IMG/VR virus record: IMGVR_UViG_3300029267_003762
Location: 28,247-92,246 of that record
Reading direction: 5' to 3' (one strand)
Length of the DNA: 64,000 nucleotides
DNA from: a virus
Position 1 is the stretch's first letter; each line of letters starts with the position of its first letter. Positions 1 through 64,000 of this stretch are shown in pieces. A program made the position numbers and the translations under genes. The notes beneath the pieces were generated by a model. It was not told the origin of the DNA, ran no database searches, and saw only the letters and a list, made by a program, of their open reading frames with translations.

Positions 1-351
1 TGCCACACCGCAGGCCCGGGACGGCCGGCTGGCTCCATCTGGTACGACGATGGCCTGACCGTCGCCGACGTCACCAAGAAGGGCTTGGTCGTCTCCCCCC
101 GCGCCGACGTTGCCGGCACCGTGACGATGGACGCCAACGGCATCTATCAGGCTCTTTCGGCCACAGCTCCGTACTCCTGGACAGCCAAAGGGGGAGGGGG
201 AGGGGTGCCCCCGACCGTTCCTTTGCGGCTGAGCACCTTGGACAGGCTTGCGCTTTCCCCGAGCGACGGGACGCTCGTCTACGACTTGGACGAGCGGAAA
301 CTCTACATCTACCAGTTCGACATCGATTGGCCCACGTGGTCGGAGGTTTGA
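1..351 (+). CDS. Putative tail fibre/virion protein, C-terminal part (5' truncated)
   Basis: Frame open from base 1. C-terminal 'PLRLSTLDRLALSPSDGTLVYDLDERKLYIY' resembles a motif common in tail fibre proteins. Confidence 0.5.
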   Translation, partial: CHTAGPGRPAGSIWYDDGLTVADVTKKGLVVSPRADVAGTVTMDANGIYQALSATAPYSWTAKGGGGGVPPTVPLRLSTLDRLALSPSDGTLVYDLDERKLYIYQFDIDWPTWSEV

Positions 352-352
352 C

Positions 353-694
353 ATGGGAACCATCACTACTCAGTACGCCGTAGGCGACTCGGTTTTCGTC
401 CTCACTCAGGTTCGTGAGGAAGTTCCGGTGGACTGCGACATCTGCCGCTCCACCGGGAAGGTCACGTTGTCCGATCGGGAGTTCCGATGCCCGGCTTGTG
501 GGGGACAGACTGTGAAGTCGGAGCAGTCCGAAGTGGTGGCCGTCTCGGCCACAGTGCTTCGGGTGCAAGCTTCCGCTTGTACGGACACGTGCTCCGTCAA
601 GTACACGCTGAATGTTGGATACGGCGTCGTGCGTCGGGAAGAGACGGAAGTGTACGCTTCCGAAGCTGCGGCGAGGGCCGCGTTGGGAGTCTGA
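353..694 (+). CDS. Zn-finger (CxxC..CxxC) phage protein
   Basis: ATG 353 after GGAGG; CDIC..CPAC pair; tightly coupled to flanking ORFs. Confidence 0.65.
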   Translation: MGTITTQYAVGDSVFVLTQVREEVPVDCDICRSTGKVTLSDREFRCPACGGQTVKSEQSEVVAVSATVLRVQASACTDTCSVKYTLNVGYGVVRREETEVYASEAAARAALGV

Positions 695-695
695 C

Positions 696-2042
696 ATGGC
701 TTACAACTGGGGAGGCGTTCTCAAGGCGCCCTCACCGTTCGACGGGCAAGTGTGGGTCGACCAGGACTTGCACGTGTGGCAGTGGAACTCGGCTAGCCAA
801 GCATGGAACCGGGCACCGCACATCCAGATGCAACGCGCCTACTCTCGTTTTCACCCGATCGGGGGCAGGCCGGTGGGTTACGACTTCCTGCCGGACGGGG
901 CCGAGCCGGCTCCGAAAGCCGGCAGGCTCGGCCGTGTGTGGGACGAGGCGTACGAGCTGTCGTTCGTGGAGGTGCGAGGGGCGGCAAGCGGCACCTTGTA
1001 CGGACGGCGAGCCCACATGTCTCGCGCCGAGATGCTGGCCTGGGTGGGCAGTGTCGTGCCTGCGCCCCCCAACTACACCGACAACATCGTCTTGACCGTG
1101 TACGAGGCGGTGGACACAGTCGCCGAGATGCCCAAGTGGCACGTGTGGAACGGTCTGTACTCTTCTTTCCGAGGAAGAGAGTGCTACTTCGGGGCGAACG
1201 GGCACGGGCGCTCTACCCTTCCCGCTCGAGCAGGCTACAGCCCCGACTTCGCCACCTATCACGGGGTCGACTTGGAGTACTTCCTGCTTGCCCGGTTCTA
1301 CGGCAAGGTCCCCGCGAGTCCCCAGCCGCGCGTGTGCTGGTCGACGAACGCACGGCGTGGCGTGTACAGGCACCCCAACAACACCACTGCCCGGGTGACT
1401 TGCGACGACAGCTCCAAGTACGTGTGGAACAACGCGACGGACTCGTGGGAACCCTCTCCTGTGGGGGACGAGTACGTGCACGACCCTACGGCCGGCAGCA
1501 ACCCGCTGCTGTTGTGGCGATCCCCTGACAGTACCATCCTGCATCTCGAAAGCATGACGAGCGCAGTGCGGGGGTTGAGCGGCATCCTCGGGGAGGGAGT
1601 CGAGGGTCGGGAGGCTGTTGTTGTGCGGGCCATGCGCAACAGGAGCAACAACAACCTGAAGGCGTTCGTCATCAAGCCTTACGGGGTGACGGCCGCGGCC
1701 TGGAACATGACGGCCGGCAACGCGGATCTCTTGGCGCTGTCCGAGTACGACGGGTGCGCCACCGGCGGGGTCAACGCCTACAACCTGACTCGCAACGGTC
1801 TCGTGGAAGAGAGGGGTGAGCGGGGGCTTCGGTACAACCTGACGAGGATGTACAGCGCGCTGTACGTCGGGCACAGCTCCCCTTATCTGCTCACGCACGA
1901 CACCCCGGTGGTACCTGAGGAGGTACGGTTCTACCTACGTGACCGGACCACAGGCGTGCGAAGCCCGACATCTCGCCAGTGCCTGTACTTGGAGAGGCGC
2001 CGGGCGACGGTGCCCGTCGCCATCATGTTCCGCCACAGTTGA
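696..2042 (+). CDS. Hypothetical virion-associated (tail/receptor) protein
   Basis: ATG 696 directly after the previous stop; Trp/Tyr/Gly-rich; N-terminal 'PSPFDGQVW..WQWNS' motif is typical of tail proteins. Confidence 0.6.
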   Translation: MAYNWGGVLKAPSPFDGQVWVDQDLHVWQWNSASQAWNRAPHIQMQRAYSRFHPIGGRPVGYDFLPDGAEPAPKAGRLGRVWDEAYELSFVEVRGAASGTLYGRRAHMSRAEMLAWVGSVVPAPPNYTDNIVLTVYEAVDTVAEMPKWHVWNGLYSSFRGRECYFGANGHGRSTLPARAGYSPDFATYHGVDLEYFLLARFYGKVPASPQPRVCWSTNARRGVYRHPNNTTARVTCDDSSKYVWNNATDSWEPSPVGDEYVHDPTAGSNPLLLWRSPDSTILHLESMTSAVRGLSGILGEGVEGREAVVVRAMRNRSNNNLKAFVIKPYGVTAAAWNMTAGNADLLALSEYDGCATGGVNAYNLTRNGLVEERGERGLRYNLTRMYSALYVGHSSPYLLTHDTPVVPEEVRFYLRDRTTGVRSPTSRQCLYLERRRATVPVAIMFRHS

Positions 2043-2058
2043 CCGGCTACTTTCGCGG

Positions 2059-2067
2059 TGCTACCTT
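2059..2067 (+). promoter_or_regulatory. Putative extended -10 promoter (TGcTACCTT)
   Basis: Matches TGnTAnnnT; predicted +1 falls just before the first hairpin at 2075. Confidence 0.4.
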
Positions 2068-2074
2068 CCGGATG

Positions 2075-2159
2075 GGTGACCTGCTCAAGGTGTCACCGCA
2101 ACTTGCGGAGCCTGCTCAAGGTGCTCTGGCCACGAGGGCGACCTGCTCAAGGTGTCGCC
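2075..2159 (+). repeat. Three tandem hairpins with a 31-nt period and identical core CTGCTCAAGGTG
   Basis: Core at 2081, 2112 and 2143; flanking stems GGTGAC/GTCACC, GGAGC/GCTCT and GGCGAC/GTCGCC co-vary. Confidence 0.85.
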
Positions 2160-2165
2160 GCAAAC

Positions 2166-2196
2166 GAAGCCTCCTCCCCTAAAGGGCGGGGGCTTC
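2166..2196. other. GC-rich hairpin resembling an IS200/IS605-type subterminal palindrome
   Basis: GAAGCCTCCTCCCCTAAAGGGCGGGGGCTTC; no tnpA/tnpB nearby. Confidence 0.4.
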
Positions 2197-2215
2197 ACCC
2201 GTTCTGGAGGTGCCG

Positions 2216-2329
2216 ATGAACCCCACGCTCAAGAAGATCGTCTTCAACCGTCCAGTCTTCTACGCTTCGATCGTTCTGTGCGTCCTGGTCGTCATCGGGC
2301 TGCTCGTCTACGGTCAGTTCTTCGAGTAG
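2216..2329 (+). CDS. Small single-TM membrane protein (37 aa), below the ORF-track cutoff
   Basis: GGAGG at 2206-2210 and ATG 2216; MNPTLKKIVFNRPVFYASIVLCVLVVIGLLVYGQFFE. Confidence 0.7.
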   Translation: MNPTLKKIVFNRPVFYASIVLCVLVVIGLLVYGQFFE

Positions 2330-2342
2330 CTAAAAAAAGGGG

Positions 2343-2370
2343 TTGACCGTCTTTGAGGAGAGGTTACTCT
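2343..2370 (+). promoter_or_regulatory. Sigma70-like promoter of the RNA cluster
   Basis: TTGACC-N16-TACTCT preceded by an A-tract. Confidence 0.55.
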
Positions 2371-2377
2371 TTGAACC

Positions 2378-2488
2378 GTGATCGACCTCCGACCTCGTCA
2401 TTGACAGTCAGCCCCTCGAGGGCCCCCAACGCCCGGCGCCTCAGCCCCCCAATAGCGACCGGGCGTTGCCGTGCTCGGAGGTCGACAT
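2378..2488 (+). ncRNA. Structured leader or ncRNA preceding the tRNA-like genes
   Basis: 2382-2392 pairs perfectly with 2475-2485; 2427-2436 pairs perfectly with 2459-2468. Confidence 0.5.
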
Positions 2489-2561
2489 CGCTCCGTGGCC
2501 AAGTGGCAAGGCACCGTCCCTAATGACGGCGGGATCGGAGGTTCGAATCCTCCCGGAGCGG
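2489..2561 (+). tRNA. tRNA-like gene with a 6-nt anticodon loop (CCUAAU); isotype undetermined
   Basis: Acceptor CGCTCCG/CGGAGCG; D arm GCCAAGTGGCAAGGC; anticodon stem CCGTC/GACGG; T arm GGAGG-TTCGAAT-CCTCC. Confidence 0.75.
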
Positions 2562-2624
2562 CAGGCCGAGCAGCGGGTAAGAGCGTGTACGGGAAAGCTG
2601 CTAGGACGGCACGCCAGCACTCAA

Positions 2625-2703
2625 GGACGGGTAGCTCAATCGGTAGAGCGTCGATATGACCAATGGTCCCGCTATGATGGGGGTTCGATCCCTCCCCCGT
2701 CCG
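2625..2703 (+). tRNA. tRNA-like gene with a degenerate anticodon arm (possible GAC); isotype undetermined
   Basis: Acceptor GGACGGG/CCCGTCC; D arm TAGCTCAATCGGTAGAGC; T arm GGGGG-TTCGATC-CCTCC; anticodon stem pairs poorly. Confidence 0.7.
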
Positions 2704-2892
2704 CTACAGCGAAGCACGCACGGCGGCGTCCTTGGCCACCAGCAGCATCTGCAGAGCGAACGTGCGCTGGTTGCAAGCGGGCAGCTCCTCGAAGAGCTTC
2801 TTGGCGAGCTCGCCGAACGGCTTGCTCACCTTCTGGAGCTTCTCGGGCAGGTGCTCGTAGTCGAAGTACAGCATCAGTTCCGCGTCCATCAT
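2704..2892 (-). CDS. Small helical-hairpin phage protein, possibly Acb2/Tad1-like
   Basis: YFDYEHLP..VSKPFGELA..LP..RTFALQMLLVAKDAAVRA pattern of a widespread small phage family. Confidence 0.55.
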   Translation of the reverse strand: MMDAELMLYFDYEHLPEKLQKVSKPFGELAKKLFEELPACNQRTFALQMLLVAKDAAVRASL

Positions 2893-3140
2893 CCTTCTCC
2901 CTTCTCCTCGGCCCCAGTTTCCTGGTCCAGTTGGTACGTGCCTGCATCGCCAGGATCGTTCGCCACCTTTTCGAGCTTGCTCTTGAGCATCTGGAAGAGT
3001 GGGTCGTCATCCATGAGACGGCCCCCCTCTGTTCGGTCGAGCACGTAGCTGATGAGGTAGAGCGCCACTTTGGCCACGTTGCGTGGCGTTGTGAGCTTCG
3101 CCTCAACCGTCTTCTCGAGTACTTCGAATGGTACAGGCAT
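2889..3140 (-). CDS. Hypothetical protein
   Basis: Part of a coupled minus-strand gene run; SD present. Confidence 0.7.
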   Translation of the reverse strand: MPVPFEVLEKTVEAKLTTPRNVAKVALYLISYVLDRTEGGRLMDDDPLFQMLKSKLEKVANDPGDAGTYQLDQETGAEEKGEG

Positions 3141-3539
3141 CTATCTCTCCTTCGTAAGCTCACTGAGCTGGTCGATGGTGTCCTGCTGCTTCTTCGAAAA
3201 CACTTGGAGCTCCTCGTAGTCCTTGCGGGGCACGTAGTCCTGCTTCTTGATGACGCTCACGGCCGCCGGCTCGTACTGCAGTTTGGCGGCCAGGTCGGCG
3301 ATGGTGGATATGAGCACGTGCGGATCGTCTCCACGTCGCAAGCACACTTTGCGGCTGACACGGGTCGCCCCATCGGTCAGCTCGAAGACGAGCTCCACGT
3401 ACTCGCTGTCCGGCGTGGGCTCGTAGTGCACGATGCGGCCGCTGGCATCGTGGATCTTGGTGGTGTCCCGCCCTGCGCCCCACGCCGTGACGATGATCTG
3501 GTACTTCTCGTTGTCGACAGTCGGCATCCAATCCTCCAT
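3141..3539 (-). CDS. Hypothetical protein
   Basis: Abuts both neighbours; good codon usage. Confidence 0.7.
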   Translation of the reverse strand: MEDWMPTVDNEKYQIIVTAWGAGRDTTKIHDASGRIVHYEPTPDSEYVELVFELTDGATRVSRKVCLRRGDDPHVLISTIADLAAKLQYEPAAVSVIKKQDYVPRKDYEELQVFSKKQQDTIDQLSELTKER

Positions 3540-3941
3540 CTATCCCTTCCCTCCTGGGGGTGTTGCCCAGTTCGTTCCCGCCGGCGCCCGAATCCACCAC
3601 CAGTCTTCGGGCCAGTCGTCCCCCTCGCTGATGGTGTCGCGCTCGTCACGCGAACGGAGTCCTGGCCGGGCGCCGAGATGCACGTAGTAGGCGTGTTTGG
3701 TCTCGCACGTGCCGCACACGGCTTCGATGCCGTCAGCGGTCGGCCGCAGGACCACGATGATCGAGGTCTTGTAGATGTCGATGCGGGGGTCTGTGCTCTT
3801 CCAGCCGCCGACGAGAAGCGCCCTGTTCTCTCCTTGCACTTCGGCCATGGCAGCACGGGAGCTAGCCAGGTTTGCCCTGAGCTGTTGAACTTCCTTCTCG
3901 AGTTCGTTGATCTGCCGTTCAGCTTCGTCTCGGTCACGCAT
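3540..3941 (-). CDS. Hypothetical protein with N-terminal coiled coil
   Basis: Abuts neighbours; SD GGAGG. Confidence 0.7.
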   Translation of the reverse strand: MRDRDEAERQINELEKEVQQLRANLASSRAAMAEVQGENRALLVGGWKSTDPRIDIYKTSIIVVLRPTADGIEAVCGTCETKHAYYVHLGARPGLRSRDERDTISEGDDWPEDWWWIRAPAGTNWATPPGGKG

Positions 3942-4286
3942 CTACTCCTCCTCGAAGCTGTCGGGCATGGCGCCTCCTGTGGCTGCTGCGGCAATGGGAG
4001 GCTCCGCATACTCGGCGAACGTGAGCACGAAGCTCTTGTTGCGAAGCCAACAGCGGGAGTCCACCTCTCGGTCGAAGTCGGCCACCAAGATCTCCTCGCC
4101 CATCATTCCGCACATCATCGTGTGCTCGCCCCGCCCTTTCTCTGCGTAGCAGCAGGGGCAGGCAAAGCAGTTCGTGATGAACTGTTCGTCGTACGGTTGT
4201 TCGTCTGTGTTCGAGCCCTTGCCTACCGCGGCGTAGCCAATGGCGATCTCGTTGGTGGCGTCGACTGCGGATTCGTCTTTCCCCAT
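3942..4286 (-). CDS. Cys-rich hypothetical protein
   Basis: CFACPCC motif; coupled to neighbours. Confidence 0.65.
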   Translation of the reverse strand: MGKDESAVDATNEIAIGYAAVGKGSNTDEQPYDEQFITNCFACPCCYAEKGRGEHTMMCGMMGEEILVADFDREVDSRCWLRNKSFVLTFAEYAEPPIAAAATGGAMPDSFEEE

Positions 4287-4289
4287 GAC

Positions 4290-4751
4290 CTAGTCCTCCG
4301 TCGTGCTGAGCATCAGGATGTGGTGCTTCTTCTTGAGCGGGCACTCGGGGTCGACCTGTTCGGAGGTGTCCACCGTGATCTCGTGCTGAACGATGAACTT
4401 GCGCCCCCTGCGATCCGTGCCTTCAGTCTCGGGTGGCATGAGCGAGCAGAGCTTGTCGTCTTCGACGACGAGGCAGGGGCAGTCGTCGCAGCACTTCACC
4501 AGCACCTGTTCGATCTCTTCGGGGACCGGGTAGTTGCGAGGGCTCGCCTCCTTCACGAACTTGCTCAGCCGAACCCCGCCCATCTTCTCGATACCATCGA
4601 GGTCCATGTAGCCACCGTCCTGCTCCGGCAGCTCGAGCCCGAGTGCAGTAGCGGCGTCGCAGATCGAGTTCCACATGTCGCCCATGTGGTCCGCCAGGCA
4701 GGCGTCGCGCGCCATGCACAGCAGCATCTTCTTCATCTCGTCTTTACCCAT
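4290..4751 (-). CDS. Cys-rich hypothetical protein
   Basis: CCDDCPC..CPL motif; SD GGAGG. Confidence 0.7.
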   Translation of the reverse strand: MGKDEMKKMLLCMARDACLADHMGDMWNSICDAATALGLELPEQDGGYMDLDGIEKMGGVRLSKFVKEASPRNYPVPEEIEQVLVKCCDDCPCLVVEDDKLCSLMPPETEGTDRRGRKFIVQHEITVDTSEQVDPECPLKKKHHILMLSTTED

Positions 4752-4762
4752 GAGGTCCTCCC

Positions 4763-5092
4763 ATGAAGCTCTACATCGTCGTCCGCAACGATCTCGCCCC
4801 TGGCCTTCAGGCCGCGCAGGCCGTCCACGCCAAGGAGCTGTTCACCCACGAGCACTCCGAGCTCAATGCCGAGTGGTACGAGAAGTCGAACAACATCGTT
4901 CTGCTTCAGGTGCCGAGCAAGGAAGAGCTCGTGGCGCTTGCGTATCGCATGACGACCCAGTCGATCCAGACGAGTCTGTTTCGGGAGCCGGATCTGGGGA
5001 ACGAGCCGACTGCGATCGCAGTTGGGCCTGATGGCGCTCGGCTGCTTTCGACGTTGCCTTTGGCTCTGCGTGATATCCGTCAAGCTGCTTGA
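4763..5092 (+). CDS. Peptidyl-tRNA hydrolase, PTH2-like family
   Basis: KLYIVVRNDL..GLQAAQAVHA, IVLLQV and FREPDLGNEPTAIAVGP are PTH2-fold signatures. Confidence 0.85.
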   Translation: MKLYIVVRNDLAPGLQAAQAVHAKELFTHEHSELNAEWYEKSNNIVLLQVPSKEELVALAYRMTTQSIQTSLFREPDLGNEPTAIAVGPDGARLLSTLPLALRDIRQAA

Positions 5093-5330
5093 TGGCGTTG
5101 GGGCTCAAGTGGAACTTCGGTTCGTCTGACCCCACCTCGAACAGCACTTTGGCCATGGGGGCGTACACGGCGCCGACGTAGGCGTCCTCCTTCTGCTGGT
5201 CGGTCACCTGGTGCTCGTGACCAGCGCCGCAGTTCGGACACTCCCGAGGCGGGTTGCGCTGCATCTTGAACTCGTAGCGCTCCCAGTGCTTACCGCACTT
5301 CTTGCACACGTAGAAACTCGGCTCACCCAT
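4863..5330 (-). CDS. Zn-ribbon protein
   Basis: CKKC..CPNC; the 3' part overlaps the PTH gene on the opposite strand. Confidence 0.55.
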   Translation of the reverse strand: MGEPSFYVCKKCGKHWERYEFKMQRNPPRECPNCGAGHEHQVTDQQKEDAYVGAVYAPMAKVLFEVGSDEPKFHLSPNAIKQLDGYHAEPKATSKAAERHQAQLRSQSARSPDPAPETDSSGSTGSSCDTQAPRALPCSAPEAERCCSTSRTTRH

Positions 5331-6849
5331 CGTCTTCTTCCTTCGTCAGCTCGAGCTTCTTGACCGCATCGAGGTTCATCAGGCAGGAGCACAGAAGCTC
5401 GCCATCCTCGTACCTGAGCGCGGCGGTCAACCTCTCGCCCTTGGCCGTCAGCCCTTGGCTGCCGTAGAAGATCTTCATGGGCATGTACCCGCGCCCGCAC
5501 AGGTCGGGCACCCATATCTCGTCGCCCTCTTTCAGTTCCTCGCCCTCTTTGACGCTTTGGAGCTCTCCTTCTCCCTTCGGCCAGAAGACAGGTACGCCGT
5601 TCCTCTCCGTCACCATGAACCCGATCTTGTGTTCGCTTTCGCTCCTCGGAATGACGTGCAGAGCGCCGGAGTCCATGATGGGCTTGCCGATGTACTTGGG
5701 CTTGCCGGCGACGTAGCGAGTCCCGTCCCCGAGCTTCTTGACGTGCTCGCACGGCATGTCATCGCCGCTACGCTGGCACAGCGGGCACCAAGGTGCCCCC
5801 ACGCTACAGCCCATGGACACGCCGCCCTCGAGCACCCGCTTGAGGTTGTCCTTGTGCACGACCACCTTGTCGAGAGGGATGGAGCCGACAGTCCGGCCGA
5901 ACACAGGAAACTCGTCGCCGTTCTTGTTCGGCCCTTCCGTGATACCCAACACAGTGGAGACGGGTGTCTTGCCCGGGGCGTACTTGAAGCGGTCCTCCAC
6001 CTCCTCCGGCTCCTCCGGCTCCTCCATGAACTGCCCCAGGTACTCGGTGGCGAACTTCTTCGGCATCCCGTTCGTCGTCTCGTTGCGCAGCACGTCGCGC
6101 AGCCACTTCTCCGACTTGACGCACTCCCTGCACCCGGCGTGGTCTTGAAGGAAGTCGATGGGCTGCCTGCCGTGCTTCGGGCAGTCGACCATCGTGGGCC
6201 CGGTCTTGGCGTAGAACTCACGACGCGTCTGCGCGGCCTCCTTCATGAGCGTGTGCTGCCGGAGCAGGCGGTCGACGCGCATGAGCATCTTCTCGCTCAG
6301 GATCTTGCGCAGGGTGCGCTCGAGCCAGTCGGCCTCTTCTATGACGGCGATCTCGGCCATGTCCGAGTACGGGCGCCCGAAGATGCCGGCGTCGGGGATA
6401 CCCAGACCGGCGAAGATCTGCTTGCGCAGGTAGGCGATGTCCCGGTCGAAGTCGGACTGGAAGAGGCCGCTGTTCTCCATCCTGCGCATCTCCGCGTCGA
6501 GGCCGGCGAGGATGGGGGTGTCTTCCCCGTCCATGAACTGCTTGGCCGCATCTGCCTCGACCTTTCGCAGCCAAGCCTCATCCTGCTCGAGTCCGTCGAG
6601 CTCCTCCTTGCGCATGAACATGCGGTTCGTGATCTCGTGCAAGGAATCGTCCTTTTCTTGCACGGGCGCGCCCAGGTAGATCAGGTCGCCCGCTGTCTTT
6701 TGCAGCTCGGGGCCGACCAGGTCGCCGTTGAGAACTTCTCGAAGGAAGATGAACGGGCCCTCGATGCGGGTCACCTGGAACTGCGCTCCGGAGCTCATCT
6801 GGAGCTTGTCGCCGGCACGTAGGCCGGAGCTGTTCGTTTCATCTGTCAT
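5323..6849 (-). CDS. Mosaic hypothetical protein with motifs resembling portal, terminase and prohead protease
   Basis: ATG 6849 after GGAGG; contains NKNGDEFP and VSMGCSV..CPLC, both similar to the 24695 ORF. Confidence 0.7.
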   Translation of the reverse strand: MTDETNSSGLRAGDKLQMSSGAQFQVTRIEGPFIFLREVLNGDLVGPELQKTAGDLIYLGAPVQEKDDSLHEITNRMFMRKEELDGLEQDEAWLRKVEADAAKQFMDGEDTPILAGLDAEMRRMENSGLFQSDFDRDIAYLRKQIFAGLGIPDAGIFGRPYSDMAEIAVIEEADWLERTLRKILSEKMLMRVDRLLRQHTLMKEAAQTRREFYAKTGPTMVDCPKHGRQPIDFLQDHAGCRECVKSEKWLRDVLRNETTNGMPKKFATEYLGQFMEEPEEPEEVEDRFKYAPGKTPVSTVLGITEGPNKNGDEFPVFGRTVGSIPLDKVVVHKDNLKRVLEGGVSMGCSVGAPWCPLCQRSGDDMPCEHVKKLGDGTRYVAGKPKYIGKPIMDSGALHVIPRSESEHKIGFMVTERNGVPVFWPKGEGELQSVKEGEELKEGDEIWVPDLCGRGYMPMKIFYGSQGLTAKGERLTAALRYEDGELLCSCLMNLDAVKKLELTKEEDDG

Positions 6850-7165
6850 CTTTTGCCTCCTTCGGCTTCTCCACAGTACCTGTGGTATCGAGAAGCCACT
6901 TGGCGTACTTGTCCCCGCATGACGCCTTGTACAGGTTTTCAGCTCCATTCGGATGAAGAGCACATTCCCAGAGGGTGCCGAGAGGCGTCTCGATGACCAG
7001 CTTGATCTCGTTCTGTTCTGCTGCCCCGACCTCTCGCCCGTGCCCGTCCTTGAGGGAGACGTGGTGTGACCAATGCCGCACTCCAACGACTTTCACTTTC
7101 CCCTTTTCGAGCCACTTGTTGATCTTGGCGGTCAGGTCCATGGACTGTGCTTCGGTTAGAGCCAT
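6839..7165 (-). CDS. Hypothetical protein
   Basis: SD AGGAGG; first gene of the leftward operon. Confidence 0.7.
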   Translation of the reverse strand: MALTEAQSMDLTAKINKWLEKGKVKVVGVRHWSHHVSLKDGHGREVGAAEQNEIKLVIETPLGTLWECALHPNGAENLYKASCGDKYAKWLLDTTGTVEKPKEAKDDR

Positions 7166-7247
7166 CTTTTTGCCTCCTTTGGCAGTAGTAGCAGAAGTAA
7201 GAAGAAGTCGGTAGATGCAAAGTAGCCGTCCGTGCTAGCCTTGCACC

Positions 7248-8927
7248 ATGGAGTCGCTAGGAAAAAGGGCGCTGGATGTGGCCTTCAAGGAGCTTGGGGT
7301 GGCGGAGGATCCGCCGCGCTCGAACACTGGGCCGCGGATCCGTGAGTACCTCGAGCCGTGTGTGCGGGGCGACCGCAACGTGAAGCTCGGGCTCAAGGCC
7401 TCGAACTGGTGCTTCACAGGAGACACCGAGATTCTGACGGAAGAGGGGTGGATGCGTTTGGATGACGTGTCCGAAGACGTTCAGGTAGCGCAGGTACATC
7501 CAAGGTCGATGCGCATCTCCCTCACCAGGACGGTCGCGGTCATCCACAAGGCGCACAAGGGCGCTCTGGCGGTCATGAGTCGGCGATCTCTGCGTTTGGT
7601 GTCCGACCCGGAGCATAGGTACTTCGGCAAGTGGTGGGTGAGCGCTAGGAGTGGAAGAAAGGACGTACCGGAGGTGGAGCTGCGCCCCGTAGCAGACCTG
7701 ACGGGTGCAGCAACGAAGCTGGTCGTTCCGCCCAGCCGCGGTCACTTCGAGTACGAAAGTGGGTGGAGCAGGCGTGACTTGAAGCTGTTGGGAGCGTTCT
7801 TGGCAGACGGCAGCATCGTCAACGGGAAGTTGCAGTTTCAGGTCAGCAGGGCGGACAAGATAGCGATGTTGCACGAGCTGGAACCTGACCGAGTCTGGGA
7901 AGCTCCCATGCCGTACGGGCCTAGGTCGAAGGAGGCTCTGACCAGTTTCTTCTTCGAGATGCCGTCGGAGTTTGCGGAGGCGTTCGATAAGTACAAAGTG
8001 CTGTCCCCCCGATTCATGTGGAACCTTCACAGGGAGCAGGCTGCTCTCGTGCTCGACACATGGGCGTCCTATGACGGCAGTGCTCGAGGCGGGTCCATTC
8101 GGCTGTCGCAGGCGTCCAAGGACAGGATCGACACGGCCCAGATGCTGGCCGTACTGGCTGGGTATTCCGGTCAGACACAGAAGCCGAAACAGCTCGGTGA
8201 GTTCGGTTCGACCATGCACTTTCTGACGTACGTCAAAGGCCCGCGTAACACGGAGATCCTCGACAAGAACGTCCGCTTGACCGAAGAGCAAGAAGTAGAC
8301 TTGTACTGCGTTCAGGTCCCCAGCGGGCTGATCATCGTCCGCCCTTCTGGGTACGGTAGGGCGCTGGTGGTAGGCAACTGCATGGCGTTCTCGAGCTGGT
8401 GCATGACCGAGGCCCTCGAGGACGGCGAGGTCCCCCCTCACGGCTACCGTGCGGGGGTCGTCGAGGCTGTGGCTGACGTGCGCAGCCCGCACGCCAAGTT
8501 CTCGGGCGTTTGGCACCCGGTCGAGACGGTAAGAAAGAAGCTCTGGACGCCGTTCGAAGGAGACCTGGCCATCTGGGACCGGTCGACCACAGATCCGAAC
8601 ACGTCTTGGTGGCGGCACGTGAACCGGGTCGTGAAGTACGACGCCGGTGTCGGCGAGTTCGACACCATCGGCGGCAACGAACGGGACCAGGTGCGGGTCG
8701 CCGCACACCACGTGTCCGAGATCAAGCTGCTCGGCTTCATCGCCTACCCGCAGCCCGAGGACAAGCCCGAGCCCAAGCAGATCGACGCGCTGACGCACGC
8801 CAACCTGCTCGGACTCGTGGCCCGTACCATCGACGGAATGTTGCGCGACTCGCACACCGAGATGATGGAGTCGCACCACATGGACGACGACGACGACGAC
8901 GACTACGACGACGACTACGACGACTAG
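7248..8927 (+). CDS. CHAP-domain peptidoglycan amidase (endolysin-like) interrupted by an intein
   Basis: Extein reads ELGVAEDPPRSNTGPRIREY..NW|CMAFSSWC..WRHVNRVV..TIGGNERDQV (CHAP Cys/His motifs); acidic C-terminal tail. Confidence 0.85.
   Translation: MESLGKRALDVAFKELGVAEDPPRSNTGPRIREYLEPCVRGDRNVKLGLKASNWCFTGDTEILTEEGWMRLDDVSEDVQVAQVHPRSMRISLTRTVAVIHKAHKGALAVMSRRSLRLVSDPEHRYFGKWWVSARSGRKDVPEVELRPVADLTGAATKLVVPPSRGHFEYESGWSRRDLKLLGAFLADGSIVNGKLQFQVSRADKIAMLHELEPDRVWEAPMPYGPRSKEALTSFFFEMPSEFAEAFDKYKVLSPRFMWNLHREQAALVLDTWASYDGSARGGSIRLSQASKDRIDTAQMLAVLAGYSGQTQKPKQLGEFGSTMHFLTYVKGPRNTEILDKNVRLTEEQEVDLYCVQVPSGLIIVRPSGYGRALVVGNCMAFSSWCMTEALEDGEVPPHGYRAGVVEAVADVRSPHAKFSGVWHPVETVRKKLWTPFEGDLAIWDRSTTDPNTSWWRHVNRVVKYDAGVGEFDTIGGNERDQVRVAAHHVSEIKLLGFIAYPQPEDKPEPKQIDALTHANLLGLVARTIDGMLRDSHTEMMESHHMDDDDDDDYDDDYDD
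7410..8378 (+). mobile_element. Intein with LAGLIDADG-type homing endonuclease
   Basis: Begins CFTGDTEILTEEGW, contains LLGAFLADG, ends LYCVQVPSG..VVGN followed by Cys. Confidence 0.9.
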
Positions 8928-8929
8928 CC

Positions 8930-10189
8930 CTACCTCTGAGTCGCCCTCTTGATGATGTCGCTGAACTTCCTGACGTCCGGCGACTCCATCTTCGGATCCC
9001 TGATCACTGCGGTCAGGGCGTTCTCGAGCTCGGTGATGCGCTTCGAGCGCGCCTCGTTGCTCTCCCGAAGTTGCCTGATCGTCTCGATGTTGTTGGACAG
9101 CTCTGTTGCGTTGGCGTTGAGGGACTCGTGGAGCTTCTCGATGCGCCCGTCCATCTCTGTGACGGTCGTCTGCAACTTCGTGTTCTTCTCCTTGAGCTTG
9201 CCGATACCCCTGCGGATCCTTGAGAACGCCTGCTCAACGGACTCTTCCTCGTCGGGAAGCGCGAGCTGGGACTGCACTCTCATGAGGTGGGCCTCGAGCT
9301 CGTTGCGGATGACGTCGACGACCGGCGTGAGCCTCAAGAGGCCCGTGCCGGTACCGCCAAGCGAGTGGTACACCTCCTCCAGTGTGCCGGCGATGCGCTC
9401 GTAGGCTTCCACGGCGCTCTCATCCGGCCTGCTCTTCCCGATGGCGTCGCCAATGGACACCAGTTGCGACATGAGCTTGCCGCTTGCCACCTTCTGGTTC
9501 TCGAGGTCTTGCACGACTCGTGCAGCGGCCTTGTCGACGAACTCGTCCCTGTGGGCCCCCAGGGTTGCGCGCGTGCGCCTCAGCACGTCGTGGTTCCATG
9601 AGTCGGTGTTCGGGTCCACCTCGATTGGCCTCTTCGCGAGCTCGTTGGCCGCCTCCATCGGGCCCTTGAGGTACTTCTCCAGCAGCCTGAAGTTGCCGTC
9701 GAGGTGGTCGCATGGAACGATGCCGCAGTGCTTGACCAGCGTTCGGACCTCGTAGTTGAGCGCTTCGATGTGCCCGTTGAGCAGTTGCGACAGTCCGGCG
9801 GCGCTGGTGACTGGGAGCTCTTGAGGCTCCTTGCCGACGTGCTTGAGCCCGTTGGTGATCGAGATGAGCGAGTCCTCCAGGGCCCCAACGAGCTTCTCAT
9901 GCGTCTCCCTGCCCGACATCTTCTTGAGCTCCTCGATCTTCTCGACGAGCTGCCTCTCGTTGGAGTTCGGTTGGAGCCCAGCTGCGACGTTGACACGCTG
10001 GATGGCGGCGGAGAGCGTCGTGTGCATGGCTTGGTAGAGCCGAACGTGGTCTTTGAGGAGGTCCACTTGCTCAACGAGCTCATCGACCCGTGCGAGCTTT
10101 GCCCGCACGTACGCCCCGGTGACATCGACTTCGATGAAGTCCTTGTCGCCTTTGAGGGCCTCGAAGCCCTCTTTCGTTTTCTCTGTCAC
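8930..10189 (-). CDS. Coiled-coil hypothetical protein
   Basis: Heptad-rich 419 aa; GTG start with GGAGG; directly downstream of the Cas7-like gene. Confidence 0.75.
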   Translation of the reverse strand: MTEKTKEGFEALKGDKDFIEVDVTGAYVRAKLARVDELVEQVDLLKDHVRLYQAMHTTLSAAIQRVNVAAGLQPNSNERQLVEKIEELKKMSGRETHEKLVGALEDSLISITNGLKHVGKEPQELPVTSAAGLSQLLNGHIEALNYEVRTLVKHCGIVPCDHLDGNFRLLEKYLKGPMEAANELAKRPIEVDPNTDSWNHDVLRRTRATLGAHRDEFVDKAAARVVQDLENQKVASGKLMSQLVSIGDAIGKSRPDESAVEAYERIAGTLEEVYHSLGGTGTGLLRLTPVVDVIRNELEAHLMRVQSQLALPDEEESVEQAFSRIRRGIGKLKEKNTKLQTTVTEMDGRIEKLHESLNANATELSNNIETIRQLRESNEARSKRITELENALTAVIRDPKMESPDVRKFSDIIKRATQR

Positions 10190-10200
10190 TGCTTCCTCCT

Positions 10201-11094
10201 TCAGCTGACGCGGCCAGCAGTCTGCGTGTCATTCGAGGTGATGACGTCCTTGCGGGCGACCTTGCGTGCGGCCCTGCCCCTCGCAGGTGCCTTCGTAGTC
10301 TTCTTGGCCGCCGTCTTCTTCTCCTTGGGTTCTTTGCCGGCGACGCCGTCCTGCACCTTCTCGACGTTGACGAGGCGGAACTTGCCCTCGCCGATGGAGC
10401 GGTCGGCCCACAGCCCATTCTCCTGGGCCAGGGTGAGGATGCGGACGAGCTCCTCCTCCTTGATGTGGCGCGTGTCGGCGGGGTGCGTGGGGGCGACCCA
10501 CCAGTCGAACGTGCAGTACACGTCTGTGAGGTAGTCGGTCTTCTTGATCGCGGTCCTCGGGCCCTGCATGGTCATGACCTGGATCGCCCGCTCCTCGCAG
10601 CCGTCCGGCTCGGTCACGTACATGCGGCCGGCAGTGGTGATGCGGTAGAACAGAAGCTGGTTGCCGTGGTCCAGCCCCTCGGGCTTGATCTCGGTGCCGT
10701 GCTTGAGGTGTTCGGTCTTCGGGCGGTCCTGCAGGATCCTGTGCACCGAGACCGTCTCTTTGATGCACGCCTTCGGGCAGCGGGCGAACATGTACATCTG
10801 GCCCTCGGAGTTCCTGGGAAAGCCGATCCAGGAGCGCTCCTCCTTCTCCTGCCCCTCGATGGCCTCGAGGTTCTCTTCGTCCTGCTGCTCGGTGAGCTCG
10901 TCACGCTCTTTCACCTTCGTCTTGAGCTCGGCGTAGCTCTTCTTCGGCTTCTTCGCCTGCTGGTCGCCGGCGATGACGAGGGGGTTCAGGGGGTGGCCGC
11001 CGATGATGCGGTTCGGCGCCTCGACGACGATCGTGATGCGGTAGACGTCGTAGAACTGCTTGGGGCTGGTGTCGTACTTGTCGAGTAGGTTCAT
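10201..11094 (-). CDS. Solo Cas7/RAMP-like RNA-binding protein
   Basis: RAMP layout: beta1 YRITIVVEAP..IIGG; GQMYMFARCPKACIKE (equivalent to the 'P.IPGSSLKG.LR' helix); thumb EERAIQVMTMQGPRTAIKKTDY; Gly-rich loop GLWADRSIGEGKF; basic C-terminal tail. SD AGGAG. Confidence 0.75.
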   Translation of the reverse strand: MNLLDKYDTSPKQFYDVYRITIVVEAPNRIIGGHPLNPLVIAGDQQAKKPKKSYAELKTKVKERDELTEQQDEENLEAIEGQEKEERSWIGFPRNSEGQMYMFARCPKACIKETVSVHRILQDRPKTEHLKHGTEIKPEGLDHGNQLLFYRITTAGRMYVTEPDGCEERAIQVMTMQGPRTAIKKTDYLTDVYCTFDWWVAPTHPADTRHIKEEELVRILTLAQENGLWADRSIGEGKFRLVNVEKVQDGVAGKEPKEKKTAAKKTTKAPARGRAARKVARKDVITSNDTQTAGRVS

Positions 11095-11140
11095 CTTCTA
11101 TCTCCTTCAGGTAGTGATTGGTTCAAGGAAGAAGTAAGGA

Positions 11141-12203
11141 AGCTGCTTGGACAGGCTAGGCCTGTCGCCAGGGTTGCCGTGACCAGGCGCGTCGATCGGC
11201 AAGGGGAGGTGTGGCAAGTCACTGGCACCGGTTCAGGCGGGTAGGTCGATTGGTTTGGTCAGAAGTGGTGAGGCATGTCGCACGGGTGGGATGGAGCGGG
11301 CACGGTTCGTCGGGCGGCAAGGTGAGGTGCGAGAAGGCACGTCGGCGGGCACGAGAAGGTCCGGCGCAGTGCGTCGACCGAGTGGGCATGACTTGGCTGA
11401 TCGATAGGGACGGCCCGACCAGGCTCGTCGGACGAGAAGGAATGGCGCGGTATGTCGTACGGCATGATGTGGGCTTGGCGGGATTGGGGTGAATAGTCGA
11501 CCAGTTCGGATGAATCAGGCACGTCGAAGAGTCCGGTAAGGCATGGCCCGTCGTGTGTCCTGGTCTGCCTTGGCATGTCCTGCGATGGGGCGTGCATCGG
11601 TTCGTCGCAAAGCTGGGCGTGGTTCGGTTCGTCGACCGGAGTGATTCGTTGAGGAACGGATTGTCGATCGTGTCTGGTCGGGACCGGTTTGGGCCGTCGC
11701 ATGAACCTGAACTGGGAAGGCATGTCGACTGGTCCGGCGAGGTAAGGTACGTCGGATGGGCCGGATGAGTGGGGCACAGCTCGTCGCGTGAGTCGTAAGA
11801 CACGAACTGGTGAGGCATGGGTTGTCGAGCGGGCCGGTACGACTTTAGCACGGAACGTCGAATGGCCAAGCAAGGTACGGTTTGTCGCATGGGAAGGCTG
11901 GGAACGGATCGATGGTGGTCAGTCGCGTGGCGTGGTGCGGGTCGGATCGGATGGTTCAGCCCTGGCCAGTCGAAGGATCGGGAGTGGTGGGGCCTGTCGG
12001 CTGGGACGGGTCGGAAGGGTTTGGTGAGTCGCCTGGGCTGGCATGTGCGGGTCCGGAGTGTCAGACGGTTTGGCGTGGTCAGTCCCCTAGTTCGATACGG
12101 AGTGTCGGACGGGTGGACCGGGAGTGGCCCGTCGGATGGACTGGAGAGGAGTGGGCGGGTTCGGAGTGTCGGTAGGGTCGGTGCGCCGCAGCGAGGCATG
12201 TCA
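11141..12203. repeat. Non-coding pentamer array (NNN-GG)n punctuated by GTCG; candidate guide-RNA array
   Basis: 35 GTC(G)-type marks from 11164 to 12200; 29 of 34 intervals equal 5n+2 (22-47 nt); dinucleotide slots are mostly GG, sometimes GA or AG. Confidence 0.9.
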
Positions 12204-12509
12204 AAAGGGCGGCTCCTCGTCACCGTCTACCACAGGCAGGTCCCGGAGGTAGTCATCGAGCTCGAGGGGCCATGGTGGCAATCCGCTACCGCATCGGCCG
12301 CTGCCGTGGCGGTGCGGGAAAGGGTAAGCATCACAGCCGCAGACTCCGTACTTGTCGAACTGCACGGTCCTCATCCACTTGCAGAGAGGGCGGCCCGGTC
12401 GGCACTCCGGCATGTGCACGACCACGGTCCTGTTCACCACGTAGCACCTCCCGCCGCCTGCCTCGAGCTCGCGGGTGGTTCGCGCCCTCTTGTGAACGAG
12501 CTTACTCAT
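12201..12509 (-). CDS. Cys/His-rich small protein
   Basis: CGCDAYPFPHRHGSGRC motif; its stop codon overlaps the last array punctuation. Confidence 0.65.
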   Translation of the reverse strand: MSKLVHKRARTTRELEAGGGRCYVVNRTVVVHMPECRPGRPLCKWMRTVQFDKYGVCGCDAYPFPHRHGSGRCGSGLPPWPLELDDYLRDLPVVDGDEEPPF

Positions 12510-12756
12510 TCTTCGTTGCGAGGTTCATCTTGCTGATTGGGATGTTGAGGTACTCACGTACCTTCTCCGATTCCTCGTGCGAAAGGGCCCGCGGAACGCC
12601 CTCGCACAGGTGCTTGCCGATGGCGTAGTGCCTGTCGACGTCGTTCCTCAACAGCCGTCCGCATCGCGGGCAATAGTACATCGGACGGCTGTCCTTGCGG
12701 GCAGCGTTGTACGCCATCCGAAGGTGATTCCTCGGATACACGGACAGGTTGAGCAT
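12502..12756 (-). CDS. Small Zn-finger protein
   Basis: CPRC..H..HLC; SD AGGAGG. Confidence 0.7.
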   Translation of the reverse strand: MLNLSVYPRNHLRMAYNAARKDSRPMYYCPRCGRLLRNDVDRHYAIGKHLCEGVPRALSHEESEKVREYLNIPISKMNLATKNE

Positions 12757-12788
12757 GGTTCCTCCTTTCGTGAGGTAGGGGCTGAGAG

Positions 12789-12806
12789 CGCTGCTCTTAT
12801 GCCCCC
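12789..12806 (-). promoter_or_regulatory. Putative phage promoter motif GGGGGCATAAGAGCAGCG, copy 1
   Basis: Identical 18-mer at 60389-60406; both copies lie about 30 nt upstream of minus-strand operons. Confidence 0.7.
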
Positions 12807-12930
12807 AGTCTTCTTCTTTTTGCGCAGAAACAGAACAGAGGTTGACCGGACGGGCAAGACGACCTACGCTGCGCTCAATCCAACCGTACCGAAGGCCTTC
12901 TCAGGAAGGCTTTTTGCGTAGGAGAGCACC

Positions 12931-13803
12931 ATGTTGAGCAAGTTCGCTGAGATGATCTTCACTCTTCTTCTGGCTTTCGGTGGCGAGAAGTACGCAGGCA
13001 ACAGTCCGTACAGCTTCGAGATCGCTCAGGGCTGTGGGACGAACCAGGGCTCGCCGGCGTGCGCGCTCACGCCTCAATGCGAGGTCAAGGCTTGGAGGTG
13101 TGCGCCGCCGCGCTGGTCTCCGGCCCGGGAGGCTTGGGTCCTTCCTGAGAGCAGCGCGAAGGCCAAGGAGCGGTACCACAAGATCGCCGAGTCGATCGCC
13201 AGGGTGTCGTTCTGGCATGCCAGGTGCCGGGATGAATGGGGAACCGTGAGGGAGGACTGCACGCCCAGCGGCTGGCCCGAGGGGCCCGAAAGCCTGGCGC
13301 GCGTCGCGGCCACAACAGCCTTGTGGGAGAGCGGCCTGCGGGAGGACATCATGTTCGGGCACGCCCCGATGGGCCGCGGCGCCATGGGGGAGACGTGCCT
13401 CGCCCAGATCATGCCCAACCAGATCCGTCAGTTCGCCTCGTGGATACCCCAGGATGAGCTCGACACCTACGACAAGCTGCCGCTCGGCAAGGAGCGGGCC
13501 GAGTGGGACGAGAAGTGGGCGCAGCGGATGCTCGGCGACTCCCCACAAGAACTCGATCGGTGCTTCGACGTCGCGCTGCGCGCACTCGCTCGGGCCCGAG
13601 GGGCCTGCGTCGGTCGACAGGGCGGCGGATGGGCCTACAAGATGTGGGCGATGTACGGCACGGGCAACCGCTGCTCGAGCTTCGGCATCCACGACGACTT
13701 CGCCGCCAAGCGCGCCAGCACCTATCACCGGATGAAGAGCTACAAGCCCTCCCCTGGCGCCGCCCCGCAGACCCCCGTTCCGGAGAAAACCGCTTCAAAC
13801 TAG
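12931..13803 (+). CDS. Secreted lytic transglycosylase/lysozyme-like protein
   Basis: Hydrophobic N-terminus; ALWESGLREDI..GRGAMGETCLAQI resembles the SLT-like ES and GLMQ motifs. Upstream TTGACC-N16-TACGCT. Confidence 0.55.
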   Translation: MLSKFAEMIFTLLLAFGGEKYAGNSPYSFEIAQGCGTNQGSPACALTPQCEVKAWRCAPPRWSPAREAWVLPESSAKAKERYHKIAESIARVSFWHARCRDEWGTVREDCTPSGWPEGPESLARVAATTALWESGLREDIMFGHAPMGRGAMGETCLAQIMPNQIRQFASWIPQDELDTYDKLPLGKERAEWDEKWAQRMLGDSPQELDRCFDVALRALARARGACVGRQGGGWAYKMWAMYGTGNRCSSFGIHDDFAAKRASTYHRMKSYKPSPGAAPQTPVPEKTASN

Positions 13804-13812
13804 GAGTTAGAG

Positions 13813-13833
13813 AAAGGGCGGCCGGGGCCGCCC
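13813..13833 (-). terminator. Putative intrinsic terminator
   Basis: GGGCGGC-CGGG-GCCGCCC hairpin between convergent genes. Confidence 0.45.
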
Positions 13834-13837
13834 GCGC

Positions 13838-14149
13838 TTACCTGTGGCGAGGCCACAGGCAGTCGTAGTCGTTTCTGACTACCTGTTGGCAGGTCTCCGG
13901 CAGATCCTCGAACCGTATCTTCTTGCCCAGATGCCTGTATCTTGGTCTGTCGATCTGCACGTCACTGAACCCGTGCATGCCGATGCCTTGTGGATGGGTT
14001 GGGTATGGTGACATTCCCAAGTACATGAACTGGCCGCCCACACGCTTTCGCGTGAAGACTACCGTGTACCTGTCAGCAGTGGTGCCGCCATTGTCGTAGC
14101 AGCGCACGTATCTCGGGCTCACAGCTCCAATCTCCTCGAGGCTTTTCAT
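13838..14149 (-). CDS. Hypothetical phage protein
   Basis: YDNGGTTADRYTVVF motif; coupled by an ATGA overlap. Confidence 0.75.
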   Translation of the reverse strand: MKSLEEIGAVSPRYVRCYDNGGTTADRYTVVFTRKRVGGQFMYLGMSPYPTHPQGIGMHGFSDVQIDRPRYRHLGKKIRFEDLPETCQQVVRNDYDCLWPRHR

Positions 14150-14679
14150 GTGGTCAGCTCCTCATAGAGCTTGTAGATTCGATGGATGTTGCGGGCGATC
14201 ATGGGTCTTCCGCGTTTGAACTGCAGTCTTGAGGTCTTGTACCCGAGCTTCTCTGCGAGGAAAGCCTCGGTGTAACCCTCGTTTTTGAGCAGTTCGAGCT
14301 TTCGCAGGGCCCTGGTGGAGCCCATGATGGTCACTTCGTTGGGAACGTCCGCAGTCACGGCGAGAATGGCCTCTTCGGTCTTCTTGCGAATCTGCTTCTT
14401 CGTGCCGTTGCGGATGCGTCGAAGTGTGGTGTCACCGACTCCGGAGATGTCCTGGATGGTCCGTCGGCCGATGCCCTTCTTCGAGAGTTTGAGCATGTGC
14501 GCCCGGGCCTTGTCGGCCGGCACGAGGCCATTCCAGTCCCCGCCACGGTTGTACTTCTGCCTCATGCGCGCGTAGGAACGATTGGCCTCGCTGCACGGCT
14601 CACAGCGACACCCCGTGACGTAGCGCGCCCGCGTCCCGTGCTCAAACCGCTCGGGACCGGGCATGTCCTTGGGCCTCAT
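14146..14679 (-). CDS. HTH DNA-binding protein with an N-terminal Zn motif
   Basis: HGTRARY..GCRCEPC followed by the HTH GIGRRTIQDISGVGDTTLRRI. Confidence 0.75.
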   Translation of the reverse strand: MRPKDMPGPERFEHGTRARYVTGCRCEPCSEANRSYARMRQKYNRGGDWNGLVPADKARAHMLKLSKKGIGRRTIQDISGVGDTTLRRIRNGTKKQIRKKTEEAILAVTADVPNEVTIMGSTRALRKLELLKNEGYTEAFLAEKLGYKTSRLQFKRGRPMIARNIHRIYKLYEELTT

Positions 14680-15410
14680 ACCTCGTAGACGTCGCTGTGG
14701 ACCGGGCGGCGAAGATGCCTATAGACCACGATGACTCGGTCCAGATGTACCTCAATGCGGTCGACCGGAGCCACGACGGAGTCGATGATGGACAACACGA
14801 GCTCGTAGTGTTTGGAATTGGGGGGCAGAGGTTCGTTGTTCAGCATCCACGAGTTCGGGTTTTGGAGGGTCGTGGCGACGTCCCCAGGCACGATGACCTG
14901 GAAGCCCTTGATGGAGGCCACGTAGGAGACCACTCGAGGGTCGCGGGTGACTGGCTGGAACTCGTTCTGGTGGTCGAGCACCTCCTGGATCTGCGGCGGT
15001 TGCCAGTTCGGCGGCTTGAGCCACTTGCCATCCTCGCGCTTGGTGGCGCCGGGGCCGAACTTGGCCATGTTGGCCCGATGGACCTCGGCGGCGATGCGCG
15101 GGCCGTGGATGCCGAACGTCTGCCTGGCGCCTTCTACGACGTAGTCGATGTCCGCCAGCGCGTCGGCCACGAGGCAGACGTCCCATTCGTCGTCGGGCGC
15201 CTCTTCGAGCAGCTCCTCGACGGAGTCGCGCACGTTCGTCACGAGGTGCGGCGCCCCGCCCATGTAGCAGGCGTCCAGCAGCTCCGTGCACTCTTCGCAG
15301 ATGAGGCGCAGGCGCAGGATGATCTCGTCCTTGGTAGGCTTGCGGGGGCTGTCGTAGCAGGGCTGATCAGCCTTCTTCATGAACTCGCGTACTTGCTGCC
15401 TGATGTTCAC
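14676..15410 (-). CDS. MazG-like (PRA-PH family) nucleoside triphosphate pyrophosphohydrolase
   Basis: VREF, RLRLICEECTEL, DALADIDYVVEG, EVHRANMAK, REDGKWLKP; GTG start at 15410. Confidence 0.85.
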   Translation of the reverse strand: MNIRQQVREFMKKADQPCYDSPRKPTKDEIILRLRLICEECTELLDACYMGGAPHLVTNVRDSVEELLEEAPDDEWDVCLVADALADIDYVVEGARQTFGIHGPRIAAEVHRANMAKFGPGATKREDGKWLKPPNWQPPQIQEVLDHQNEFQPVTRDPRVVSYVASIKGFQVIVPGDVATTLQNPNSWMLNNEPLPPNSKHYELVLSIIDSVVAPVDRIEVHLDRVIVVYRHLRRPVHSDVYEV

Positions 15411-15847
15411 TTCTGTCTCCTTTCCGTTGGAAGGTCGTCCAAGATGGCCTGGATGTAGTCGCTCTTGAACTTCTCCCTCTTTCTGTTCGTGTAGTCGGCG
15501 TCGTTGAGCTTCCTCGCGATCTCCTTGAGCGAGTAGTGCCCAAGCATCCTTTTGATGAGAACGATGATGTTCTGCTCGTACGGGTGGCTGACGAGCATGG
15601 TTCCGTGGTTGCTTTCTCGGTACCGATAGCCGTACGGAGGCTTGAACCTGACGGGGGCCTTCGTTCCGCCGTACCACCCGACGTACAGCTTCTTGTGCCA
15701 CTCGTTGCCAGGCGGGTAGATGTCCAGCAGCTCGAACAAGGCGAGCTCGGCATCTACCTTGTTGTGGAACGTCCTTGGGAAGTACGGTCGGCGGTTGTGC
15801 ATCACCGCCCAGCCCGGCCCAACGACGTCATCCTCTTTGGGAGGCAT
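15407..15847 (-). CDS. Protein resembling a recombinase DNA-binding domain
   Basis: PPYGYRY..EQNIIVLI..SLKEIARKLN; no catalytic serine domain. Confidence 0.6.
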   Translation of the reverse strand: MPPKEDDVVGPGWAVMHNRRPYFPRTFHNKVDAELALFELLDIYPPGNEWHKKLYVGWYGGTKAPVRFKPPYGYRYRESNHGTMLVSHPYEQNIIVLIKRMLGHYSLKEIARKLNDADYTNRKREKFKSDYIQAILDDLPTERRQK

Positions 15848-16124
15848 GCTCTAGCACCATGGCCACGTCGCACTCCCGGCGCGCCGAGGACTTGTAGATG
15901 ACGATGACGATGGCTTGGTGGACTTCGACACGCTCGACGGGGGAGCTCGTTTCTGTGAGAAGCGCGTCCACAGCCTCTCTCCATTCCGCCCCCGGGGTGT
16001 CGCGGCTGTAGCAGTAGCCGCGGAAGGCCCTGTTCTTGCCCTTCATGTCAGGGGCCAGCCACACTTCTGTTCCCCACAGGACGAACACTTCGGGCGGAGC
16101 TACATTCTCTTTCTTTCTGCTCAT
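15828..16124 (-). CDS. Hypothetical protein
   Basis: ATG 16124 after GGAGG. Confidence 0.65.
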   Translation of the reverse strand: MSRKKENVAPPEVFVLWGTEVWLAPDMKGKNRAFRGYCYSRDTPGAEWREAVDALLTETSSPVERVEVHQAIVIVIYKSSARRECDVAMVLEHASQRG

Positions 16125-16142
16125 CTTCCTCCACAAACGACA

Positions 16143-16166
16143 AAAGGCGCCCTTGCGAGGCGCCCT
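16143..16166 (-). terminator. Intrinsic terminator
   Basis: Minus strand GGCGCCTCGCAAGGGCGCC followed by TTTT. Confidence 0.65.
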
Positions 16167-16199
16167 CGGTCTTTCGTTCGGGGTTTTCAGTCTACGAGG

Positions 16200-16352
16200 T
16201 CATGCGGCCGTCTTGTAGTTCCGGCTGCGCTCTTCGAGCCGCTTCTGCAACTCGGACTGACGCTCGAGGAGCATCAGGAGCTCTTGGCCACTCGCGGTAA
16301 CGAGCGCCTTTTCAACCTCGGCCAACTGCTTGCGTACGATCTGTTGCATCAT
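16200..16352 (-). CDS. Small helical protein (50 aa), below the ORF-track cutoff
   Basis: GGAGGT SD; MMQQIVRKQLAEVEKALVTASGQELLMLLERQSELQKRLEERSRNYKTAA; upstream TATACT -10. Confidence 0.7.
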   Translation of the reverse strand: MMQQIVRKQLAEVEKALVTASGQELLMLLERQSELQKRLEERSRNYKTAA

Positions 16353-16448
16353 GGCCCACCTCCGGGTTGGGGCCTACTTTCTACTTCTAGTATACGAGTA
16401 GTTGACGTGAGTACAAGACCCCGTCAAGGGGAAAAACGAGGGGATTCG

Positions 16449-16700
16449 TTACTTTTTCAAGGCGCTGTTTGGAGGAAGAATGTCTGCCAGACTTTCCTCG
16501 TCCAAAAGTACGCCCAGGGGCCTGAAAACGTACTCTTTGCCATCTTTTGTGACGCTGCACATGACAGGGATGTCACCCCCGGTCACCCTCGTGCAGTGAA
16601 CAAGAGCAAGATGCCCGTCCCGAGCGGCCGAGAGCAGGGCTTCGAGCGGCTCTTTGAACGGCTCGAGGTACGCGTCGTTCGTCTTGACGGTATCAGCCAT
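16449..16700 (-). CDS. Hypothetical protein
   Basis: Coupled to the upstream ORF. Confidence 0.7.
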   Translation of the reverse strand: MADTVKTNDAYLEPFKEPLEALLSAARDGHLALVHCTRVTGGDIPVMCSVTKDGKEYVFRPLGVLLDEESLADILPPNSALKK

Positions 16701-17067
16701 CGTTCCTCTCCGTCAGTTCCGGTTTCCGGCAGACCCTTCGAATCTCTTTGACGAGCTCGTCGGCGTCCTCGAGTGGGCAGATGCCTTCACGTTGACTGTT
16801 GCGAGGTGAGCTGAACAGGGCGACGTTGCCCTCGACGCGCACGGCGCACCGTCGGAACGACACGCTGCCGCGCTCCTCGATAGCTTCTGCGATGGCCAAC
16901 ATCTCGGAAGCCGTTCCTTCAACTTCGGCGTCACTGATCCGGCCAGAATGCTGAAAGCTGGCCGTTCCAGGGCACAGAGAGTCAGCTTCGAACCAGCTTT
17001 TCCCTTCGTGTTCCGCTCGTTCGACGACGTACCAATCATACCCGCAGTCGCGGATCGTCAACTTCAT
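16693..17067 (-). CDS. Hypothetical protein
   Basis: ATGA overlap. Confidence 0.7.
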   Translation of the reverse strand: MKLTIRDCGYDWYVVERAEHEGKSWFEADSLCPGTASFQHSGRISDAEVEGTASEMLAIAEAIEERGSVSFRRCAVRVEGNVALFSSPRNSQREGICPLEDADELVKEIRRVCRKPELTERNDG

Positions 17068-17375
17068 TTGCTTCCTTCTTTCTCCAAGTACTCGAACACA
17101 CGGTCCATCGACTCGGCGTGGTAGATGCGCAGGCTCGGGTGCGCTTCCATGAACGGGATGAGCATCTCGTCCCGCACCCGAACCAACTGGTGGTAGTCCA
17201 TGTCGCCGAGCTCTTTGGCCGCCGGGTACCCCTCGGGCACCGCCGGTGGGTCGTTTCTAGCCTCGGCGATGATGTACGGCGCGATGAGGTGCCCGAACAG
17301 CTTTGCGCGGGCCGCCCCGTCTTTCTTCTTCAGTCTGCTCTTGAGCCACTTGCTTGTGTCTTTCTTCTTCATCAT
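17064..17375 (-). CDS. Hypothetical protein
   Basis: SD GAGGAG. Confidence 0.7.
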   Translation of the reverse strand: MMKKKDTSKWLKSRLKKKDGAARAKLFGHLIAPYIIAEARNDPPAVPEGYPAAKELGDMDYHQLVRVRDEMLIPFMEAHPSLRIYHAESMDRVFEYLEKEGSK

Positions 17376-17595
17376 CTCCTCGAACGTTGGTGATGTTGAT
17401 GGTTACCCCTGGCCGGGGTCGGATGACGACGCTGCGGGAGGCGCCGTGCTTCCACTCGACGGGCTCTGCGTCGATGGCTCCGCTCAGGTTGCCCTTGTTG
17501 CTCTTCCAGAGCACCCCGATGGGGATGAACCGGGTACCGTCCCTGTCGTCTGTGTTGATGACGGCGACGATGTCCGCCACTGGTTCCTTGGACAT
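17257..17595 (-). CDS. Hypothetical protein, possibly ssDNA-binding (DUF736-like)
   Basis: ATG 17595 after AAAGGAG; IGVLWKS..GNLSGAID. Confidence 0.5.
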   Translation of the reverse strand: MSKEPVADIVAVINTDDRDGTRFIPIGVLWKSNKGNLSGAIDAEPVEWKHGASRSVVIRPRPGVTINITNVRGDDEEERHKQVAQEQTEEERRGGPRKAVRAPHRAVHHRRG

Positions 17596-17608
17596 GCGCG
17601 TCTCCTTT

Positions 17609-18874
17609 CTACTTGTCTGCGGGGTTGCGGAAGCGCTTGAAGACGGGGAACCGCAACTTACCATCGTCCGTCATCTCCTGGGCCTCCACTTCTGCGATGG
17701 CGCCCCAGTAGCACTTCGGGTTGTCCTCGAGGTCCGCGGTGATGTCCTTTCGCTGCTGATCGGTGAACCCGCCGCCCACGGACGTGACGACGTCACCGAT
17801 GCGCACCTTGAAGGCAGCGAACACCCCGCTCAACCGGCCTTTGCCGAACTCGTGCCCGACGACCTGCCCTTCCCAGGTACTCTTGGGTTTGACCTTGAGG
17901 ATGGCGTTCGAGCGCTTGAACTCGTAGGGGGCATTCGGATCTTTGATCATCGCACCTTCGAAGCCCATATTGACGAAGTGTGCGAACTGCTCGAGCAGCT
18001 GCTCGTTGTCGTGCACATACCCTCCCGGCACGGGCACGACGTTGAAGACGCACCAGGGAGGCTGCTCGATCTCGTTTCTCCTTTCCGCGTACGACAGGGA
18101 CTTGCCTTGGCTCTTCCACACCTCAAGCGGGATCTTGTCGAAGATGTGGTAGACGGCTTGTGCGTCGCTGACGGTGTTGACCTTGGAGAACACAAGCGAC
18201 TGCGTCTCGTTCCAGTTGTTCTTCATCACTTCCCCGTCAAGCACGTAGTCGCCCTTCGGCAGAGACCGAACGCCCTCTTCGATCGTGGGCAGTGTGTCGA
18301 CCGTCTGCCCGCCGCGTGTGACCATCTTCACGCTGTCCCCTTCGCGAATGGCCACGAGGCGGATGCCGTCGAGCTTGCGGTCGCACCACACCGGGAAGTT
18401 GATCTTCTCCCGAATGGTGATGTTGCCCTCGAGGTCGCGTGCGCAGTCGAGCTCGTTGGCGAGCATCACCTCGAACACCGGCACCATGTCGGGGAAGACC
18501 TTGTTGACGGTCTTGGCCTCGACGCCGCACCTGAGCTTCTTCTGTACGATGCGCGCGGCCCACTTGCGCATCTCCGACGGCATGTCCCCGAGGATCTCGT
18601 TGAGGTAGTGCTTGGCGGCGTTGCCGGTGATCTCTCTCGTGTTGAGCCTCTCCAAGAAGTTGAGGAACACGAACCAGGACATCTCATCGTCGTTGAATGC
18701 GAACGTCGTACGGGGGGTAGAAGGAAGGCGCACGTCTTGGATGTAGTAGGGCTTGTAGGGGTCCAGCGCTGCGATCAGAAGGACGCGGAGCAGTGCGGTC
18801 GACCCCTCGAGGATGGCTTCTTTCTCTTTCCTGCTGTTCGTGGCCTCGAGGGCCTCGAGCTGTTCAACAATCAT
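17609..18874 (-). CDS. lig: ATP-dependent DNA ligase
   Basis: KLDGIR (motif I), VLDGEV, YHIFD, EGAMIK, KRS..LKVKP, LRFPVF. Confidence 0.95.
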   Translation of the reverse strand: MIVEQLEALEATNSRKEKEAILEGSTALLRVLLIAALDPYKPYYIQDVRLPSTPRTTFAFNDDEMSWFVFLNFLERLNTREITGNAAKHYLNEILGDMPSEMRKWAARIVQKKLRCGVEAKTVNKVFPDMVPVFEVMLANELDCARDLEGNITIREKINFPVWCDRKLDGIRLVAIREGDSVKMVTRGGQTVDTLPTIEEGVRSLPKGDYVLDGEVMKNNWNETQSLVFSKVNTVSDAQAVYHIFDKIPLEVWKSQGKSLSYAERRNEIEQPPWCVFNVVPVPGGYVHDNEQLLEQFAHFVNMGFEGAMIKDPNAPYEFKRSNAILKVKPKSTWEGQVVGHEFGKGRLSGVFAAFKVRIGDVVTSVGGGFTDQQRKDITADLEDNPKCYWGAIAEVEAQEMTDDGKLRFPVFKRFRNPADK

Positions 18875-19493
18875 TCGGGTCCTCCATGAGCTGCCTGACG
18901 AGGGCCAGGTTGCTCTCCAGTTGCTTTTCTACTTCCTTCAGGGCGGTGTACTCGCGACGCGCGTGCGGAAGCGCCCTTTCGATGGCGGCTTCGGGGGCCG
19001 TCACCTGCCTTATGCCCTGAATCAGGTGCTTGATGACGCGGATCTCCCTGTCCTCGGCATACAGGAAGGCAGTCCTTCCCTCAACGTCCCAGCCGATGTC
19101 CAGGTAGTTGGCCAGCGCCTCGGCCGCTTGCTCGTCGTCTTCGAAGCGCCCGCACTGGTCGCACTTCTGGACGATGACCTGGCCGTCGTCGGCCATGTCA
19201 TCGTTGAAAGGGCACAGCGCCCCTGGGATGATCTCGCCGGCGCAGTGACACCCGACGTGCTCTTCCCAGTCCGAGAGCTGGAAGCCGAGCGCGCCCGCAG
19301 ATGCGCGCCTGACCTTTCCGCGATGCTTTTCGTCGTAGAGCATTCCTTTGGTGACGCCTCGCCCGCGCAGGAACGGGGGCACGTCCATCTGGTTCACGTC
19401 GGTGCGCTTCAGGCCCCGGCTCTCCGCGCCTTCGCGCAGCCAGCTGGTCAGCTTGTCGATCCCGTGAAGGATGGTCTTGTCGTCATCGGACAT
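18864..19493 (-). CDS. Hypothetical Cys-containing protein
   Basis: ATG 19493; coupled to neighbours. Confidence 0.65.
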   Translation of the reverse strand: MSDDDKTILHGIDKLTSWLREGAESRGLKRTDVNQMDVPPFLRGRGVTKGMLYDEKHRGKVRRASAGALGFQLSDWEEHVGCHCAGEIIPGALCPFNDDMADDGQVIVQKCDQCGRFEDDEQAAEALANYLDIGWDVEGRTAFLYAEDREIRVIKHLIQGIRQVTAPEAAIERALPHARREYTALKEVEKQLESNLALVRQLMEDPNDC

Positions 19494-19887
19494 CTTCGCA
19501 CTCCTGTCTGAAGTCCTCGAGCGCGTCGGAGTACTTCTTGGCCATCTCTTCGTCTCCGAGGGCCACGTGGGCGTCGTGGAGGTCGTAAAGAGCGGCGGCG
19601 AGCCTCTCACGAAGGCTGCGTCGGTGCAGAGTGAGCTCCGAGCACCGCAGCTGTGTGAGGCGCAAGTTCTTCGCCATGGCTGCCCCCTCCGGTATGGTGT
19701 GAGTCAAGCCGAACTCGAAGATGACTGCGTCCGCCGCGTGCTGCGCCTCTGAAAGCTTGATGGACCAGCCGATATTATCCAGCGCGCTGAGAACCCGCTC
19801 TCGCGGGCTGCGGCTGTCGTTCGCCTCCAGTAGCTTCAGGCGCTTTTGTGAGTACGCGTGCGCGAGCTCCATGTTCACGTCTGTCAT
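19483..19887 (-). CDS. Hypothetical protein
   Basis: ATG 19887 after AGGAG. Confidence 0.65.
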   Translation of the reverse strand: MTDVNMELAHAYSQKRLKLLEANDSRSPRERVLSALDNIGWSIKLSEAQHAADAVIFEFGLTHTIPEGAAMAKNLRLTQLRCSELTLHRRSLRERLAAALYDLHDAHVALGDEEMAKKYSDALEDFRQECEDVR

Positions 19888-19931
19888 CTGCTGTCTCCTG
19901 TCTGTTAGGCGTACTGTTTGCTCCGCTACCC

Positions 19932-20141
19932 TTATCGCTTCGAACGGGCCTTTCTTGTCAGGTGAATCTCGATGTGGTGCTTGTCGACCTTGGCCCGCTT
20001 GACGGACATCTTGTTCTCTCTGAACCACGCACGGATGTACGCCAACAGAAGCGCCTTCGACTTCGTCACTACCGGCTCAGTCAACTGAAAAGACAAGTAC
20101 CATCCGCTCTCGGTTGGCCGTAGGGTGTACTGGCCGCTCAT
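19932..20141 (-). CDS. Small basic hypothetical protein
   Basis: MSGQYTLRP..; head-to-head with the terminase gene. Confidence 0.45.
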   Translation of the reverse strand: MSGQYTLRPTESGWYLSFQLTEPVVTKSKALLLAYIRAWFRENKMSVKRAKVDKHHIEIHLTRKARSKR

Positions 20142-22047
20142 GGAAACTCCCGAACGATTGATCGACCCCCACAACCCGCCCGCCAGCTTCTTCATGCCGG
20201 GCTCTCTGTCTCCTGACTTCTTGAACGAGGAGCTGTTGGATGACTTCGCCGGCGACCCGGAACTGTCATCGCTCGACGGCGACTGGTCTGCCGAGTACGG
20301 ACCTTCGATCGAGTATGAGGACCCAGGGGCCATAGCCAAGAGGATACAGGAAAAAGGCAGGGTCCAACTCTTCCCGACCGACTTCGTGCACGCCGCCTTC
20401 AAGATGCCGAAGTCAGACGGGGGTTACGAGGACTTCTCGTTCGAGGGCCGCAGGCACATCCTGAGTCCGTACAACACGCAGGCCAAGCGCGTGCTTCTGG
20501 TGTGCGCCCGTCAGACCGAGAAGTCGACGCTGCTCGGCAACTTGGCGCTCACGTACTCGTGCCTCGTTCCGGCCTTCAAGACCTTGTACGTGTCGCCGTC
20601 GGCGATGCAGACCAAAACGTTCTCGAACGACCGCGTCAAGGAGCCGATCGAGACGAGCCCCATCCTGCGGGCCTACACGACGCACAAGCTCAGCCAGAAC
20701 ATCTTCGAGAAGCAGTTCATCAACCGGTCGAAGATCACGCTTCGCTACGCGTTCCTCAACGCCGATCGTGTCCGCGGCATCCCGGCCTGGATGCTGCTGA
20801 TCGACGAGATCCAGGACATCATCTCGGACAACATCCCGGTCATCGAGCACTGCCTGTCCCACGCCCCGAAAGAGTGGCGCCGGTTTGTGTACTCCGGCAC
20901 CCCGAAGTCGCTCGACAACACCATCGAGTGGTACCGCGCCAACAAGTCGACTCAGGGCGAGTGGATGGTGCCGTGCGACCGCTGCGGGAGCAACGCCAAG
21001 GGGGCCGCTGGGCGCTTTTGGAACATCCTCGGCGAGAAGAACATCGGCAACAAAAGTCTGATCTGTGAGAAGTGCGGAGAGCAGCTGTACCCGATGCACG
21101 AGGACGCCCAATGGGGGCACCACGTAGCCTGGCACCCGAAGTACGCCCCGTTCGAGAGCTACCGCATCAACCAGCTCATGGTTCCGTGGAAGGACTGGGA
21201 CGAGCTGCTGTACGAGTACCACAACAACCCGCGAGCGAAGTTCCTCAACGAGTCGCTCGGCATCTCCTACGACTCCGGTCTTCGGCCTCTCACGCTCGGT
21301 CAGGTCAAGAACGAGTGCAACCCGGCCATCACGATGGCGGAGAAGGAGGTCAAGAAGTACCGCCAGATCGGCCTCGTGAACCCCATCTTCATGGGCATCG
21401 ACTGGGGGACCGGCGAGAACACGTATACCGTGATCACGCTCGGTACGTACGTCGACATGAAGCTGCGGGTCTTCTATGTGCACCGCTGCACGGGCGATCT
21501 TCTCGAGCCTCCGAAGCAGCTCGCGTTCATCAAGAAGCTGGTGCAGCAGTTTCACGTTCGGGTCATCGGCACCGACTACGGTGGCGGCTACGACCGCAAC
21601 GACGACTTGATGCGGGCGTTCGGCCCCGACCGACTCGTGAAGTACCAGTACCTCCCGCGCTCTCGTCAAAAAGTCAGCTGGCAGGGCAAGCTCGGCCGGT
21701 TCATCGTGTCGCGCACCGAGGTGATGAGCGACATCTTCAACGCCATCAAGCGTCACCAGTTCGAGTTCCCTCGATGGGAGGAGTTCCACGCCGGGGGCAA
21801 CGCTCCGTACGCCGGCGACATGCTCAACATCTACAGCGAGTACGACGAGCAGCGCCACCAGATCGTCTACAAGCACGCCCCCGACAAGCCGGACGACACT
21901 TTCCACTCACTTCTGTACATGACGCTCGGTTCGATGCTCATTCGGCCAAGGCCGGACATCGTCACGCCTAGAAAAGAAGTTTCTGGCGAAGGAAGGGGGC
22001 ACCCGATGTTCGATGGGGACTATGATGGGACAGTAGATCAGGATTGA
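20125..22047 (+). CDS. terL: Terminase large subunit (lambda GpA-like)
   Basis: Walker A ARQTEKST, Walker B LLIDEIQD, SGTP, Zn insert, RNase H MGIDWG and PDDTFH. Exact start uncertain. Confidence 0.92.
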   Translation: MYWPLMETPERLIDPHNPPASFFMPGSLSPDFLNEELLDDFAGDPELSSLDGDWSAEYGPSIEYEDPGAIAKRIQEKGRVQLFPTDFVHAAFKMPKSDGGYEDFSFEGRRHILSPYNTQAKRVLLVCARQTEKSTLLGNLALTYSCLVPAFKTLYVSPSAMQTKTFSNDRVKEPIETSPILRAYTTHKLSQNIFEKQFINRSKITLRYAFLNADRVRGIPAWMLLIDEIQDIISDNIPVIEHCLSHAPKEWRRFVYSGTPKSLDNTIEWYRANKSTQGEWMVPCDRCGSNAKGAAGRFWNILGEKNIGNKSLICEKCGEQLYPMHEDAQWGHHVAWHPKYAPFESYRINQLMVPWKDWDELLYEYHNNPRAKFLNESLGISYDSGLRPLTLGQVKNECNPAITMAEKEVKKYRQIGLVNPIFMGIDWGTGENTYTVITLGTYVDMKLRVFYVHRCTGDLLEPPKQLAFIKKLVQQFHVRVIGTDYGGGYDRNDDLMRAFGPDRLVKYQYLPRSRQKVSWQGKLGRFIVSRTEVMSDIFNAIKRHQFEFPRWEEFHAGGNAPYAGDMLNIYSEYDEQRHQIVYKHAPDKPDDTFHSLLYMTLGSMLIRPRPDIVTPRKEVSGEGRGHPMFDGDYDGTVDQD

Positions 22048-22720
22048 GCAGGAGCATGGTGGACATGATGCGGGAGTCCAGCCCGGCGTCGGCAGGCCCC
22101 CGCGCATCTCCACCGAGCTCGTACAGTAGGACGGTCGCCTTGAGCGCCGTGCGGGCGCGCAGGATCAACGGGCGCAGGTAGAGCTGGTGTGCCGGCAGGT
22201 GTGCCTGCAGGTGCCGGCTCAGGTTCATGAGTGAGGCCCACGGCCGCGCGTTCGTGAGCGGCTCGGCCCGTCTGAAAAAGGCCTGGTCGATGTTCATGAA
22301 CACCCGGCACCACCGAATGACCTCGGTGGCATCCAAGGGCAGCTCGTCGACGTCCGAGTTCGCCTTGTGGATCAACGCCAACATGGGTTGGCGTTCGGTT
22401 GGGATCTCGTACGGCACCATGCCGATGACGAAGGAGACGTTGCGCACTTCGTCTTCCAGCTGCGCGATCTTGGCTTTGAGCAGGGACACGTCGTCGGCAA
22501 GCGCGCCGCTCCTTCTGTACCTCTGCTTCTCCCTCTCTTCTTTTAGCTTCTTGATGTCCTCGACGTGGAAGACGTACTTCGCTCGGCTGCCTGGGAAGAG
22601 CTTCTTGTACTCTTCGATTGGTACTTTTCTTAGTACCCCTTCTTCCGCCATGCGCGACAGAAGAGAGTACCGACAGCCGAGCAGTCGAGCCGCTTTGTAC
22701 GCCGTGATGACCTTGTCCAT
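21968..22720 (-). CDS. Excisionase/MerR-like HTH DNA-binding protein
   Basis: ITAYKAARLLGCRYSLLSRMAEEGVL followed by a coiled coil. Confidence 0.65.
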   Translation of the reverse strand: MDKVITAYKAARLLGCRYSLLSRMAEEGVLRKVPIEEYKKLFPGSRAKYVFHVEDIKKLKEEREKQRYRRSGALADDVSLLKAKIAQLEDEVRNVSFVIGMVPYEIPTERQPMLALIHKANSDVDELPLDATEVIRWCRVFMNIDQAFFRRAEPLTNARPWASLMNLSRHLQAHLPAHQLYLRPLILRARTALKATVLLYELGGDARGPADAGLDSRIMSTMLLLNPDLLSHHSPHRTSGAPFLRQKLLF

Positions 22721-22773
22721 GACTTTCCCTTCGCGACAGAAGCGTGGTACTACTTGGCGAACAGGAGTGGTCC

Positions 22774-24042
22774 ATGAGTGAGCTGCATCGTCAAGGTATC
22801 TTTCAACAGAGGCACGCGCGGCCCGTCAGTGGAGAAGACCTGGAGGTGCTTGGGAAGCAGGCTTCTGCTTGTTGGTACGAGAGGAAAGACAGTGGATGCG
22901 GCCCCTCGACTCTTGGTGAGGCGGTAGTCGAGACGGTGAAGAAGGCAGGGCTCAGCCCCGAGCAGGTTCGCCGTGTGGTGGAGTTCGCCAACACCGACGC
23001 CTTCCTCCGGGAGTTCCACAAGCTGTCGAGCGGCCACAAGTACGTGGACTTCGGCGGGGGCGTGCTCGCCGACCCTTCCGACGTGCTTCGGGACCTGAAC
23101 GACGGGGGCGGGGGGACGGTGTTCGACGCCGGCACCGGCGACTACGACCAGCCTCCGGAGGAGAAGCAGGCAAGCCTTGGGTTCGGCGGTTGGGACACGA
23201 GTGAGGGCGCCATCGCTGGTATGTTCGGCGCCGACCCGTCTCCGTACGAGTTCGAGGAGCCCCTCCGGCCGTTCTGGGACGCGCGCGACAAGCTCGCGGG
23301 CATGCACGCCCATGTGAGCTCCGAGCTCAGTTCCACCGAGGTGCTGTACGACAGCATCGCCCGCGAGCTCGAGCACCAGACCAAGCAGGCCGCGCTCGAG
23401 GGCACGAGCCTCGGTCAGGTCGTTCAAGCTTGGTCGTCGATTACGGACAACCCCGCGTTCATCAAGGCCGCCTTCGAGCGCATCACCCCCGGCCTGGTCG
23501 AGGACGAGGTCTTTCCGTCGTACGACGCCGTCGGCGCCTCGATCGAGAAGGTCGGCGCGGCGCGGGTCGCCAACCCGCACCATCCGCTGGTCGAGACATT
23601 CCACGAGTACTGCGACGCGCTCGTGAAGATCGCTGAGCTGCGCTACCAACAGCAGGGCCTCGGCATCAAGTTGGCGCAGCTCGAGGAAGGCCTCAAGACC
23701 GCGAACATCGGCAAGCTCGTTGAGATGGCGGGTAAGGGGATGAGCGCGGTCGGCAAGGCCAGCAAGAAGGGCCGGGAGTTCGTCGAGCGGACGACACAGA
23801 GCCCGGCCTTGGGCGCCGCCACGGAGTGGGGAATCAAGGGCGCTCCTGTTGCCGCTGGTCTTCTCGGTGCCAAAGCTCTATCCGATCAGGTATCCACCAG
23901 CTACCCGCTCCAGGCGTCGCTCCCGTACTTGCCTGGGTCTCAGCAGTACAAGGCGCGGATCGCCAGGCGGCAGCAGGAGAACAATCCCGAGTACCGCGCC
24001 ATGATGGCCGCGCAGGGAATGCCCATGGGAGGCTTGTTCTGA
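22774..24042 (+). CDS. Head-associated structural protein
   Basis: SD AGGAG; first gene of the head cluster; many K-x-A motifs. Confidence 0.7.
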   Translation: MSELHRQGIFQQRHARPVSGEDLEVLGKQASACWYERKDSGCGPSTLGEAVVETVKKAGLSPEQVRRVVEFANTDAFLREFHKLSSGHKYVDFGGGVLADPSDVLRDLNDGGGGTVFDAGTGDYDQPPEEKQASLGFGGWDTSEGAIAGMFGADPSPYEFEEPLRPFWDARDKLAGMHAHVSSELSSTEVLYDSIARELEHQTKQAALEGTSLGQVVQAWSSITDNPAFIKAAFERITPGLVEDEVFPSYDAVGASIEKVGAARVANPHHPLVETFHEYCDALVKIAELRYQQQGLGIKLAQLEEGLKTANIGKLVEMAGKGMSAVGKASKKGREFVERTTQSPALGAATEWGIKGAPVAAGLLGAKALSDQVSTSYPLQASLPYLPGSQQYKARIARRQQENNPEYRAMMAAQGMPMGGLF

Positions 24043-24698
24043 TGGACCCCATCAAAGACTTCGTCAAGTTCGCCTTTGACCAGGGTATGGGCAAGGAGGC
24101 GGTGCCGGCTTGGATGAGCAGCCCGGCCGCGAAGGCCGTCGGCACGGCCGCGGGCATCGCCTTGGCCGCCCCGATCGCCGGTGCCGCTGTCGGAGGTATC
24201 GGGGATCTGGCGGGCATGGCCTACAACGCCGTCACCAAGAAGCGCGACTTCAACCAGATGCTCGAGTTCAATCAGGACCTGCGGCAGATGCACAAGCAGG
24301 ACCCGAAGATGGTCAACGCCGCGTTCTCGACGCTGCGTCGGATCAACCCGAAGTACTCCAGGGACCCGCTCGTCGCCGGCGCGTTCGTGCGCAACCTCAA
24401 CGAGGCCCCAGAAGGCGCATTCAATGCGGCGAACACGGCGGCAAGTGCTCGGATGCCCGAGACCATGCTGCAACAGGGCTACATGGGCAACATCGGTAAG
24501 GGCACGGAGATGGGCATGAAGCACCTGACCGATGTGCCCAGAGATGACCCGACGCAGGACTACGCGCGGAAGATGCAGCTCGCCAGGGAGCAACGTCGGA
24601 TGCAGATCGAGACGGATCCGAGGGCCTACAGAGGTCGCGGGGTAGGTAACGTGTCGATGAAACCGGAGTACAGCCACGCCCTGGGACGTCTTGGATGA
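24042..24698 (+). CDS. Head-associated protein with a Gly/Ala hydrophobic segment
   Basis: TGATG coupling. Confidence 0.7.
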   Translation: MDPIKDFVKFAFDQGMGKEAVPAWMSSPAAKAVGTAAGIALAAPIAGAAVGGIGDLAGMAYNAVTKKRDFNQMLEFNQDLRQMHKQDPKMVNAAFSTLRRINPKYSRDPLVAGAFVRNLNEAPEGAFNAANTAASARMPETMLQQGYMGNIGKGTEMGMKHLTDVPRDDPTQDYARKMQLAREQRRMQIETDPRAYRGRGVGNVSMKPEYSHALGRLG

Positions 24699-27589
24699 TC
24701 AAGGCAGCCTTCTTCCCCGGCATCGATAAGCACGGGCAACACGTCTTTCCTCTGCACAACACGAGGACGGACGCGCTGTTCGAGAAGATCGCTGCGCCGA
24801 CGTTGCTGCCCGACGTGCTGGACTACATCGACCAGCTGACCCCGCAGAACAACTCGCAGTACGCGCTGCTCAACGCCATGGCGGCGGGCGAGTACTTCGG
24901 GTCCAACATCAACGGCGACTGGTTCCCTGAAGAGGCGCTCATCCACAAGCCGGACACGTGGACCGGCGTTCCCGAGTTCGATCGCGTCCTCGCGCAGAGC
25001 TGGCCGTACGGCTTCCCGACGTTCTACAACGCCGGCGTCTTCGCCCACCATCGCAACAAGGACATGACCAAGTCGTTCGGTGCCGTCGAGCTCGCCTCGT
25101 GGCACCCGGACATGAAGCGCGTCGAGCTCGTCATTCGGCTCGACAAGGAGCCGTGCTACCGCTTTGGTGGCACCGGTCTTTGGGACAAGCTCGCGGCCGG
25201 GCAGATGTTCGACGTGAGCATGGGCTGCAAGGTCCCGTTCGACACTTGTTTTCCTGCGGGCACGCTGGTGCGCACGGAGCTGGGCAACAAGCCCATCGAG
25301 CAGGTTGTCGTCGGGGAGTGCGTACTGGCTGATGGCGGGCAGTACCTGCCCGTCACTGCTGTGATGAAGAGATCAGCCGACGACTTGCTGAGGATCGTCG
25401 CATCCGGCTTGCCCGCGATCACTCCAACCAGCAACCACCCGTTTCTCATAGTACGGCGCGAGGAGGTGCGTGCCTGCAAGGGCACGGCAAACGGGCGTCG
25501 TTGTCGACACTCCCCCGACAAGAACTACGCGCGGCTTTGCCAGAGATGTGGTGCGGAGCTGCACTTCCGGATGACCTGGGCGGCTGCGGCCGACGTACGT
25601 CCGGGCGACTACATGGTGGTGCCCGCCCAACCGTCGCCCAGCCGTGTCGATGTGCCGCTGCCGCGCGCACGGATGCTCGGTTACTACTTGGGGGACGGGT
25701 ACATCATCAAGCAGCGCACCGGCAAGAAGAAGGATGGCGAGTACCGCGACATGGGCGTGGGCTTTTCCGTGGGCTCCTCGGAAGAAGAGCATCTACGCCG
25801 TCTGCTTTTGACACTGGCAGAGGCCGGGCTACAGAACGAGCCATGCGTGTACGATGCGGGATGCAGCCGGAAGGCGCGCATCGTTTCTGTGTACGACCAG
25901 GAAGCGGCTGCATGGTTGCAGGAAGTGGGCGGCCGTGGAGGCCGCGGTAAGCGTCTGGACGAGCAGGTGTTCGACTGGCCGCTGGAAGCCAAGCTCGAAC
26001 TCGTAGGCGCCTACATCGACACGGACGGCTCGTTTGACGAGGACAAAGGGCAGGTTCGTATCGCGTCGGTAAACCGCGGGCTGCTCTTGGACGTGCAGCG
26101 GCTACTTCTGCAGGAACGTATCACCGCAACCGTGTGCTATGCGGGGAGTGGGTCCGGCTACGAAAACAGCGATGCTTGCTGGTACTTGGTACTGGCTGCG
26201 GCACAGGCGCAGAAGTTTCTAGGTAGGTCAACCAAGGTCAAGCCCCGAGAAGTGGGCTGGGAGTCGCCGAAGTCGTTGTTCTGGGAGGGGTACTGGCTGA
26301 CGCCGGTGACGTCCATTGAAGAGCTGGACGGCGAGCAGGAGGTCTACAACCTGTCGGTTGAGAAGATGGAGCAGTACGTCGCCGAAGGACGAGTCGTCCA
26401 CAACTGCTCCATCTGCCTAGACTGGCCGCTGTACCGGGAAGCCCAGGCGACGTTCGACCCCGGGGTCCACAAGCACCCCGGTCAGGCCGTCCTCGAGTTC
26501 CATCGCAAGCTCATTGCCCAGCGCGGGCAGGGCATCCGAGGTCTGGCGATCACACGCAAGGACTACTGCGTGCACGCCAAGACCATGATGAACCGGATCT
26601 TCCCGGATGGGCGCAGGGTGTTCGTGTACAACGACTACCCTCGCTTCTTCGACATCTCGGGCGTGTTCATCGGCGCGGACAAGACCGCCAAGGCCATGCT
26701 CAAGATCGCGGAGGCGGCGGAGCGCAGCTACCACTTCTTCTGGTCTCGTCCGTCGGCGGAAGTAGCCGAGGACCTGGGGTACACAGAGGGGTGGTCGGAG
26801 AAGGCCGCGGCTGCCGTGCTCACGCCCCAGCAGCTCGCCGACGATCTACTCAAGCAAGCCTTCATGGGCAAGGGTGCCAAGCTCAAGCGCGCCGAGATCA
26901 CCAAGGACGTCGTGCCCTCACAGTTCGCCGCGTCGGCGGTCCCTCTCTTGACCCACAGGGAGCCGTCGCTGTCGAACGACCTTTTGGACCGGCTGGCGAA
27001 GAAGCCGATGCGGGACGTTCTATCTACCTCCGGCGGGCTGGGCATGGTGATGCGCCCTCGGGAGTTCCAGCGGCTCATGCTGTCCCGGCTCGGACTCGGA
27101 AGAGAAGCCGATGACCTGGACCGCCGCAACATTGTTTTTCCACGAGTCGAAGAAGAGGAAGAAGTAGGGCTGTCGAAAGAGCGATTCAGCCCACTGATAG
27201 CCAAACTGCTTCAACCCTTCTTTGACTCGCGCTCTTCTTTCGGTCCTGCAGTAGAGAAGAGGGTGACCATCATCATGGTCGGGGACCGCGGTGGAAAGAA
27301 TAGACCCGCTTCCCAACTCTCCCCTCTTCTGCATAAGATAGGAGCCGCGTACAACGGGTACAGGAAGTCGCTCATGCAATTCGTCCCAGAAGCAGTTGAA
27401 GTCGGTCAACAGACCGGAGCTCCTGAAGAGCTGCACAAGTGCGCGTCCGCACCCGTTGAACAACTTTTCACCCCGCTCTCGGTGGCGTACGTCAAGAACG
27501 CCTTTTGGGACGAGGTGGGTATCAACCAGGCACAGGCCACAACGGTCGGCGTGGAGAGGGACTACCCTCGAGGAACACGTGTGCTTTGA
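24695..27589 (+). CDS. Putative prohead protease with intein
   Basis: NINGDWFP, FAHHRN, VSMGCKVPFDT|CSIC, FFDISGVFIGAD; located upstream of the capsid genes. Confidence 0.7.
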   Translation: MIKAAFFPGIDKHGQHVFPLHNTRTDALFEKIAAPTLLPDVLDYIDQLTPQNNSQYALLNAMAAGEYFGSNINGDWFPEEALIHKPDTWTGVPEFDRVLAQSWPYGFPTFYNAGVFAHHRNKDMTKSFGAVELASWHPDMKRVELVIRLDKEPCYRFGGTGLWDKLAAGQMFDVSMGCKVPFDTCFPAGTLVRTELGNKPIEQVVVGECVLADGGQYLPVTAVMKRSADDLLRIVASGLPAITPTSNHPFLIVRREEVRACKGTANGRRCRHSPDKNYARLCQRCGAELHFRMTWAAAADVRPGDYMVVPAQPSPSRVDVPLPRARMLGYYLGDGYIIKQRTGKKKDGEYRDMGVGFSVGSSEEEHLRRLLLTLAEAGLQNEPCVYDAGCSRKARIVSVYDQEAAAWLQEVGGRGGRGKRLDEQVFDWPLEAKLELVGAYIDTDGSFDEDKGQVRIASVNRGLLLDVQRLLLQERITATVCYAGSGSGYENSDACWYLVLAAAQAQKFLGRSTKVKPREVGWESPKSLFWEGYWLTPVTSIEELDGEQEVYNLSVEKMEQYVAEGRVVHNCSICLDWPLYREAQATFDPGVHKHPGQAVLEFHRKLIAQRGQGIRGLAITRKDYCVHAKTMMNRIFPDGRRVFVYNDYPRFFDISGVFIGADKTAKAMLKIAEAAERSYHFFWSRPSAEVAEDLGYTEGWSEKAAAAVLTPQQLADDLLKQAFMGKGAKLKRAEITKDVVPSQFAASAVPLLTHREPSLSNDLLDRLAKKPMRDVLSTSGGLGMVMRPREFQRLMLSRLGLGREADDLDRRNIVFPRVEEEEEVGLSKERFSPLIAKLLQPFFDSRSSFGPAVEKRVTIIMVGDRGGKNRPASQLSPLLHKIGAAYNGYRKSLMQFVPEAVEVGQQTGAPEELHKCASAPVEQLFTPLSVAYVKNAFWDEVGINQAQATTVGVERDYPRGTRVL
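25247..26404 (+). mobile_element. Intein with LAGLIDADG homing endonuclease
   Basis: Starts CFPAGTLV; TSNHPF; MLGYYLGDG and LVGAYIDTDG; ends VYNLSVE..VVHN followed by Cys. Confidence 0.92.
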
Positions 27590-27615
27590 TTCGAATCCAG
27601 TGAAGGAGTGAAGAC

Positions 27616-28497
27616 ATGAACGAGTTCCTCGCACAGTACTTCGGTACGAACGCCACCCCGGACATGATCGAAGAGCAGACGAAGCAGGCCGAGGCCGAGA
27701 CCTTCGTCCAGCTCGCCAAGGAGGCCGGGGTGCCCCTGCACCAGATGACCGACGCGCAGATCGCCGAGCTCTACGAGCACGTCATGGGCAAGACCGCCTC
27801 TGACGACGGCGATGAGGACGACGAAGAGGAGAAGAAGCGCAAGGCGGCCGAGGAGTACGCGTCCAAGAAGGAATCCCACGTCAAGTTCGCCGAGGCCACC
27901 GAGATGGGTCAGATCATGGCCCACAGCTTCTGGAACGAGCTCGGTGAGATCGAGAAAGAAGCCGGGCGCGGCAGCGAGTTCCTCAACAAGGCCAAGGGCA
28001 AGGCCATGCGCATTGGCGGAACTGCGGCAGGCTACGGGGCTGAGGCTCTTTCTGCCCTTACCGGAAGCACCGGACGCAGCAAGGCCAAGCTCCTCAAGGA
28101 GCTCAAGGGTCGCACTGGCCACGTTCCGGGCGGCGCGAAGATCGAGAAGAACCTCGCCAAGGAGATCGCGGCCCACAAGGCCCGTTCTCTCAAGGCTCGC
28201 CTTGCCGCTGGAGGCGGCGCTGCGGCCCTCGGCGGCACGGGTTACGCTCTCGCCGGTCGCGAGAAGGATTCGGCGGCGGCGCTCAACGAGCTCGCTCTCG
28301 AGCTTGCCGTCGAGAAGTGCGCGTCCGCCGGCTGGGATGCTGATGAGGCGTCGACGCGCATCGTTTCCGCCATCAACCTCGATCTCGTCGACGAGGACAA
28401 CACCAAGATCGCGTATGCGAACGACGTCGACGGCGCCGTCGAGATTCGTTCGTTGGAGCTCATCGAAGCGGCCGGCTACCCGGTCACGTGGGAGTAA
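27616..28497 (+). CDS. Scaffold-like or internal head protein
   Basis: Acidic and helical; K-x-A motifs; SD AAGGAG. Confidence 0.65.
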   Translation: MNEFLAQYFGTNATPDMIEEQTKQAEAETFVQLAKEAGVPLHQMTDAQIAELYEHVMGKTASDDGDEDDEEEKKRKAAEEYASKKESHVKFAEATEMGQIMAHSFWNELGEIEKEAGRGSEFLNKAKGKAMRIGGTAAGYGAEALSALTGSTGRSKAKLLKELKGRTGHVPGGAKIEKNLAKEIAAHKARSLKARLAAGGGAAALGGTGYALAGREKDSAAALNELALELAVEKCASAGWDADEASTRIVSAINLDLVDEDNTKIAYANDVDGAVEIRSLELIEAAGYPVTWE

Positions 28498-28520
28498 GGG
28501 CGAGCCCTTAGGAACACCCA

Positions 28521-30062
28521 ATGGCAGCGACAGGAGTAGGCATGGTCAACAACCCGGAAGGCACCGCTCAGGTGGCGCCGACCGCGACCATGTCTCCCCT
28601 GCCTGCAGTTCAAGTACCGACCACACCTGCTCCCAAGCTGACGGCTGATCTCAGCAAGAAGCCGGGGAGCGCGCAGGTCGGGGCTCGAACCAACTACTCC
28701 CGAGTGAACACCGGTGCCCCGATGGCCTCTGATGCAGGAGAGAGTTCTCAGAAGTCACTTCAGCCGAAGATGGCCGGGGCGTTTTTCAAGTCGCAAAGTG
28801 AGGTTCCTATGACACACGCAGCTGCACGTCCGACGCTTCAGCAGATGTTGAAGCACGCGATGGCAGGGGCAACGTCTGCGATCGACTCTGGTCAGATCGC
28901 TGCCGCGGCTCGTTCGCAGCTCGAGGTCGGAGGGAACCGGAAGGAGGCGAGCGCGCCTCCGGAGGGCCAGCCGATCTCACGAGAGTACGCGCACAAGCTC
29001 GCCTCTGCTGTCGACTACTACGCCGAAGTGACGTTCGGTAAGGTAGCGCAGGACGCACCCACGTCGCCGGGTCACGGACCTGGCGCACTCGACGTCACCG
29101 AGTCCATGGATGGCCCGCCCATCAGTGAGGACTCTGGGCAGGCGACGTCGGGCAACCAACCGCCCATGAACCCAGGCACCGGCAAGGTGGCTCCCAATGC
29201 CGTCGATGCCGCTACCGCCCTGGACAACGATGCAGACCACCGGCCTGGCGCCGACGCGGAGAAGTCCTGGTCTCCTGACGGGGACAGCACTCGCTTCTCG
29301 AAGGTCTCGCAGATCGAGCGCATTCGGAAACTCGCCGCTGGGCGCGTCGTCGATGAGCAGAGGCAGCAGGCCATGGGACGCATCATGGCCACCGCCGAGG
29401 AAAAGCTCGATCGAGACCGCGCACGGGCGGGAGAGAAGTCCTACGTCCCCTTTGAGGGCAAGAAGGGTCGCAACGCTCCGAAGCCCTCCGCTGCTCCGAA
29501 GCCCTCCGCTCCGAAGCCGTCGGCCGCCCCCAAGGTCAAGCCGTCGGATGTGAGGAAGGGCGTGGGCATCGTCGAGCGTATCCGCAACATGAGCGGACGC
29601 AACAAGGCGCTTGCTGGGGCCGCTCTCGGACTCGGTACTCTTGGGGCCGGGTACGGGGCGTACCGGGCTCTTTCGGGCAAAGAGAAGGCCGCGTCTTCGC
29701 AGATCGGTCTCATCCGCAAGCTCGCGGAAGACGCGATCAACCCTGCGCACATCACGGCTGCGCACAACGCTCCCGAGCCCCAGACGCTCGAGGCGTCCGA
29801 CCCCGGGCCGTCCGGGGAGAACAAGGGGATGCTTCCGACCACTCCTGAGGGCGTCGCAGACGCCACCAAGCGGTCGGTCAAGGCCCCCTTCGTGAAGAAG
29901 GACATGCCGGACTACGTCGACGAGCCTGCTTTCTCGGCGCCTCACGACAAGGTCTTGCAGAACGCCTTCGCCAAGACGGACGAGTCCGGTGCGAAGATCT
30001 CTTCGATCGACGCGACCTCGGCCGCCCGCGCGCTCTTCAACCGACTGGCAGAGGAGGCCTGA
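28521..30062 (+). CDS. Internal head protein (low complexity, PKPSAA repeats)
   Basis: In the head cluster; K-x-A motifs. Confidence 0.65.
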   Translation: MAATGVGMVNNPEGTAQVAPTATMSPLPAVQVPTTPAPKLTADLSKKPGSAQVGARTNYSRVNTGAPMASDAGESSQKSLQPKMAGAFFKSQSEVPMTHAAARPTLQQMLKHAMAGATSAIDSGQIAAAARSQLEVGGNRKEASAPPEGQPISREYAHKLASAVDYYAEVTFGKVAQDAPTSPGHGPGALDVTESMDGPPISEDSGQATSGNQPPMNPGTGKVAPNAVDAATALDNDADHRPGADAEKSWSPDGDSTRFSKVSQIERIRKLAAGRVVDEQRQQAMGRIMATAEEKLDRDRARAGEKSYVPFEGKKGRNAPKPSAAPKPSAPKPSAAPKVKPSDVRKGVGIVERIRNMSGRNKALAGAALGLGTLGAGYGAYRALSGKEKAASSQIGLIRKLAEDAINPAHITAAHNAPEPQTLEASDPGPSGENKGMLPTTPEGVADATKRSVKAPFVKKDMPDYVDEPAFSAPHDKVLQNAFAKTDESGAKISSIDATSAARALFNRLAEEA

Positions 30063-30063
30063 C

Positions 30064-30426
30064 ATGCAACCCAAGTTCAGCGCAGCCGAAGCCAAGTACA
30101 TGCTGAAGACCGCTGCCCAGACCATCCGGGCTCTATCGGATGAGAACACTGCCCTTCGTACGAAGGTGGCCAACATGGAGCAGCACGAGCGCTCCACGAA
30201 GCTCGCCGAGCAGATGCACGCGAAGGGCATCGATCGTGACGTGCCCGTCGACCGGCTGGCTGACAACCTCGACCAGATGGCCGAACAGGGCAAGTTTGCG
30301 GAGTATCAACGCGCCGTGGAGATGGTCGGCCCCGACATGGGTGTCGGCATGGCTCTCCGGGGCGAGGGAACTGAAACAGGGTCGTCTGACCAGCTGACTT
30401 CTTGGCTGACCGGTCAGATCGACTGA
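30064..30426 (+). CDS. Small scaffold-like protein
   Basis: ATG 30064 after GGAGG; coiled coil. Confidence 0.7.
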   Translation: MQPKFSAAEAKYMLKTAAQTIRALSDENTALRTKVANMEQHERSTKLAEQMHAKGIDRDVPVDRLADNLDQMAEQGKFAEYQRAVEMVGPDMGVGMALRGEGTETGSSDQLTSWLTGQID

Positions 30427-30451
30427 TTGCTCGTGACCTGGAGGATCCAGA

Positions 30452-30991
30452 ATGAGTGTTGCAAAGGTCAATTTCGAGCTGAAGTCGGACCTCATGGCCG
30501 TTCAGCGTCGAGACATCCCCGTTGCGGACAAGAACCTCACCAACCCGTACCACGCGGCAGCGTTGTTCGATGGTGAGTGGCTGACGATCAATGCCGCTGG
30601 CAAGCTCGTCAGGTCCGCCGACATCACACAGGCTGCAGGCACCGCCGCCGCAGGCGACGCCGTGTACCTGTCCTGCCCGCTCTTCGCCGAGCGCGGCCGC
30701 TACGACGTTCGCGCGAACGCCGAGAACAAGATGCCGGTCTTCTGGCTCGCCAACGAGCAGTACGAAGCGCAGACCCGCATCTTCGACGCCGCCCTTGGGG
30801 CAGGCATCACCGCTGTCGGTCAGCCTCTCAAGGTGGCCGTCATCGAGCTCACGACCAACGGAGCGACTCGCAAGTACTCGGGACTCATGCGCCACGGCGG
30901 GGCCGGCGATGCCGCGCCCGTCTTCGGGTACGTCACCAAGTTGCCGACGAACGGCTGGCTCCGGTTCAAGTCTGGAACCCGCAACTTCTGA
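30452..30991 (+). CDS. Capsid decoration/cement protein
   Basis: Beta-rich 179 aa gene directly before the major capsid gene; strong codon bias. Confidence 0.6.
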   Translation: MSVAKVNFELKSDLMAVQRRDIPVADKNLTNPYHAAALFDGEWLTINAAGKLVRSADITQAAGTAAAGDAVYLSCPLFAERGRYDVRANAENKMPVFWLANEQYEAQTRIFDAALGAGITAVGQPLKVAVIELTTNGATRKYSGLMRHGGAGDAAPVFGYVTKLPTNGWLRFKSGTRNF

Positions 30992-31033
30992 TGACCGGGA
31001 CGATCCCAGGGTTTCAGTGAAAGGAGATACAAG

Positions 31034-32158
31034 ATGAGCGTTCCGGCACGTGTCCTCAATGAGATGTTCATGAACAAGATCTCGAGCCCCGAGGGCCGAG
31101 AGAAGGCCGCCGAGTACGGTGGGTCCTACGTTCGTGACCGCCTGCGCGAAGTCGCGTACTCGCGCAAGGTGATCCCCCCGCAAAACGTCACCCGCGCCGA
31201 CTGCCAGCGGTCCGTCAACCATGACACCCTCGTGAAGATCGTGGACATCGAGCCGCAGAGCCGCGCCATGGCGATGACCTTCCGGGGTCAGCCCGAGGCC
31301 CGGTTCATCCGTGGTGAGCGTTTCGAAGTCGCCTTCTTCACCATCTCTTCGGAGATGTTCCAGAAGACGGAACAGGAACTGTCCGCCTACGAGATGCCCA
31401 TCACCAAGATCATCGAAGAGAACTCGGTGAAGGACATCCAGGAGATCGAGGACCGCGAGTTCACGCTTCACATCGAAGCGGCGGTTCAGGCTCTCCAGCA
31501 GGAGGCCAATGGCGGCGTCGTCAAGACCCTCGACTCCGTGCAGATCGCTGCCGGCAACGTCGTCGAGTTCTCCGTCCGCAAGGGCGAGCTCGCGCGTCAG
31601 GCCGCTGGCGTCCCGAACCAGACGGTTCTTCCGCTTCAGCGGCCCGACCTGGTCAACCTCTTCAAGATGCTCGACGGCAACCGCCTTCGCTCCGACCGCA
31701 TCTTGCTGACGGAAGTCGACTGGGACGACATCCTGCAGTGGACGGTCGAGGACTTCGGCGACAAGCTCCAGTCCGAGACGACGACCGACGGGTACAAGTA
31801 CAACTTGCTGCTCGGCCGCGCGTACATCCGCACGATCAAGACGGACATCCTCCGTCCGGGCAACCTGTACGTGTTCACCAAGCCGGACTTCTTCGGGAAG
31901 TTCTACATCCTCAACAACACCAAGTTCTACATCGACAAGGTGGCCAACAACATCTTCTGGCAGGCGTGGGAAGACATCGCCATGTGCGCTGCGAACATCG
32001 CCTCCGTCCGGAAGATGGAGTTGTACTCTGCCGACGCGACGTCGAACGACGCACAGGGTCTCCTGACCAACTTCGTGCCGGTGGACGAGGACGCGCTCGG
32101 TGCGGTCAACAACCGCGTGGACCAGGGCCTGAAGTTCCCGCAGATCGACTCCTTCTGA
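31034..32158 (+). CDS. Major capsid protein
   Basis: 374 aa; strong SD and very high codon bias; HK97-like pattern VRDRLREVAYSRKVIPP..EIEDREF. Confidence 0.8.
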   Translation: MSVPARVLNEMFMNKISSPEGREKAAEYGGSYVRDRLREVAYSRKVIPPQNVTRADCQRSVNHDTLVKIVDIEPQSRAMAMTFRGQPEARFIRGERFEVAFFTISSEMFQKTEQELSAYEMPITKIIEENSVKDIQEIEDREFTLHIEAAVQALQQEANGGVVKTLDSVQIAAGNVVEFSVRKGELARQAAGVPNQTVLPLQRPDLVNLFKMLDGNRLRSDRILLTEVDWDDILQWTVEDFGDKLQSETTTDGYKYNLLLGRAYIRTIKTDILRPGNLYVFTKPDFFGKFYILNNTKFYIDKVANNIFWQAWEDIAMCAANIASVRKMELYSADATSNDAQGLLTNFVPVDEDALGAVNNRVDQGLKFPQIDSF

Positions 32159-32245
32159 TCAGCGGGCCCACGCGCATAGCGTGGTATCATGGAGAGCGTC
32201 GGTGCCGGCAGATGGTGCCGGCGCTCTTTCCATTGGAGGGAAGCT

Positions 32246-32914
32246 ATGGAGCAGTTCTTGTTGGTGAACACATCGCGCGGTCGTCATACACGTACGGCGC
32301 GGGCGACCAACCCGACGCACAAGGGGTTGGCGCAAAAGCTCGACAACGGGGTGCGTGTGCTGAGGGGAAGGCCCACGCCCGTCGGGCTCGAGACTCTCAA
32401 GAAGATCCTGCCCGACGTGCTCAGGCGAGAGTTGGTCGGCATCCTTGAGGTACGATCGATGGACGGCAGGCGGGTCAGGTTCAAGGAGGACGGCTCGTTC
32501 TCTGTCGACCCGGCCCCAAAGCCCCCGCCGATCCCGTTCGCATCTGATGGGGGGATGAAAGTCGACCTCATTGGTAAGGAGCAGATGGAGCACTTCGATG
32601 CGAAGAGCATCGGCGAAGAGGCGGACATCACGGGCGACCTCGATCTGCCGAAGCCCGCCATTGCCTCTCGGGAGAAGATCGTCGATGAGGATCTCGACGA
32701 GCTCAAGCTGCCACCGGCGCACGGCAGTGATACGATGCCGGCGACGAGTCAGGAAGACGAGGACAGCGCTGAGGCCTTCGAGGCTGAAGCGGAGGAATCC
32801 GAGGAGGCCGAAGAGGAAGAGCCCGAACAGCCGGCGGAGCAGGAGAAGCCGGATCCAGCGAGGGCCCGATCCACCAAGCGGCAGTCTCGAAAGGCGCGTA
32901 GAAGGAGCAGCTGA
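32246..32914 (+). CDS. Hypothetical protein with acidic/basic C-terminus
   Basis: ATG 32246 after GGAGG; upstream TGgTATCAT. Confidence 0.65.
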   Translation: MEQFLLVNTSRGRHTRTARATNPTHKGLAQKLDNGVRVLRGRPTPVGLETLKKILPDVLRRELVGILEVRSMDGRRVRFKEDGSFSVDPAPKPPPIPFASDGGMKVDLIGKEQMEHFDAKSIGEEADITGDLDLPKPAIASREKIVDEDLDELKLPPAHGSDTMPATSQEDEDSAEAFEAEAEESEEAEEEEPEQPAEQEKPDPARARSTKRQSRKARRRSS

Positions 32915-33408
32915 TGTCGCTAGAAGGAATCCCCGGGATGTCGCGCACGTTCATCATGTTCGTGCACCAAGTTCGGGTGTTCCTTCGCGACTACCCCGAG
33001 CTCAATCGGTTGGTGCGGGGCGTCGAGTCGTCGGATCGTCAGATTGCTTGGGCGGTCATGGACGCCGTCGAGGACTTCAACGGCACCCCGCACTTTACCG
33101 AGTACACGCTCGAGCAGCTTCTCGCGAAGCACCAGGGGCACCTTCTCACGCGGATGACCGCCATCAACTTGATCGAGTCGGTGGGGCTGCTTCAAACGCG
33201 CAACCACATCAACTACAGTGACGGTGGTTTGAACGTCGGCGCCAACGACAAGACGGGTCTTCTGATGAACTGGTTGCAGCTCTTCAAGAACGAAACAGAG
33301 CAGAAGAAGACCAGGGCCAAGGTCGGCATGAACATCGAGGACGCCATGGATTCGTACGGAGTGGCGAGCGAGTACTGGGCGACGAATGCCACGTACGCGA
33401 GCTATTGA
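32914..33408 (+). CDS. Putative head-tail adaptor (neck) protein
   Basis: Position after the capsid gene; NYSDGGLNV motif. Confidence 0.6.
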   Translation: MSLEGIPGMSRTFIMFVHQVRVFLRDYPELNRLVRGVESSDRQIAWAVMDAVEDFNGTPHFTEYTLEQLLAKHQGHLLTRMTAINLIESVGLLQTRNHINYSDGGLNVGANDKTGLLMNWLQLFKNETEQKKTRAKVGMNIEDAMDSYGVASEYWATNATYASY

Positions 33409-33442
33409 CCGGAGCATTCTCGACGAGAACTGAGGCAAGGAC

Positions 33443-33904
33443 ATGGCATTCAAGACGCGCAAGTTCAGCAGCATGTTGCACATGGACACGTTCCTGAACG
33501 GTGGAATCATCTGCGGAAACAACAAGGCTGTGCAGGGGATCGAGGGGCTCGTCGGCAAGACCCTTACGTTCACCGCCCCCGCCGGCGCTGTTACGTTCGC
33601 TGCGGTACCCGGCCGGAACAACCCGAACAAGCTCCTCGTCGAGGACATCCATGCTCAGATCGCGGCCGTGCCTGCCCTGGGGGACGTGGTGGTCTTCGCC
33701 GTGGACGGGTGCGTGGCCTTTGGGAGGAGCACGCCAGGGCAAGTTGTCGCGCTTTCCGCTGGGCCGGAGGATTCTCGCCCCTTGCTCGGCCTGTCCAGGA
33801 GTGGGGCGGTCAGCGGCGTCGTCCACAACCCACCCACCACCGTTCCGTACGTGTTCTGGATGCATGAGACGAACGGGGCCTGGGTCGTCTGCACCGTGGA
33901 GTGA
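33443..33904 (+). CDS. Structural hypothetical protein
   Basis: In the morphogenesis cluster. Confidence 0.65.
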   Translation: MAFKTRKFSSMLHMDTFLNGGIICGNNKAVQGIEGLVGKTLTFTAPAGAVTFAAVPGRNNPNKLLVEDIHAQIAAVPALGDVVVFAVDGCVAFGRSTPGQVVALSAGPEDSRPLLGLSRSGAVSGVVHNPPTTVPYVFWMHETNGAWVVCTVE

Positions 33905-36027
33905 TCATGAACGACTTCGAACGAGCGATCGTCGGCGACCTGCCCTTGAGCTTCAAGGCGGACGCCTGGTTCAGTGTCAAGCACGCTGCGATCGGAGACC
34001 CGCCAGACACGACCGGGGCCATCGAGGGGCAGTTCCCTGTCCCCGTCGCCCAAGTGCTTGAGGGTCTTGCGGAGATGGTCAAGGCCAAGATGACCATCAT
34101 GTACGCGTACGCTACGTACTCTCAGACCATCCGTGGGCCTTTCCGCGGCGAGCTCGCGGAGAACTTCCAGGAGTTTGCCGAGGACGACCTCGAGGACCTT
34201 GAGTGGTACCTGCGTCGCATGTCGAGTCTCGGTGGAGGGGCCCACCTTCCGCAGATTGATCCTCCGCCGGCGACGACCGACCCGATCGAGGCCATCAAGA
34301 TCACTCTTCGGCTGGAGCAGGAGACTGTGGCCAAGCTCGCGGCTCTTCGCAACCTCGTCGGGGACAACCCGATGAAGTTCGACCTCGAGGCCTTTATGGC
34401 GGAAGAGCAGATGCACGTCGATCGGCTGTGGCAGCTTCTCCCCTACGAGGCGGACCCGGAGGAGATGGCCGAGCAGGACGGGAAGGAGCCGCTTTCCATG
34501 GAGCAGAAGGCAGCCTCCATGCGGATGCGGGTCGGGTTCATGAAGCTCGGCGAAGGCATGTCCAGGCGGGAGCTCAAGCGCCTGCAGAAGGAACAGGAGG
34601 ACATTCATGAGCTCCGAGGGAGTCTGATGGCGTCCTCGAGCCCAGAGACCAAAGCGTATGCTCGGAAGAAGAAGGTCGTTGGGGCGCTGTCAGGAGGGCT
34701 GAAAGGCGGCCTACTTGGTACCGGCATTGGGGCGGCCATTGGCTACGGCACCAAGCGCGGTCCTCGCGCCGCGAAGGCGTTGGCGGCACTTGGAGGTCTT
34801 GGCGGTGCTGCTGTGGGCGGCACTGCTGGGCACGAGCTCGCCGGCGCTCAGGCTCACAAGACCATCTCCAAGGCGGCGATGATTCGAAACATCAAGCTCG
34901 CCTTCGACGACATGGCCCAAGGGGACGACAACCTGGCGGCCTCTGCGGCTCATGGGGACAATCCGCAAGGCGACTCGAGTGAGCGCATCAACCAGCCTCC
35001 GATGGTCGACCCGACCAGGTACCTCGAGGGTACCGGCGCTCTTGGGGTCGATCCGGCCCTGTCCGACTACATCGAGAAGGAGCGGGAGGGGCAAGACGCG
35101 GAGGAGCGCGCGAGCTCCGACTACTACAAGCAGGTGGCCGACATGGCCACGCAAGAAGCCCAGGCAGCGCAGTCGCAGCTCGGAGAGGCGCAGCAGCAGG
35201 CCATGATGGCTCAGCAGCAGGCCGCGGCGCTTCAACAGCAAGTGCAAGACACGCAGCAGCAGGCGCAGGCGGTGCAGCAACAAGCAGTGCAAACGGCCGC
35301 CATGGCTCAGTCCACGGCTGCCAACTCCCAAGCGCAGGCCATCAAGGCCATGCAGGACGTGCTGCTCCACAAGCAGCTCGCCGCGAACATGCGCCAAGGT
35401 GTCTTGGCAATGAAGGACCAGATTCAATCCGTCCTCATGTCCGACCCCACTGCTGGGGCGGAAGCACAGATTGCGGGCCCCCCTCCCGGCCCGCCTCCCG
35501 GGTCTCCTGGCGGGGAAGTTCCCAGCGAAGGGTCCCCTCCCCCTGAGCAGGGTCCGGCAGCCGGTTCCCCTGCGCCCCCGACTGCACCCGCCGGGGGACC
35601 CACTTCTTCTGGTCAGCCCCCCGGGCAGGTGCCGGGGCAACAGGGGCAGGCCACTCCGGAGCAGAAGCAGGCATCGGCCGCCAGCAAGATGCTCGAGGTG
35701 GCCAAGAAGCGAGCTCCCTACGCCGTACCGGGCGCGCTCCTCGCCGGCGGGCTCACGTACGCCTCCATCAAGGGCGGCGCCACCAAGAAGCTCCAGGAGA
35801 AGGTCGACGAGCAGAAGCGCAAGTCGAAGCGGGGTGAGCTCGGCACCAGCGGGGAGTCGGAGCTCGCCCGCGACAAGATGCGGCTCGCCTACTCCGAGTT
35901 CGCGGACAAGAACCCGAGGGCGGCGACAGCGACGGGTGCGGCCATCGGGGCCGGTGCGGCGGCGGCGGCGGGTCCCCCTCTCAAAACCATCGGCAAGTTC
36001 GTCAAAACCAGGCTGGGTCGGAGGTAG
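33901..36027 (+). CDS. Virion protein with an N-terminal ferritin-like domain, glycine-zipper and Gln-rich segments
   Basis: ELAENFQEFAEDDLEDLEWYLRRMSSLGG..LEQETV..EEQMHVDRL four-helix pattern. Confidence 0.7.
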   Translation: MIMNDFERAIVGDLPLSFKADAWFSVKHAAIGDPPDTTGAIEGQFPVPVAQVLEGLAEMVKAKMTIMYAYATYSQTIRGPFRGELAENFQEFAEDDLEDLEWYLRRMSSLGGGAHLPQIDPPPATTDPIEAIKITLRLEQETVAKLAALRNLVGDNPMKFDLEAFMAEEQMHVDRLWQLLPYEADPEEMAEQDGKEPLSMEQKAASMRMRVGFMKLGEGMSRRELKRLQKEQEDIHELRGSLMASSSPETKAYARKKKVVGALSGGLKGGLLGTGIGAAIGYGTKRGPRAAKALAALGGLGGAAVGGTAGHELAGAQAHKTISKAAMIRNIKLAFDDMAQGDDNLAASAAHGDNPQGDSSERINQPPMVDPTRYLEGTGALGVDPALSDYIEKEREGQDAEERASSDYYKQVADMATQEAQAAQSQLGEAQQQAMMAQQQAAALQQQVQDTQQQAQAVQQQAVQTAAMAQSTAANSQAQAIKAMQDVLLHKQLAANMRQGVLAMKDQIQSVLMSDPTAGAEAQIAGPPPGPPPGSPGGEVPSEGSPPPEQGPAAGSPAPPTAPAGGPTSSGQPPGQVPGQQGQATPEQKQASAASKMLEVAKKRAPYAVPGALLAGGLTYASIKGGATKKLQEKVDEQKRKSKRGELGTSGESELARDKMRLAYSEFADKNPRAATATGAAIGAGAAAAAGPPLKTIGKFVKTRLGRR

Positions 36028-36029
36028 TC

Positions 36030-36755
36030 ATGCTCGACGTGTTCCTGAAGGCTGCGTATGCGCGATCGGAGAAAGAGAAGCAGATCGACAAGGTTGCCTC
36101 CCACTCGTCCTTCTTCTCCACCAACATGGGCCGTGGGGGCGGAGGCCCCGACGACTGGCTCGACAAGTTCAAGGGCACGCCTCTTCTGCCGAAGGCGCTC
36201 GGTCTGCTTCAGCAGGAGATCCAGCTTGACCAACAGGACATGGCGACGCGCGAGCAGCGCGACGCGGAGATGGAGTCCTCGAGGCAGCTCTGGAAGATGC
36301 GAGACGCGGTCTGTCTGCAGAAGCGGATGCTCGACCTCGAGCTCGCCTCGTCCGAGCTTGTTGGCTTCCCTACCGCGCCCCCGCCGGTTGGCATGATGCC
36401 AGAGCCACCTCCGGAGGCCGTGGAAGTGGCCGCGGCCCCCGAGGGTATGCCGGAGACGCCGAGTCCCAAAGAGGCAGCCATGCGAATGAAGATGGCCGCT
36501 CAGCTGATGCGGATGAAGGAGGCGGCGGGGGTCTTGGGTCTCCCCAAGGCCGTCTTGGGTGGTATGCGCCAGGTTGGCCGATCTGCCTCGAAGGGCTACG
36601 GTAAGGAGGGGCTCAAAGGCGCTCTGACCCAAGGCTCCAAGCGGTTCTCGACCATTGCGAAGATGAGCCCGGCTACGGCTGCAGGCATGGTGGCTGTCCC
36701 CGCAGCAGCCGTCGGCGCCGCAGGTCTCGGCGCTGGGTACATGGCCGGGCGATGA
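36030..36755 (+). CDS. Head-associated protein
   Basis: K-x-A motifs; C-terminal Gly/Ala hydrophobic tail. Confidence 0.65.
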   Translation: MLDVFLKAAYARSEKEKQIDKVASHSSFFSTNMGRGGGGPDDWLDKFKGTPLLPKALGLLQQEIQLDQQDMATREQRDAEMESSRQLWKMRDAVCLQKRMLDLELASSELVGFPTAPPPVGMMPEPPPEAVEVAAAPEGMPETPSPKEAAMRMKMAAQLMRMKEAAGVLGLPKAVLGGMRQVGRSASKGYGKEGLKGALTQGSKRFSTIAKMSPATAAGMVAVPAAAVGAAGLGAGYMAGR

Positions 36756-37654
36756 AGCAGGTCGGCATCACGGTCGTTGACGCGAAGGTCCGCTCACTGG
36801 ACCTCGACTTCCACGAGCTGTCTTGGAAGATCCGGACGACCATTGCCGACATCTACGACCACACCTTCACCATCCACCGCTCGGAGTCTCCGGAGGGGCC
36901 GTGGACCCGCATCACGGAGCCTTTCGAAGACCAGTACATCTTCATCGACACGCAGCTTCAAGTCGCGCACCGGTGGCGGCGGTACTACTACCGCATCCAG
37001 GTGACGCGAAAGAGCGATGAGGCCACCGCGGACTTCGGGCCCTTCTCCAACACCCCGGAGCCGGACCTCATCGCCATGGAGATTCGTCGCCACATCCACC
37101 TGCTCATGCAAGAGTTCGCTGGCAGGCGGCTGTGGATCTTGCCGGTCCGGACCTTTGGGCAGCGCTGCCCTACCTGTTGGAACCCCAAGCTCAACAAGAG
37201 GCGGCAGAGCGGGTGCAGAGACTGCTTCGACACAGGGTTCCTTGGGGGGTACATGCACCCCATCGAGGCGTGGGCGCAGATCGACCCCTCTACGAAGTCG
37301 CGTCAGGTGCTCAACGTGCACAAGACGCAGCAGTCGAACACGACCATGAGGATGCCCAACTTCCCTGAGCTCAAGCCTGATGACCTGGTCATCGAAGCAG
37401 AGAACAGAAGGTGGCGCGTCGAGACGGTCAGTCAAACGGAGAAGCACCGTGCGGGCCTTCACCAAGAGATAGGCATGCACGAGCTCGAGCCCAAGGACAT
37501 CGAGTTCTCGGTCCCGCTGCTGATGGACAGAGCGCTTCGGGACGTCTACCTGTCGCCGGCGCGTAACTTCTCCAACCCGCACAACTTTGCGAACTTCGAG
37601 TCGGATGAGGTGCCCTCTATCTTCGACTTGTACTCTAGTTGGAGGAGCAGGTGA
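36752..37654 (+). CDS. Putative head closure/neck protein
   Basis: FN3-like N-terminus; CPTC..CRDCFDTGF; located before the tail genes. Confidence 0.6.
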   Translation: MKQVGITVVDAKVRSLDLDFHELSWKIRTTIADIYDHTFTIHRSESPEGPWTRITEPFEDQYIFIDTQLQVAHRWRRYYYRIQVTRKSDEATADFGPFSNTPEPDLIAMEIRRHIHLLMQEFAGRRLWILPVRTFGQRCPTCWNPKLNKRRQSGCRDCFDTGFLGGYMHPIEAWAQIDPSTKSRQVLNVHKTQQSNTTMRMPNFPELKPDDLVIEAENRRWRVETVSQTEKHRAGLHQEIGMHELEPKDIEFSVPLLMDRALRDVYLSPARNFSNPHNFANFESDEVPSIFDLYSSWRSR

Positions 37655-38526
37655 GCCACAGAGTCACAAGAACGGACCCATGTGAGCAGCACGACCTGTT
37701 CAGGGCGTCTCCGATCGAGTTCGTGCGCGAGACGCTCATCGACTTCTTGCAGACGCTCTTCTCCTACCAGCCGAAGGGCAGTTATCACTGGTCCCCCGAC
37801 GAGGAGACGGACATCGTCATCCAAGACGAAGCCCCCGTGAAGACGGAGGACATCGGCACCCGTCCGGCCATCGCCCTGACGCGAGCTCCGATGCGAATGC
37901 AGACGCTCGGACTCGATGACATGGCCAGTTTGGACCTGCGAACTGGGGCGAAGACGAAAGCCGTCGTCGTGCCTGGCACCATGGTCATGAACTGCTGCTC
38001 GAGGGTTCCGCTGGAGTCCGAGAGGCTCGCCTTCCACGCCGGCGAGCACATCTGGATCCTTCGGGACGTCCTCCAGAAGTCCGGCTTCTATCAGATCGGG
38101 CAGGACATCGGCTACGGCTCACCGTCCCCTGCCGGCGCCATCGTAGCCGGAGACGGGGCGGATGGGTGGTACGCCACGTCCGTCACGCTTCCATTCCAGG
38201 TGCAAAGAACCGCCAGGCTCACCCCGCTTGGCGTCATGATGGCCCGTGCCATTCAAGTGCGCATCCTTGGGCTGTCTCGCACTGCCTCCTCCTCCTCCGA
38301 GGAGCAGCGCTACTCGCTCGAGCCGGGCGTGTCGTCCAGTGGGGACGCCTACACACCGGCGCCGAGCTCACTTACCGGGCCGGGGGTGGAGCCCTACCCA
38401 GACATCCAACGCCGTAACGGTCTCCGGGCCCCGCGCATCAAGGGTCGGCAGCTTCCCATAATCGGGTCCAGCGTGCCAGAATCTTCGGAGCGTGGGCTAG
38501 ATGGCCCCCTCACGGTGAAAGTGTAA
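37651..38526 (+). CDS. Putative tail completion/terminator protein
   Basis: Directly before the sheath gene; RPAIALTR motif. Confidence 0.55.
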   Translation: MSHRVTRTDPCEQHDLFRASPIEFVRETLIDFLQTLFSYQPKGSYHWSPDEETDIVIQDEAPVKTEDIGTRPAIALTRAPMRMQTLGLDDMASLDLRTGAKTKAVVVPGTMVMNCCSRVPLESERLAFHAGEHIWILRDVLQKSGFYQIGQDIGYGSPSPAGAIVAGDGADGWYATSVTLPFQVQRTARLTPLGVMMARAIQVRILGLSRTASSSSEEQRYSLEPGVSSSGDAYTPAPSSLTGPGVEPYPDIQRRNGLRAPRIKGRQLPIIGSSVPESSERGLDGPLTVKV

Positions 38527-38541
38527 TGAAAGGAGCCAGTA

Positions 38542-41481
38542 ATGGCTGACGAACTGAAGCAACCGGGGATCGAAGTACTGCAGGTCTTCGAGGAAGTCAC
38601 TCCGGCTGTCATCGTTCCCACGCTGGGGGCGTGTCCGATCGGTAAGTGCGTACAGGTCGTGGAAGTTCTGGAGTCCGACGGCGCTGGCGGTCAACAGCTG
38701 AACTCGGATGCCGCCGTGGCCGTCCCTGCCTTCTTCGAATCGAAGGCGGCGCAGTCCTGGCCCTTCGCGGACTTCGATGGCAAGACGTTGTACTTCGAGA
38801 TCAACAACGGCCCTCCCGTCCCGGTGCTGTTCACGGCTTCGGCGAACCTGAGCGCGAAGAAGATCGCGGGCGCCCTCAACGACGCCTTCATTGCCAACAA
38901 CGTGTACGCCTCGGTGTACGCCGAGGCGGTGCTGACGGACGGCACGACGGACCCCAAGACGTACAAGTTGCGCGTGCGTACTCGCGCCGGGGGCAACCTG
39001 CAGAACATCAAGGTCTACGTGACCTCGGTGGCCGATCGCAGCATCCTCACGTCGCTTGGCGTACCGGAGGGCAAGACCTTCACGGGACTTTCGGCGTACG
39101 AGCAGTCCCTCGTCAAGGTGCCGACGTTCGCCTTCCCGGACCCCCGGGGCAACCTCGACGACCTGGTGTTCGACAAGGAGACCATCCGCGCCTTCATGTA
39201 CATGGGCACGGGGCTGAGTCTTCAGGAGGGCTTCCAGAACCAGGCGCTGCTTCGGTATGGGGACACGGCCGGCATCCTCTTCGATTGTACGGACATCAAG
39301 GTCATCGATGACGGCAACGGCGATACGCTGTCGCCCATCATCGAACTCACGGGCGAAGATCTGACTGCGGCCAGTGCGGCCATCGTCGCCACCGGCGCCG
39401 CCGCCGGTGCCGGTCCGTACGCCTTGACCGGCCTGACCATCGCTCTCGACTTCGGTCAGGGGATGCAGGAGTACACGTTCATCGAAGACCCGGTGGACAT
39501 GGCAGCCGTTGCGACCTTGCTCGACGACATCTTCGGCGCCGCTGCCGGGGGCAAGTTGTCCTTTGCGGCGGTCGGCGCTCTCCTCGACGAGCTCGAGATA
39601 ACCACCACGGATACGGGCGCGGATGCGTACCTGCACATCGGGGACTCGACCACGATCGGCACGGCGCACACGATCCTTGGTCTCACCGCGGCGGCGCTCG
39701 ACAACAAGGTGTATCGCGGCGACAAGCAGGACAGCAGCGGCACGGCCTTGGATACGCAGCCGCACCCCGTCAAGCCGGGTGACGAGCTCTACCTCGATGG
39801 CATCTTCGCAGGCACCGTGGTCAAGGTGGACCCGACCGGCACCAGTACCGCGCAGGTGCGTGTGGACCAGCAGCACGCCATCACGGCCACCGGCTACGCC
39901 GCGACCTACTACATCGTGGCCAAGAACCTGCCGCCGCCCAACGTTTCGTACGATCGGCCGGATGCGGACGGCATCGTGGACGACAACACGGGGGACGTGA
40001 CGATCAAGCACTCGCTCGTGCGTCAGACGACCGGGTATGCGACCGACCCCGTCAGCGCGCCCGTGTACGTGCTGTACGAGGCCCTGCGGCGCGACGTCGC
40101 TCCTCTCGGGGTGAAGCCGAGCCTCTTGCAGATCGACAACACGAACCAGCTCGAGGCGCTGCTCGAGCCGATCAACCCGGCCAACCCGCTCGCCCTCGGC
40201 TTCTACTTTGCCCTTCTCAACGCGTCGGGCAGCCGCGTGTACGGCATGGGTGTCGACGAGTACTCCGACGACGAGCCGTGGGGTACTTCCGACGCCTTCC
40301 AGCGCGTTTTTTCCTTCCTCGAGTCGAAGGAAGTCTACGGCATCGCGCCGCTCACCGACGACATCGTCGTCGCACAGCTCGGCAACATCCATGCCTTGAA
40401 CATGGCTGACCCGGAGATGAAGGGTGAGCGCGTGTGCGTCGTCAGCCTTCCGCGCCCGACCCGTGACGTGGACGTGGTGGTGGCCTCTGGTACTCGGGGC
40501 AACTCTGGTAACCAGGCGGCGCCGAACACGCTGTTCTACACGAGCGTCAGTAACCTGTCTGCGTTGCTGCTCGCGAAGGGCATCGATCCTGCCAGCACTA
40601 TCCCTGTGGATTCCGGCGTCTTCCTCGACATCGAGGACGATGCCGGCATCTATTCGGTCAAGCAGGTCATCGGCGGCGCCGTGCTCGTGCGGCAGACGGC
40701 CGGTGAGTTCGCCCCTGGGGAGAACGACGACGGGTTCTACACGGAGACCGGGTACCCCGTCGGCACCCCGTTCATCAACGCGTCGTTCTCCATCAAGGTT
40801 CGCGGCGCCGAGCTCGTCGACCTCAACGGAGACCCTGACGCGGACAAGATCGCGAACGCCTACCAGGACATCGGCAAGTCGTTTGGTAGCCGTCGCCTGT
40901 GGAACCTCGTCGTCGACAACCTCTACGCTCCGTTCGACGGAGTCGACCAGGTTCTGCCGGGCTTCTACGCTGCGGCGGCGTACGTCGGCCTCATCAGCGG
41001 CCAGCCCCCGCAACAGTCGTTCACCAACTTCCCCATCGTCGGCTTCACCCGCATCGACGGAACGAACGATTACTTCGGCACGCGACAGCTCGACCGCATC
41101 GCTGCCGGGGGCAACACCATCATCGTGCAGGACCCGCCCGACAACGGGCCGATCTTCCCGCGCATGGCCCTGACGACGGATCTCTCATCGATCGAGACAC
41201 GCACCGACTCCATCACGAAGGTGCTCGACTTCTCGGCAAAGACCATCCGCGTCGGTCTGCGCAACTTCATCGGCAAGTTCAACATCACGCAGTCGTACCT
41301 CGACACGTTGAGCACGGTGCTCCAAGGACTCATCGAGTTCTTGATCAGCAACAACGTGCTGGTGGACGCCGAGATCAACAACCTGATTCAGGACGAGGAC
41401 ACACCGGACACGGTGCTCGTCGACATCACCGTCGACGTCCCGTACCCCTGCAACTACATCCGTGTGCGTTTGATCGTCTGA
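38542..41481 (+). CDS. Contractile tail sheath protein
   Basis: N-terminal QPGIEVLQ; C-terminal RMALTTD..SITKVLD..FIGKFN..VPYPCNYIRV is typical of sheath proteins. Confidence 0.88.
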   Translation: MADELKQPGIEVLQVFEEVTPAVIVPTLGACPIGKCVQVVEVLESDGAGGQQLNSDAAVAVPAFFESKAAQSWPFADFDGKTLYFEINNGPPVPVLFTASANLSAKKIAGALNDAFIANNVYASVYAEAVLTDGTTDPKTYKLRVRTRAGGNLQNIKVYVTSVADRSILTSLGVPEGKTFTGLSAYEQSLVKVPTFAFPDPRGNLDDLVFDKETIRAFMYMGTGLSLQEGFQNQALLRYGDTAGILFDCTDIKVIDDGNGDTLSPIIELTGEDLTAASAAIVATGAAAGAGPYALTGLTIALDFGQGMQEYTFIEDPVDMAAVATLLDDIFGAAAGGKLSFAAVGALLDELEITTTDTGADAYLHIGDSTTIGTAHTILGLTAAALDNKVYRGDKQDSSGTALDTQPHPVKPGDELYLDGIFAGTVVKVDPTGTSTAQVRVDQQHAITATGYAATYYIVAKNLPPPNVSYDRPDADGIVDDNTGDVTIKHSLVRQTTGYATDPVSAPVYVLYEALRRDVAPLGVKPSLLQIDNTNQLEALLEPINPANPLALGFYFALLNASGSRVYGMGVDEYSDDEPWGTSDAFQRVFSFLESKEVYGIAPLTDDIVVAQLGNIHALNMADPEMKGERVCVVSLPRPTRDVDVVVASGTRGNSGNQAAPNTLFYTSVSNLSALLLAKGIDPASTIPVDSGVFLDIEDDAGIYSVKQVIGGAVLVRQTAGEFAPGENDDGFYTETGYPVGTPFINASFSIKVRGAELVDLNGDPDADKIANAYQDIGKSFGSRRLWNLVVDNLYAPFDGVDQVLPGFYAAAAYVGLISGQPPQQSFTNFPIVGFTRIDGTNDYFGTRQLDRIAAGGNTIIVQDPPDNGPIFPRMALTTDLSSIETRTDSITKVLDFSAKTIRVGLRNFIGKFNITQSYLDTLSTVLQGLIEFLISNNVLVDAEINNLIQDEDTPDTVLVDITVDVPYPCNYIRVRLIV

Positions 41482-41524
41482 GGTGGCCGCGCACTCAACC
41501 GGAGGCAAGTAAGGAGAGACATTC

Positions 41525-42289
41525 ATGGCAGGCAACTTCAGCGACTGGGCGCCGTACCAACAGTACGTACAAAGCGGGCTGGCGGACGGCGCGTACGCGC
41601 ACGGTGGCTTCACCATGCTCGCGGCCGGGCCTCCTCGGCTTTCGGACATTGGTGGGACGGTCTCCGTGCAGTCCGCTCTGGCGAGTGGTGGGGCCGCGGC
41701 CAACCAACTCGTACTGCCGATGGGCATCGTGCAGAACCTCAACGTCACCCAGACGCGAGCGTTCAGCCGGGTGTTCGAGCTTGGCAGTGAGCGGAGCTAC
41801 TTCATCTCGGGTCGAACGGTGGGCCAGATCGGCCTGGGGCGCGTCTACTACCATGGCGCGTCCCTGCTTCGACTTCTGTACGCCTACTACCAGGACCTTC
41901 TCCCTGGCGGCGGTGTGCTCGTCCGTCCGATGTTCCCGAACCAGGCCGTGCAGAACACGCCGAACCCGCACGACGTGATCATCCCGCCGGGGTACGAGAA
42001 CATCTACATGAACCTCGCGTCCGATCTGTTCTCGCAACCGATCGGCATGCTCATGTACATCCGCGACTCGAATCTGCGGACGCTCGGCTCGATGTACTTC
42101 GAGCATGTCATCGTTCCCAACCACTCCTTCGCTGTCGACGCTCAGGGCGTGATGATTCAGGAGTCGGTCGGCATGCAGTACGAGCGCATCCTGCCGGTTG
42201 CGGTGACCGACGTCGCGCTCGTCACCAACTCCACCCCGTACACGGGTGGCTCGGCGCGCACCGGCCAGTTCATCCAAACGGCGGGGTAA
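41525..42289 (+). CDS. Tail tube protein
   Basis: Follows the sheath; GIVQNLNVTQTR..VFELGS..YFISGR..IQESV..YERI. Confidence 0.8.
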   Translation: MAGNFSDWAPYQQYVQSGLADGAYAHGGFTMLAAGPPRLSDIGGTVSVQSALASGGAAANQLVLPMGIVQNLNVTQTRAFSRVFELGSERSYFISGRTVGQIGLGRVYYHGASLLRLLYAYYQDLLPGGGVLVRPMFPNQAVQNTPNPHDVIIPPGYENIYMNLASDLFSQPIGMLMYIRDSNLRTLGSMYFEHVIVPNHSFAVDAQGVMIQESVGMQYERILPVAVTDVALVTNSTPYTGGSARTGQFIQTAG

Positions 42290-42298
42290 GGAGGCGTC

Positions 42299-42676
42299 AT
42301 GGCCGACGATATTCCCTACGTCCTGGAGCTCTCACTCAAGCTCCCGCCGGATGAGACCGGAGAGCCGGTCCCGATCATCCTCAACTACGCGGGCAAGGCG
42401 GACAGCGTCGTCCGCTACCGTTTGGAGCTGACCGGTTCAGGCACCAAAACGCTCGACTTCGGTACCACGCCGGTTGCGGGGGCGCAGCTGGTTCTCGTGA
42501 AAGTGTTCCAAGGGACAGACCCGGTCTTGGTATACGTAAACGGATCTGCTACTCCTGAAGAGATTGCCGTTGGCGGGGGCAAGTTCATCTTGTCTCCTAC
42601 ACCCGTGAATGGCGTCACTTCCATGGTGTTGGAGCACACAGCTGATTCGTCCGTATCCGTATGGGTTCTTGGCTAG
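42299..42676 (+). CDS. Structural hypothetical protein
   Basis: SD AAGGAGG; beta-rich. Confidence 0.65.
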   Translation: MADDIPYVLELSLKLPPDETGEPVPIILNYAGKADSVVRYRLELTGSGTKTLDFGTTPVAGAQLVLVKVFQGTDPVLVYVNGSATPEEIAVGGGKFILSPTPVNGVTSMVLEHTADSSVSVWVLG

Positions 42677-42708
42677 GGGGGTGATGTCAATGCTTTTCGC
42701 GAGGCACC

Positions 42709-43248
42709 ATGTCGACCGATCTCATCCAAGTAGGAATCACGACGCTCGCATCGGGGGGCATCGCGGCCATCACCGCGTACGTGACCATCGTCTGGAGGCT
42801 TTCGCATAGGGTCTCGCAGCTCGAGGAGAAGGTCAACGAGGTCGTCAAGACCGCTGCGGAGCTGAAAGAAGGGCAGAAGAGCGGCGACCAAACGGTTCGA
42901 GAGGAGTTCGAGAAGGAGCTCAAGCACCTGAAGACCGATGTGATGGACGCGCGGGACTCTTTGAAGGAGTCCGCGGCCGCTATGGATGAGGCAAAGAAGG
43001 AGATCCTTATCAGCGTTTCTGCACTGAGTACGGAACTGTCGAACTTCAAGATCGCCTGTGCGGAGAATAGAGCCAAGCAGGTGACAGAAAAGCGATGGGC
43101 GGAGTACACTAGGGAGCAGGCGGCAAAGTGGGAAGACTTCAATCGGATACTCGGGAAGCTGGAAGGGCACCTGTCCAAGATGGGGTCGACCAAGACAAGC
43201 AGCCCGAACTTGCGCGCTGCGGATCTTGCTCGAGGTACCAGAAGGTAG
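42709..43248 (+). CDS. N-terminal TM plus coiled-coil membrane protein (possible lysis function)
   Basis: One TM segment followed by heptads. Confidence 0.6.
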   Translation: MSTDLIQVGITTLASGGIAAITAYVTIVWRLSHRVSQLEEKVNEVVKTAAELKEGQKSGDQTVREEFEKELKHLKTDVMDARDSLKESAAAMDEAKKEILISVSALSTELSNFKIACAENRAKQVTEKRWAEYTREQAAKWEDFNRILGKLEGHLSKMGSTKTSSPNLRAADLARGTRR

Positions 43249-43460
43249 ACGAGGAACTCCGCGCCTACCTTGCCAGCGAGAGTGAGTTGGACGCCATCAC
43301 GGGTATCCACGAGGCCCCCGAGCTGCCCGCGGAAGACTTCGAAGAAGAAGAGCCCGGCACCGTCACTTCAGCCATCGACGCTCTCAACAAGGCCCAGGAC
43401 AAGGCCTATGACAAGATCCATCAGTTGTGTGCTAGCCTGGACGCGCTATGGGAAGGCTGA
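43128..43460 (+). CDS. Acidic hypothetical protein (start uncertain)
   Basis: Fills the gap between neighbours; C-terminal half looks coding. Confidence 0.4.
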   Translation: MGRLQSDTREAGRAPVQDGVDQDKQPELARCGSCSRYQKVDEELRAYLASESELDAITGIHEAPELPAEDFEEEEPGTVTSAIDALNKAQDKAYDKIHQLCASLDALWEG

Positions 43461-44824
43461 AGACAGCAGGTAGGGTCCGCAACGTTCAGTTTGTGCGTGC
43501 GGGAGGGATGGCGGGCCAGATGGGCCGTGACCTCGCGCGGGAGGCGATGAAGGTCGCCTTCATCCACGCCGGGATGGACAAGGAGGCGCTGCTTGCCGCC
43601 GGGGCCGGTCAAAAGGTCCTGAACTTCGGCAGGAAGCTCCTCGGCAAGGCCAAGTCGGCGCCGAGGTCGGCTCCTTCCATTCCCAAGGCCGTGCCCTACT
43701 CGACCCCGAAGCCGCAGCAGTGGGCGCATGTACCTGCTGACGCGCCGAGGATGACCGGGGGAGCGACAACGACCATGGTAGCCCCTCCGAGCGGGGGGCA
43801 GACCATGTTCCAAGCCCCCGCCCAATGGCCGCAGCCACAGCAAAGGGGCCGAGCTCCGAGGTCCATGTCTCAGGACCCGACGTTGTCCCAGCTTGTGGCA
43901 CCTGAAGCTCGATGGAATCCTGCAACGGCGCAACGGGCCACGCCGAGGTCAAGTGGCCGTGGCCGAGAGGGACTGCGAAGGCCTGAGAGTGTTCCGTGGG
44001 GCGGTGAGTCCCCTCCGGCACGTGCATCGGGGGGACAAGTCAAGAAGCCGGCCTCTCGCTCGCAGTTGCGCAGACCTGAGAGCGTGACGTTCGACACGCC
44101 TGCACCGGCTGGGCAGGTCAGGCCCTCGCCTTCGGCTTCGGCCCCGCCGCCGCCTTCTACCCGTAGGCGGGGATCGGTTGAGGCGCCGGCCACTAAGCGG
44201 TCGCCAGGCCAGCCTTCTGGGAAGGTACGTCGGGCGGGTACGGCCGGCGGGTCCCCGTACCGGCAACAGGGGGGCGTGCCCGCAACGCAGCCGCAGCCTA
44301 CGGCCCCCGCTACCGTGCCGCAGCAGCCTCAGGTGTCACCGCCCGTCCCGGGCCCCCGGCTCGCGCCGCCGACAGGCACTGTGGCCCCGCCCCCGACCCA
44401 GCGCGCGTCGGCTACGTCTGCTGGTGCTGTGCAGCCTTCTGCCGCCGGCGCGTTGCCAGCGCTCAGGACCCCCGCATCTCAACCTCTCCCTCGTTTCGGC
44501 GAGGGCGATGCAGTCATCGGCGGCAAGGCTACGACGGTCGGCGGGGCACCGGTTCCCGCCGCCACCCCGACCCCCATTCAGGCGCCGGTTGCCGCCCCGG
44601 AGGCCGCGCCAGGTCTCTGGCAAAAGGCGAAGCCGTACGTCATTGGAGGCGGAGCTCTTGGAGCTCTCGGCATCTACGGAGCGGGGTCCACCATGTCCTC
44701 GCTCGCCAACACAGGCCTCCAGGCCCTTGGCGGGCATCCGGGCATGTACCCCGCACAGGTGGGGGCGGCGTTGCCGGCGGAACCTAGCCAATACGGCTAC
44801 GTTGGCGGCCCGATGCTGATGTAG
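43448..44824 (+). CDS. Pro-rich protein with C-terminal hydrophobic segment
   Basis: K-x-A motifs at the N-terminus like the head proteins. Confidence 0.65.
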   Translation: MGRLKTAGRVRNVQFVRAGGMAGQMGRDLAREAMKVAFIHAGMDKEALLAAGAGQKVLNFGRKLLGKAKSAPRSAPSIPKAVPYSTPKPQQWAHVPADAPRMTGGATTTMVAPPSGGQTMFQAPAQWPQPQQRGRAPRSMSQDPTLSQLVAPEARWNPATAQRATPRSSGRGREGLRRPESVPWGGESPPARASGGQVKKPASRSQLRRPESVTFDTPAPAGQVRPSPSASAPPPPSTRRRGSVEAPATKRSPGQPSGKVRRAGTAGGSPYRQQGGVPATQPQPTAPATVPQQPQVSPPVPGPRLAPPTGTVAPPPTQRASATSAGAVQPSAAGALPALRTPASQPLPRFGEGDAVIGGKATTVGGAPVPAATPTPIQAPVAAPEAAPGLWQKAKPYVIGGGALGALGIYGAGSTMSSLANTGLQALGGHPGMYPAQVGAALPAEPSQYGYVGGPMLM

Positions 44825-45251
44825 CGAACTGCTTCAGGTACGAAGTGAAGCTCTTGTTGAAAAGCGCCTGGGGGCGCGCTTTCCGTATCGTTCTCACCGC
44901 GTCTTGAGGCGGCATCTTGTGCTTCTTGCTGTGGATGAGGGCAAGAGCGGAGATGAGCCCAGAGCGATTCAGGCCGGCGACGCATGTCACGAGGACATCC
45001 CTGCCCTCGTCCAACTCTTTGGCGACCTCCTTGCCGGCCACGAGGGCGAGCATCTTCTCCTCGTCCGTGATGTCGGAATCGGAGTAGTCGTTCAGGGGCA
45101 CCCGGATCGTCTTGATGCCCCCGACGTCGGGTTGGTACTCGTTGGCCGACAGAACGAGCACGTCAAAGACCCCACGTACCCACGCCATGTCGTCTTTGGC
45201 CGGCTTCGACCCCTGGTAGAGGTGGTCAACGATTCTGCTTGCGTCCATCAT
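44784..45251 (-). CDS. Dual-specificity protein phosphatase
   Basis: IVDHLYQGS, VPLND and P-loop VLVTCVAGLNRSG. Confidence 0.88.
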   Translation of the reverse strand: MMDASRIVDHLYQGSKPAKDDMAWVRGVFDVLVLSANEYQPDVGGIKTIRVPLNDYSDSDITDEEKMLALVAGKEVAKELDEGRDVLVTCVAGLNRSGLISALALIHSKKHKMPPQDAVRTIRKARPQALFNKSFTSYLKQFATSASGRQRSRIG

Positions 45252-45729
45252 CTTCTCGCAGCCACCAGTACGGGGGCAAGTTGTGTTCGGGTTCTGCGGA
45301 GGGCCTGGGGGGCATGGGCGCCAGCTTCCTCACGACGTTGCGGAGGATCCTCTTTTGATCCCGAACCTGTTCTTGGGGCTTCACGGGAGTAGTAGCGTAC
45401 ACGGTGGCGGCGATGTCGAGGAGGCGCCGTTCGTCGTCAGTCAGCGCGTCGTAGGTGCGGGCTCCGGATGCAAGGTCAGAGAGGACCTGCATCGTGTCTT
45501 GGCTGTACAGTTCCGGCCTCTCCCTCGAGTCGAAGTACAACACCCCAGCTTCCCCCGCCAAGAGCTGCTGGAAGAGCCCTTTTCTTGTTCCAGTCGCTCG
45601 CTCGTCCGGCAGGAAGGTCGCGGGGTTGGGAAGTTCTGGGAGCGCGGGCATCTTCGGGCCCATGGCCTGCAGAGCTGACTCGACAAAGTCGTTGAAAGGC
45701 ATGGGCCTTTTGGGCTTGGGCTCGCTCAT
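45226..45729 (-). CDS. Hypothetical protein
   Basis: Within the minus-strand run. Confidence 0.6.
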   Translation of the reverse strand: MSEPKPKRPMPFNDFVESALQAMGPKMPALPELPNPATFLPDERATGTRKGLFQQLLAGEAGVLYFDSRERPELYSQDTMQVLSDLASGARTYDALTDDERRLLDIAATVYATTPVKPQEQVRDQKRILRNVVRKLAPMPPRPSAEPEHNLPPYWWLREDDGRKQNR

Positions 45730-45916
45730 GGATGATCCTGTCGCCGTTCTGCAGAAGGAAGTCTACCACGATGGCCGAGATCATCAGCGACCGCACCCGA
45801 GACTTGAACTCTAGGTTGTACGGTACCCCGTACTTGAGCGAGAGCAGGCCGCCGTACATGTCCAGCAAGCGAACCTGCTCTTTCGTCAACCGAAGGTCGG
45901 GTCGGAGCAGCCTCAT
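45476..45916 (-). CDS. Hypothetical protein (3' half overlaps the next gene)
   Basis: ATGA coupling with the protease gene. Confidence 0.45.
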   Translation of the reverse strand: MRLLRPDLRLTKEQVRLLDMYGGLLSLKYGVPYNLEFKSRVRSLMISAIVVDFLLQNGDRIIHERAQAQKAHAFQRLCRVSSAGHGPEDARAPRTSQPRDLPAGRASDWNKKRALPAALGGGSWGVVLRLEGEAGTVQPRHDAGPL

Positions 45917-46788
45917 GCCACCAGCAAGATAGGGTCCATGCGGGTAGGGACGGTCAGGTCACGCGTCTCGTCGCTGAGCATCCATTCCTCGCTCATCCAG
46001 AAGTGGCCCGCGAGCTCGTCGCTGAGCCCGCCAAGGCCCCAAGAGTTGCGGATGAGGAACTCGTACTTGCCGTCCGCGCGCCGACGGTAGCCGACGATGA
46101 TCATCGCGTGCCGGCCAACGGAGCTCTTCGGCAAAGCAAGTGCGTCGTCTCCGTTGTGCTGCCTGCGGAAGTAGTACTGTAGGGCCTCGTCGACGGCCGT
46201 AGCGAACGGGATCGGATGGTTGTTCCGGATCGCGTGTACGATCTCCTCGATGCGCGAGCTGCGACTGGACGCGACGTGGTAGTACTCCTTGATCTTGTTG
46301 TCGTAGCCGTACTGGTAGCAGCGCGTGTTCGGCTGCGTGAAGACCTTGCCGATCAGGTACGGCCAGGCGCCCTTCTTCCCGCCGAGGTCGGCCGGGTCCT
46401 CCGGGCAGACGCCGTGCTTGCGCAGCGCGTCCGCGGCGGCGCGCATGTACGTGCCCTTGTCCCAGTTGGTTTCCTTGTGCTCGGCACGCGCGTTCCAATA
46501 GATGAACAGGCGGCTGAGCTGCACCACTTTCTTGCCCTCGATGCCGAGAAGGATCTCGAGCGCGTCGGCCCATGCGTTGGCGACGCAGGAGCCCAGCGCG
46601 CCCTGGTTGGACACGGGCGTGAACTCCTTGATGACGTGCTCGTCCGCGTTGTCCCAGGAGAACTGCCCGGCCTTGATGGCCTTCTCCATGGCGTACTCGA
46701 GGTCTTTCATGCTGGGCGGGTTGTCCCGGCACGTGAACTTGACTTGGTCAGGGTGGAACCCGAGGTCATGAACGATGGCGGGCATCAC
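45913..46788 (-). CDS. Papain-like (C1) cysteine protease
   Basis: NQGALGSCVANA, LSRLFIY, GRHAMIIVGY, IRNSWG. Confidence 0.92.
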   Translation of the reverse strand: MMPAIVHDLGFHPDQVKFTCRDNPPSMKDLEYAMEKAIKAGQFSWDNADEHVIKEFTPVSNQGALGSCVANAWADALEILLGIEGKKVVQLSRLFIYWNARAEHKETNWDKGTYMRAAADALRKHGVCPEDPADLGGKKGAWPYLIGKVFTQPNTRCYQYGYDNKIKEYYHVASSRSSRIEEIVHAIRNNHPIPFATAVDEALQYYFRRQHNGDDALALPKSSVGRHAMIIVGYRRRADGKYEFLIRNSWGLGGLSDELAGHFWMSEEWMLSDETRDLTVPTRMDPILLVA

Positions 46789-47090
46789 TGGTCCCCTTCG
46801 TTGGAGTACGTGCAGTCATCGATCTGCTCGCACGTCGTGAGCTCGGCGACGCAGCGGGGGTTGAGCATGATGGTGCCCTGTTCATGCGTCTCCTTGCAGA
46901 ACACGTTGTAGGGGGTGCCGCCGGGCGTGAACGCCTCCTCGCACCCTTTCGCCTTCAGGTTCTCGAACGCCGGGTCGCAGAACTCTGTGTCGTCGACCTC
47001 CGGCGTCGGTCGGGGCCCGGGGCCTTTGGGGCCGCACGCCGTGACCAGCAGAGCCCCCATCAGCGCGCCCAGTAGAAGCCTCTTCTTCAT
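46785..47090 (-). CDS. Cys-rich lipoprotein
   Basis: Signal peptide with lipobox LVTAC; further Cys residues follow. Confidence 0.8.
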   Translation of the reverse strand: MKKRLLLGALMGALLVTACGPKGPGPRPTPEVDDTEFCDPAFENLKAKGCEEAFTPGGTPYNVFCKETHEQGTIMLNPRCVAELTTCEQIDDCTYSNEGDQ

Positions 47091-47143
47091 CTATTCCTCC
47101 TGTGGTACGACTGTCGGAAGAACCTACCACAAGGAGATAGAAG

Positions 47144-47581
47144 ATGCGATACATCCTTCACCCCATGCTTTCTGACTGGGAAGACCCCATCAAGAGCGGC
47201 GGAGACATGCGTTCGTGGTTCTTCTTCTACAAGTGGCGGGCGGGGGTTACCTCCATCAAAGCGGACGATGCGTACAACGACCACGTCCAAAAGGGGGACC
47301 ACTTGGTCTTCTGCATGGACGGTGCAATCATCGCTGTCGCGAAGGTGCTCAACGTCGAGTACTGCATCACGTGGGGCCGCAACGAGGTGTACTTCGACTC
47401 GGACACCATGTTGATCCCAGCGTGCTTCGAAAACATGGGCATGCTTGGGTACAGCGCAGAGTCGAGCGAGGGAAGGCACATGGACGACGTCATGGAGAGC
47501 GCGGTACCCTTGAGCGATATCCCGGAAGGAGCGGAACCGGAATGGCTCAAGAACAACTTCCTCATGAAAAGACCCCGGTAA
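47144..47581 (+). CDS. Hypothetical protein
   Basis: SD AAGGAG. Confidence 0.65.
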   Translation: MRYILHPMLSDWEDPIKSGGDMRSWFFFYKWRAGVTSIKADDAYNDHVQKGDHLVFCMDGAIIAVAKVLNVEYCITWGRNEVYFDSDTMLIPACFENMGMLGYSAESSEGRHMDDVMESAVPLSDIPEGAEPEWLKNNFLMKRPR

Positions 47582-48228
47582 CCCGGCAGCAGATGGCGGA
47601 CGCCATGTACACGGCGTGGGTCCGCTACTTCGGAACGACCCCCTCGAAACCTACCATCCAGGTGCTCATGGCTCAGTGGGCTCTCGAGACGGGCGAGGGC
47701 AAGTCGATGCACAACTTCAATGTGGGCAACGTCAAGAGCCGCGAGGGCGACGGGCACAACTTCACCTACTTCGCCTGTTGGGAGAGGCTGTCGAAGGCGA
47801 GCGCCGAGGCAATGCAGGCCGCCGACCCGAAGCGCGTGAAGATCACCAGGTACTACCCTGACGGTAAGTGCAAGGTGTGGTTCTACCCGGAGCACCCGGC
47901 CTGCCGCTTCCGCGCCTTCAAGACGCTCGAGCGAGGGCTGATCGACCACCTCGCCATCTTGAGCAACCACAAGGCCTTCAAGAAGGCGTGGCCGGCCGTG
48001 CGCGCCGGTGACCCCAAGCTGTACGCCAAGCTGCTCAAGGAGGCCCGCTACTACACGGCCCCGCTACACGACTACACCAAAGGCGTGATGTTCTGGTTCC
48101 AGGTCTACAACAGCATCGAGCTGCCCGAGGCCCCCATGATGTCGAAAGAGGAGCAAGAGCAGATCAAGGGGTGGATCTCTCGCAGCCTGCAAAGAGTCTC
48201 TTCTGCTGGCAGAACAGAAGAGGAATAG
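47542..48228 (+). CDS. Glucosaminidase/FlgJ-like (GH73) peptidoglycan hydrolase
   Basis: MAQWALETG, NFNVGNVK, FRAF and YYTA motifs. Confidence 0.8.
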   Translation: MAQEQLPHEKTPVTRQQMADAMYTAWVRYFGTTPSKPTIQVLMAQWALETGEGKSMHNFNVGNVKSREGDGHNFTYFACWERLSKASAEAMQAADPKRVKITRYYPDGKCKVWFYPEHPACRFRAFKTLERGLIDHLAILSNHKAFKKAWPAVRAGDPKLYAKLLKEARYYTAPLHDYTKGVMFWFQVYNSIELPEAPMMSKEEQEQIKGWISRSLQRVSSAGRTEEE

Positions 48229-48286
48229 GCTGGACACAGGTAGGCCACTGAAGTAGAAGAATAGAACGCCCAAAGGCCGATAACTC

Positions 48287-48637
48287 ATGCGAAAAGCAGC
48301 TGCAACGAAGGTGCTCAAGCAGTACTTCATCCGTCCAGGTGACAAGCTCTGGGCAACTATCGTCGCCATCGTCCGAAGGGACGTGAAGAAGGACGACAGA
48401 ACGCGCAGCTACATCAACGTGGAGCTCACGGTCGGGCAGAAGAAACTTGCTATTCCGCACAGGTACGTCAGTGAGATCGGAGAGGCGCTGATTCGTGCGG
48501 GTACCGAGTGCAAGGCCTATCTGAAAGGAAAGAAAGATGGCGTACACAAAGCTGACCGCGAGGCGCTGGATTCAACTGCTGAAGGACAAGGCGTACAAGA
48601 GCGCGAGCTCTGCGAAGAAGGGCATCGGTCGGATTGA
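48287..48637 (+). CDS. Hypothetical protein
   Basis: ORF with phage-like codon usage. Confidence 0.55.
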   Translation: MRKAAATKVLKQYFIRPGDKLWATIVAIVRRDVKKDDRTRSYINVELTVGQKKLAIPHRYVSEIGEALIRAGTECKAYLKGKKDGVHKADREALDSTAEGQGVQERELCEEGHRSD

Positions 48638-49196
48638 CTGGCCTCCCGAGGCCAAGAAGCTCGGGCGCGACATCATCGACGCGTACTACGTTGGGAAGAA
48701 GATCACCGAGGCCGACATCAAGGCCCTCGAGAAGCTCGTCCCCGATGTGGAGGAGGAAGAGCCGAAGCCGCGTCCGAAGCCGCAACGGGTGAGCAAGTCG
48801 AACGGCCGGTCGCACCCTACCCCGGCTCGCACGCCCGTGACCGCCCCCATGTTCGACGCGCCGAAGGGCCTCGTCGAGATGCACGAGCTCAAGCTGGCCG
48901 CCGAGGTCGTGGGCAAGCTCACCACGACGTACGGCGAGATCTTTGAGTTGTGCGAGGGCGCGCAGGAGAAGGGCCTTGATGGCTCTTACGCTGCGGCTGT
49001 CGTTGAGAGCATCCCTGCTCTCATCACCACCGCCGACAGGCTCCGCGACAGGGCGTTGCGGGCATCGGAGAAGTTCGTGGACAAGTCGTTTCTCGAGAAG
49101 GTCGAAGAGACTTTCGAGAAGGTCACCGAAGAGCAGCAGCAGCTGTTCGATAAGGCGAAGCCCAAGGACCCGTTCAAGCCGGGCGCAACGAACTGA
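48537..49196 (+). CDS. Hypothetical protein
   Basis: SD AAGGA; good codon usage. Confidence 0.7.
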   Translation: MAYTKLTARRWIQLLKDKAYKSASSAKKGIGRIDWPPEAKKLGRDIIDAYYVGKKITEADIKALEKLVPDVEEEEPKPRPKPQRVSKSNGRSHPTPARTPVTAPMFDAPKGLVEMHELKLAAEVVGKLTTTYGEIFELCEGAQEKGLDGSYAAAVVESIPALITTADRLRDRALRASEKFVDKSFLEKVEETFEKVTEEQQQLFDKAKPKDPFKPGATN

Positions 49197-49599
49197 GCAG
49201 GCCCGTCTCCCCCTTCGATTCGATGATGCGGGCCAGTGTCCTCCGACTATTGCCGCAAGGAAGGATGTCGCAGGTCCAGCTGACGGCCCCGTCGTCCGAC
49301 TCGAACGAGGCGAGCACTCGCCCCGGTTCTTGCCACAACACCAGCACGGCGCACGGGCGCACCTTCTGTGCAGCGTCTCGAAGGAAGGTCTGTCGGATGT
49401 CCGGATTGTCCGGCAGCGGCACCATCACCAGGTCATCGATGATGCCCTTGCCGTCGTCCGTCTTGACCGCTTGGCCAGCCCAAAGAAAGGCGATTGCGGG
49501 GACTCTTCCTTTGATCTTCCACACGTCGTAGATCTTGTGGACGGCGGATCTTGCGCGCCGAAGAAGAATCTTGTGTACTATCTTCTCTGGTTTTCTCAC
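49174..49599 (-). CDS. Hypothetical protein
   Basis: GTG 49599; fills the gap and reads as globular. Confidence 0.5.
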   Translation of the reverse strand: MRKPEKIVHKILLRRARSAVHKIYDVWKIKGRVPAIAFLWAGQAVKTDDGKGIIDDLVMVPLPDNPDIRQTFLRDAAQKVRPCAVLVLWQEPGRVLASFESDDGAVSWTCDILPCGNSRRTLARIIESKGETGLLSSLRPA

Positions 49600-49608
49600 G
49601 GAGGAAGT

Positions 49609-49899
49609 ATGGACCTGCGCGGACAGAAGTTGCAAGGACTCAGAAGGCGCATGGGTGCGTGGAGAAGCAGGCTTCGTGCCGCCACCGGCGCGTACGCTGT
49701 CGACTTTCCCAACAGGTCGGATGGATCTTTCGACGTGGTCATCAAGTGGAGGACCAGACAGGGGGAGCTCGGGCACTACGCACGCACCTTCGACGAGGGC
49801 ACCGTCTTCCCCCCAGGCGGTGCCGTTCCCATGCACAAGCCCTGCGACTACGTGCGGCAGATCATCAAAGCCGTGCTCGACTTGCGGGGCGTCACCTGA
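49609..49899 (+). CDS. Hypothetical protein
   Basis: ATG after GGAGG. Confidence 0.6.
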   Translation: MDLRGQKLQGLRRRMGAWRSRLRAATGAYAVDFPNRSDGSFDVVIKWRTRQGELGHYARTFDEGTVFPPGGAVPMHKPCDYVRQIIKAVLDLRGVT

Positions 49900-49917
49900 G
49901 GCTGGTAGGTAAAAAGA

Positions 49918-50298
49918 ATGCCGGACATCACGCTGTCGCAACAGGAGTACGAGGATCTGGTGACCCTCGCGAAGAGGACCCTGAACACGCCGGAGCTGCG
50001 CGCTTTCGAGTCGAGCATGGCTGTGATCGAGCGCCGCAATGGCGTCGAGGTCAGCCTGTTGGCGCTCAGGTGGACCGAGGCGGGGGCGCCCAACCCACCG
50101 CACTACACGTTCCCTCAGTCGTGGCCCCCTGAGCAGGAGGCCGTGATGCGCAAGGTCGGCGGCCCCATCACCCGCGAGGAGGTCGAGGCCGAGCTCGAGG
50201 CGCGGGCCAAGGTGCCGGTCACCGTTCTCGTTTCCCCTGACCCCGGCGCCGAGCTCGGATGGACGACGCTCGACGACTTCTTCAAAGTTGGGCCATGA
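49918..50298 (+). CDS. Hypothetical protein
   Basis: Coupled run. Confidence 0.7.
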   Translation: MPDITLSQQEYEDLVTLAKRTLNTPELRAFESSMAVIERRNGVEVSLLALRWTEAGAPNPPHYTFPQSWPPEQEAVMRKVGGPITREEVEAELEARAKVPVTVLVSPDPGAELGWTTLDDFFKVGP

Positions 50299-50534
50299 CA
50301 GAGAAGTACATCAAAGTCGAGGTAACCTCGACGCTCGGAGCTTCCTACGTGTTCCCGGACATGCCCTTCGGTCAGCTCAAGCTCTTCATGGAGAACATGG
50401 CGGGCGCGTCCGACACGCTCGTTTTGGCCAACTTGAGCGGGGCAACCATGACGATCCCCAAAAGGATCATCGCTACTTTGAAAGTGAACGGCAAGACGGT
50501 ATGGACACGCCAGACCCCAAGATCCGGTGCATGA
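50295..50534 (+). CDS. Hypothetical protein
   Basis: ATGA overlap. Confidence 0.65.
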   Translation: MTEKYIKVEVTSTLGASYVFPDMPFGQLKLFMENMAGASDTLVLANLSGATMTIPKRIIATLKVNGKTVWTRQTPRSGA

Positions 50535-50860
50535 ACTGCGGAGAGATGACCCTTCCCAAAGACGGGGACCTGTACCTGGGGGTGTTCGTGTGCCCCATGT
50601 GCAAGGGGGTCGCTGAGATTCTGCGCAAGCGGGCGCGCAAGGAGCTCAAGCACCTGCTCACCTTGCTGGACGAGACCATTCGACTTGCGCTCGTGGAGGG
50701 CCGGCTCAAGCTGGGAGAGCAGGACCCCCAGGGGGACAAGCGCAAGGTGCTGATGACCATCGTCGATCTGTTGGAGGCGAAGAATGGTACAGGAATCGAA
50801 GGGCGGAGCTTTCACGGGGCCGGACGACGTTCAGTACAAGGCGAAGTGCCAGAACTCTAA
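50501..50860 (+). CDS. Zn-finger protein
   Basis: CMNC..CPMC. Confidence 0.6.
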   Translation: MDTPDPKIRCMNCGEMTLPKDGDLYLGVFVCPMCKGVAEILRKRARKELKHLLTLLDETIRLALVEGRLKLGEQDPQGDKRKVLMTIVDLLEAKNGTGIEGRSFHGAGRRSVQGEVPEL

Positions 50861-51056
50861 TTGCGAGTGGACCAAGATCTTGTGGCGCACTTCCGGCATC
50901 GGCTGGAAGGTGGGCGACATGCTTCCTCCCAACCCTGAGAAGCCGGAGGAGACGCGATGTGTGAAGTGCGGAACGTACAGCCTGATGATCATCGAGGTCC
51001 CACAATCTCAGCCGATCCAGGGGCCGAAGGGCTTCTGGTGTTTGCCGACCACCTGA
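50784..51056 (+). CDS. Zn-finger protein
   Basis: CQNSNC..CVKC; SD GGAGG. Confidence 0.65.
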   Translation: MVQESKGGAFTGPDDVQYKAKCQNSNCEWTKILWRTSGIGWKVGDMLPPNPEKPEETRCVKCGTYSLMIIEVPQSQPIQGPKGFWCLPTT

Positions 51057-51340
51057 CGCTTGAGGTGCCGGGCATCGCCGGCATTGCCGGGTTGGTAGAG
51101 GAGCTCGAGGAGACGGGCACCGACGTCGTCTTCAAGAACGTCAGGCTTACCCACGCCGCGCACATGAAGGTCATCAATGGCATCACCTTCATGCAACTGT
51201 TCTCGTTCTTCACTGTCCGGCGCGGAGACCAGGTCGTCGGGTCCCACCGCGAACTGCGGGTAATCGGTGGGGGTCTGCCCCCGGTCTACAAGGTCCCCTT
51301 CGTCTACCCCCGCGTTCTATTCAGAAAGAAGTTGACCTGA
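51038..51340 (+). CDS. Hypothetical protein
   Basis: Probable GTG start. Confidence 0.5.
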   Translation: MFADHLTLEVPGIAGIAGLVEELEETGTDVVFKNVRLTHAAHMKVINGITFMQLFSFFTVRRGDQVVGSHRELRVIGGGLPPVYKVPFVYPRVLFRKKLT

Positions 51341-51386
51341 GCAAAAGAGCCAGGTAGGTCTTGGCGTACAACAGGCGTACAACACC

Positions 51387-52607
51387 ATGGCAAGAAAAGA
51401 CCCACGACCTGAGCTCTCCCCAAACGCCCCGATCCCCGAGCCGACGGGCGAAACGGTGGAGATGCCGAACAACCCACCCTACGTTGACCCGCGTCTGCTG
51501 CACCCAAAGGCGCGGGCGTATCAAGAGCAACTGCAGAAAGCTCGAGGAGGCGAGCAGGTAGGCGTCACGCCGAAGCCGCCCATCCCGCGTCTCGACCAGT
51601 ACGACGAGAGCGCCAACAAGGGCCGCACCATGGCCCAGTCCGCTATGGGCGGCGACACGCAGACTGTGGTCGACATCTACCCGACCGACATCTTGCACGA
51701 AGACGCGAGGCGCGACCCCAAGTTCATTCAGGGGCAGGGCGACATGTTGGCGATGAACCAGCCATCGCTGGCGCTCAAGTACGGCATCATGCGCAAGGGG
51801 GAGTACGTGCCCGGCACATCCCTCGTGCGGCGTCCGGAGGGCCAGCTCAAGCAGCTGCGTCCGGAGACAGTTGAGGGCTTGGAGAGATTGCAGCGCGAGC
51901 AGCAGGAGCAACAGCAGGCAGCCCGCGCCGCGGCTCAGCATGGTGAGCAAGTCGTCAAGGACATGGAAGGGCAGGTGGCCGAATCCCAGGCCAGTAACGC
52001 CGCCGGCGGCGCCGCGGCCCGGTTGGGAGGTCGGCCCATCGAAGGGGAGAAGGCTCCGACGGAGGAGGACGAGCGCAAGCTCAAGGAGGGCGACCTCGAT
52101 CACCTCGACACGCTCGACTTCGGAACCATTCGGCAGATGATGGTCCGCAACCTGCTCAACAACGAGAAGCAGCGCGAGATCGTCGAGGGCCGGATCAAAG
52201 ACGAGATCCGCATCAGCGACATGCTGATCAACGGCTACGCCAAGCAGCGGGTTCCCATCATCCCGGGGGAGTTCGAGCCGACCTTCATGACCGTGGGCGG
52301 CGACATCGAGCTCGAGCTCAAGGCCATGCTCTCGGAGGAGGCACGCACCTACGAGTACACGGAGCAGTACTTCCTCGACAAGTACTCCCTGATGGCTCTG
52401 GCGGCGGGGTTGCACTCCATCAACGGGGAGAAGCTGCCGAGCCACATCAACAATGACGGGGACCTCGACCGGGAACTGTTCTGGAAGAAGTTCAAGAAGG
52501 TCGCCAAACTCCCGCTGCCCATGCTGGCTAGCCTTGGAACGCACTACTTCTGGTTCGACGTCAGGTGTCGCCGGAAGTTCGTAGCTGGAGAACTGGGAAA
52601 TGGCTGA
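51387..52607 (+). CDS. Putative tail assembly chaperone (G-like)
   Basis: Ends with G GGA AAT slippery site just before the stop. Confidence 0.6.
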   Translation: MARKDPRPELSPNAPIPEPTGETVEMPNNPPYVDPRLLHPKARAYQEQLQKARGGEQVGVTPKPPIPRLDQYDESANKGRTMAQSAMGGDTQTVVDIYPTDILHEDARRDPKFIQGQGDMLAMNQPSLALKYGIMRKGEYVPGTSLVRRPEGQLKQLRPETVEGLERLQREQQEQQQAARAAAQHGEQVVKDMEGQVAESQASNAAGGAAARLGGRPIEGEKAPTEEDERKLKEGDLDHLDTLDFGTIRQMMVRNLLNNEKQREIVEGRIKDEIRISDMLINGYAKQRVPIIPGEFEPTFMTVGGDIELELKAMLSEEARTYEYTEQYFLDKYSLMALAAGLHSINGEKLPSHINNDGDLDRELFWKKFKKVAKLPLPMLASLGTHYFWFDVRCRRKFVAGELGNG

Positions 52608-53029
52608 GGACTCCCGAAGGGTGGACCAGGGCCAAGCTCCTGCTCCACACGATACGCAGACCGCCCAGCATTGGGTCAGTTCGGGAGTCCATACTTCGTC
52701 TGCTTCTTCAACGACTGGAGGAGATCGAGCATTACCGGTTCACCGCGATGTTCACGGCGATACTCGACTCGGAGGAGAAGAAGAAAGCGATAGAGGCCTA
52801 CGAGGCCTACTTCAAAACGGCGTTCCCGTACATTGAGACGGACGAGAGGCGCACCGATGAGAAGCTCATCGACTTCCTGCGCAAAGAGGTCGAACGCGGG
52901 CCGCTCGAGATCAAGCCGCTCGACATGGGGGTGCGCAGCCGCATGGCCAGTCGCAAACGGCGGGCCGACCCGGAGCTTCTCAAGCGCTCCGGCAAGATCT
53001 TGAAGAAGATCGGAAGGACGCTGGAATGA
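52595..53029 (+). CDS. -1 frameshift extension (T-like) of the tail assembly chaperone
   Basis: The -1 frame opens at GGG AAA TGG; no convincing independent start or SD. Confidence 0.6.
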   Translation, partial: GKWLRTPEGWTRAKLLLHTIRRPPSIGSVRESILRLLLQRLEEIEHYRFTAMFTAILDSEEKKKAIEAYEAYFKTAFPYIETDERRTDEKLIDFLRKEVERGPLEIKPLDMGVRSRMASRKRRADPELLKRSGKILKKIGRTLE

Positions 53030-53424
53030 GCAAGGAAGAAGTCTACGTTTGCCCGCAGTGCAACAGCCCGGCTCTCGACGTTCCGCAGCTCGTTGGGTCG
53101 CGCGCTCAGTGCCGCAAGTGCGGGTGGAAGGGCCCCGTGCAGGACTTGGTTGGGGTGGCCATGGACATCCAAGGAGGACTTGGGGGCGACTCGCAGGAGG
53201 AGCTGACGCGCCAGTACATGACCGACGTGCGCAACACCATCGCCAAGGACTGCGCGCTTCCGATCGGCCGCCTTCTGGTCAAGTACGGGTTCGTCGACTC
53301 CGAGAACATAGACAAGAAGGTCATGGCCGCCTACTTGGTCGCCGTCGCCCGTGCGGTAGCGGTGACGCTGCTGGAGACCAGGGACAAGATCGAGACGGAG
53401 GGCATCAATGCAGTCGTCAACTGA
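53026..53424 (+). CDS. Zn-ribbon protein
   Basis: CPQC..CRKCGW. Confidence 0.7.
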   Translation: MSKEEVYVCPQCNSPALDVPQLVGSRAQCRKCGWKGPVQDLVGVAMDIQGGLGGDSQEELTRQYMTDVRNTIAKDCALPIGRLLVKYGFVDSENIDKKVMAAYLVAVARAVAVTLLETRDKIETEGINAVVN

Positions 53425-53689
53425 CCAAGACAGGCCGTACTTCGCGCCCGCGCCGGTGCGCAAGGCGGACGAAGAGTCCCTGTTCTGCTTCCTCAACCCC
53501 GAGAGGGAGTGCGACTCGACGTGCATGGCGTTCAACATAAACGTCCCCAACCAGCCGGAGTACCGGGGCTCCTGGGCGCAATGCAAGCTGCTCATCAGCG
53601 CACATCAGATCGCCAAGCACATGACCATCGTGGCGCAGCAGGCGAAGAACCACGTCGACGATTCTCGCAGGAAGGCAGGTGCCCCATGA
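53408..53689 (+). CDS. Small Cys-containing protein
   Basis: CFL..ECDSTCMAF..C. Confidence 0.65.
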   Translation: MQSSTDQDRPYFAPAPVRKADEESLFCFLNPERECDSTCMAFNINVPNQPEYRGSWAQCKLLISAHQIAKHMTIVAQQAKNHVDDSRRKAGAP

Positions 53690-54108
53690 CCCCGGTAACC
53701 CTTCAGGTGCAGGTCATGAAGATCGTCGAGGAGCTCGACATCTCTACGGGCATCACCGAGCGGTTCTTGCTCGTCAACTTCCTCGGGCAGGAGGCGAGGT
53801 TCAAGGCCAACGACGGCGTCATCGAAGCAGTCATGGCGCGGTCGGTTGCTGGTGCCTCTCAGCCCGCTGCGCCCCCCGAACCGGGCAGGCCCTCAGAGTT
53901 CGAGGACTGGGCAGCCGAACCCCCGGGCCCCCCGCCGGCGCCGAAGAGCTTGCACGAGGCCTTCGACGGGCCCCCTCGGCCCCCGCCCCGCCCTAGGACC
54001 ATTCAGGCAGATGCGCGCGGCAACCCCATCGTCCTCCCTGAGCACCGCGTCGATGGAAGTGGCGGCGTCATGGAGCGCGATGACGAGGAAGGTACAGCGT
54101 CGATATGA
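53686..54108 (+). CDS. Hypothetical protein
   Basis: ATGA overlap; Pro-rich tail. Confidence 0.65.
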   Translation: MTPVTLQVQVMKIVEELDISTGITERFLLVNFLGQEARFKANDGVIEAVMARSVAGASQPAAPPEPGRPSEFEDWAAEPPGPPPAPKSLHEAFDGPPRPPPRPRTIQADARGNPIVLPEHRVDGSGGVMERDDEEGTASI

Positions 54109-54560
54109 TCGTCTTGTGCTCCAGGTGCGGCGCCGTGTTTCGGGTCATGGGGGATCCGGACACGGTTGCCAACTTGGTCGGGCGGAACACCGAGTACTGG
54201 CCGAACGGGTACAAGTGCGCGCTGTGCGGGGGCACGTGCGCGGCCACGGAAGGGGCCAGCCGAGAAGTGCTGTCGATGGCCACCAAACGCTTCGAGCTCG
54301 AGCCGCAGGAGGCCCTCATGGGGCTCGTGGCCGGCCTTGGCCTGCCGGAGGAGCGCGAGCTCGGCGATGTGAAGGGTGCCCTCGAGGGCAAGACGATTGA
54401 CTCTGTTCACGGCTACATGATGGGCGGGCGCTTCGTGATTGAGCACTTGGACGTTGCGGGTCTTCGCCTCTTCCTTGCCGGCTCTGCGACTGGCGCCCTC
54501 GTGTACCGCGTCAAGGACCTGAAGAAGTTCGAGTTCACGGAGAAGGCCGATGGCGGATGA
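54105..54560 (+). CDS. Zn-finger protein
   Basis: CSRC..CALC. Confidence 0.7.
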   Translation: MIVLCSRCGAVFRVMGDPDTVANLVGRNTEYWPNGYKCALCGGTCAATEGASREVLSMATKRFELEPQEALMGLVAGLGLPEERELGDVKGALEGKTIDSVHGYMMGGRFVIEHLDVAGLRLFLAGSATGALVYRVKDLKKFEFTEKADGG

Positions 54561-54876
54561 CAGGCTCGTGCTGGAGTACAAGCGCAAGATCAGCGAGGGC
54601 GGCAAGTGCTCGGGGCGCGTCGTCAGGTACGAGAACGACGAACCCTCCTCTACCTTGTTCGCCGACGTGTCCTTCAAGGAGATGCTCGAGGTCTTCGCTT
54701 GGGAGGTGCAGCGCCGCCCTGACCTTCCCCTCTTCTACAAACGCATCGACCACCTCGGGTTCGAAGAACAACCATGGGACCCCGCGCATGTGTCCGCGTT
54801 TCGCGGCGACAGTGCCAAGGTCATCGAAGAACTGAGCACCCCTCGGGTGTACGGAAAGGAACTGAAGAATGGCTGA
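54550..54876 (+). CDS. Hypothetical protein
   Basis: Coupled run. Confidence 0.65.
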   Translation: MADDRLVLEYKRKISEGGKCSGRVVRYENDEPSSTLFADVSFKEMLEVFAWEVQRRPDLPLFYKRIDHLGFEEQPWDPAHVSAFRGDSAKVIEELSTPRVYGKELKNG

Positions 54877-55240
54877 CCCTACCAGCATCAAGCCCCTCGG
54901 GGTTCGCACGCCTCCCGGCCAGCAGGACGCGCGAGAGCAGTACCACGAGCAGACCATGCGGCAGATGGGCAAGCCCAAGACCGTCGTGTCGATTCAGAAG
55001 ATGGACACCTACGTGATCCAGTTCTTCGACGCCAAGGGAGAGGCGCACACGGCGCTGCTGCATCACACCGGCGACCAGCTGCTCATGCACAAGGCCGACG
55101 AAGCCTGGGCCAAGGACCTGCGCACCGTCATGCCGTGGGTCGAGGAGCAGGCCAAGAAGCTCGTGCCGGCGTTCGCCGCCAACGACATCAAGGCGGATAC
55201 CGGCGTCGACATCATGGAGGAGGACGATGGAGGCAACTGA
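54869..55240 (+). CDS. Hypothetical protein
   Basis: Coupled run. Confidence 0.7.
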   Translation: MADPTSIKPLGVRTPPGQQDAREQYHEQTMRQMGKPKTVVSIQKMDTYVIQFFDAKGEAHTALLHHTGDQLLMHKADEAWAKDLRTVMPWVEEQAKKLVPAFAANDIKADTGVDIMEEDDGGN

Positions 55241-55604
55241 CCCCAGGGTGGCCGTCGTCGAGAAGGACGGAAAGGCCGTCAAGTTCCGCCTCCTCAGTGA
55301 CTGGATCTACGTGCGCATTCACGAGCCCAAGAAGCAGAAGGGCAGCGTCATCCTGCCTGACACCGTGGCTCCGGATCTGCATGTCGGAACTGTGCTGGCC
55401 CGCGGTCCTGGCAAGGACGCATCCAACGGCTCTCGCATCCCTGTAGGGGTGGAGCCGGGGGAGGTCGTTGCCTTCCATCGGTGGAACGTCGAGCACCGAC
55501 ATGGCCAAGCCATCAGCCAGTATCTGGAAGAGGGTGCCGGGCTCATTCGTGGCGATGACGTGCTCGTCGTCTTCCCGCCGGGCTCCGAGCCGGAGATCTG
55601 GTGA
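55227..55604 (+). CDS. groES: GroES-like co-chaperonin
   Basis: RLLSDWIYVR..GSVILPDT..GTVLARGPGK..VGVEPGEVVAF..LIRGDDVL. Confidence 0.85.
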   Translation: MEATDPRVAVVEKDGKAVKFRLLSDWIYVRIHEPKKQKGSVILPDTVAPDLHVGTVLARGPGKDASNGSRIPVGVEPGEVVAFHRWNVEHRHGQAISQYLEEGAGLIRGDDVLVVFPPGSEPEIW

Positions 55605-55870
55605 TGGACCTCGTGGTCGAAGCCGGTCCCAACACGTGGCAGATCGCGTACACGTGGCTGCCAACGTGGATTGGGATGAACAAGGCGCTCATGATGGAGC
55701 TCCAGCGCCACCTTCGAGACAAGTTCGAGGACATCCGGCCGGGCAAGCCGGGTCTGCAGGAAGAGCTCAACAACGAGGTCGCCAGCTGGCTTCAGGGCAA
55801 GTTCCCGAACATCGAGGGCCTCGAGGCGCACCTTCTCCACTTGATGTGGGTGAAGCCAAAGGACTGGTGA
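55601..55870 (+). CDS. Hypothetical protein
   Basis: GTGA overlap. Confidence 0.65.
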   Translation: MMDLVVEAGPNTWQIAYTWLPTWIGMNKALMMELQRHLRDKFEDIRPGKPGLQEELNNEVASWLQGKFPNIEGLEAHLLHLMWVKPKDW

Positions 55871-56073
55871 TGAAAGAAGGGCGCATTCACATTCGATGTG
55901 ACGAGAAGTTGGCGAACCAGATGCGCAAGTACGCCAAGAAGAAGCGCACCACCCTGTCCGCTATCATAGAAGAGCACTTCCGGTTCCTGCTGGAGCTCGA
56001 GAAGGTCTCCAATGGGTTGCGAAAGGGAGAGCAAGGGGTAGCCCAACATGCGGTATCGAAAAGAAGCAGATAA
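55870..56073 (+). CDS. Ribbon-helix-helix DNA-binding protein
   Basis: RIHIRCDEKL..KYAKKKRTTLSAIIEE. Confidence 0.7.
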   Translation: MKEGRIHIRCDEKLANQMRKYAKKKRTTLSAIIEEHFRFLLELEKVSNGLRKGEQGVAQHAVSKRSR

Positions 56074-56590
56074 GGTCGAGGTCCCCCCGGGCGCCGGCAC
56101 GGCCGGGTTCTTGGAGACCATCAAGCAGCTGCTCGAGCTCCGCGGCATCGACAACATTCACATCAGCGCGAAGGGCCTGGTGGAGTGGGAGCGTTGGGTG
56201 CCCAAGGACGGTCCGGAGGTTGAGCCGTTCGGCATCGACCTGTCCACGTTCACTCCGCACGACGCCATGCGCCGGGGCCTGATGAAGGAGATCGTCTTCG
56301 TCCCGGAGGAGAACGCTGCGGAGACCATCTGCAAGTGCTTCGTGGCCGCTCGGGTTGATGGGGTCGTGCCTATCTGCTTCGCCACTGGGCCCAACACCCT
56401 CTTGTGGAAGTGGTTTGCACGAAAGACCGCGGTCGTTGCCTCCCTTCCTCAGGACGAGTTCTTTGGCTTGCCGCTGCGCCGAGACTCGGGAGTTCCCAAC
56501 GAGGCGCTCGTCATGTTCGCGGGCTACGAGCGCACAGCGCAGCTCGTCGACTCCACCCACGTCTACAAGATCCCTCTGGTGCTTCAATGA
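56048..56590 (+). CDS. Hypothetical protein
   Basis: Coupled run. Confidence 0.7.
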   Translation: MRYRKEADKVEVPPGAGTAGFLETIKQLLELRGIDNIHISAKGLVEWERWVPKDGPEVEPFGIDLSTFTPHDAMRRGLMKEIVFVPEENAAETICKCFVAARVDGVVPICFATGPNTLLWKWFARKTAVVASLPQDEFFGLPLRRDSGVPNEALVMFAGYERTAQLVDSTHVYKIPLVLQ

Positions 56591-57099
56591 GACACAAGAT
56601 CGCGGCCATCATCGCCAAGTCCGGCATCATCCCGGAGGAGACCCTTCGCCAGTACCAGAAGTGGGGTCTGCTGCCGGATGCCAAAAAGATTCCTCCTCCG
56701 AAGACGGCCGAGGAGTTCGTCACGCGGGTGCAGCGCGCGCTCGAGGAAGACAACATCGCCCTCGTCAAGGAGACGGACCTGGACATCGTCCCTCAGTATG
56801 TGAGGACGCAGGCCGTCGGCAGCTTGTACGTTGCGCACAACGAAGGGGAGATGCAGAAGGGGTTCGAGGTCGTCTTCGGTCGGACGCTCACCGGCGAGTT
56901 CATCTTGCCGTGGGGAGGGGACGACATCTCGGACCTGCTGACGAACGGTGTGACGCACCTGACCTTTGCAGTAGCGAACTCGTCGAGCAGGGGCGAGCCA
57001 CTTCGCCTGCTCAGCACCGTCTACTTCGACGAGGTGCGGGAGGTCTACTTTGGTGACCGGAAGGTGTTCATCGTCTGCCGGGGCAGGAAGGAGGAGTAG
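56587..57099 (+). CDS. Hypothetical protein
   Basis: ATGA overlap. Confidence 0.7.
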   Translation: MRHKIAAIIAKSGIIPEETLRQYQKWGLLPDAKKIPPPKTAEEFVTRVQRALEEDNIALVKETDLDIVPQYVRTQAVGSLYVAHNEGEMQKGFEVVFGRTLTGEFILPWGGDDISDLLTNGVTHLTFAVANSSSRGEPLRLLSTVYFDEVREVYFGDRKVFIVCRGRKEE

Positions 57100-57543
57100 A
57101 TGGCGAACGTTCTCGTAGGGGCGCTGGCACAGCGCGGGTTCGAGACGGTGGACGTCAAGTCCTCCCCGAACCGCGTCTACTTGCTTGGCAGGTGTCGGAG
57201 CAACATCCGGAACATGATGTCCGCGGTGCACAACATCTACTTGGCCGCGAACAACCAACCGTGGAGCGCGGACTTCTCCAAGTCCTTCCTGCTCAAGGGC
57301 GGCAACCTTGTGCATGCCTACCGCTTCATCTTCCAGAGCAAAGAGCCGATCGAGAAGTACCTGCCGATCATCTTGGCGGCCATCGCTAACGCCCCGGAGG
57401 TGGGCGTCACTGAAAGTGCAGGCAGCATGCCGCTGCACGGTGCCAGTGCGAATCGTAACGCCCCCGTCGAGTTCGGCGGCAAGGGGGCTGTGCCCTCGGG
57501 CAAGTTCATTCCCAAAGCCGCCATGGGCCGCATGGGAGGGTGA
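57100..57543 (+). CDS. Hypothetical protein
   Basis: SD GGAGGAG. Confidence 0.7.
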   Translation: MANVLVGALAQRGFETVDVKSSPNRVYLLGRCRSNIRNMMSAVHNIYLAANNQPWSADFSKSFLLKGGNLVHAYRFIFQSKEPIEKYLPIILAAIANAPEVGVTESAGSMPLHGASANRNAPVEFGGKGAVPSGKFIPKAAMGRMGG

Positions 57544-57544
57544 G

Positions 57545-58174
57545 ATGTCCGTCGTAGAGAAGAAGTACCAGGAGCAGGTAGAGGAAGTGCAGCTCACCCC
57601 GCAGGAGCTGCAAGCCGTGCAGGAGCGCATCAAGGGGATGCGCGAGCTCACCAAGGACAAGACGCCCCGGGCGAAGTACAAGATCGAGATCCGCTTCTTC
57701 CGCAAGCGAACCTCCCGCGCCGCTACTCCCGGCTTCATGTCTTGGTGGCTCAGCGGCAAGAAGCTGCACGGCGGAGGCGACGAAAAGATGTACGTCTGCC
57801 CGAACTGCAACAGCTTCATCCTTGAGGACGGCAACGTCTCGTCCGTGCACTACTGCCATGGGTGCGGGCAGAGTTACGAGGCCGAGAAGGCGATCGGCGA
57901 GATCTACTTCAATCTCACGATGCAGAAGTGGGCCGAGGTCATCAACATGTGGTTCCACAAGCTCGGCGGGGACTGCGACATCTACCTCAAGCACAGTCCG
58001 GACGACATCCGAGCGCACTGCGAACGTGAGATGCTTCGCAAGGCCGGGGGCGACGTGCTCAACAAGATGCGCTCCGCGCGCGGCCTGTACATCTACCCTT
58101 TGGCGAACATCATCAAGGACCTTGGGGCCGGGGCCGACCCAGTCAAACGGTTCAAGGCCTTTCTGACGGCGTGA
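57545..58174 (+). CDS. Zn-ribbon-containing protein
   Basis: CPNC..CHGC; SD GGAGG. Confidence 0.7.
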   Translation: MSVVEKKYQEQVEEVQLTPQELQAVQERIKGMRELTKDKTPRAKYKIEIRFFRKRTSRAATPGFMSWWLSGKKLHGGGDEKMYVCPNCNSFILEDGNVSSVHYCHGCGQSYEAEKAIGEIYFNLTMQKWAEVINMWFHKLGGDCDIYLKHSPDDIRAHCEREMLRKAGGDVLNKMRSARGLYIYPLANIIKDLGAGADPVKRFKAFLTA

Positions 58175-58181
58175 GGGGACC

Positions 58182-58526
58182 ATGAACGACTACGAGAAGC
58201 TGGCCTACAAGCGCATCGTCATCAAGAACATCGCAATCTTCCTCGACAGGGCCGAGACCATGCACGAGGAGGACTTCCTTCCTTCGAGCAAGTCCGAGGT
58301 TCCTCAGGAGGTCTTGGAGGAGATGAAGGCGGAGTTCGACGCGTTTGCCGTCGAGCTCGAGCAGCAGCTCAGCTGTTACCAACTGGTGAGGATAGAGGAT
58401 GACCAACCGAAAGAACGGAAGTCGAAAGCCGCCCCAAAACGCAATGCCCCGAAGGCCCGGAAAGCCTCAGCCAAGCCTGGAGGAAAGGGTAAGGCAACTC
58501 GAGCAGCTCGTCGCAAGCCAGAGTAG
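58182..58526 (+). CDS. Hypothetical protein with basic tail
   Basis: SD GAGGGG. Confidence 0.6.
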   Translation: MNDYEKLAYKRIVIKNIAIFLDRAETMHEEDFLPSSKSEVPQEVLEEMKAEFDAFAVELEQQLSCYQLVRIEDDQPKERKSKAAPKRNAPKARKASAKPGGKGKATRAARRKPE

Positions 58527-58893
58527 CCGCATCAAGACGGTCGAGGACGAGCTCGTTCGCATGGCGGGGGTCGTTGACAACAACGCGGCCATCCTTCGTG
58601 ACAGCTTCATGGCGCACGACGCTATGATCTTCGTGATGGACCTGATCGTTCGAGACGTCTGCAACGAGGGGCCGGAGTGTTTCGAGGACGGCACCATCGA
58701 CTACAACTTCTACATGGAGAAGTACCGAGAGAAGCTCGAGGCGGAAGCAGGGCAAGAAGATGTTGCGCCTGCCCCTGAGCAAGAAGTACCTTCTGAGCAG
58801 CCCATTACCCCTGCCGAACAGGCGGACGAGGGCGAGTACCCAGAGGGTGCGGTAGTCTTCGGAGGAGATCATGGCCAAACTGCAGAGGGGTAG
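58399..58893 (+). CDS. Hypothetical coiled-coil/acidic protein
   Basis: Overlaps the tail of the previous gene. Confidence 0.6.
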   Translation: MTNRKNGSRKPPQNAMPRRPGKPQPSLEERVRQLEQLVASQSSRIKTVEDELVRMAGVVDNNAAILRDSFMAHDAMIFVMDLIVRDVCNEGPECFEDGTIDYNFYMEKYREKLEAEAGQEDVAPAPEQEVPSEQPITPAEQADEGEYPEGAVVFGGDHGQTAEG

Positions 58894-59068
58894 AGAGACT
58901 TCGCAGGGAGTCGTCGTCAAGCGGGAGAGTGAGAAGGAGCCCCTCGGGAAGCTCAGGTGCCCCCGGTGCAAGGGCGCTGCCATCAGCGTTGTGCAGCGCG
59001 GGGGCCAAAGCCTGATGTGCTGCCAGAGCTGCGGGCGCAAGTGGTCCGCCAAGGCCATGAAGGGCTAA
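58871..59068 (+). CDS. Small Zn-ribbon protein
   Basis: CPRC..CQSC; SD GGAGGAG. Confidence 0.7.
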   Translation: MAKLQRGRETSQGVVVKRESEKEPLGKLRCPRCKGAAISVVQRGGQSLMCCQSCGRKWSAKAMKG

Positions 59069-59106
59069 AAAAGGAGCGGGGACCCCGGCCGCTAGGGCCC
59101 CCGCTC
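59067..59106 (-). terminator. Intrinsic terminator hairpin
   Basis: GAGCGGGGACCC..GGGCCCCCGCTC stem with an A6 tract on the left (U-tract on the minus strand). Confidence 0.6.
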
Positions 59107-59146
59107 AGGGTGAGCCGCACCATGCGCCACCCGGAGGGAGGTACAG

Positions 59147-59383
59147 GTGACGATCAAAGTGACGGCTGAGGGGCAGGACGGTGCGGCCCTTGAGGCGGAA
59201 GCCAACGAGGCCATCGACGCGTTCGACGACTGGTTTCAGGAGGAACTGCAGAACGCGCCGATGACCCCGAGCGAAGTCGCTGCGGTGAAAACGTTTCTGT
59301 GGTGGTCGATTCAGCGGGGTAGGGGGAACCCTAGACCCACTGTTTTGCCACCCAAGCCACGCCTTCCTTCACGAGGAGGATGA
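59147..59383 (+). CDS. Hypothetical protein
   Basis: GTG after GGAGG. Confidence 0.55.
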   Translation: MTIKVTAEGQDGAALEAEANEAIDAFDDWFQEELQNAPMTPSEVAAVKTFLWWSIQRGRGNPRPTVLPPKPRLPSRGG

Positions 59384-59867
59384 GCCCGTACGCCGTCACG
59401 GCGATGGCGACCGCGATGCCGGTGTAGAGGGCCACTCGTCCGATGTCGACGTTGATCGACAGGCCGTCCTTCGTCGAGACGAGCTCGGCGACAGCGGGGG
59501 CGCGGTTGAGGCTTGCTTCGAGCGCGCGGATCTCGCGCTGCATCTCGAGCTCGCTCGCGCGCTGTCCGTACTGTCCCGCCAACTGCTGCTGCTGCATCTC
59601 GCGGATCTGGCCCTGCAAGGCCATGAACTCCTTCATCTTGTCGGGGTCCAGTCCGGACACGGGCTGGGCGGTGGGGGGCGTCGACGCGGTGAAGCCGTTG
59701 ATCGCGTCCGCCACGCCGGGAGGCGGGGTCGCGGGCGCGTTGTTCTTGAGCGCCTCGGCCGCGCCGGCGTTGGCGTTCTGCTGGGCGAAGAAGCTCAGCA
59801 CCGGCTGGAGCTGCGTCTGGAAGCTGTCGAACTTTTCGCTGAGTTCTTTCACGGTCGGTGTGGTCAT
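59331..59867 (-). CDS. C-terminally anchored membrane protein
   Basis: SD AGGAG; coiled coil plus C-terminal TM. Confidence 0.7.
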   Translation of the reverse strand: MTTPTVKELSEKFDSFQTQLQPVLSFFAQQNANAGAAEALKNNAPATPPPGVADAINGFTASTPPTAQPVSGLDPDKMKEFMALQGQIREMQQQQLAGQYGQRASELEMQREIRALEASLNRAPAVAELVSTKDGLSINVDIGRVALYTGIAVAIAVTAYGLILLVKEGVAWVAKQWV

Positions 59868-59951
59868 CTGTTTCTATCTCCTGCTTGCAGGTTCTGGTTG
59901 CCCACGCGGCATGCGTAGGGCTGACGTCACTGTTCTTTTGACTGCTTTTCT

Positions 59952-60362
59952 TCAGATCTTGGTGCCAATCATCTTGTTCAAGCCGTGCGTGGCCTTGTCC
60001 TTCGTCATGACGACAGAAGAACATTCCGGGCACACGAGCCCATGCGCCCTCGCAATCTGCTCGAGCTTCTCTCCTCCCTTCAGTTGGCTCGCCATCATGT
60101 GCGCGAGGAAGACGGTGTCCTTCAGGCTCTTGCCAGGCTGAAGCCCCGCGAGCATCCGAGCCTTGAACAGCTCTAGAGCCTTCACGTCATCGGCCAGCGC
60201 GGCTTCGTTCACCACCATGGTCTCGAGCCCGCGGGCCTTGAGATCTTCGTTGAAGTCCTCGAGTGCCATGATGCGCTTGACCCGCGTCTCCATGGGGTTG
60301 AGCACTGTGGCCCCCAAGATCCCCGCGAGAAGCGAGCCGAGTAGGATGGTCAACGGATCCAT
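59952..60362 (-). CDS. N-terminal TM protein
   Basis: ATG 60362 after AAGGAGG. Confidence 0.7.
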   Translation of the reverse strand: MDPLTILLGSLLAGILGATVLNPMETRVKRIMALEDFNEDLKARGLETMVVNEAALADDVKALELFKARMLAGLQPGKSLKDTVFLAHMMASQLKGGEKLEQIARAHGLVCPECSSVVMTKDKATHGLNKMIGTKI

Positions 60363-60388
60363 TGGTTCTCTACCTCCTTGTATTGAAT

Positions 60389-60406
60389 CGCTGCTCTTAT
60401 GCCCCC
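60389..60406 (-). promoter_or_regulatory. Putative phage promoter motif, copy 2
   Basis: Identical to 12789-12806. Confidence 0.7.
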
Positions 60407-60451
60407 GTTTCATAGCTTTTTTGACTACTTGGCGTGTGCTACTCTCGGCGC

Positions 60452-63400
60452 ATGTGGTCCCATGAGATCAGTGCGCTGAACGGGCAGTTCCAGCAGCAAG
60501 CCATGATGCAGACTGCGATGGCCCAGCAGATGACCATGGGGCGGATGCCCGGCGCGCAAGCGGACATGCTTACGGGCATGGCCGTCAACCACGCGCAGGC
60601 AATCGGGTCACCGATTCTGAGCACGGCGGCGGGGCTCACGGGGCTCGATAGCCCCATGTCCGGCGCCATCACCGGTGGCATGTTCGGCATGGCCCTTGGC
60701 CCGGTGGGGGCGGTTGCTGGGGCGGGTATCGGGGCAGGGATGGGGGCCATCGGCAGCGTGGGCATGGGTGCGGCGCAGTTCGCCGCCGGCAACTTCATGC
60801 AGGGCATGCAGCAGCAGCAGGGCCTGAACATGATGATGCGTCAGCAGTACGGCGGCATGGGGATGACCCGCAGTCAGATGGGCCAGACGGGGGCAGCCAT
60901 CAGAGAGATGACCCACGATGTCATGCCAGGCGGCCAGATGCTCGGTTATGAGCAGCTCCAGGGCCTCGCCAGCAACATGGGCCGGATGGGGTTCACGCAA
61001 ACCCTGACGGATGTGCGGCAGTTCAGTCAGAAGTTCAGGGAGATGATCGACACGCTCAAGACCGTCTCCCAGGACCTCGGCACGTCCCTCGAGAACGCTC
61101 AGCAGATGGTCGTGAGCATGAGGGGCTCGGGCCTGTTCCAGAAGGCCGACCAGCTGCGCATGAGCGCGCAGGTTCGCCAGAACGCTTTGAGCGGCGTCTC
61201 CATACAGGAGACCACGCAGATGGCCAACATCGGTTCGCAGATCTCTCGCAGCATCGGCGGGCTCGGCCGGCAGGGTGCTGTCGCCGGCGCCCGTACCATC
61301 GGACAGGTTGGTGCCGCGCAGCGGGCAGGCGTCATCAGCGAAGAGGACATCTACAACGTCACCGGCCTGACAGGTTCGGAGGGGCGCACCGCGTACGCGC
61401 AGCAGATGCTCTCGATGGACGCCCGGTTCCTGCGTGGAGGGCTCGGGCGCCGGCTGATGGCTTCCATGGCCTCGGAGAACGCCGGCGAGATCGATGAGGA
61501 AGCCTTCGACAGCTTCATGTCCGGCGGCTTCTCCACCGGCGAGACCATGGGGCAAGCTCGCCCACGCGCTGCTCGTCTCGGCCGCGCCTCGTTCATTCGT
61601 AACGAGGGGCGCCTCCGCGGTTCTCTGCTCGAGAAGGGCGGAGGCGGGCTGGCCCTGCGCGCCTTCCAGGGGTGGCTGGGTAGCCGGGGTATGGATGTCT
61701 ACGGCATGGACGACCGGGCCAAGATCTTCGCCCAGCGCCGCCTGGGACTCGGTCGGGAAGAGATCGACGTCATGACCCAGCAGCTCCGGCGTATGGGCGA
61801 CGTCAACCAGTTCATGGAGTCACAGCGCGAGCAGGACTCCTTCCAGCGCGAGCAGATCTCGGAGCGTAACCGCACAGGCGTCGAGGGCATGAAGCGGTCC
61901 TTCGACCAGTTCCGGCACCGAGTGCAGAGCTCCATCCAAGAGGTCGGCGCCAAGACGTACAACGACATGTCCGGGTGGGTAGAGGACCAGCTCAATCGGA
62001 TGTTCGGTACGTACAGTGAGGAGATCGACGCGCAGATGAACGAGGCTTTCGCGTCGTTCCGTTCGAGCAAAGGGCAGAGCTTCTACGCCAACCAGCGCAT
62101 CAACCAGCTCCAGACGGCCGCCGGCGGCTTCGGTCGCGGTATCAACGCCCCCACGCAGTTCAGTGCTGGTTTTGGAGGAGGGCCCACCGACGTCGACGCC
62201 TACAGGGCCATGGCGCAGGGCGGTTCCATGATGGGCCGGGTGCAGGGCTGGCTCAACGAGAACACGGCGCTTGGGATGCCGAACGCCGAGGAGCGAACGG
62301 GCTTCAGGTTCAAGTACGACCCCAGTAAGGGCGGGTCGGAGAGTGAGCAGTTCAGGTCGTTCAAGAGGCGAGTAACTGCCGCGAATCAGGGCGCCAGAGC
62401 TGTGATCGACAAGTCCGTTACCGCCTCCGCAGCGGCGGCGAGGGATCAGATCTGGAGCGTGGGCTTCCTGGACAAGCTCTCCAAGACGCAGGGCGAGGAC
62501 AAGCTCGCGTTGATCGAGTCGCAGATCGCAAACGTCCCGGGGATGGGGGACGTCAACAAGGAGATTGACCGCCTCAAGAGTGAGGGCAAGCGTCTGGACG
62601 CGGAGATCGAGAACACGAGGGACCCCGCCAAGAGGGCGGCACTTGAAGAGAAAAAGAACGGTCTTCTGGCCAGAAGGATGAACATCAGCCAGTCGGTGGC
62701 GGCTGGGGCTACAGGCGTCACCTCTCTTGGGTTCAGCGGCAAGTCACCGTTCGCCGCCATGGGTATGGCGGGGATGTCCCGGCGTGACCGAATGAGCGCC
62801 TACGGTGAGGCCATGATGTATGGCGACGACGCCATGAAGCGTGACGAGCAGATCGCCGGAGAAGGCGTGGATGCCCTGGCGCTGGGTGGGGCCGGCATGC
62901 TCCTTGAGCTGGGTGACAGGCTTGGCGTGTTCAGGGAGGGCAAGGACAAGGCGTTTTCGGCAGGTGGATGGAGGAAGGCTTTCGAGAGCACGCCAATGGG
63001 GGCGGCGTCTCCGGTCTTCAGCAAGGGCTTGGACTGGTTGAAGGGGGCCACTGCTGACGTACGCTCTAGGCTGCGTGGGGGCATGGGTCGCGGGGCCATG
63101 GAGAGCGAGCTCGCAGGTCTCATTACGGGCACGGAGGGCCGTGGGATGATGGCGACGGCCCTTACTGGTGGTGAGAGGCAGAGCCAGGCCCTATTGGCCA
63201 GAGTTCGGCGTGAGATGGCAGGGGAGGCAGGCAAGGACTCTGCGCGGAAGAAGATGCTCGGCATCATCGGAGCTGCCGCCGAGATACGAAAGATCAATGA
63301 CCCCACCAGCCGGTTGAGTAAGAAGGAGAAGCAGGAGCGACTGCAGAAGGTGGCCGAGGACTACGGCTTCGAAAGTGCCGACGAGATGCAGAACGTTGTG

Positions 63401-64000
63401 AACGCGGCCAGGGACGCGAACACCATGGAGTCCCGGCGCGAGATGGCCAAGGGCGCTCAGAAGTACGGCAAGATCGCTGAAAAGAAGATGGAGGAGTTTG
63501 CCGATCTTGGTGTGGTAGGCGCGGACGGCAAGCTGAGCAAGGAGTTCTTGAAGAGCCTGTCTCCGGAAGCCGCGCAGCTTGCTGGGGCCATGGTGGGCGC
63601 AGAGAGGGCCATGGCAGGAGGAGCGTTCGCTGACACCACGGACGAGGGCATGGCCATTGCTTCTGGAGCCTTCTCCGGCGCCGAGGAGCAGTACGGTCGG
63701 ATGGACCGGTTCCTTGCCAACGCATCTTCTGCTCAGCTCAAGGAGATGGAGGAGTCGTTCCGAGGCGCCGAGGGCGGTGCCTTTGGTTTGCGGGCGGTAC
63801 GGGGCGAGATGACGGGTCGCCGGGCGGCCATGCGGGCGACGAGAGGGGGCCGCGCCGCCGGGATGGACGCGGCTAAGATCTTCGGGGGCAACAAGAAAAC
63901 CCAGAGAGAGGTTCAGAATCTTGTTGCGTCCGGAAGGGTTGAGGAAGCCGTAGAGGTTCTATCCGCAGAAAGCGGAGCCGACTTCAGTACGGAAGAGCGC
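60452..64000 (+). CDS. Tape-measure-like protein (3' truncated)
   Basis: ATG 60452; Gly/Ala/Met/Gln-rich helical ORF that appears open to the window end (both ends read in the same frame; absent from the ORF track, consistent with no stop). Confidence 0.7.
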   Translation, partial: MWSHEISALNGQFQQQAMMQTAMAQQMTMGRMPGAQADMLTGMAVNHAQAIGSPILSTAAGLTGLDSPMSGAITGGMFGMALGPVGAVAGAGIGAGMGAIGSVGMGAAQFAAGNFMQGMQQQQGLNMMMRQQYGGMGMTRSQMGQTGAAIREMTHDVMPGGQMLGYEQLQGLASNMGRMGFTQTLTDVRQFSQKFREMIDTLKTVSQDLGTSLENAQQMVVSMRGSGLFQKADQLRMSAQVRQNALSGVSIQETTQMANIGSQISRSIGGLGRQGAVAGARTIGQVGAAQRAGVISEEDIYNVTGLTGSEGRTAYAQQMLSMDARFLRGGLGRRLMASMASENAGEIDEEAFDSFMSGGFSTGETMGQARPRAARLGRASFIRNEGRLRGSLLEKGGGGLALRAFQGWLGSRGMDVYGMDDRAKIFAQRRLGLGREEIDVMTQQLRRMGDVNQFMESQREQDSFQREQISERNRTGVEGMKRSFDQFRHRVQSSIQEVGAKTYNDMSGWVEDQLNRMFGTYSEEIDAQMNEAFASFRSSKGQSFYANQRINQLQTAAGGFGRGINAPTQFSAGFGGGPTDVDAYRAMAQGGSMMGRVQGWLNENTALGMPNAEERTGFRFKYDPSKGGSESEQFRSFKRRVTAANQGARAVIDKSVTASAAAARDQIWSVGFLDKLSKTQGEDKLALIESQIANVPGMGDVNKEIDRLKSEGKRLDAEIENTRDPAKRAALEEKKNGLLARRMNISQSVAAGATGVTSLGFSGKSPFAAMGMAGMSRRDRMSAYGEAMMYGDDAMKRDEQIAGEGVDALALGGAGMLLELGDRLGVFREGKDKAFSAGGWRKAFESTPMGAASPVFSKGLDWLKGATADVRSRLRGGMGRGAMESELAGLITGTEGRGMMATALTGGERQSQALLARVRREMAGEAGKDSARKKMLGIIGAAAEIRKINDPTSRLSKKEKQERLQKVAEDYGFESADEMQNVVNAARDANTMESRREMAKGAQKYGKIAEKKMEEFADLGVVGADGKLSKEFLKSLSPEAAQLAGAMVGAERAMAGGAFADTTDEGMAIASGAFSGAEEQYGRMDRFLANASSAQLKEMEESFRGAEGGAFGLRAVRGEMTGRRAAMRATRGGRAAGMDAAKIFGGNKKTQREVQNLVASGRVEEAVEVLSAESGADFSTEER

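What the first reader, a model, noticed from the sequence alone, without database searches (positions are those of the whole stretch)
11141..12203. Two-level grammar of the array: GTCG punctuation every 5n+2 nt
Seen, counted by hand: GTC(G)-type marks start at 11164, 11191, 11218, 11245, 11277, 11309, 11341, 11373, 11400 (ATCG), 11427, 11454, 11496, 11523, 11550, 11577, 11604, 11631, 11663, 11696, 11724, 11751, 11783, 11824, 11857, 11884, 11922, 11969, 11996, 12028, 12060, 12082, 12104, 12131, 12168 and 12200. Intervals are 27 nt x15, 32 x9, 22 x2 and 37, 42, 47 once each; five are off by one (28, 33, 33, 38, 41). Unit = GTCG-(NNN-GG)k-NNN with k = 3-8, for example GTCG act GG tcc GG cga GG taa GG tac GTCG. 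The triplets differ between units, so this is not a slippage microsatellite: register is conserved while content diversifies. Inference: GTCG/CGAC acts as a processing site, cap or register-reset that separates individual guides of 4-9 variable triplets.
Basis: seen in the sequence. Interest (0 to 1): 0.88.

Follow-up and report, generated by a model that had tools for sequence, protein, structure and literature searches.

The report
Punctuated VIPR guide array in phage
The five-base repeat tract with GTCG marks is real and is very probably the guide-RNA array of a phage VIPR system, a CRISPR-like RNA-guided DNA-silencing system first described in 2026 preprints, so it is a new example of a known kind, not a new kind.

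Summary
All 35 marks and all 34 intervals are as listed. Lag-5, lag-27 and lag-32 periodicity and the 5n+2 spacing exceed every one of 1000 dinucleotide shuffles (z 8-15).

The tract fills the gap between two minus-strand genes of a tailed phage. The gene next to it (10201-11094) folds as a single-domain Cas7-like RAMP. Its family aligns with the family of the tested SUSP1 Vipr protein (hhalign 94%, E 1.3e-7).

About 40 of 50 distant relatives of this gene carry a five-base-periodic array beside it, always in one orientation relative to the gene. Those arrays have marks with the core CGA[C/G] and unit lengths quantised in fives (5n+2 or 5n+3).

So this is a VIPR locus (bioRxiv 10.64898/2026.04.26.720920) of the little-studied 'NNNGG' kind. 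Its units are short and tail-less, most like the preprint's untested 'staggered' arrays.

A near-identical phage differs mainly by gain, loss or swap of whole units and pentamers. That fits units acting as separate guides.

Not resolved: which strand is the RNA (co-orientation favours the C-rich strand), whether the mark is cut, and the targets (none found).

This scan has already met VIPR loci in at least 17 other genomes.

The parts
11164..12203 (-). Array of 34 units. On the + strand: GTCG-(NNNGG)k-NNN, k = 3-8. On the - strand: CGAC-(NNNCC)k-NNN. Candidate VIPR guide-RNA (vrRNA) array. The strand given is the more likely transcribed one (same as vipr); this is not proven.
   Evidence: grammar and statistics; same kind of array beside homologous genes; unit-wise turnover.
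10201..11094 (-). vipr-like gene: 297-aa single-domain Cas7-like RAMP with a thumb hairpin (about residues 165-189, conserved tip VMTxQGPR), a glycine-rich loop (GLWADRSIGEGKF) and a disordered Lys/Ala-rich C-terminal tail.
   Evidence: AlphaFold2 model pLDDT 80, pTM 0.71. Foldseek top hits are all Cas7/Csm3/Cmr4, E 1e-5. VIA-align Csm3 Z 10.9. hhalign against the SUSP1-type Vipr family 94%, E 1.3e-7. No Pfam or PHROG family.
11095..11163 (-). 69-nt spacer between array and vipr start. It holds the Shine-Dalgarno AAGGAG of vipr and a near-palindrome GGCCTAGCC (11154-11162).
   Evidence: A similar GGCTAGCC lies at the vipr-proximal end of the arrays in one actinobacterial clade (L016, L018, L028, L033, L053-L055).
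12201..12509 (-). 102-aa Cys-rich gene. Its stop codon is the last 'mark' (GTCA at 12200 is TGAC on the - strand), so the array starts directly after it.
12502..12756 (-). 84-aa zinc-ribbon-like gene, first gene of the minus-strand block.
   Evidence: weak Zn_ribbon_9 match, E 0.002, below cut-off.
12789..12806 (-). 18-nt motif GGGGGCATAAGAGCAGCG, repeated at 60389-60406, each about 35-45 nt upstream of a minus-strand start codon. Candidate phage promoter for the block that holds the array.
   Evidence: The consensus sigma-70 scan finds nothing.
8930..10189 (-). 419-aa coiled-coil gene 11 nt downstream of vipr. Candidate accessory (vap-like) gene, not conserved in the related loci examined.

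Best explanation
The tract is the guide-RNA array of a phage-encoded VIPR system. Shown: the adjacent 297-aa protein is a Vipr-type Cas7-like RAMP. From the cryo-EM paper on SUSP1 (not tested here): such a protein polymerises on RNA with one protomer per five-base repeat, clamps the fixed bases and presents the variable ones for gapped pairing with double-stranded DNA of competing phages or satellites, which silences them. Here only two bases per repeat are fixed (GG on the + strand, CC on the gene strand) and three vary. Inferred: each unit between two marks is one short guide of 4-9 variable triplets, mostly 5-6, i.e. 15-18 programmable bases. Inferred: the mark, whose core CGA[C/G] on the gene strand is shared by the whole protein clade, shifts the register by 2 (by 3 in most relatives). 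It would therefore end one protein filament and start the next, either as a cleavage site or as an unprotected gap trimmed by host RNases. The array most likely is transcribed with vipr from the minus strand. I put VIPR class membership at about 0.9 and the unit-as-guide and mark-as-delimiter reading at about 0.55.
For: Grammar real and non-random. The neighbouring gene has a Cas7/Csm3-like fold (Foldseek E 1e-5, prob 1.0; VIA Z 10.9, rmsd 3.4, 157 aligned). Profile-profile match to the SUSP1-type Vipr family is 94%, E 1.3e-7 over 131 columns, with colinear shared motifs (PLNPL, GF..ACIK, VM[ST]..R, G-loop). Phage context: large terminase E 1e-53 and a tail-sheath match. Of about 50 loci with a homologue (24-45% identity), about 40 have a lag-5 array within a few hundred bases, always in one orientation to the gene. 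On the gene strand the fixed pair is CC in about 27 loci, TG in 12, other in 3, and GG in none. Marks share the core CGA[C/G], and units are quantised as 5n+2 or 5n+3, mostly 5-7 triplets in 215 units. A close variant phage (runs X5, X6) differs by net 43 nt (= 5 + 32 + 6), by 38 nt (one whole unit) and by a 169-to-83-nt cassette swap. Published VIPR biology, including NNNGG repeats and 'staggered' arrays of abutting vrRNAs. In SUSP1, vrRNAs lie on the vipr strand.
Against: There is no RNA evidence for any strand, end or processing. Single-sequence comparisons with SUSP1 Vipr are not significant. The published scaffold is G-based. If the RNA here is the gene strand, the scaffold would be CC, which no paper reports; if it is the G-rich strand, it would be antisense inside an operon. 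Units are much shorter than the tested vrRNAs (9-16 repeats) and lack the structured 3' tail that caps the SUSP1 filament. GTCG also occurs in register inside units, so the tetramer alone cannot be the signal. Substitutions between close variants fall mostly on the 'fixed' positions, so single GG pairs are only loosely constrained.
Confidence: 0.6

Rival explanations
1. It is a VIPR array, but the marks are not guide boundaries. The tract is used as one or a few long RNAs, and the +2 insertion is a geometric register reset that lets a long Vipr filament keep its helical phase or breaks it into linked segments. Specificity would then come from several neighbouring units together.
For: The SUSP1 filament has 6 protomers per turn free and 5 when bound to DNA, close to the commonest 5-6 sites per unit. 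A 15-18-base guide is at the low end of the published 18-32 programmable bases. There is no hairpin, ribozyme or Rfam match between units. The tetramer also occurs inside units.
Against: Close variants gain, lose or swap whole units independently. Unit lengths vary freely from 3 to 8 pentamers within one array. The preprint infers individually processed abutting vrRNAs for such arrays.
Confidence: 0.27
2. It is a DNA-level element: an array of protein-binding sites, a replication or packaging signal, or a G-quadruplex/i-motif-forming tract (GG every 5 nt, four or five per unit).
For: Strong strand asymmetry (GC skew 0.31). (GGN3)4 fits a two-tetrad quadruplex motif. Some relatives lie near replication genes (PrimPol in L025, RusA-like in L027).
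Against: The fixed pair differs between clades (CC, TG, GCA) while the link to a RAMP (RNA-binding) protein and the orientation to its gene stay fixed. 29% of in-register pairs are not GG. The homologous family has been shown by others to bind such RNA.
Confidence: 0.03
3. It is protein-coding: the 334-codon minus-strand frame 11219-12223 encodes a Pro/Arg/Thr-rich protein.
For: The frame is open for 327 of 346 codons. Stop trinucleotides are about two-fold rarer than in mononucleotide shuffles (11 against 21).
Against: A period of 5 with +2 shifts is incompatible with a codon register. Stops are depleted in all three frames because of the fixed positions plus ordinary TA avoidance. The variant phage differs by 43, 38 and 86 nt, none a multiple of 3. 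In TG-type relatives the gene strand is full of stops. No Pfam or PHROG match. The frame ends 55 nt before the array does.
Confidence: 0.01
4. It is a decayed pentanucleotide microsatellite without function.
For: Tandem 5-nt register; some degenerate pentamers.
Against: The triplets are near-random while two positions stay 80-91% G. The same architecture with a conserved mark recurs beside homologues at 24-45% identity.
Confidence: 0.01

Closest known systems
VIPR systems (Viral Interference Programmable Repeat), in the forms with NNNGG-type repeats and 'staggered' vrRNA arrays (bioRxiv 10.64898/2026.04.26.720920; non-canonical repeats also in 10.64898/2026.10.21.760802)
   Same: Phage-borne. 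A lone small RAMP gene flanked by long intergenic tracts of five-base repeats with fixed and hypervariable positions. No cas genes and no CRISPR repeats. Abutting short guide units without tails.
   Different: The preprint infers staggered arrays only from sequence. A CGA[C/G] mark and the 5n+2 / 5n+3 quantisation do not appear in the text I could read (the figures are not held). Here the fixed pair on the vipr strand is CC, so either the RNA is antisense to vipr or the scaffold is not G-based.
Type II VIPR of Escherichia phage SUSP1 (KT454805.2; vipr 28474-29061, vrRNAs of 9-16 YNNGG repeats plus pseudoknot tail)
   Same: Homologous protein family (hhalign 94%). One repeat is 5 nt. The array is co-oriented with vipr and lies upstream and/or downstream of it.
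   Different: SUSP1 has GGY fixed and NN variable, about 100-nt vrRNAs each with a leader and a structured 3' tail, and a 195-aa protein. Here GG (or CC) is fixed and NNN variable, units are 22-47 nt with no tail, and the protein is 297 aa with an inserted acidic helical segment and a basic C-terminal tail.
Class 1 CRISPR Cas7 backbone (Csm3/Cmr4; type III crRNA maturation in 6-nt steps)
   Same: Same RAMP fold with thumb and G-loop. RNA length is quantised by the protomer footprint.
   Different: The footprint is 5 rather than 6 nt. The scaffold bases are sequence-specific. There are no direct repeats or spacers, no Cas6/Cas5/Cas10, and no adaptation genes.
TIGR-Tas arrays
   Same: Phage-associated tandem guide arrays that are not CRISPR.
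   Different: TIGR arrays have an 18-nt period and a Nop-domain effector (as cited). Neither is seen here.

Membership tests
VIPR system | Vipr protein: single-RRM RAMP with thumb and glycine-rich loop, homologous to characterised Vipr | tested here: met
   AF2 model. Foldseek and VIA-align top hits are all Cas7-family. hhalign A2 vs A3 (SUSP1-type family) gives 94.1%, E 1.3e-7 over 131 columns. Single-sequence tests are not significant.
VIPR system | Tandem five-base repeats with fixed and hypervariable positions in the intergenic DNA flanking vipr | tested here: met
   The same holds in about 40 of 50 homologous loci.
VIPR system | Canonical GGY/NN repeat (pyrimidine 3' of GG, two variable bases) | tested here: not met
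   The base after GG is a pyrimidine in only 55%, and all three positions between GG pairs are near uniform. This matches the alternative 'NNNGG' class named in the preprint's methods.
VIPR system | Type II vrRNA architecture: 9-16 repeats followed by a conserved structured 3' tail | tested here: not met
   Units have 3-8 pentamers and abut each other with only a 4-nt mark. No Rfam match and no hairpins. This is closer to the 'staggered' arrays.
VIPR system | Encoded by a phage or provirus, without cas genes or a CRISPR array | tested here: met
   Large terminase E 1e-53 and a tail-sheath match in the window. The nine neighbouring ORFs have no Cas family. No direct-repeat array.
VIPR system | vrRNA is expressed and bound by Vipr | not testable with these tools
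   No RNA run holds the stretch.
VIPR system | Variable bases match natural DNA targets under a gapped (skip) rule | tested here: inconclusive
   With skips of 0, 1 or 2 there is no excess of matches over reversed or shuffled controls in the 4.9-Mb assembly or in 358 kb of related loci. Four exact 18-base seeds give zero hits in IMG/VR. The databases are small for an uncultivated host.
VIPR system | Accessory vap gene next to vipr | tested here: inconclusive
   A 419-aa coiled-coil gene follows vipr, but no neighbour is conserved across the loci, and it has no DNA-binding or nuclease family.
CRISPR-Cas (class 1) | CRISPR array of 25-40-nt direct repeats with spacers, plus further cas genes (Cas5, Cas6, large subunit, Cas1/2) | tested here: not met
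   No such repeats. Neighbours lack Cas families. Only the Cas7-like fold is shared.

The most novel reading that the evidence does not exclude
In this large Vipr clade the guide RNA may be the C-rich strand, co-transcribed with vipr. That would be a VIPR variant whose scaffold is CC (UG in a sister clade) instead of the published G-based motifs. Each protomer would read three programmable bases, under a pairing and skip rule not yet known. Many short guides (4-9 protomers) would be delimited by a clade-wide CGA[C/G] mark acting as a new kind of processing or filament-termination signal.
Probability: 0.4. Interest if true: 0.6.

Novelty: new member of a known kind. Interest (0 to 1): 0.35.

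Why it matters
VIPR was described only in 2026, and only the type II form (GGY/NN, long tailed vrRNAs) has been tested. This locus and its roughly 40 relatives document a second architecture in detail: two fixed and three variable bases per protomer, very short guides whose lengths come in steps of five, and a conserved CGA[C/G] mark that shifts the register. That yields concrete, testable questions. How is guide length set without a 3' cap? What cuts or ends at the mark? What is the pairing rule for three-base blocks? Can the scaffold be C-based? The family is large (about 2500 clusters at 50% identity). It reaches cultured hosts (Nonomuraea prophages, Microcystis phage Mae-JY09), where these tests are feasible.

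Tried and rejected
- Tandem Repeats Finder: no rows.
- Megablast of 9000-15000 against GenBank phages: no match.
- Scan of the whole 4.9-Mb assembly for other such arrays: only Pro/Thr-linker coding repeats and a poly-G contig end. The period-5 signal at 62.8 kb lies inside a large Gly/Met-rich ORF, not an array.
- The first viral scan with the single protein found nothing.
- Rfam at E <= 1 on 8000-14000: nothing, so no hammerhead between units.
- Sigma-70 and terminator consensus scan: uninformative.
- No RNA holder listed among public runs, so strand and ends could not be read.
- Target searches came up empty.
- The paper's supplementary tables are not held, and the looked-up homologues carry none of the five seed accessions, so direct listing in the published VIPR set could not be checked.
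- Coding reading rejected.
- My early ideas (TRAP-like RNA ring site, Rho/rut mimic, primase sites, half-helical-turn DNA phasing) were dropped once the RAMP link and the papers were found.
- The GGCTAGCC motif near arrays is clade-specific and palindromic. It gave no strand information.

Full report
**1. Observation.**
The region 11164-12203 reads, on the + strand, as 34 units of GTCG-(NNN-GG)k-NNN. In 132 in-register pentamers, position 4 is G in 91% and position 5 in 80%. The three other positions are close to uniform, with 48 different triplets.

Against 1000 dinucleotide-preserving shuffles:
- G autocorrelation at lags 5, 27 and 32 has z = 9.5, 9.6 and 7.9.
- There are 18 GTCG pairs spaced 5n+2, against 1.1 +/- 1.1 expected (z 15).
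- No shuffle reaches any observed value.

The mark is best written G-TC-G, a GG pair split by two extra bases. This is because GTCG also arises five times in register from the triplet gtc plus GG. The region has the strongest GC skew of the window.

**2. Setting.**
The tract fills the gap between two minus-strand genes. It starts at the stop codon of a 102-aa Cys-rich gene (12201-12509). It ends 69 nt before the start of a 297-aa gene (10201-11094), which is followed after 11 nt by a 419-aa coiled-coil gene.

An 18-nt motif at 12789-12806 recurs at 60389. Each copy lies about 35-45 nt upstream of a minus-strand gene. It may be a phage promoter for the block; the sigma-70 scan is silent.

The window is phage DNA: large terminase E 1e-53 and a tail-sheath match. 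It lies on a 176-kb contig of a 4.9-Mb metagenome-assembled genome. That assembly has no second array of this kind.

**3. The neighbouring protein.**
It has no Pfam or PHROG family. An alignment of 33 homologues gave an AlphaFold2 model with pLDDT 80 and pTM 0.71.
- Foldseek against the PDB returns only Cas7-family RAMPs (type VII Cas7, Csm3, Cmr4), with E from 1e-5 and probability 1.0.
- The Foldseek-independent search gives Csm3 6ae2_B at Z 10.9 (rmsd 3.4, 157 residues), a Cmr subunit at 10.8, type IV Csf2 at 9.8 and Cas7-11 at 9.3.
- The family profile weakly hits the G-loop of Csm4 chains (E 0.012-0.13).
- The family is large: 2508 clusters at 50% identity with E <= 1e-3.

**4. Comparative evidence.**
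I fetched 4 viral, 41 metagenomic and 5 genomic loci, plus 2 from related genomes and a Microcystis phage, all encoding homologues at 24-45% identity. About 40 of the roughly 50 loci have a lag-5-periodic array of 0.2-2 kb within a few hundred bases of the gene, upstream, downstream or both.

Orientation relative to the gene is fixed. On the gene strand the fixed pair is:
- CC in about 27 loci (this window; Nonomuraea prophages; Microcystis phage Mae-JY09);
- TG in 12 loci;
- another motif (for example GCA/NN in L049) in 3 loci;
- GG in none.

All types are punctuated. On the gene strand the mark has the core CGAC (CC type) or CGAG (TG type, usually AAGCCGAG). Spacing is quantised as 5n+2 here and in L026, and as 5n+3 (28, 33, 38, 43) in most relatives. 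Across 215 units, the number of triplets per unit peaks at 5-6. The two-level grammar is therefore a conserved trait of a whole clade, not a quirk of this phage.

**5. What is known.**
A full-text search led to bioRxiv 10.64898/2026.04.26.720920. It describes VIPR systems as follows:
- A phage-borne ancestral RAMP (Vipr) works with vrRNAs of 9-16 YNNGG repeats and a structured 3' tail.
- The variable NN bases pair with double-stranded DNA, skipping every third target base.
- The targets are competing phages and satellites, which are silenced.
- There are seven types. Alternative repeats NNNGG, YNNNG and NNNNG are listed.
- Arrays may be 'staggered', with abutting vrRNAs. This form is inferred from sequence and was not confirmed by RNA-seq.

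The cryo-EM companion shows one protomer per repeat, G-loop and thumb residues clamping GGY, and 6 protomers per turn free against 5 when bound to DNA. A later preprint finds 21 clusters of non-canonical five-base repeats next to Vipr-like folds.

I read the SUSP1 locus itself (KT454805.2). Its TNNGG vrRNAs lie on the vipr strand, on both sides of the vipr-vap pair.

Sequence comparisons with SUSP1 Vipr:
- Single-sequence comparisons with our family are not significant.
- A profile of 34 SUSP1-type Viprs matches our family profile at 94.1% probability, E 1.3e-7, over 131 columns running from helix 1 through the thumb to the G-loop.
- By eye, four motifs are colinear: PLNPL, GF..ACIK, VM[ST]..R and the G-loop.

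I therefore file the locus as a VIPR system of the NNNGG / short-unit kind.

**6. Do units behave as guides?**
Contigs from two runs of another study (X5, X6) carry a close variant of this array. The differences, read from the joint tables, are:
- 54 nt replaced by 11, a net loss of 43 = one pentamer (5) + one 32-nt unit + 6 nt in a degenerate mark;
- 55 nt replaced by 17, a net loss of 38 = the length of the 38-nt unit at 11884, with the neighbouring 27-nt unit carrying other triplets;
- 169 nt replaced by 83 other letters.

None of these net changes is a multiple of three. This modular turnover resembles spacer turnover and supports units as separate functional modules.

Point substitutions do not spare the scaffold. 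Of 16 listed in regular units, 10 hit the fixed pair (often toggling G and non-G), 5 hit triplets, and 1 restores ATCG to GTCG. Only about half of the rows were shown.

**7. Which strand?** This is unresolved.

For the C-rich gene strand:
- The orientation to vipr is invariant over about 20 independent loci.
- Upstream arrays abut the vipr start with no room for a divergent promoter (L010, L013, L032).
- Arrays are sandwiched between co-directional genes (this window, L025, L027).
- The mark CGA[C/G] is shared on the gene strand by the CC and TG types.
- SUSP1 vrRNAs are sense to vipr.

For the G-rich strand:
- Every published scaffold is G-containing.
- The preprint lists 'NNNGG'.

I estimate 60:40 for the gene strand. 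No RNA run was available.

**8. Targets.**
Triplet patterns with skips of 0, 1 or 2 gave no excess over controls in the assembly or in the fetched loci. Four 18-base seeds from the two longest well-formed units have no exact match in IMG/VR. This does not test the hypothesis well, because the host is uncultivated.

**9. Rivals.**
A coding reading is excluded for these reasons:
- The 5-nt period with +2 shifts does not fit a codon register.
- Stop depletion occurs in all frames and is explained by the fixed positions plus TA avoidance.
- The variant's indels break the frame.

A DNA-level element or quadruplex does not explain the changing fixed pair together with the constant link to an RNA-binding RAMP.

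The serious rival is the same VIPR array used as long RNA, with the mark acting as a geometric reset.

**10. Verdict.**
The kind of system has been published since 2026, and this scan has met it in at least 17 other genomes. What this locus adds is a precise description of the punctuated, quantised short-unit architecture, its conserved CGA[C/G] mark, and the open possibility of a C-based scaffold.

Noticed in passing
window 12789-12806 and 60389-60406 (minus strand): Identical 18-nt motif GGGGGCATAAGAGCAGCG about 35-45 nt upstream of two minus-strand start codons, 47.6 kb apart. Candidate phage-specific promoter.
   Followed up: partly
L027, L030, L031, L037, L039, L042 and others (downstream of the homologous gene): Sister clade with NNNTG pentamers on the gene strand and the mark (A)AGCCGAG, spaced 5n+3. 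L039 has about 40 units in 1.5 kb. In L022 and L045 the third variable base is mostly G (GTG/NN).
   Followed up: partly
L049:2100-3000 (genome G076, same order as the window's host): A third array type next to a more distant homologue: GCA-type pentamers (for example GCAAC, GCATG) on the gene strand.
   Followed up: no
L010:5931-7990 and 9881-11070: One soil-metagenome locus carries two arrays, 2.1 kb and 1.2 kb, on either side of the gene, with an 8-nt mark GTCACGAC. It is the largest example seen here.
   Followed up: no
L016, L018, L028, L033, L053-L055, about 80-100 nt after the vipr stop: A GC-rich hairpin right after vipr, then a conserved leader ending in the palindrome GGCTAGCC just before the first unit. 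This may mark a separate transcription unit for the array in the actinobacterial clade. The window has GGCCTAGCC at 11154-11162.
   Followed up: partly
L053, L054, L055 (Nonomuraea purpurea, N. guangzhouensis, N. wenchangensis) and L046 (Microcystis phage Mae-JY09, PP395641.1:37713-38976): Cultured organisms and an isolated phage carry the same CC-type module, annotated only as hypothetical proteins. They are usable for experiments.
   Followed up: partly
window 60434-64000 (+): Very large Gly/Met/Ala-rich ORF (over 1189 aa, runs off the window) with high GC skew, probably a tape-measure-like protein. It gave a spurious period-5 signal.
   Followed up: no
L016-L018, L028, L036 and L020, L025, L034, L040 (directly upstream of vipr): Two small conserved ORF families (about 147 aa and about 115 aa) sit immediately upstream of vipr in two subclades. 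They are candidate accessory (vap-like) genes and are absent from the window.
   Followed up: no
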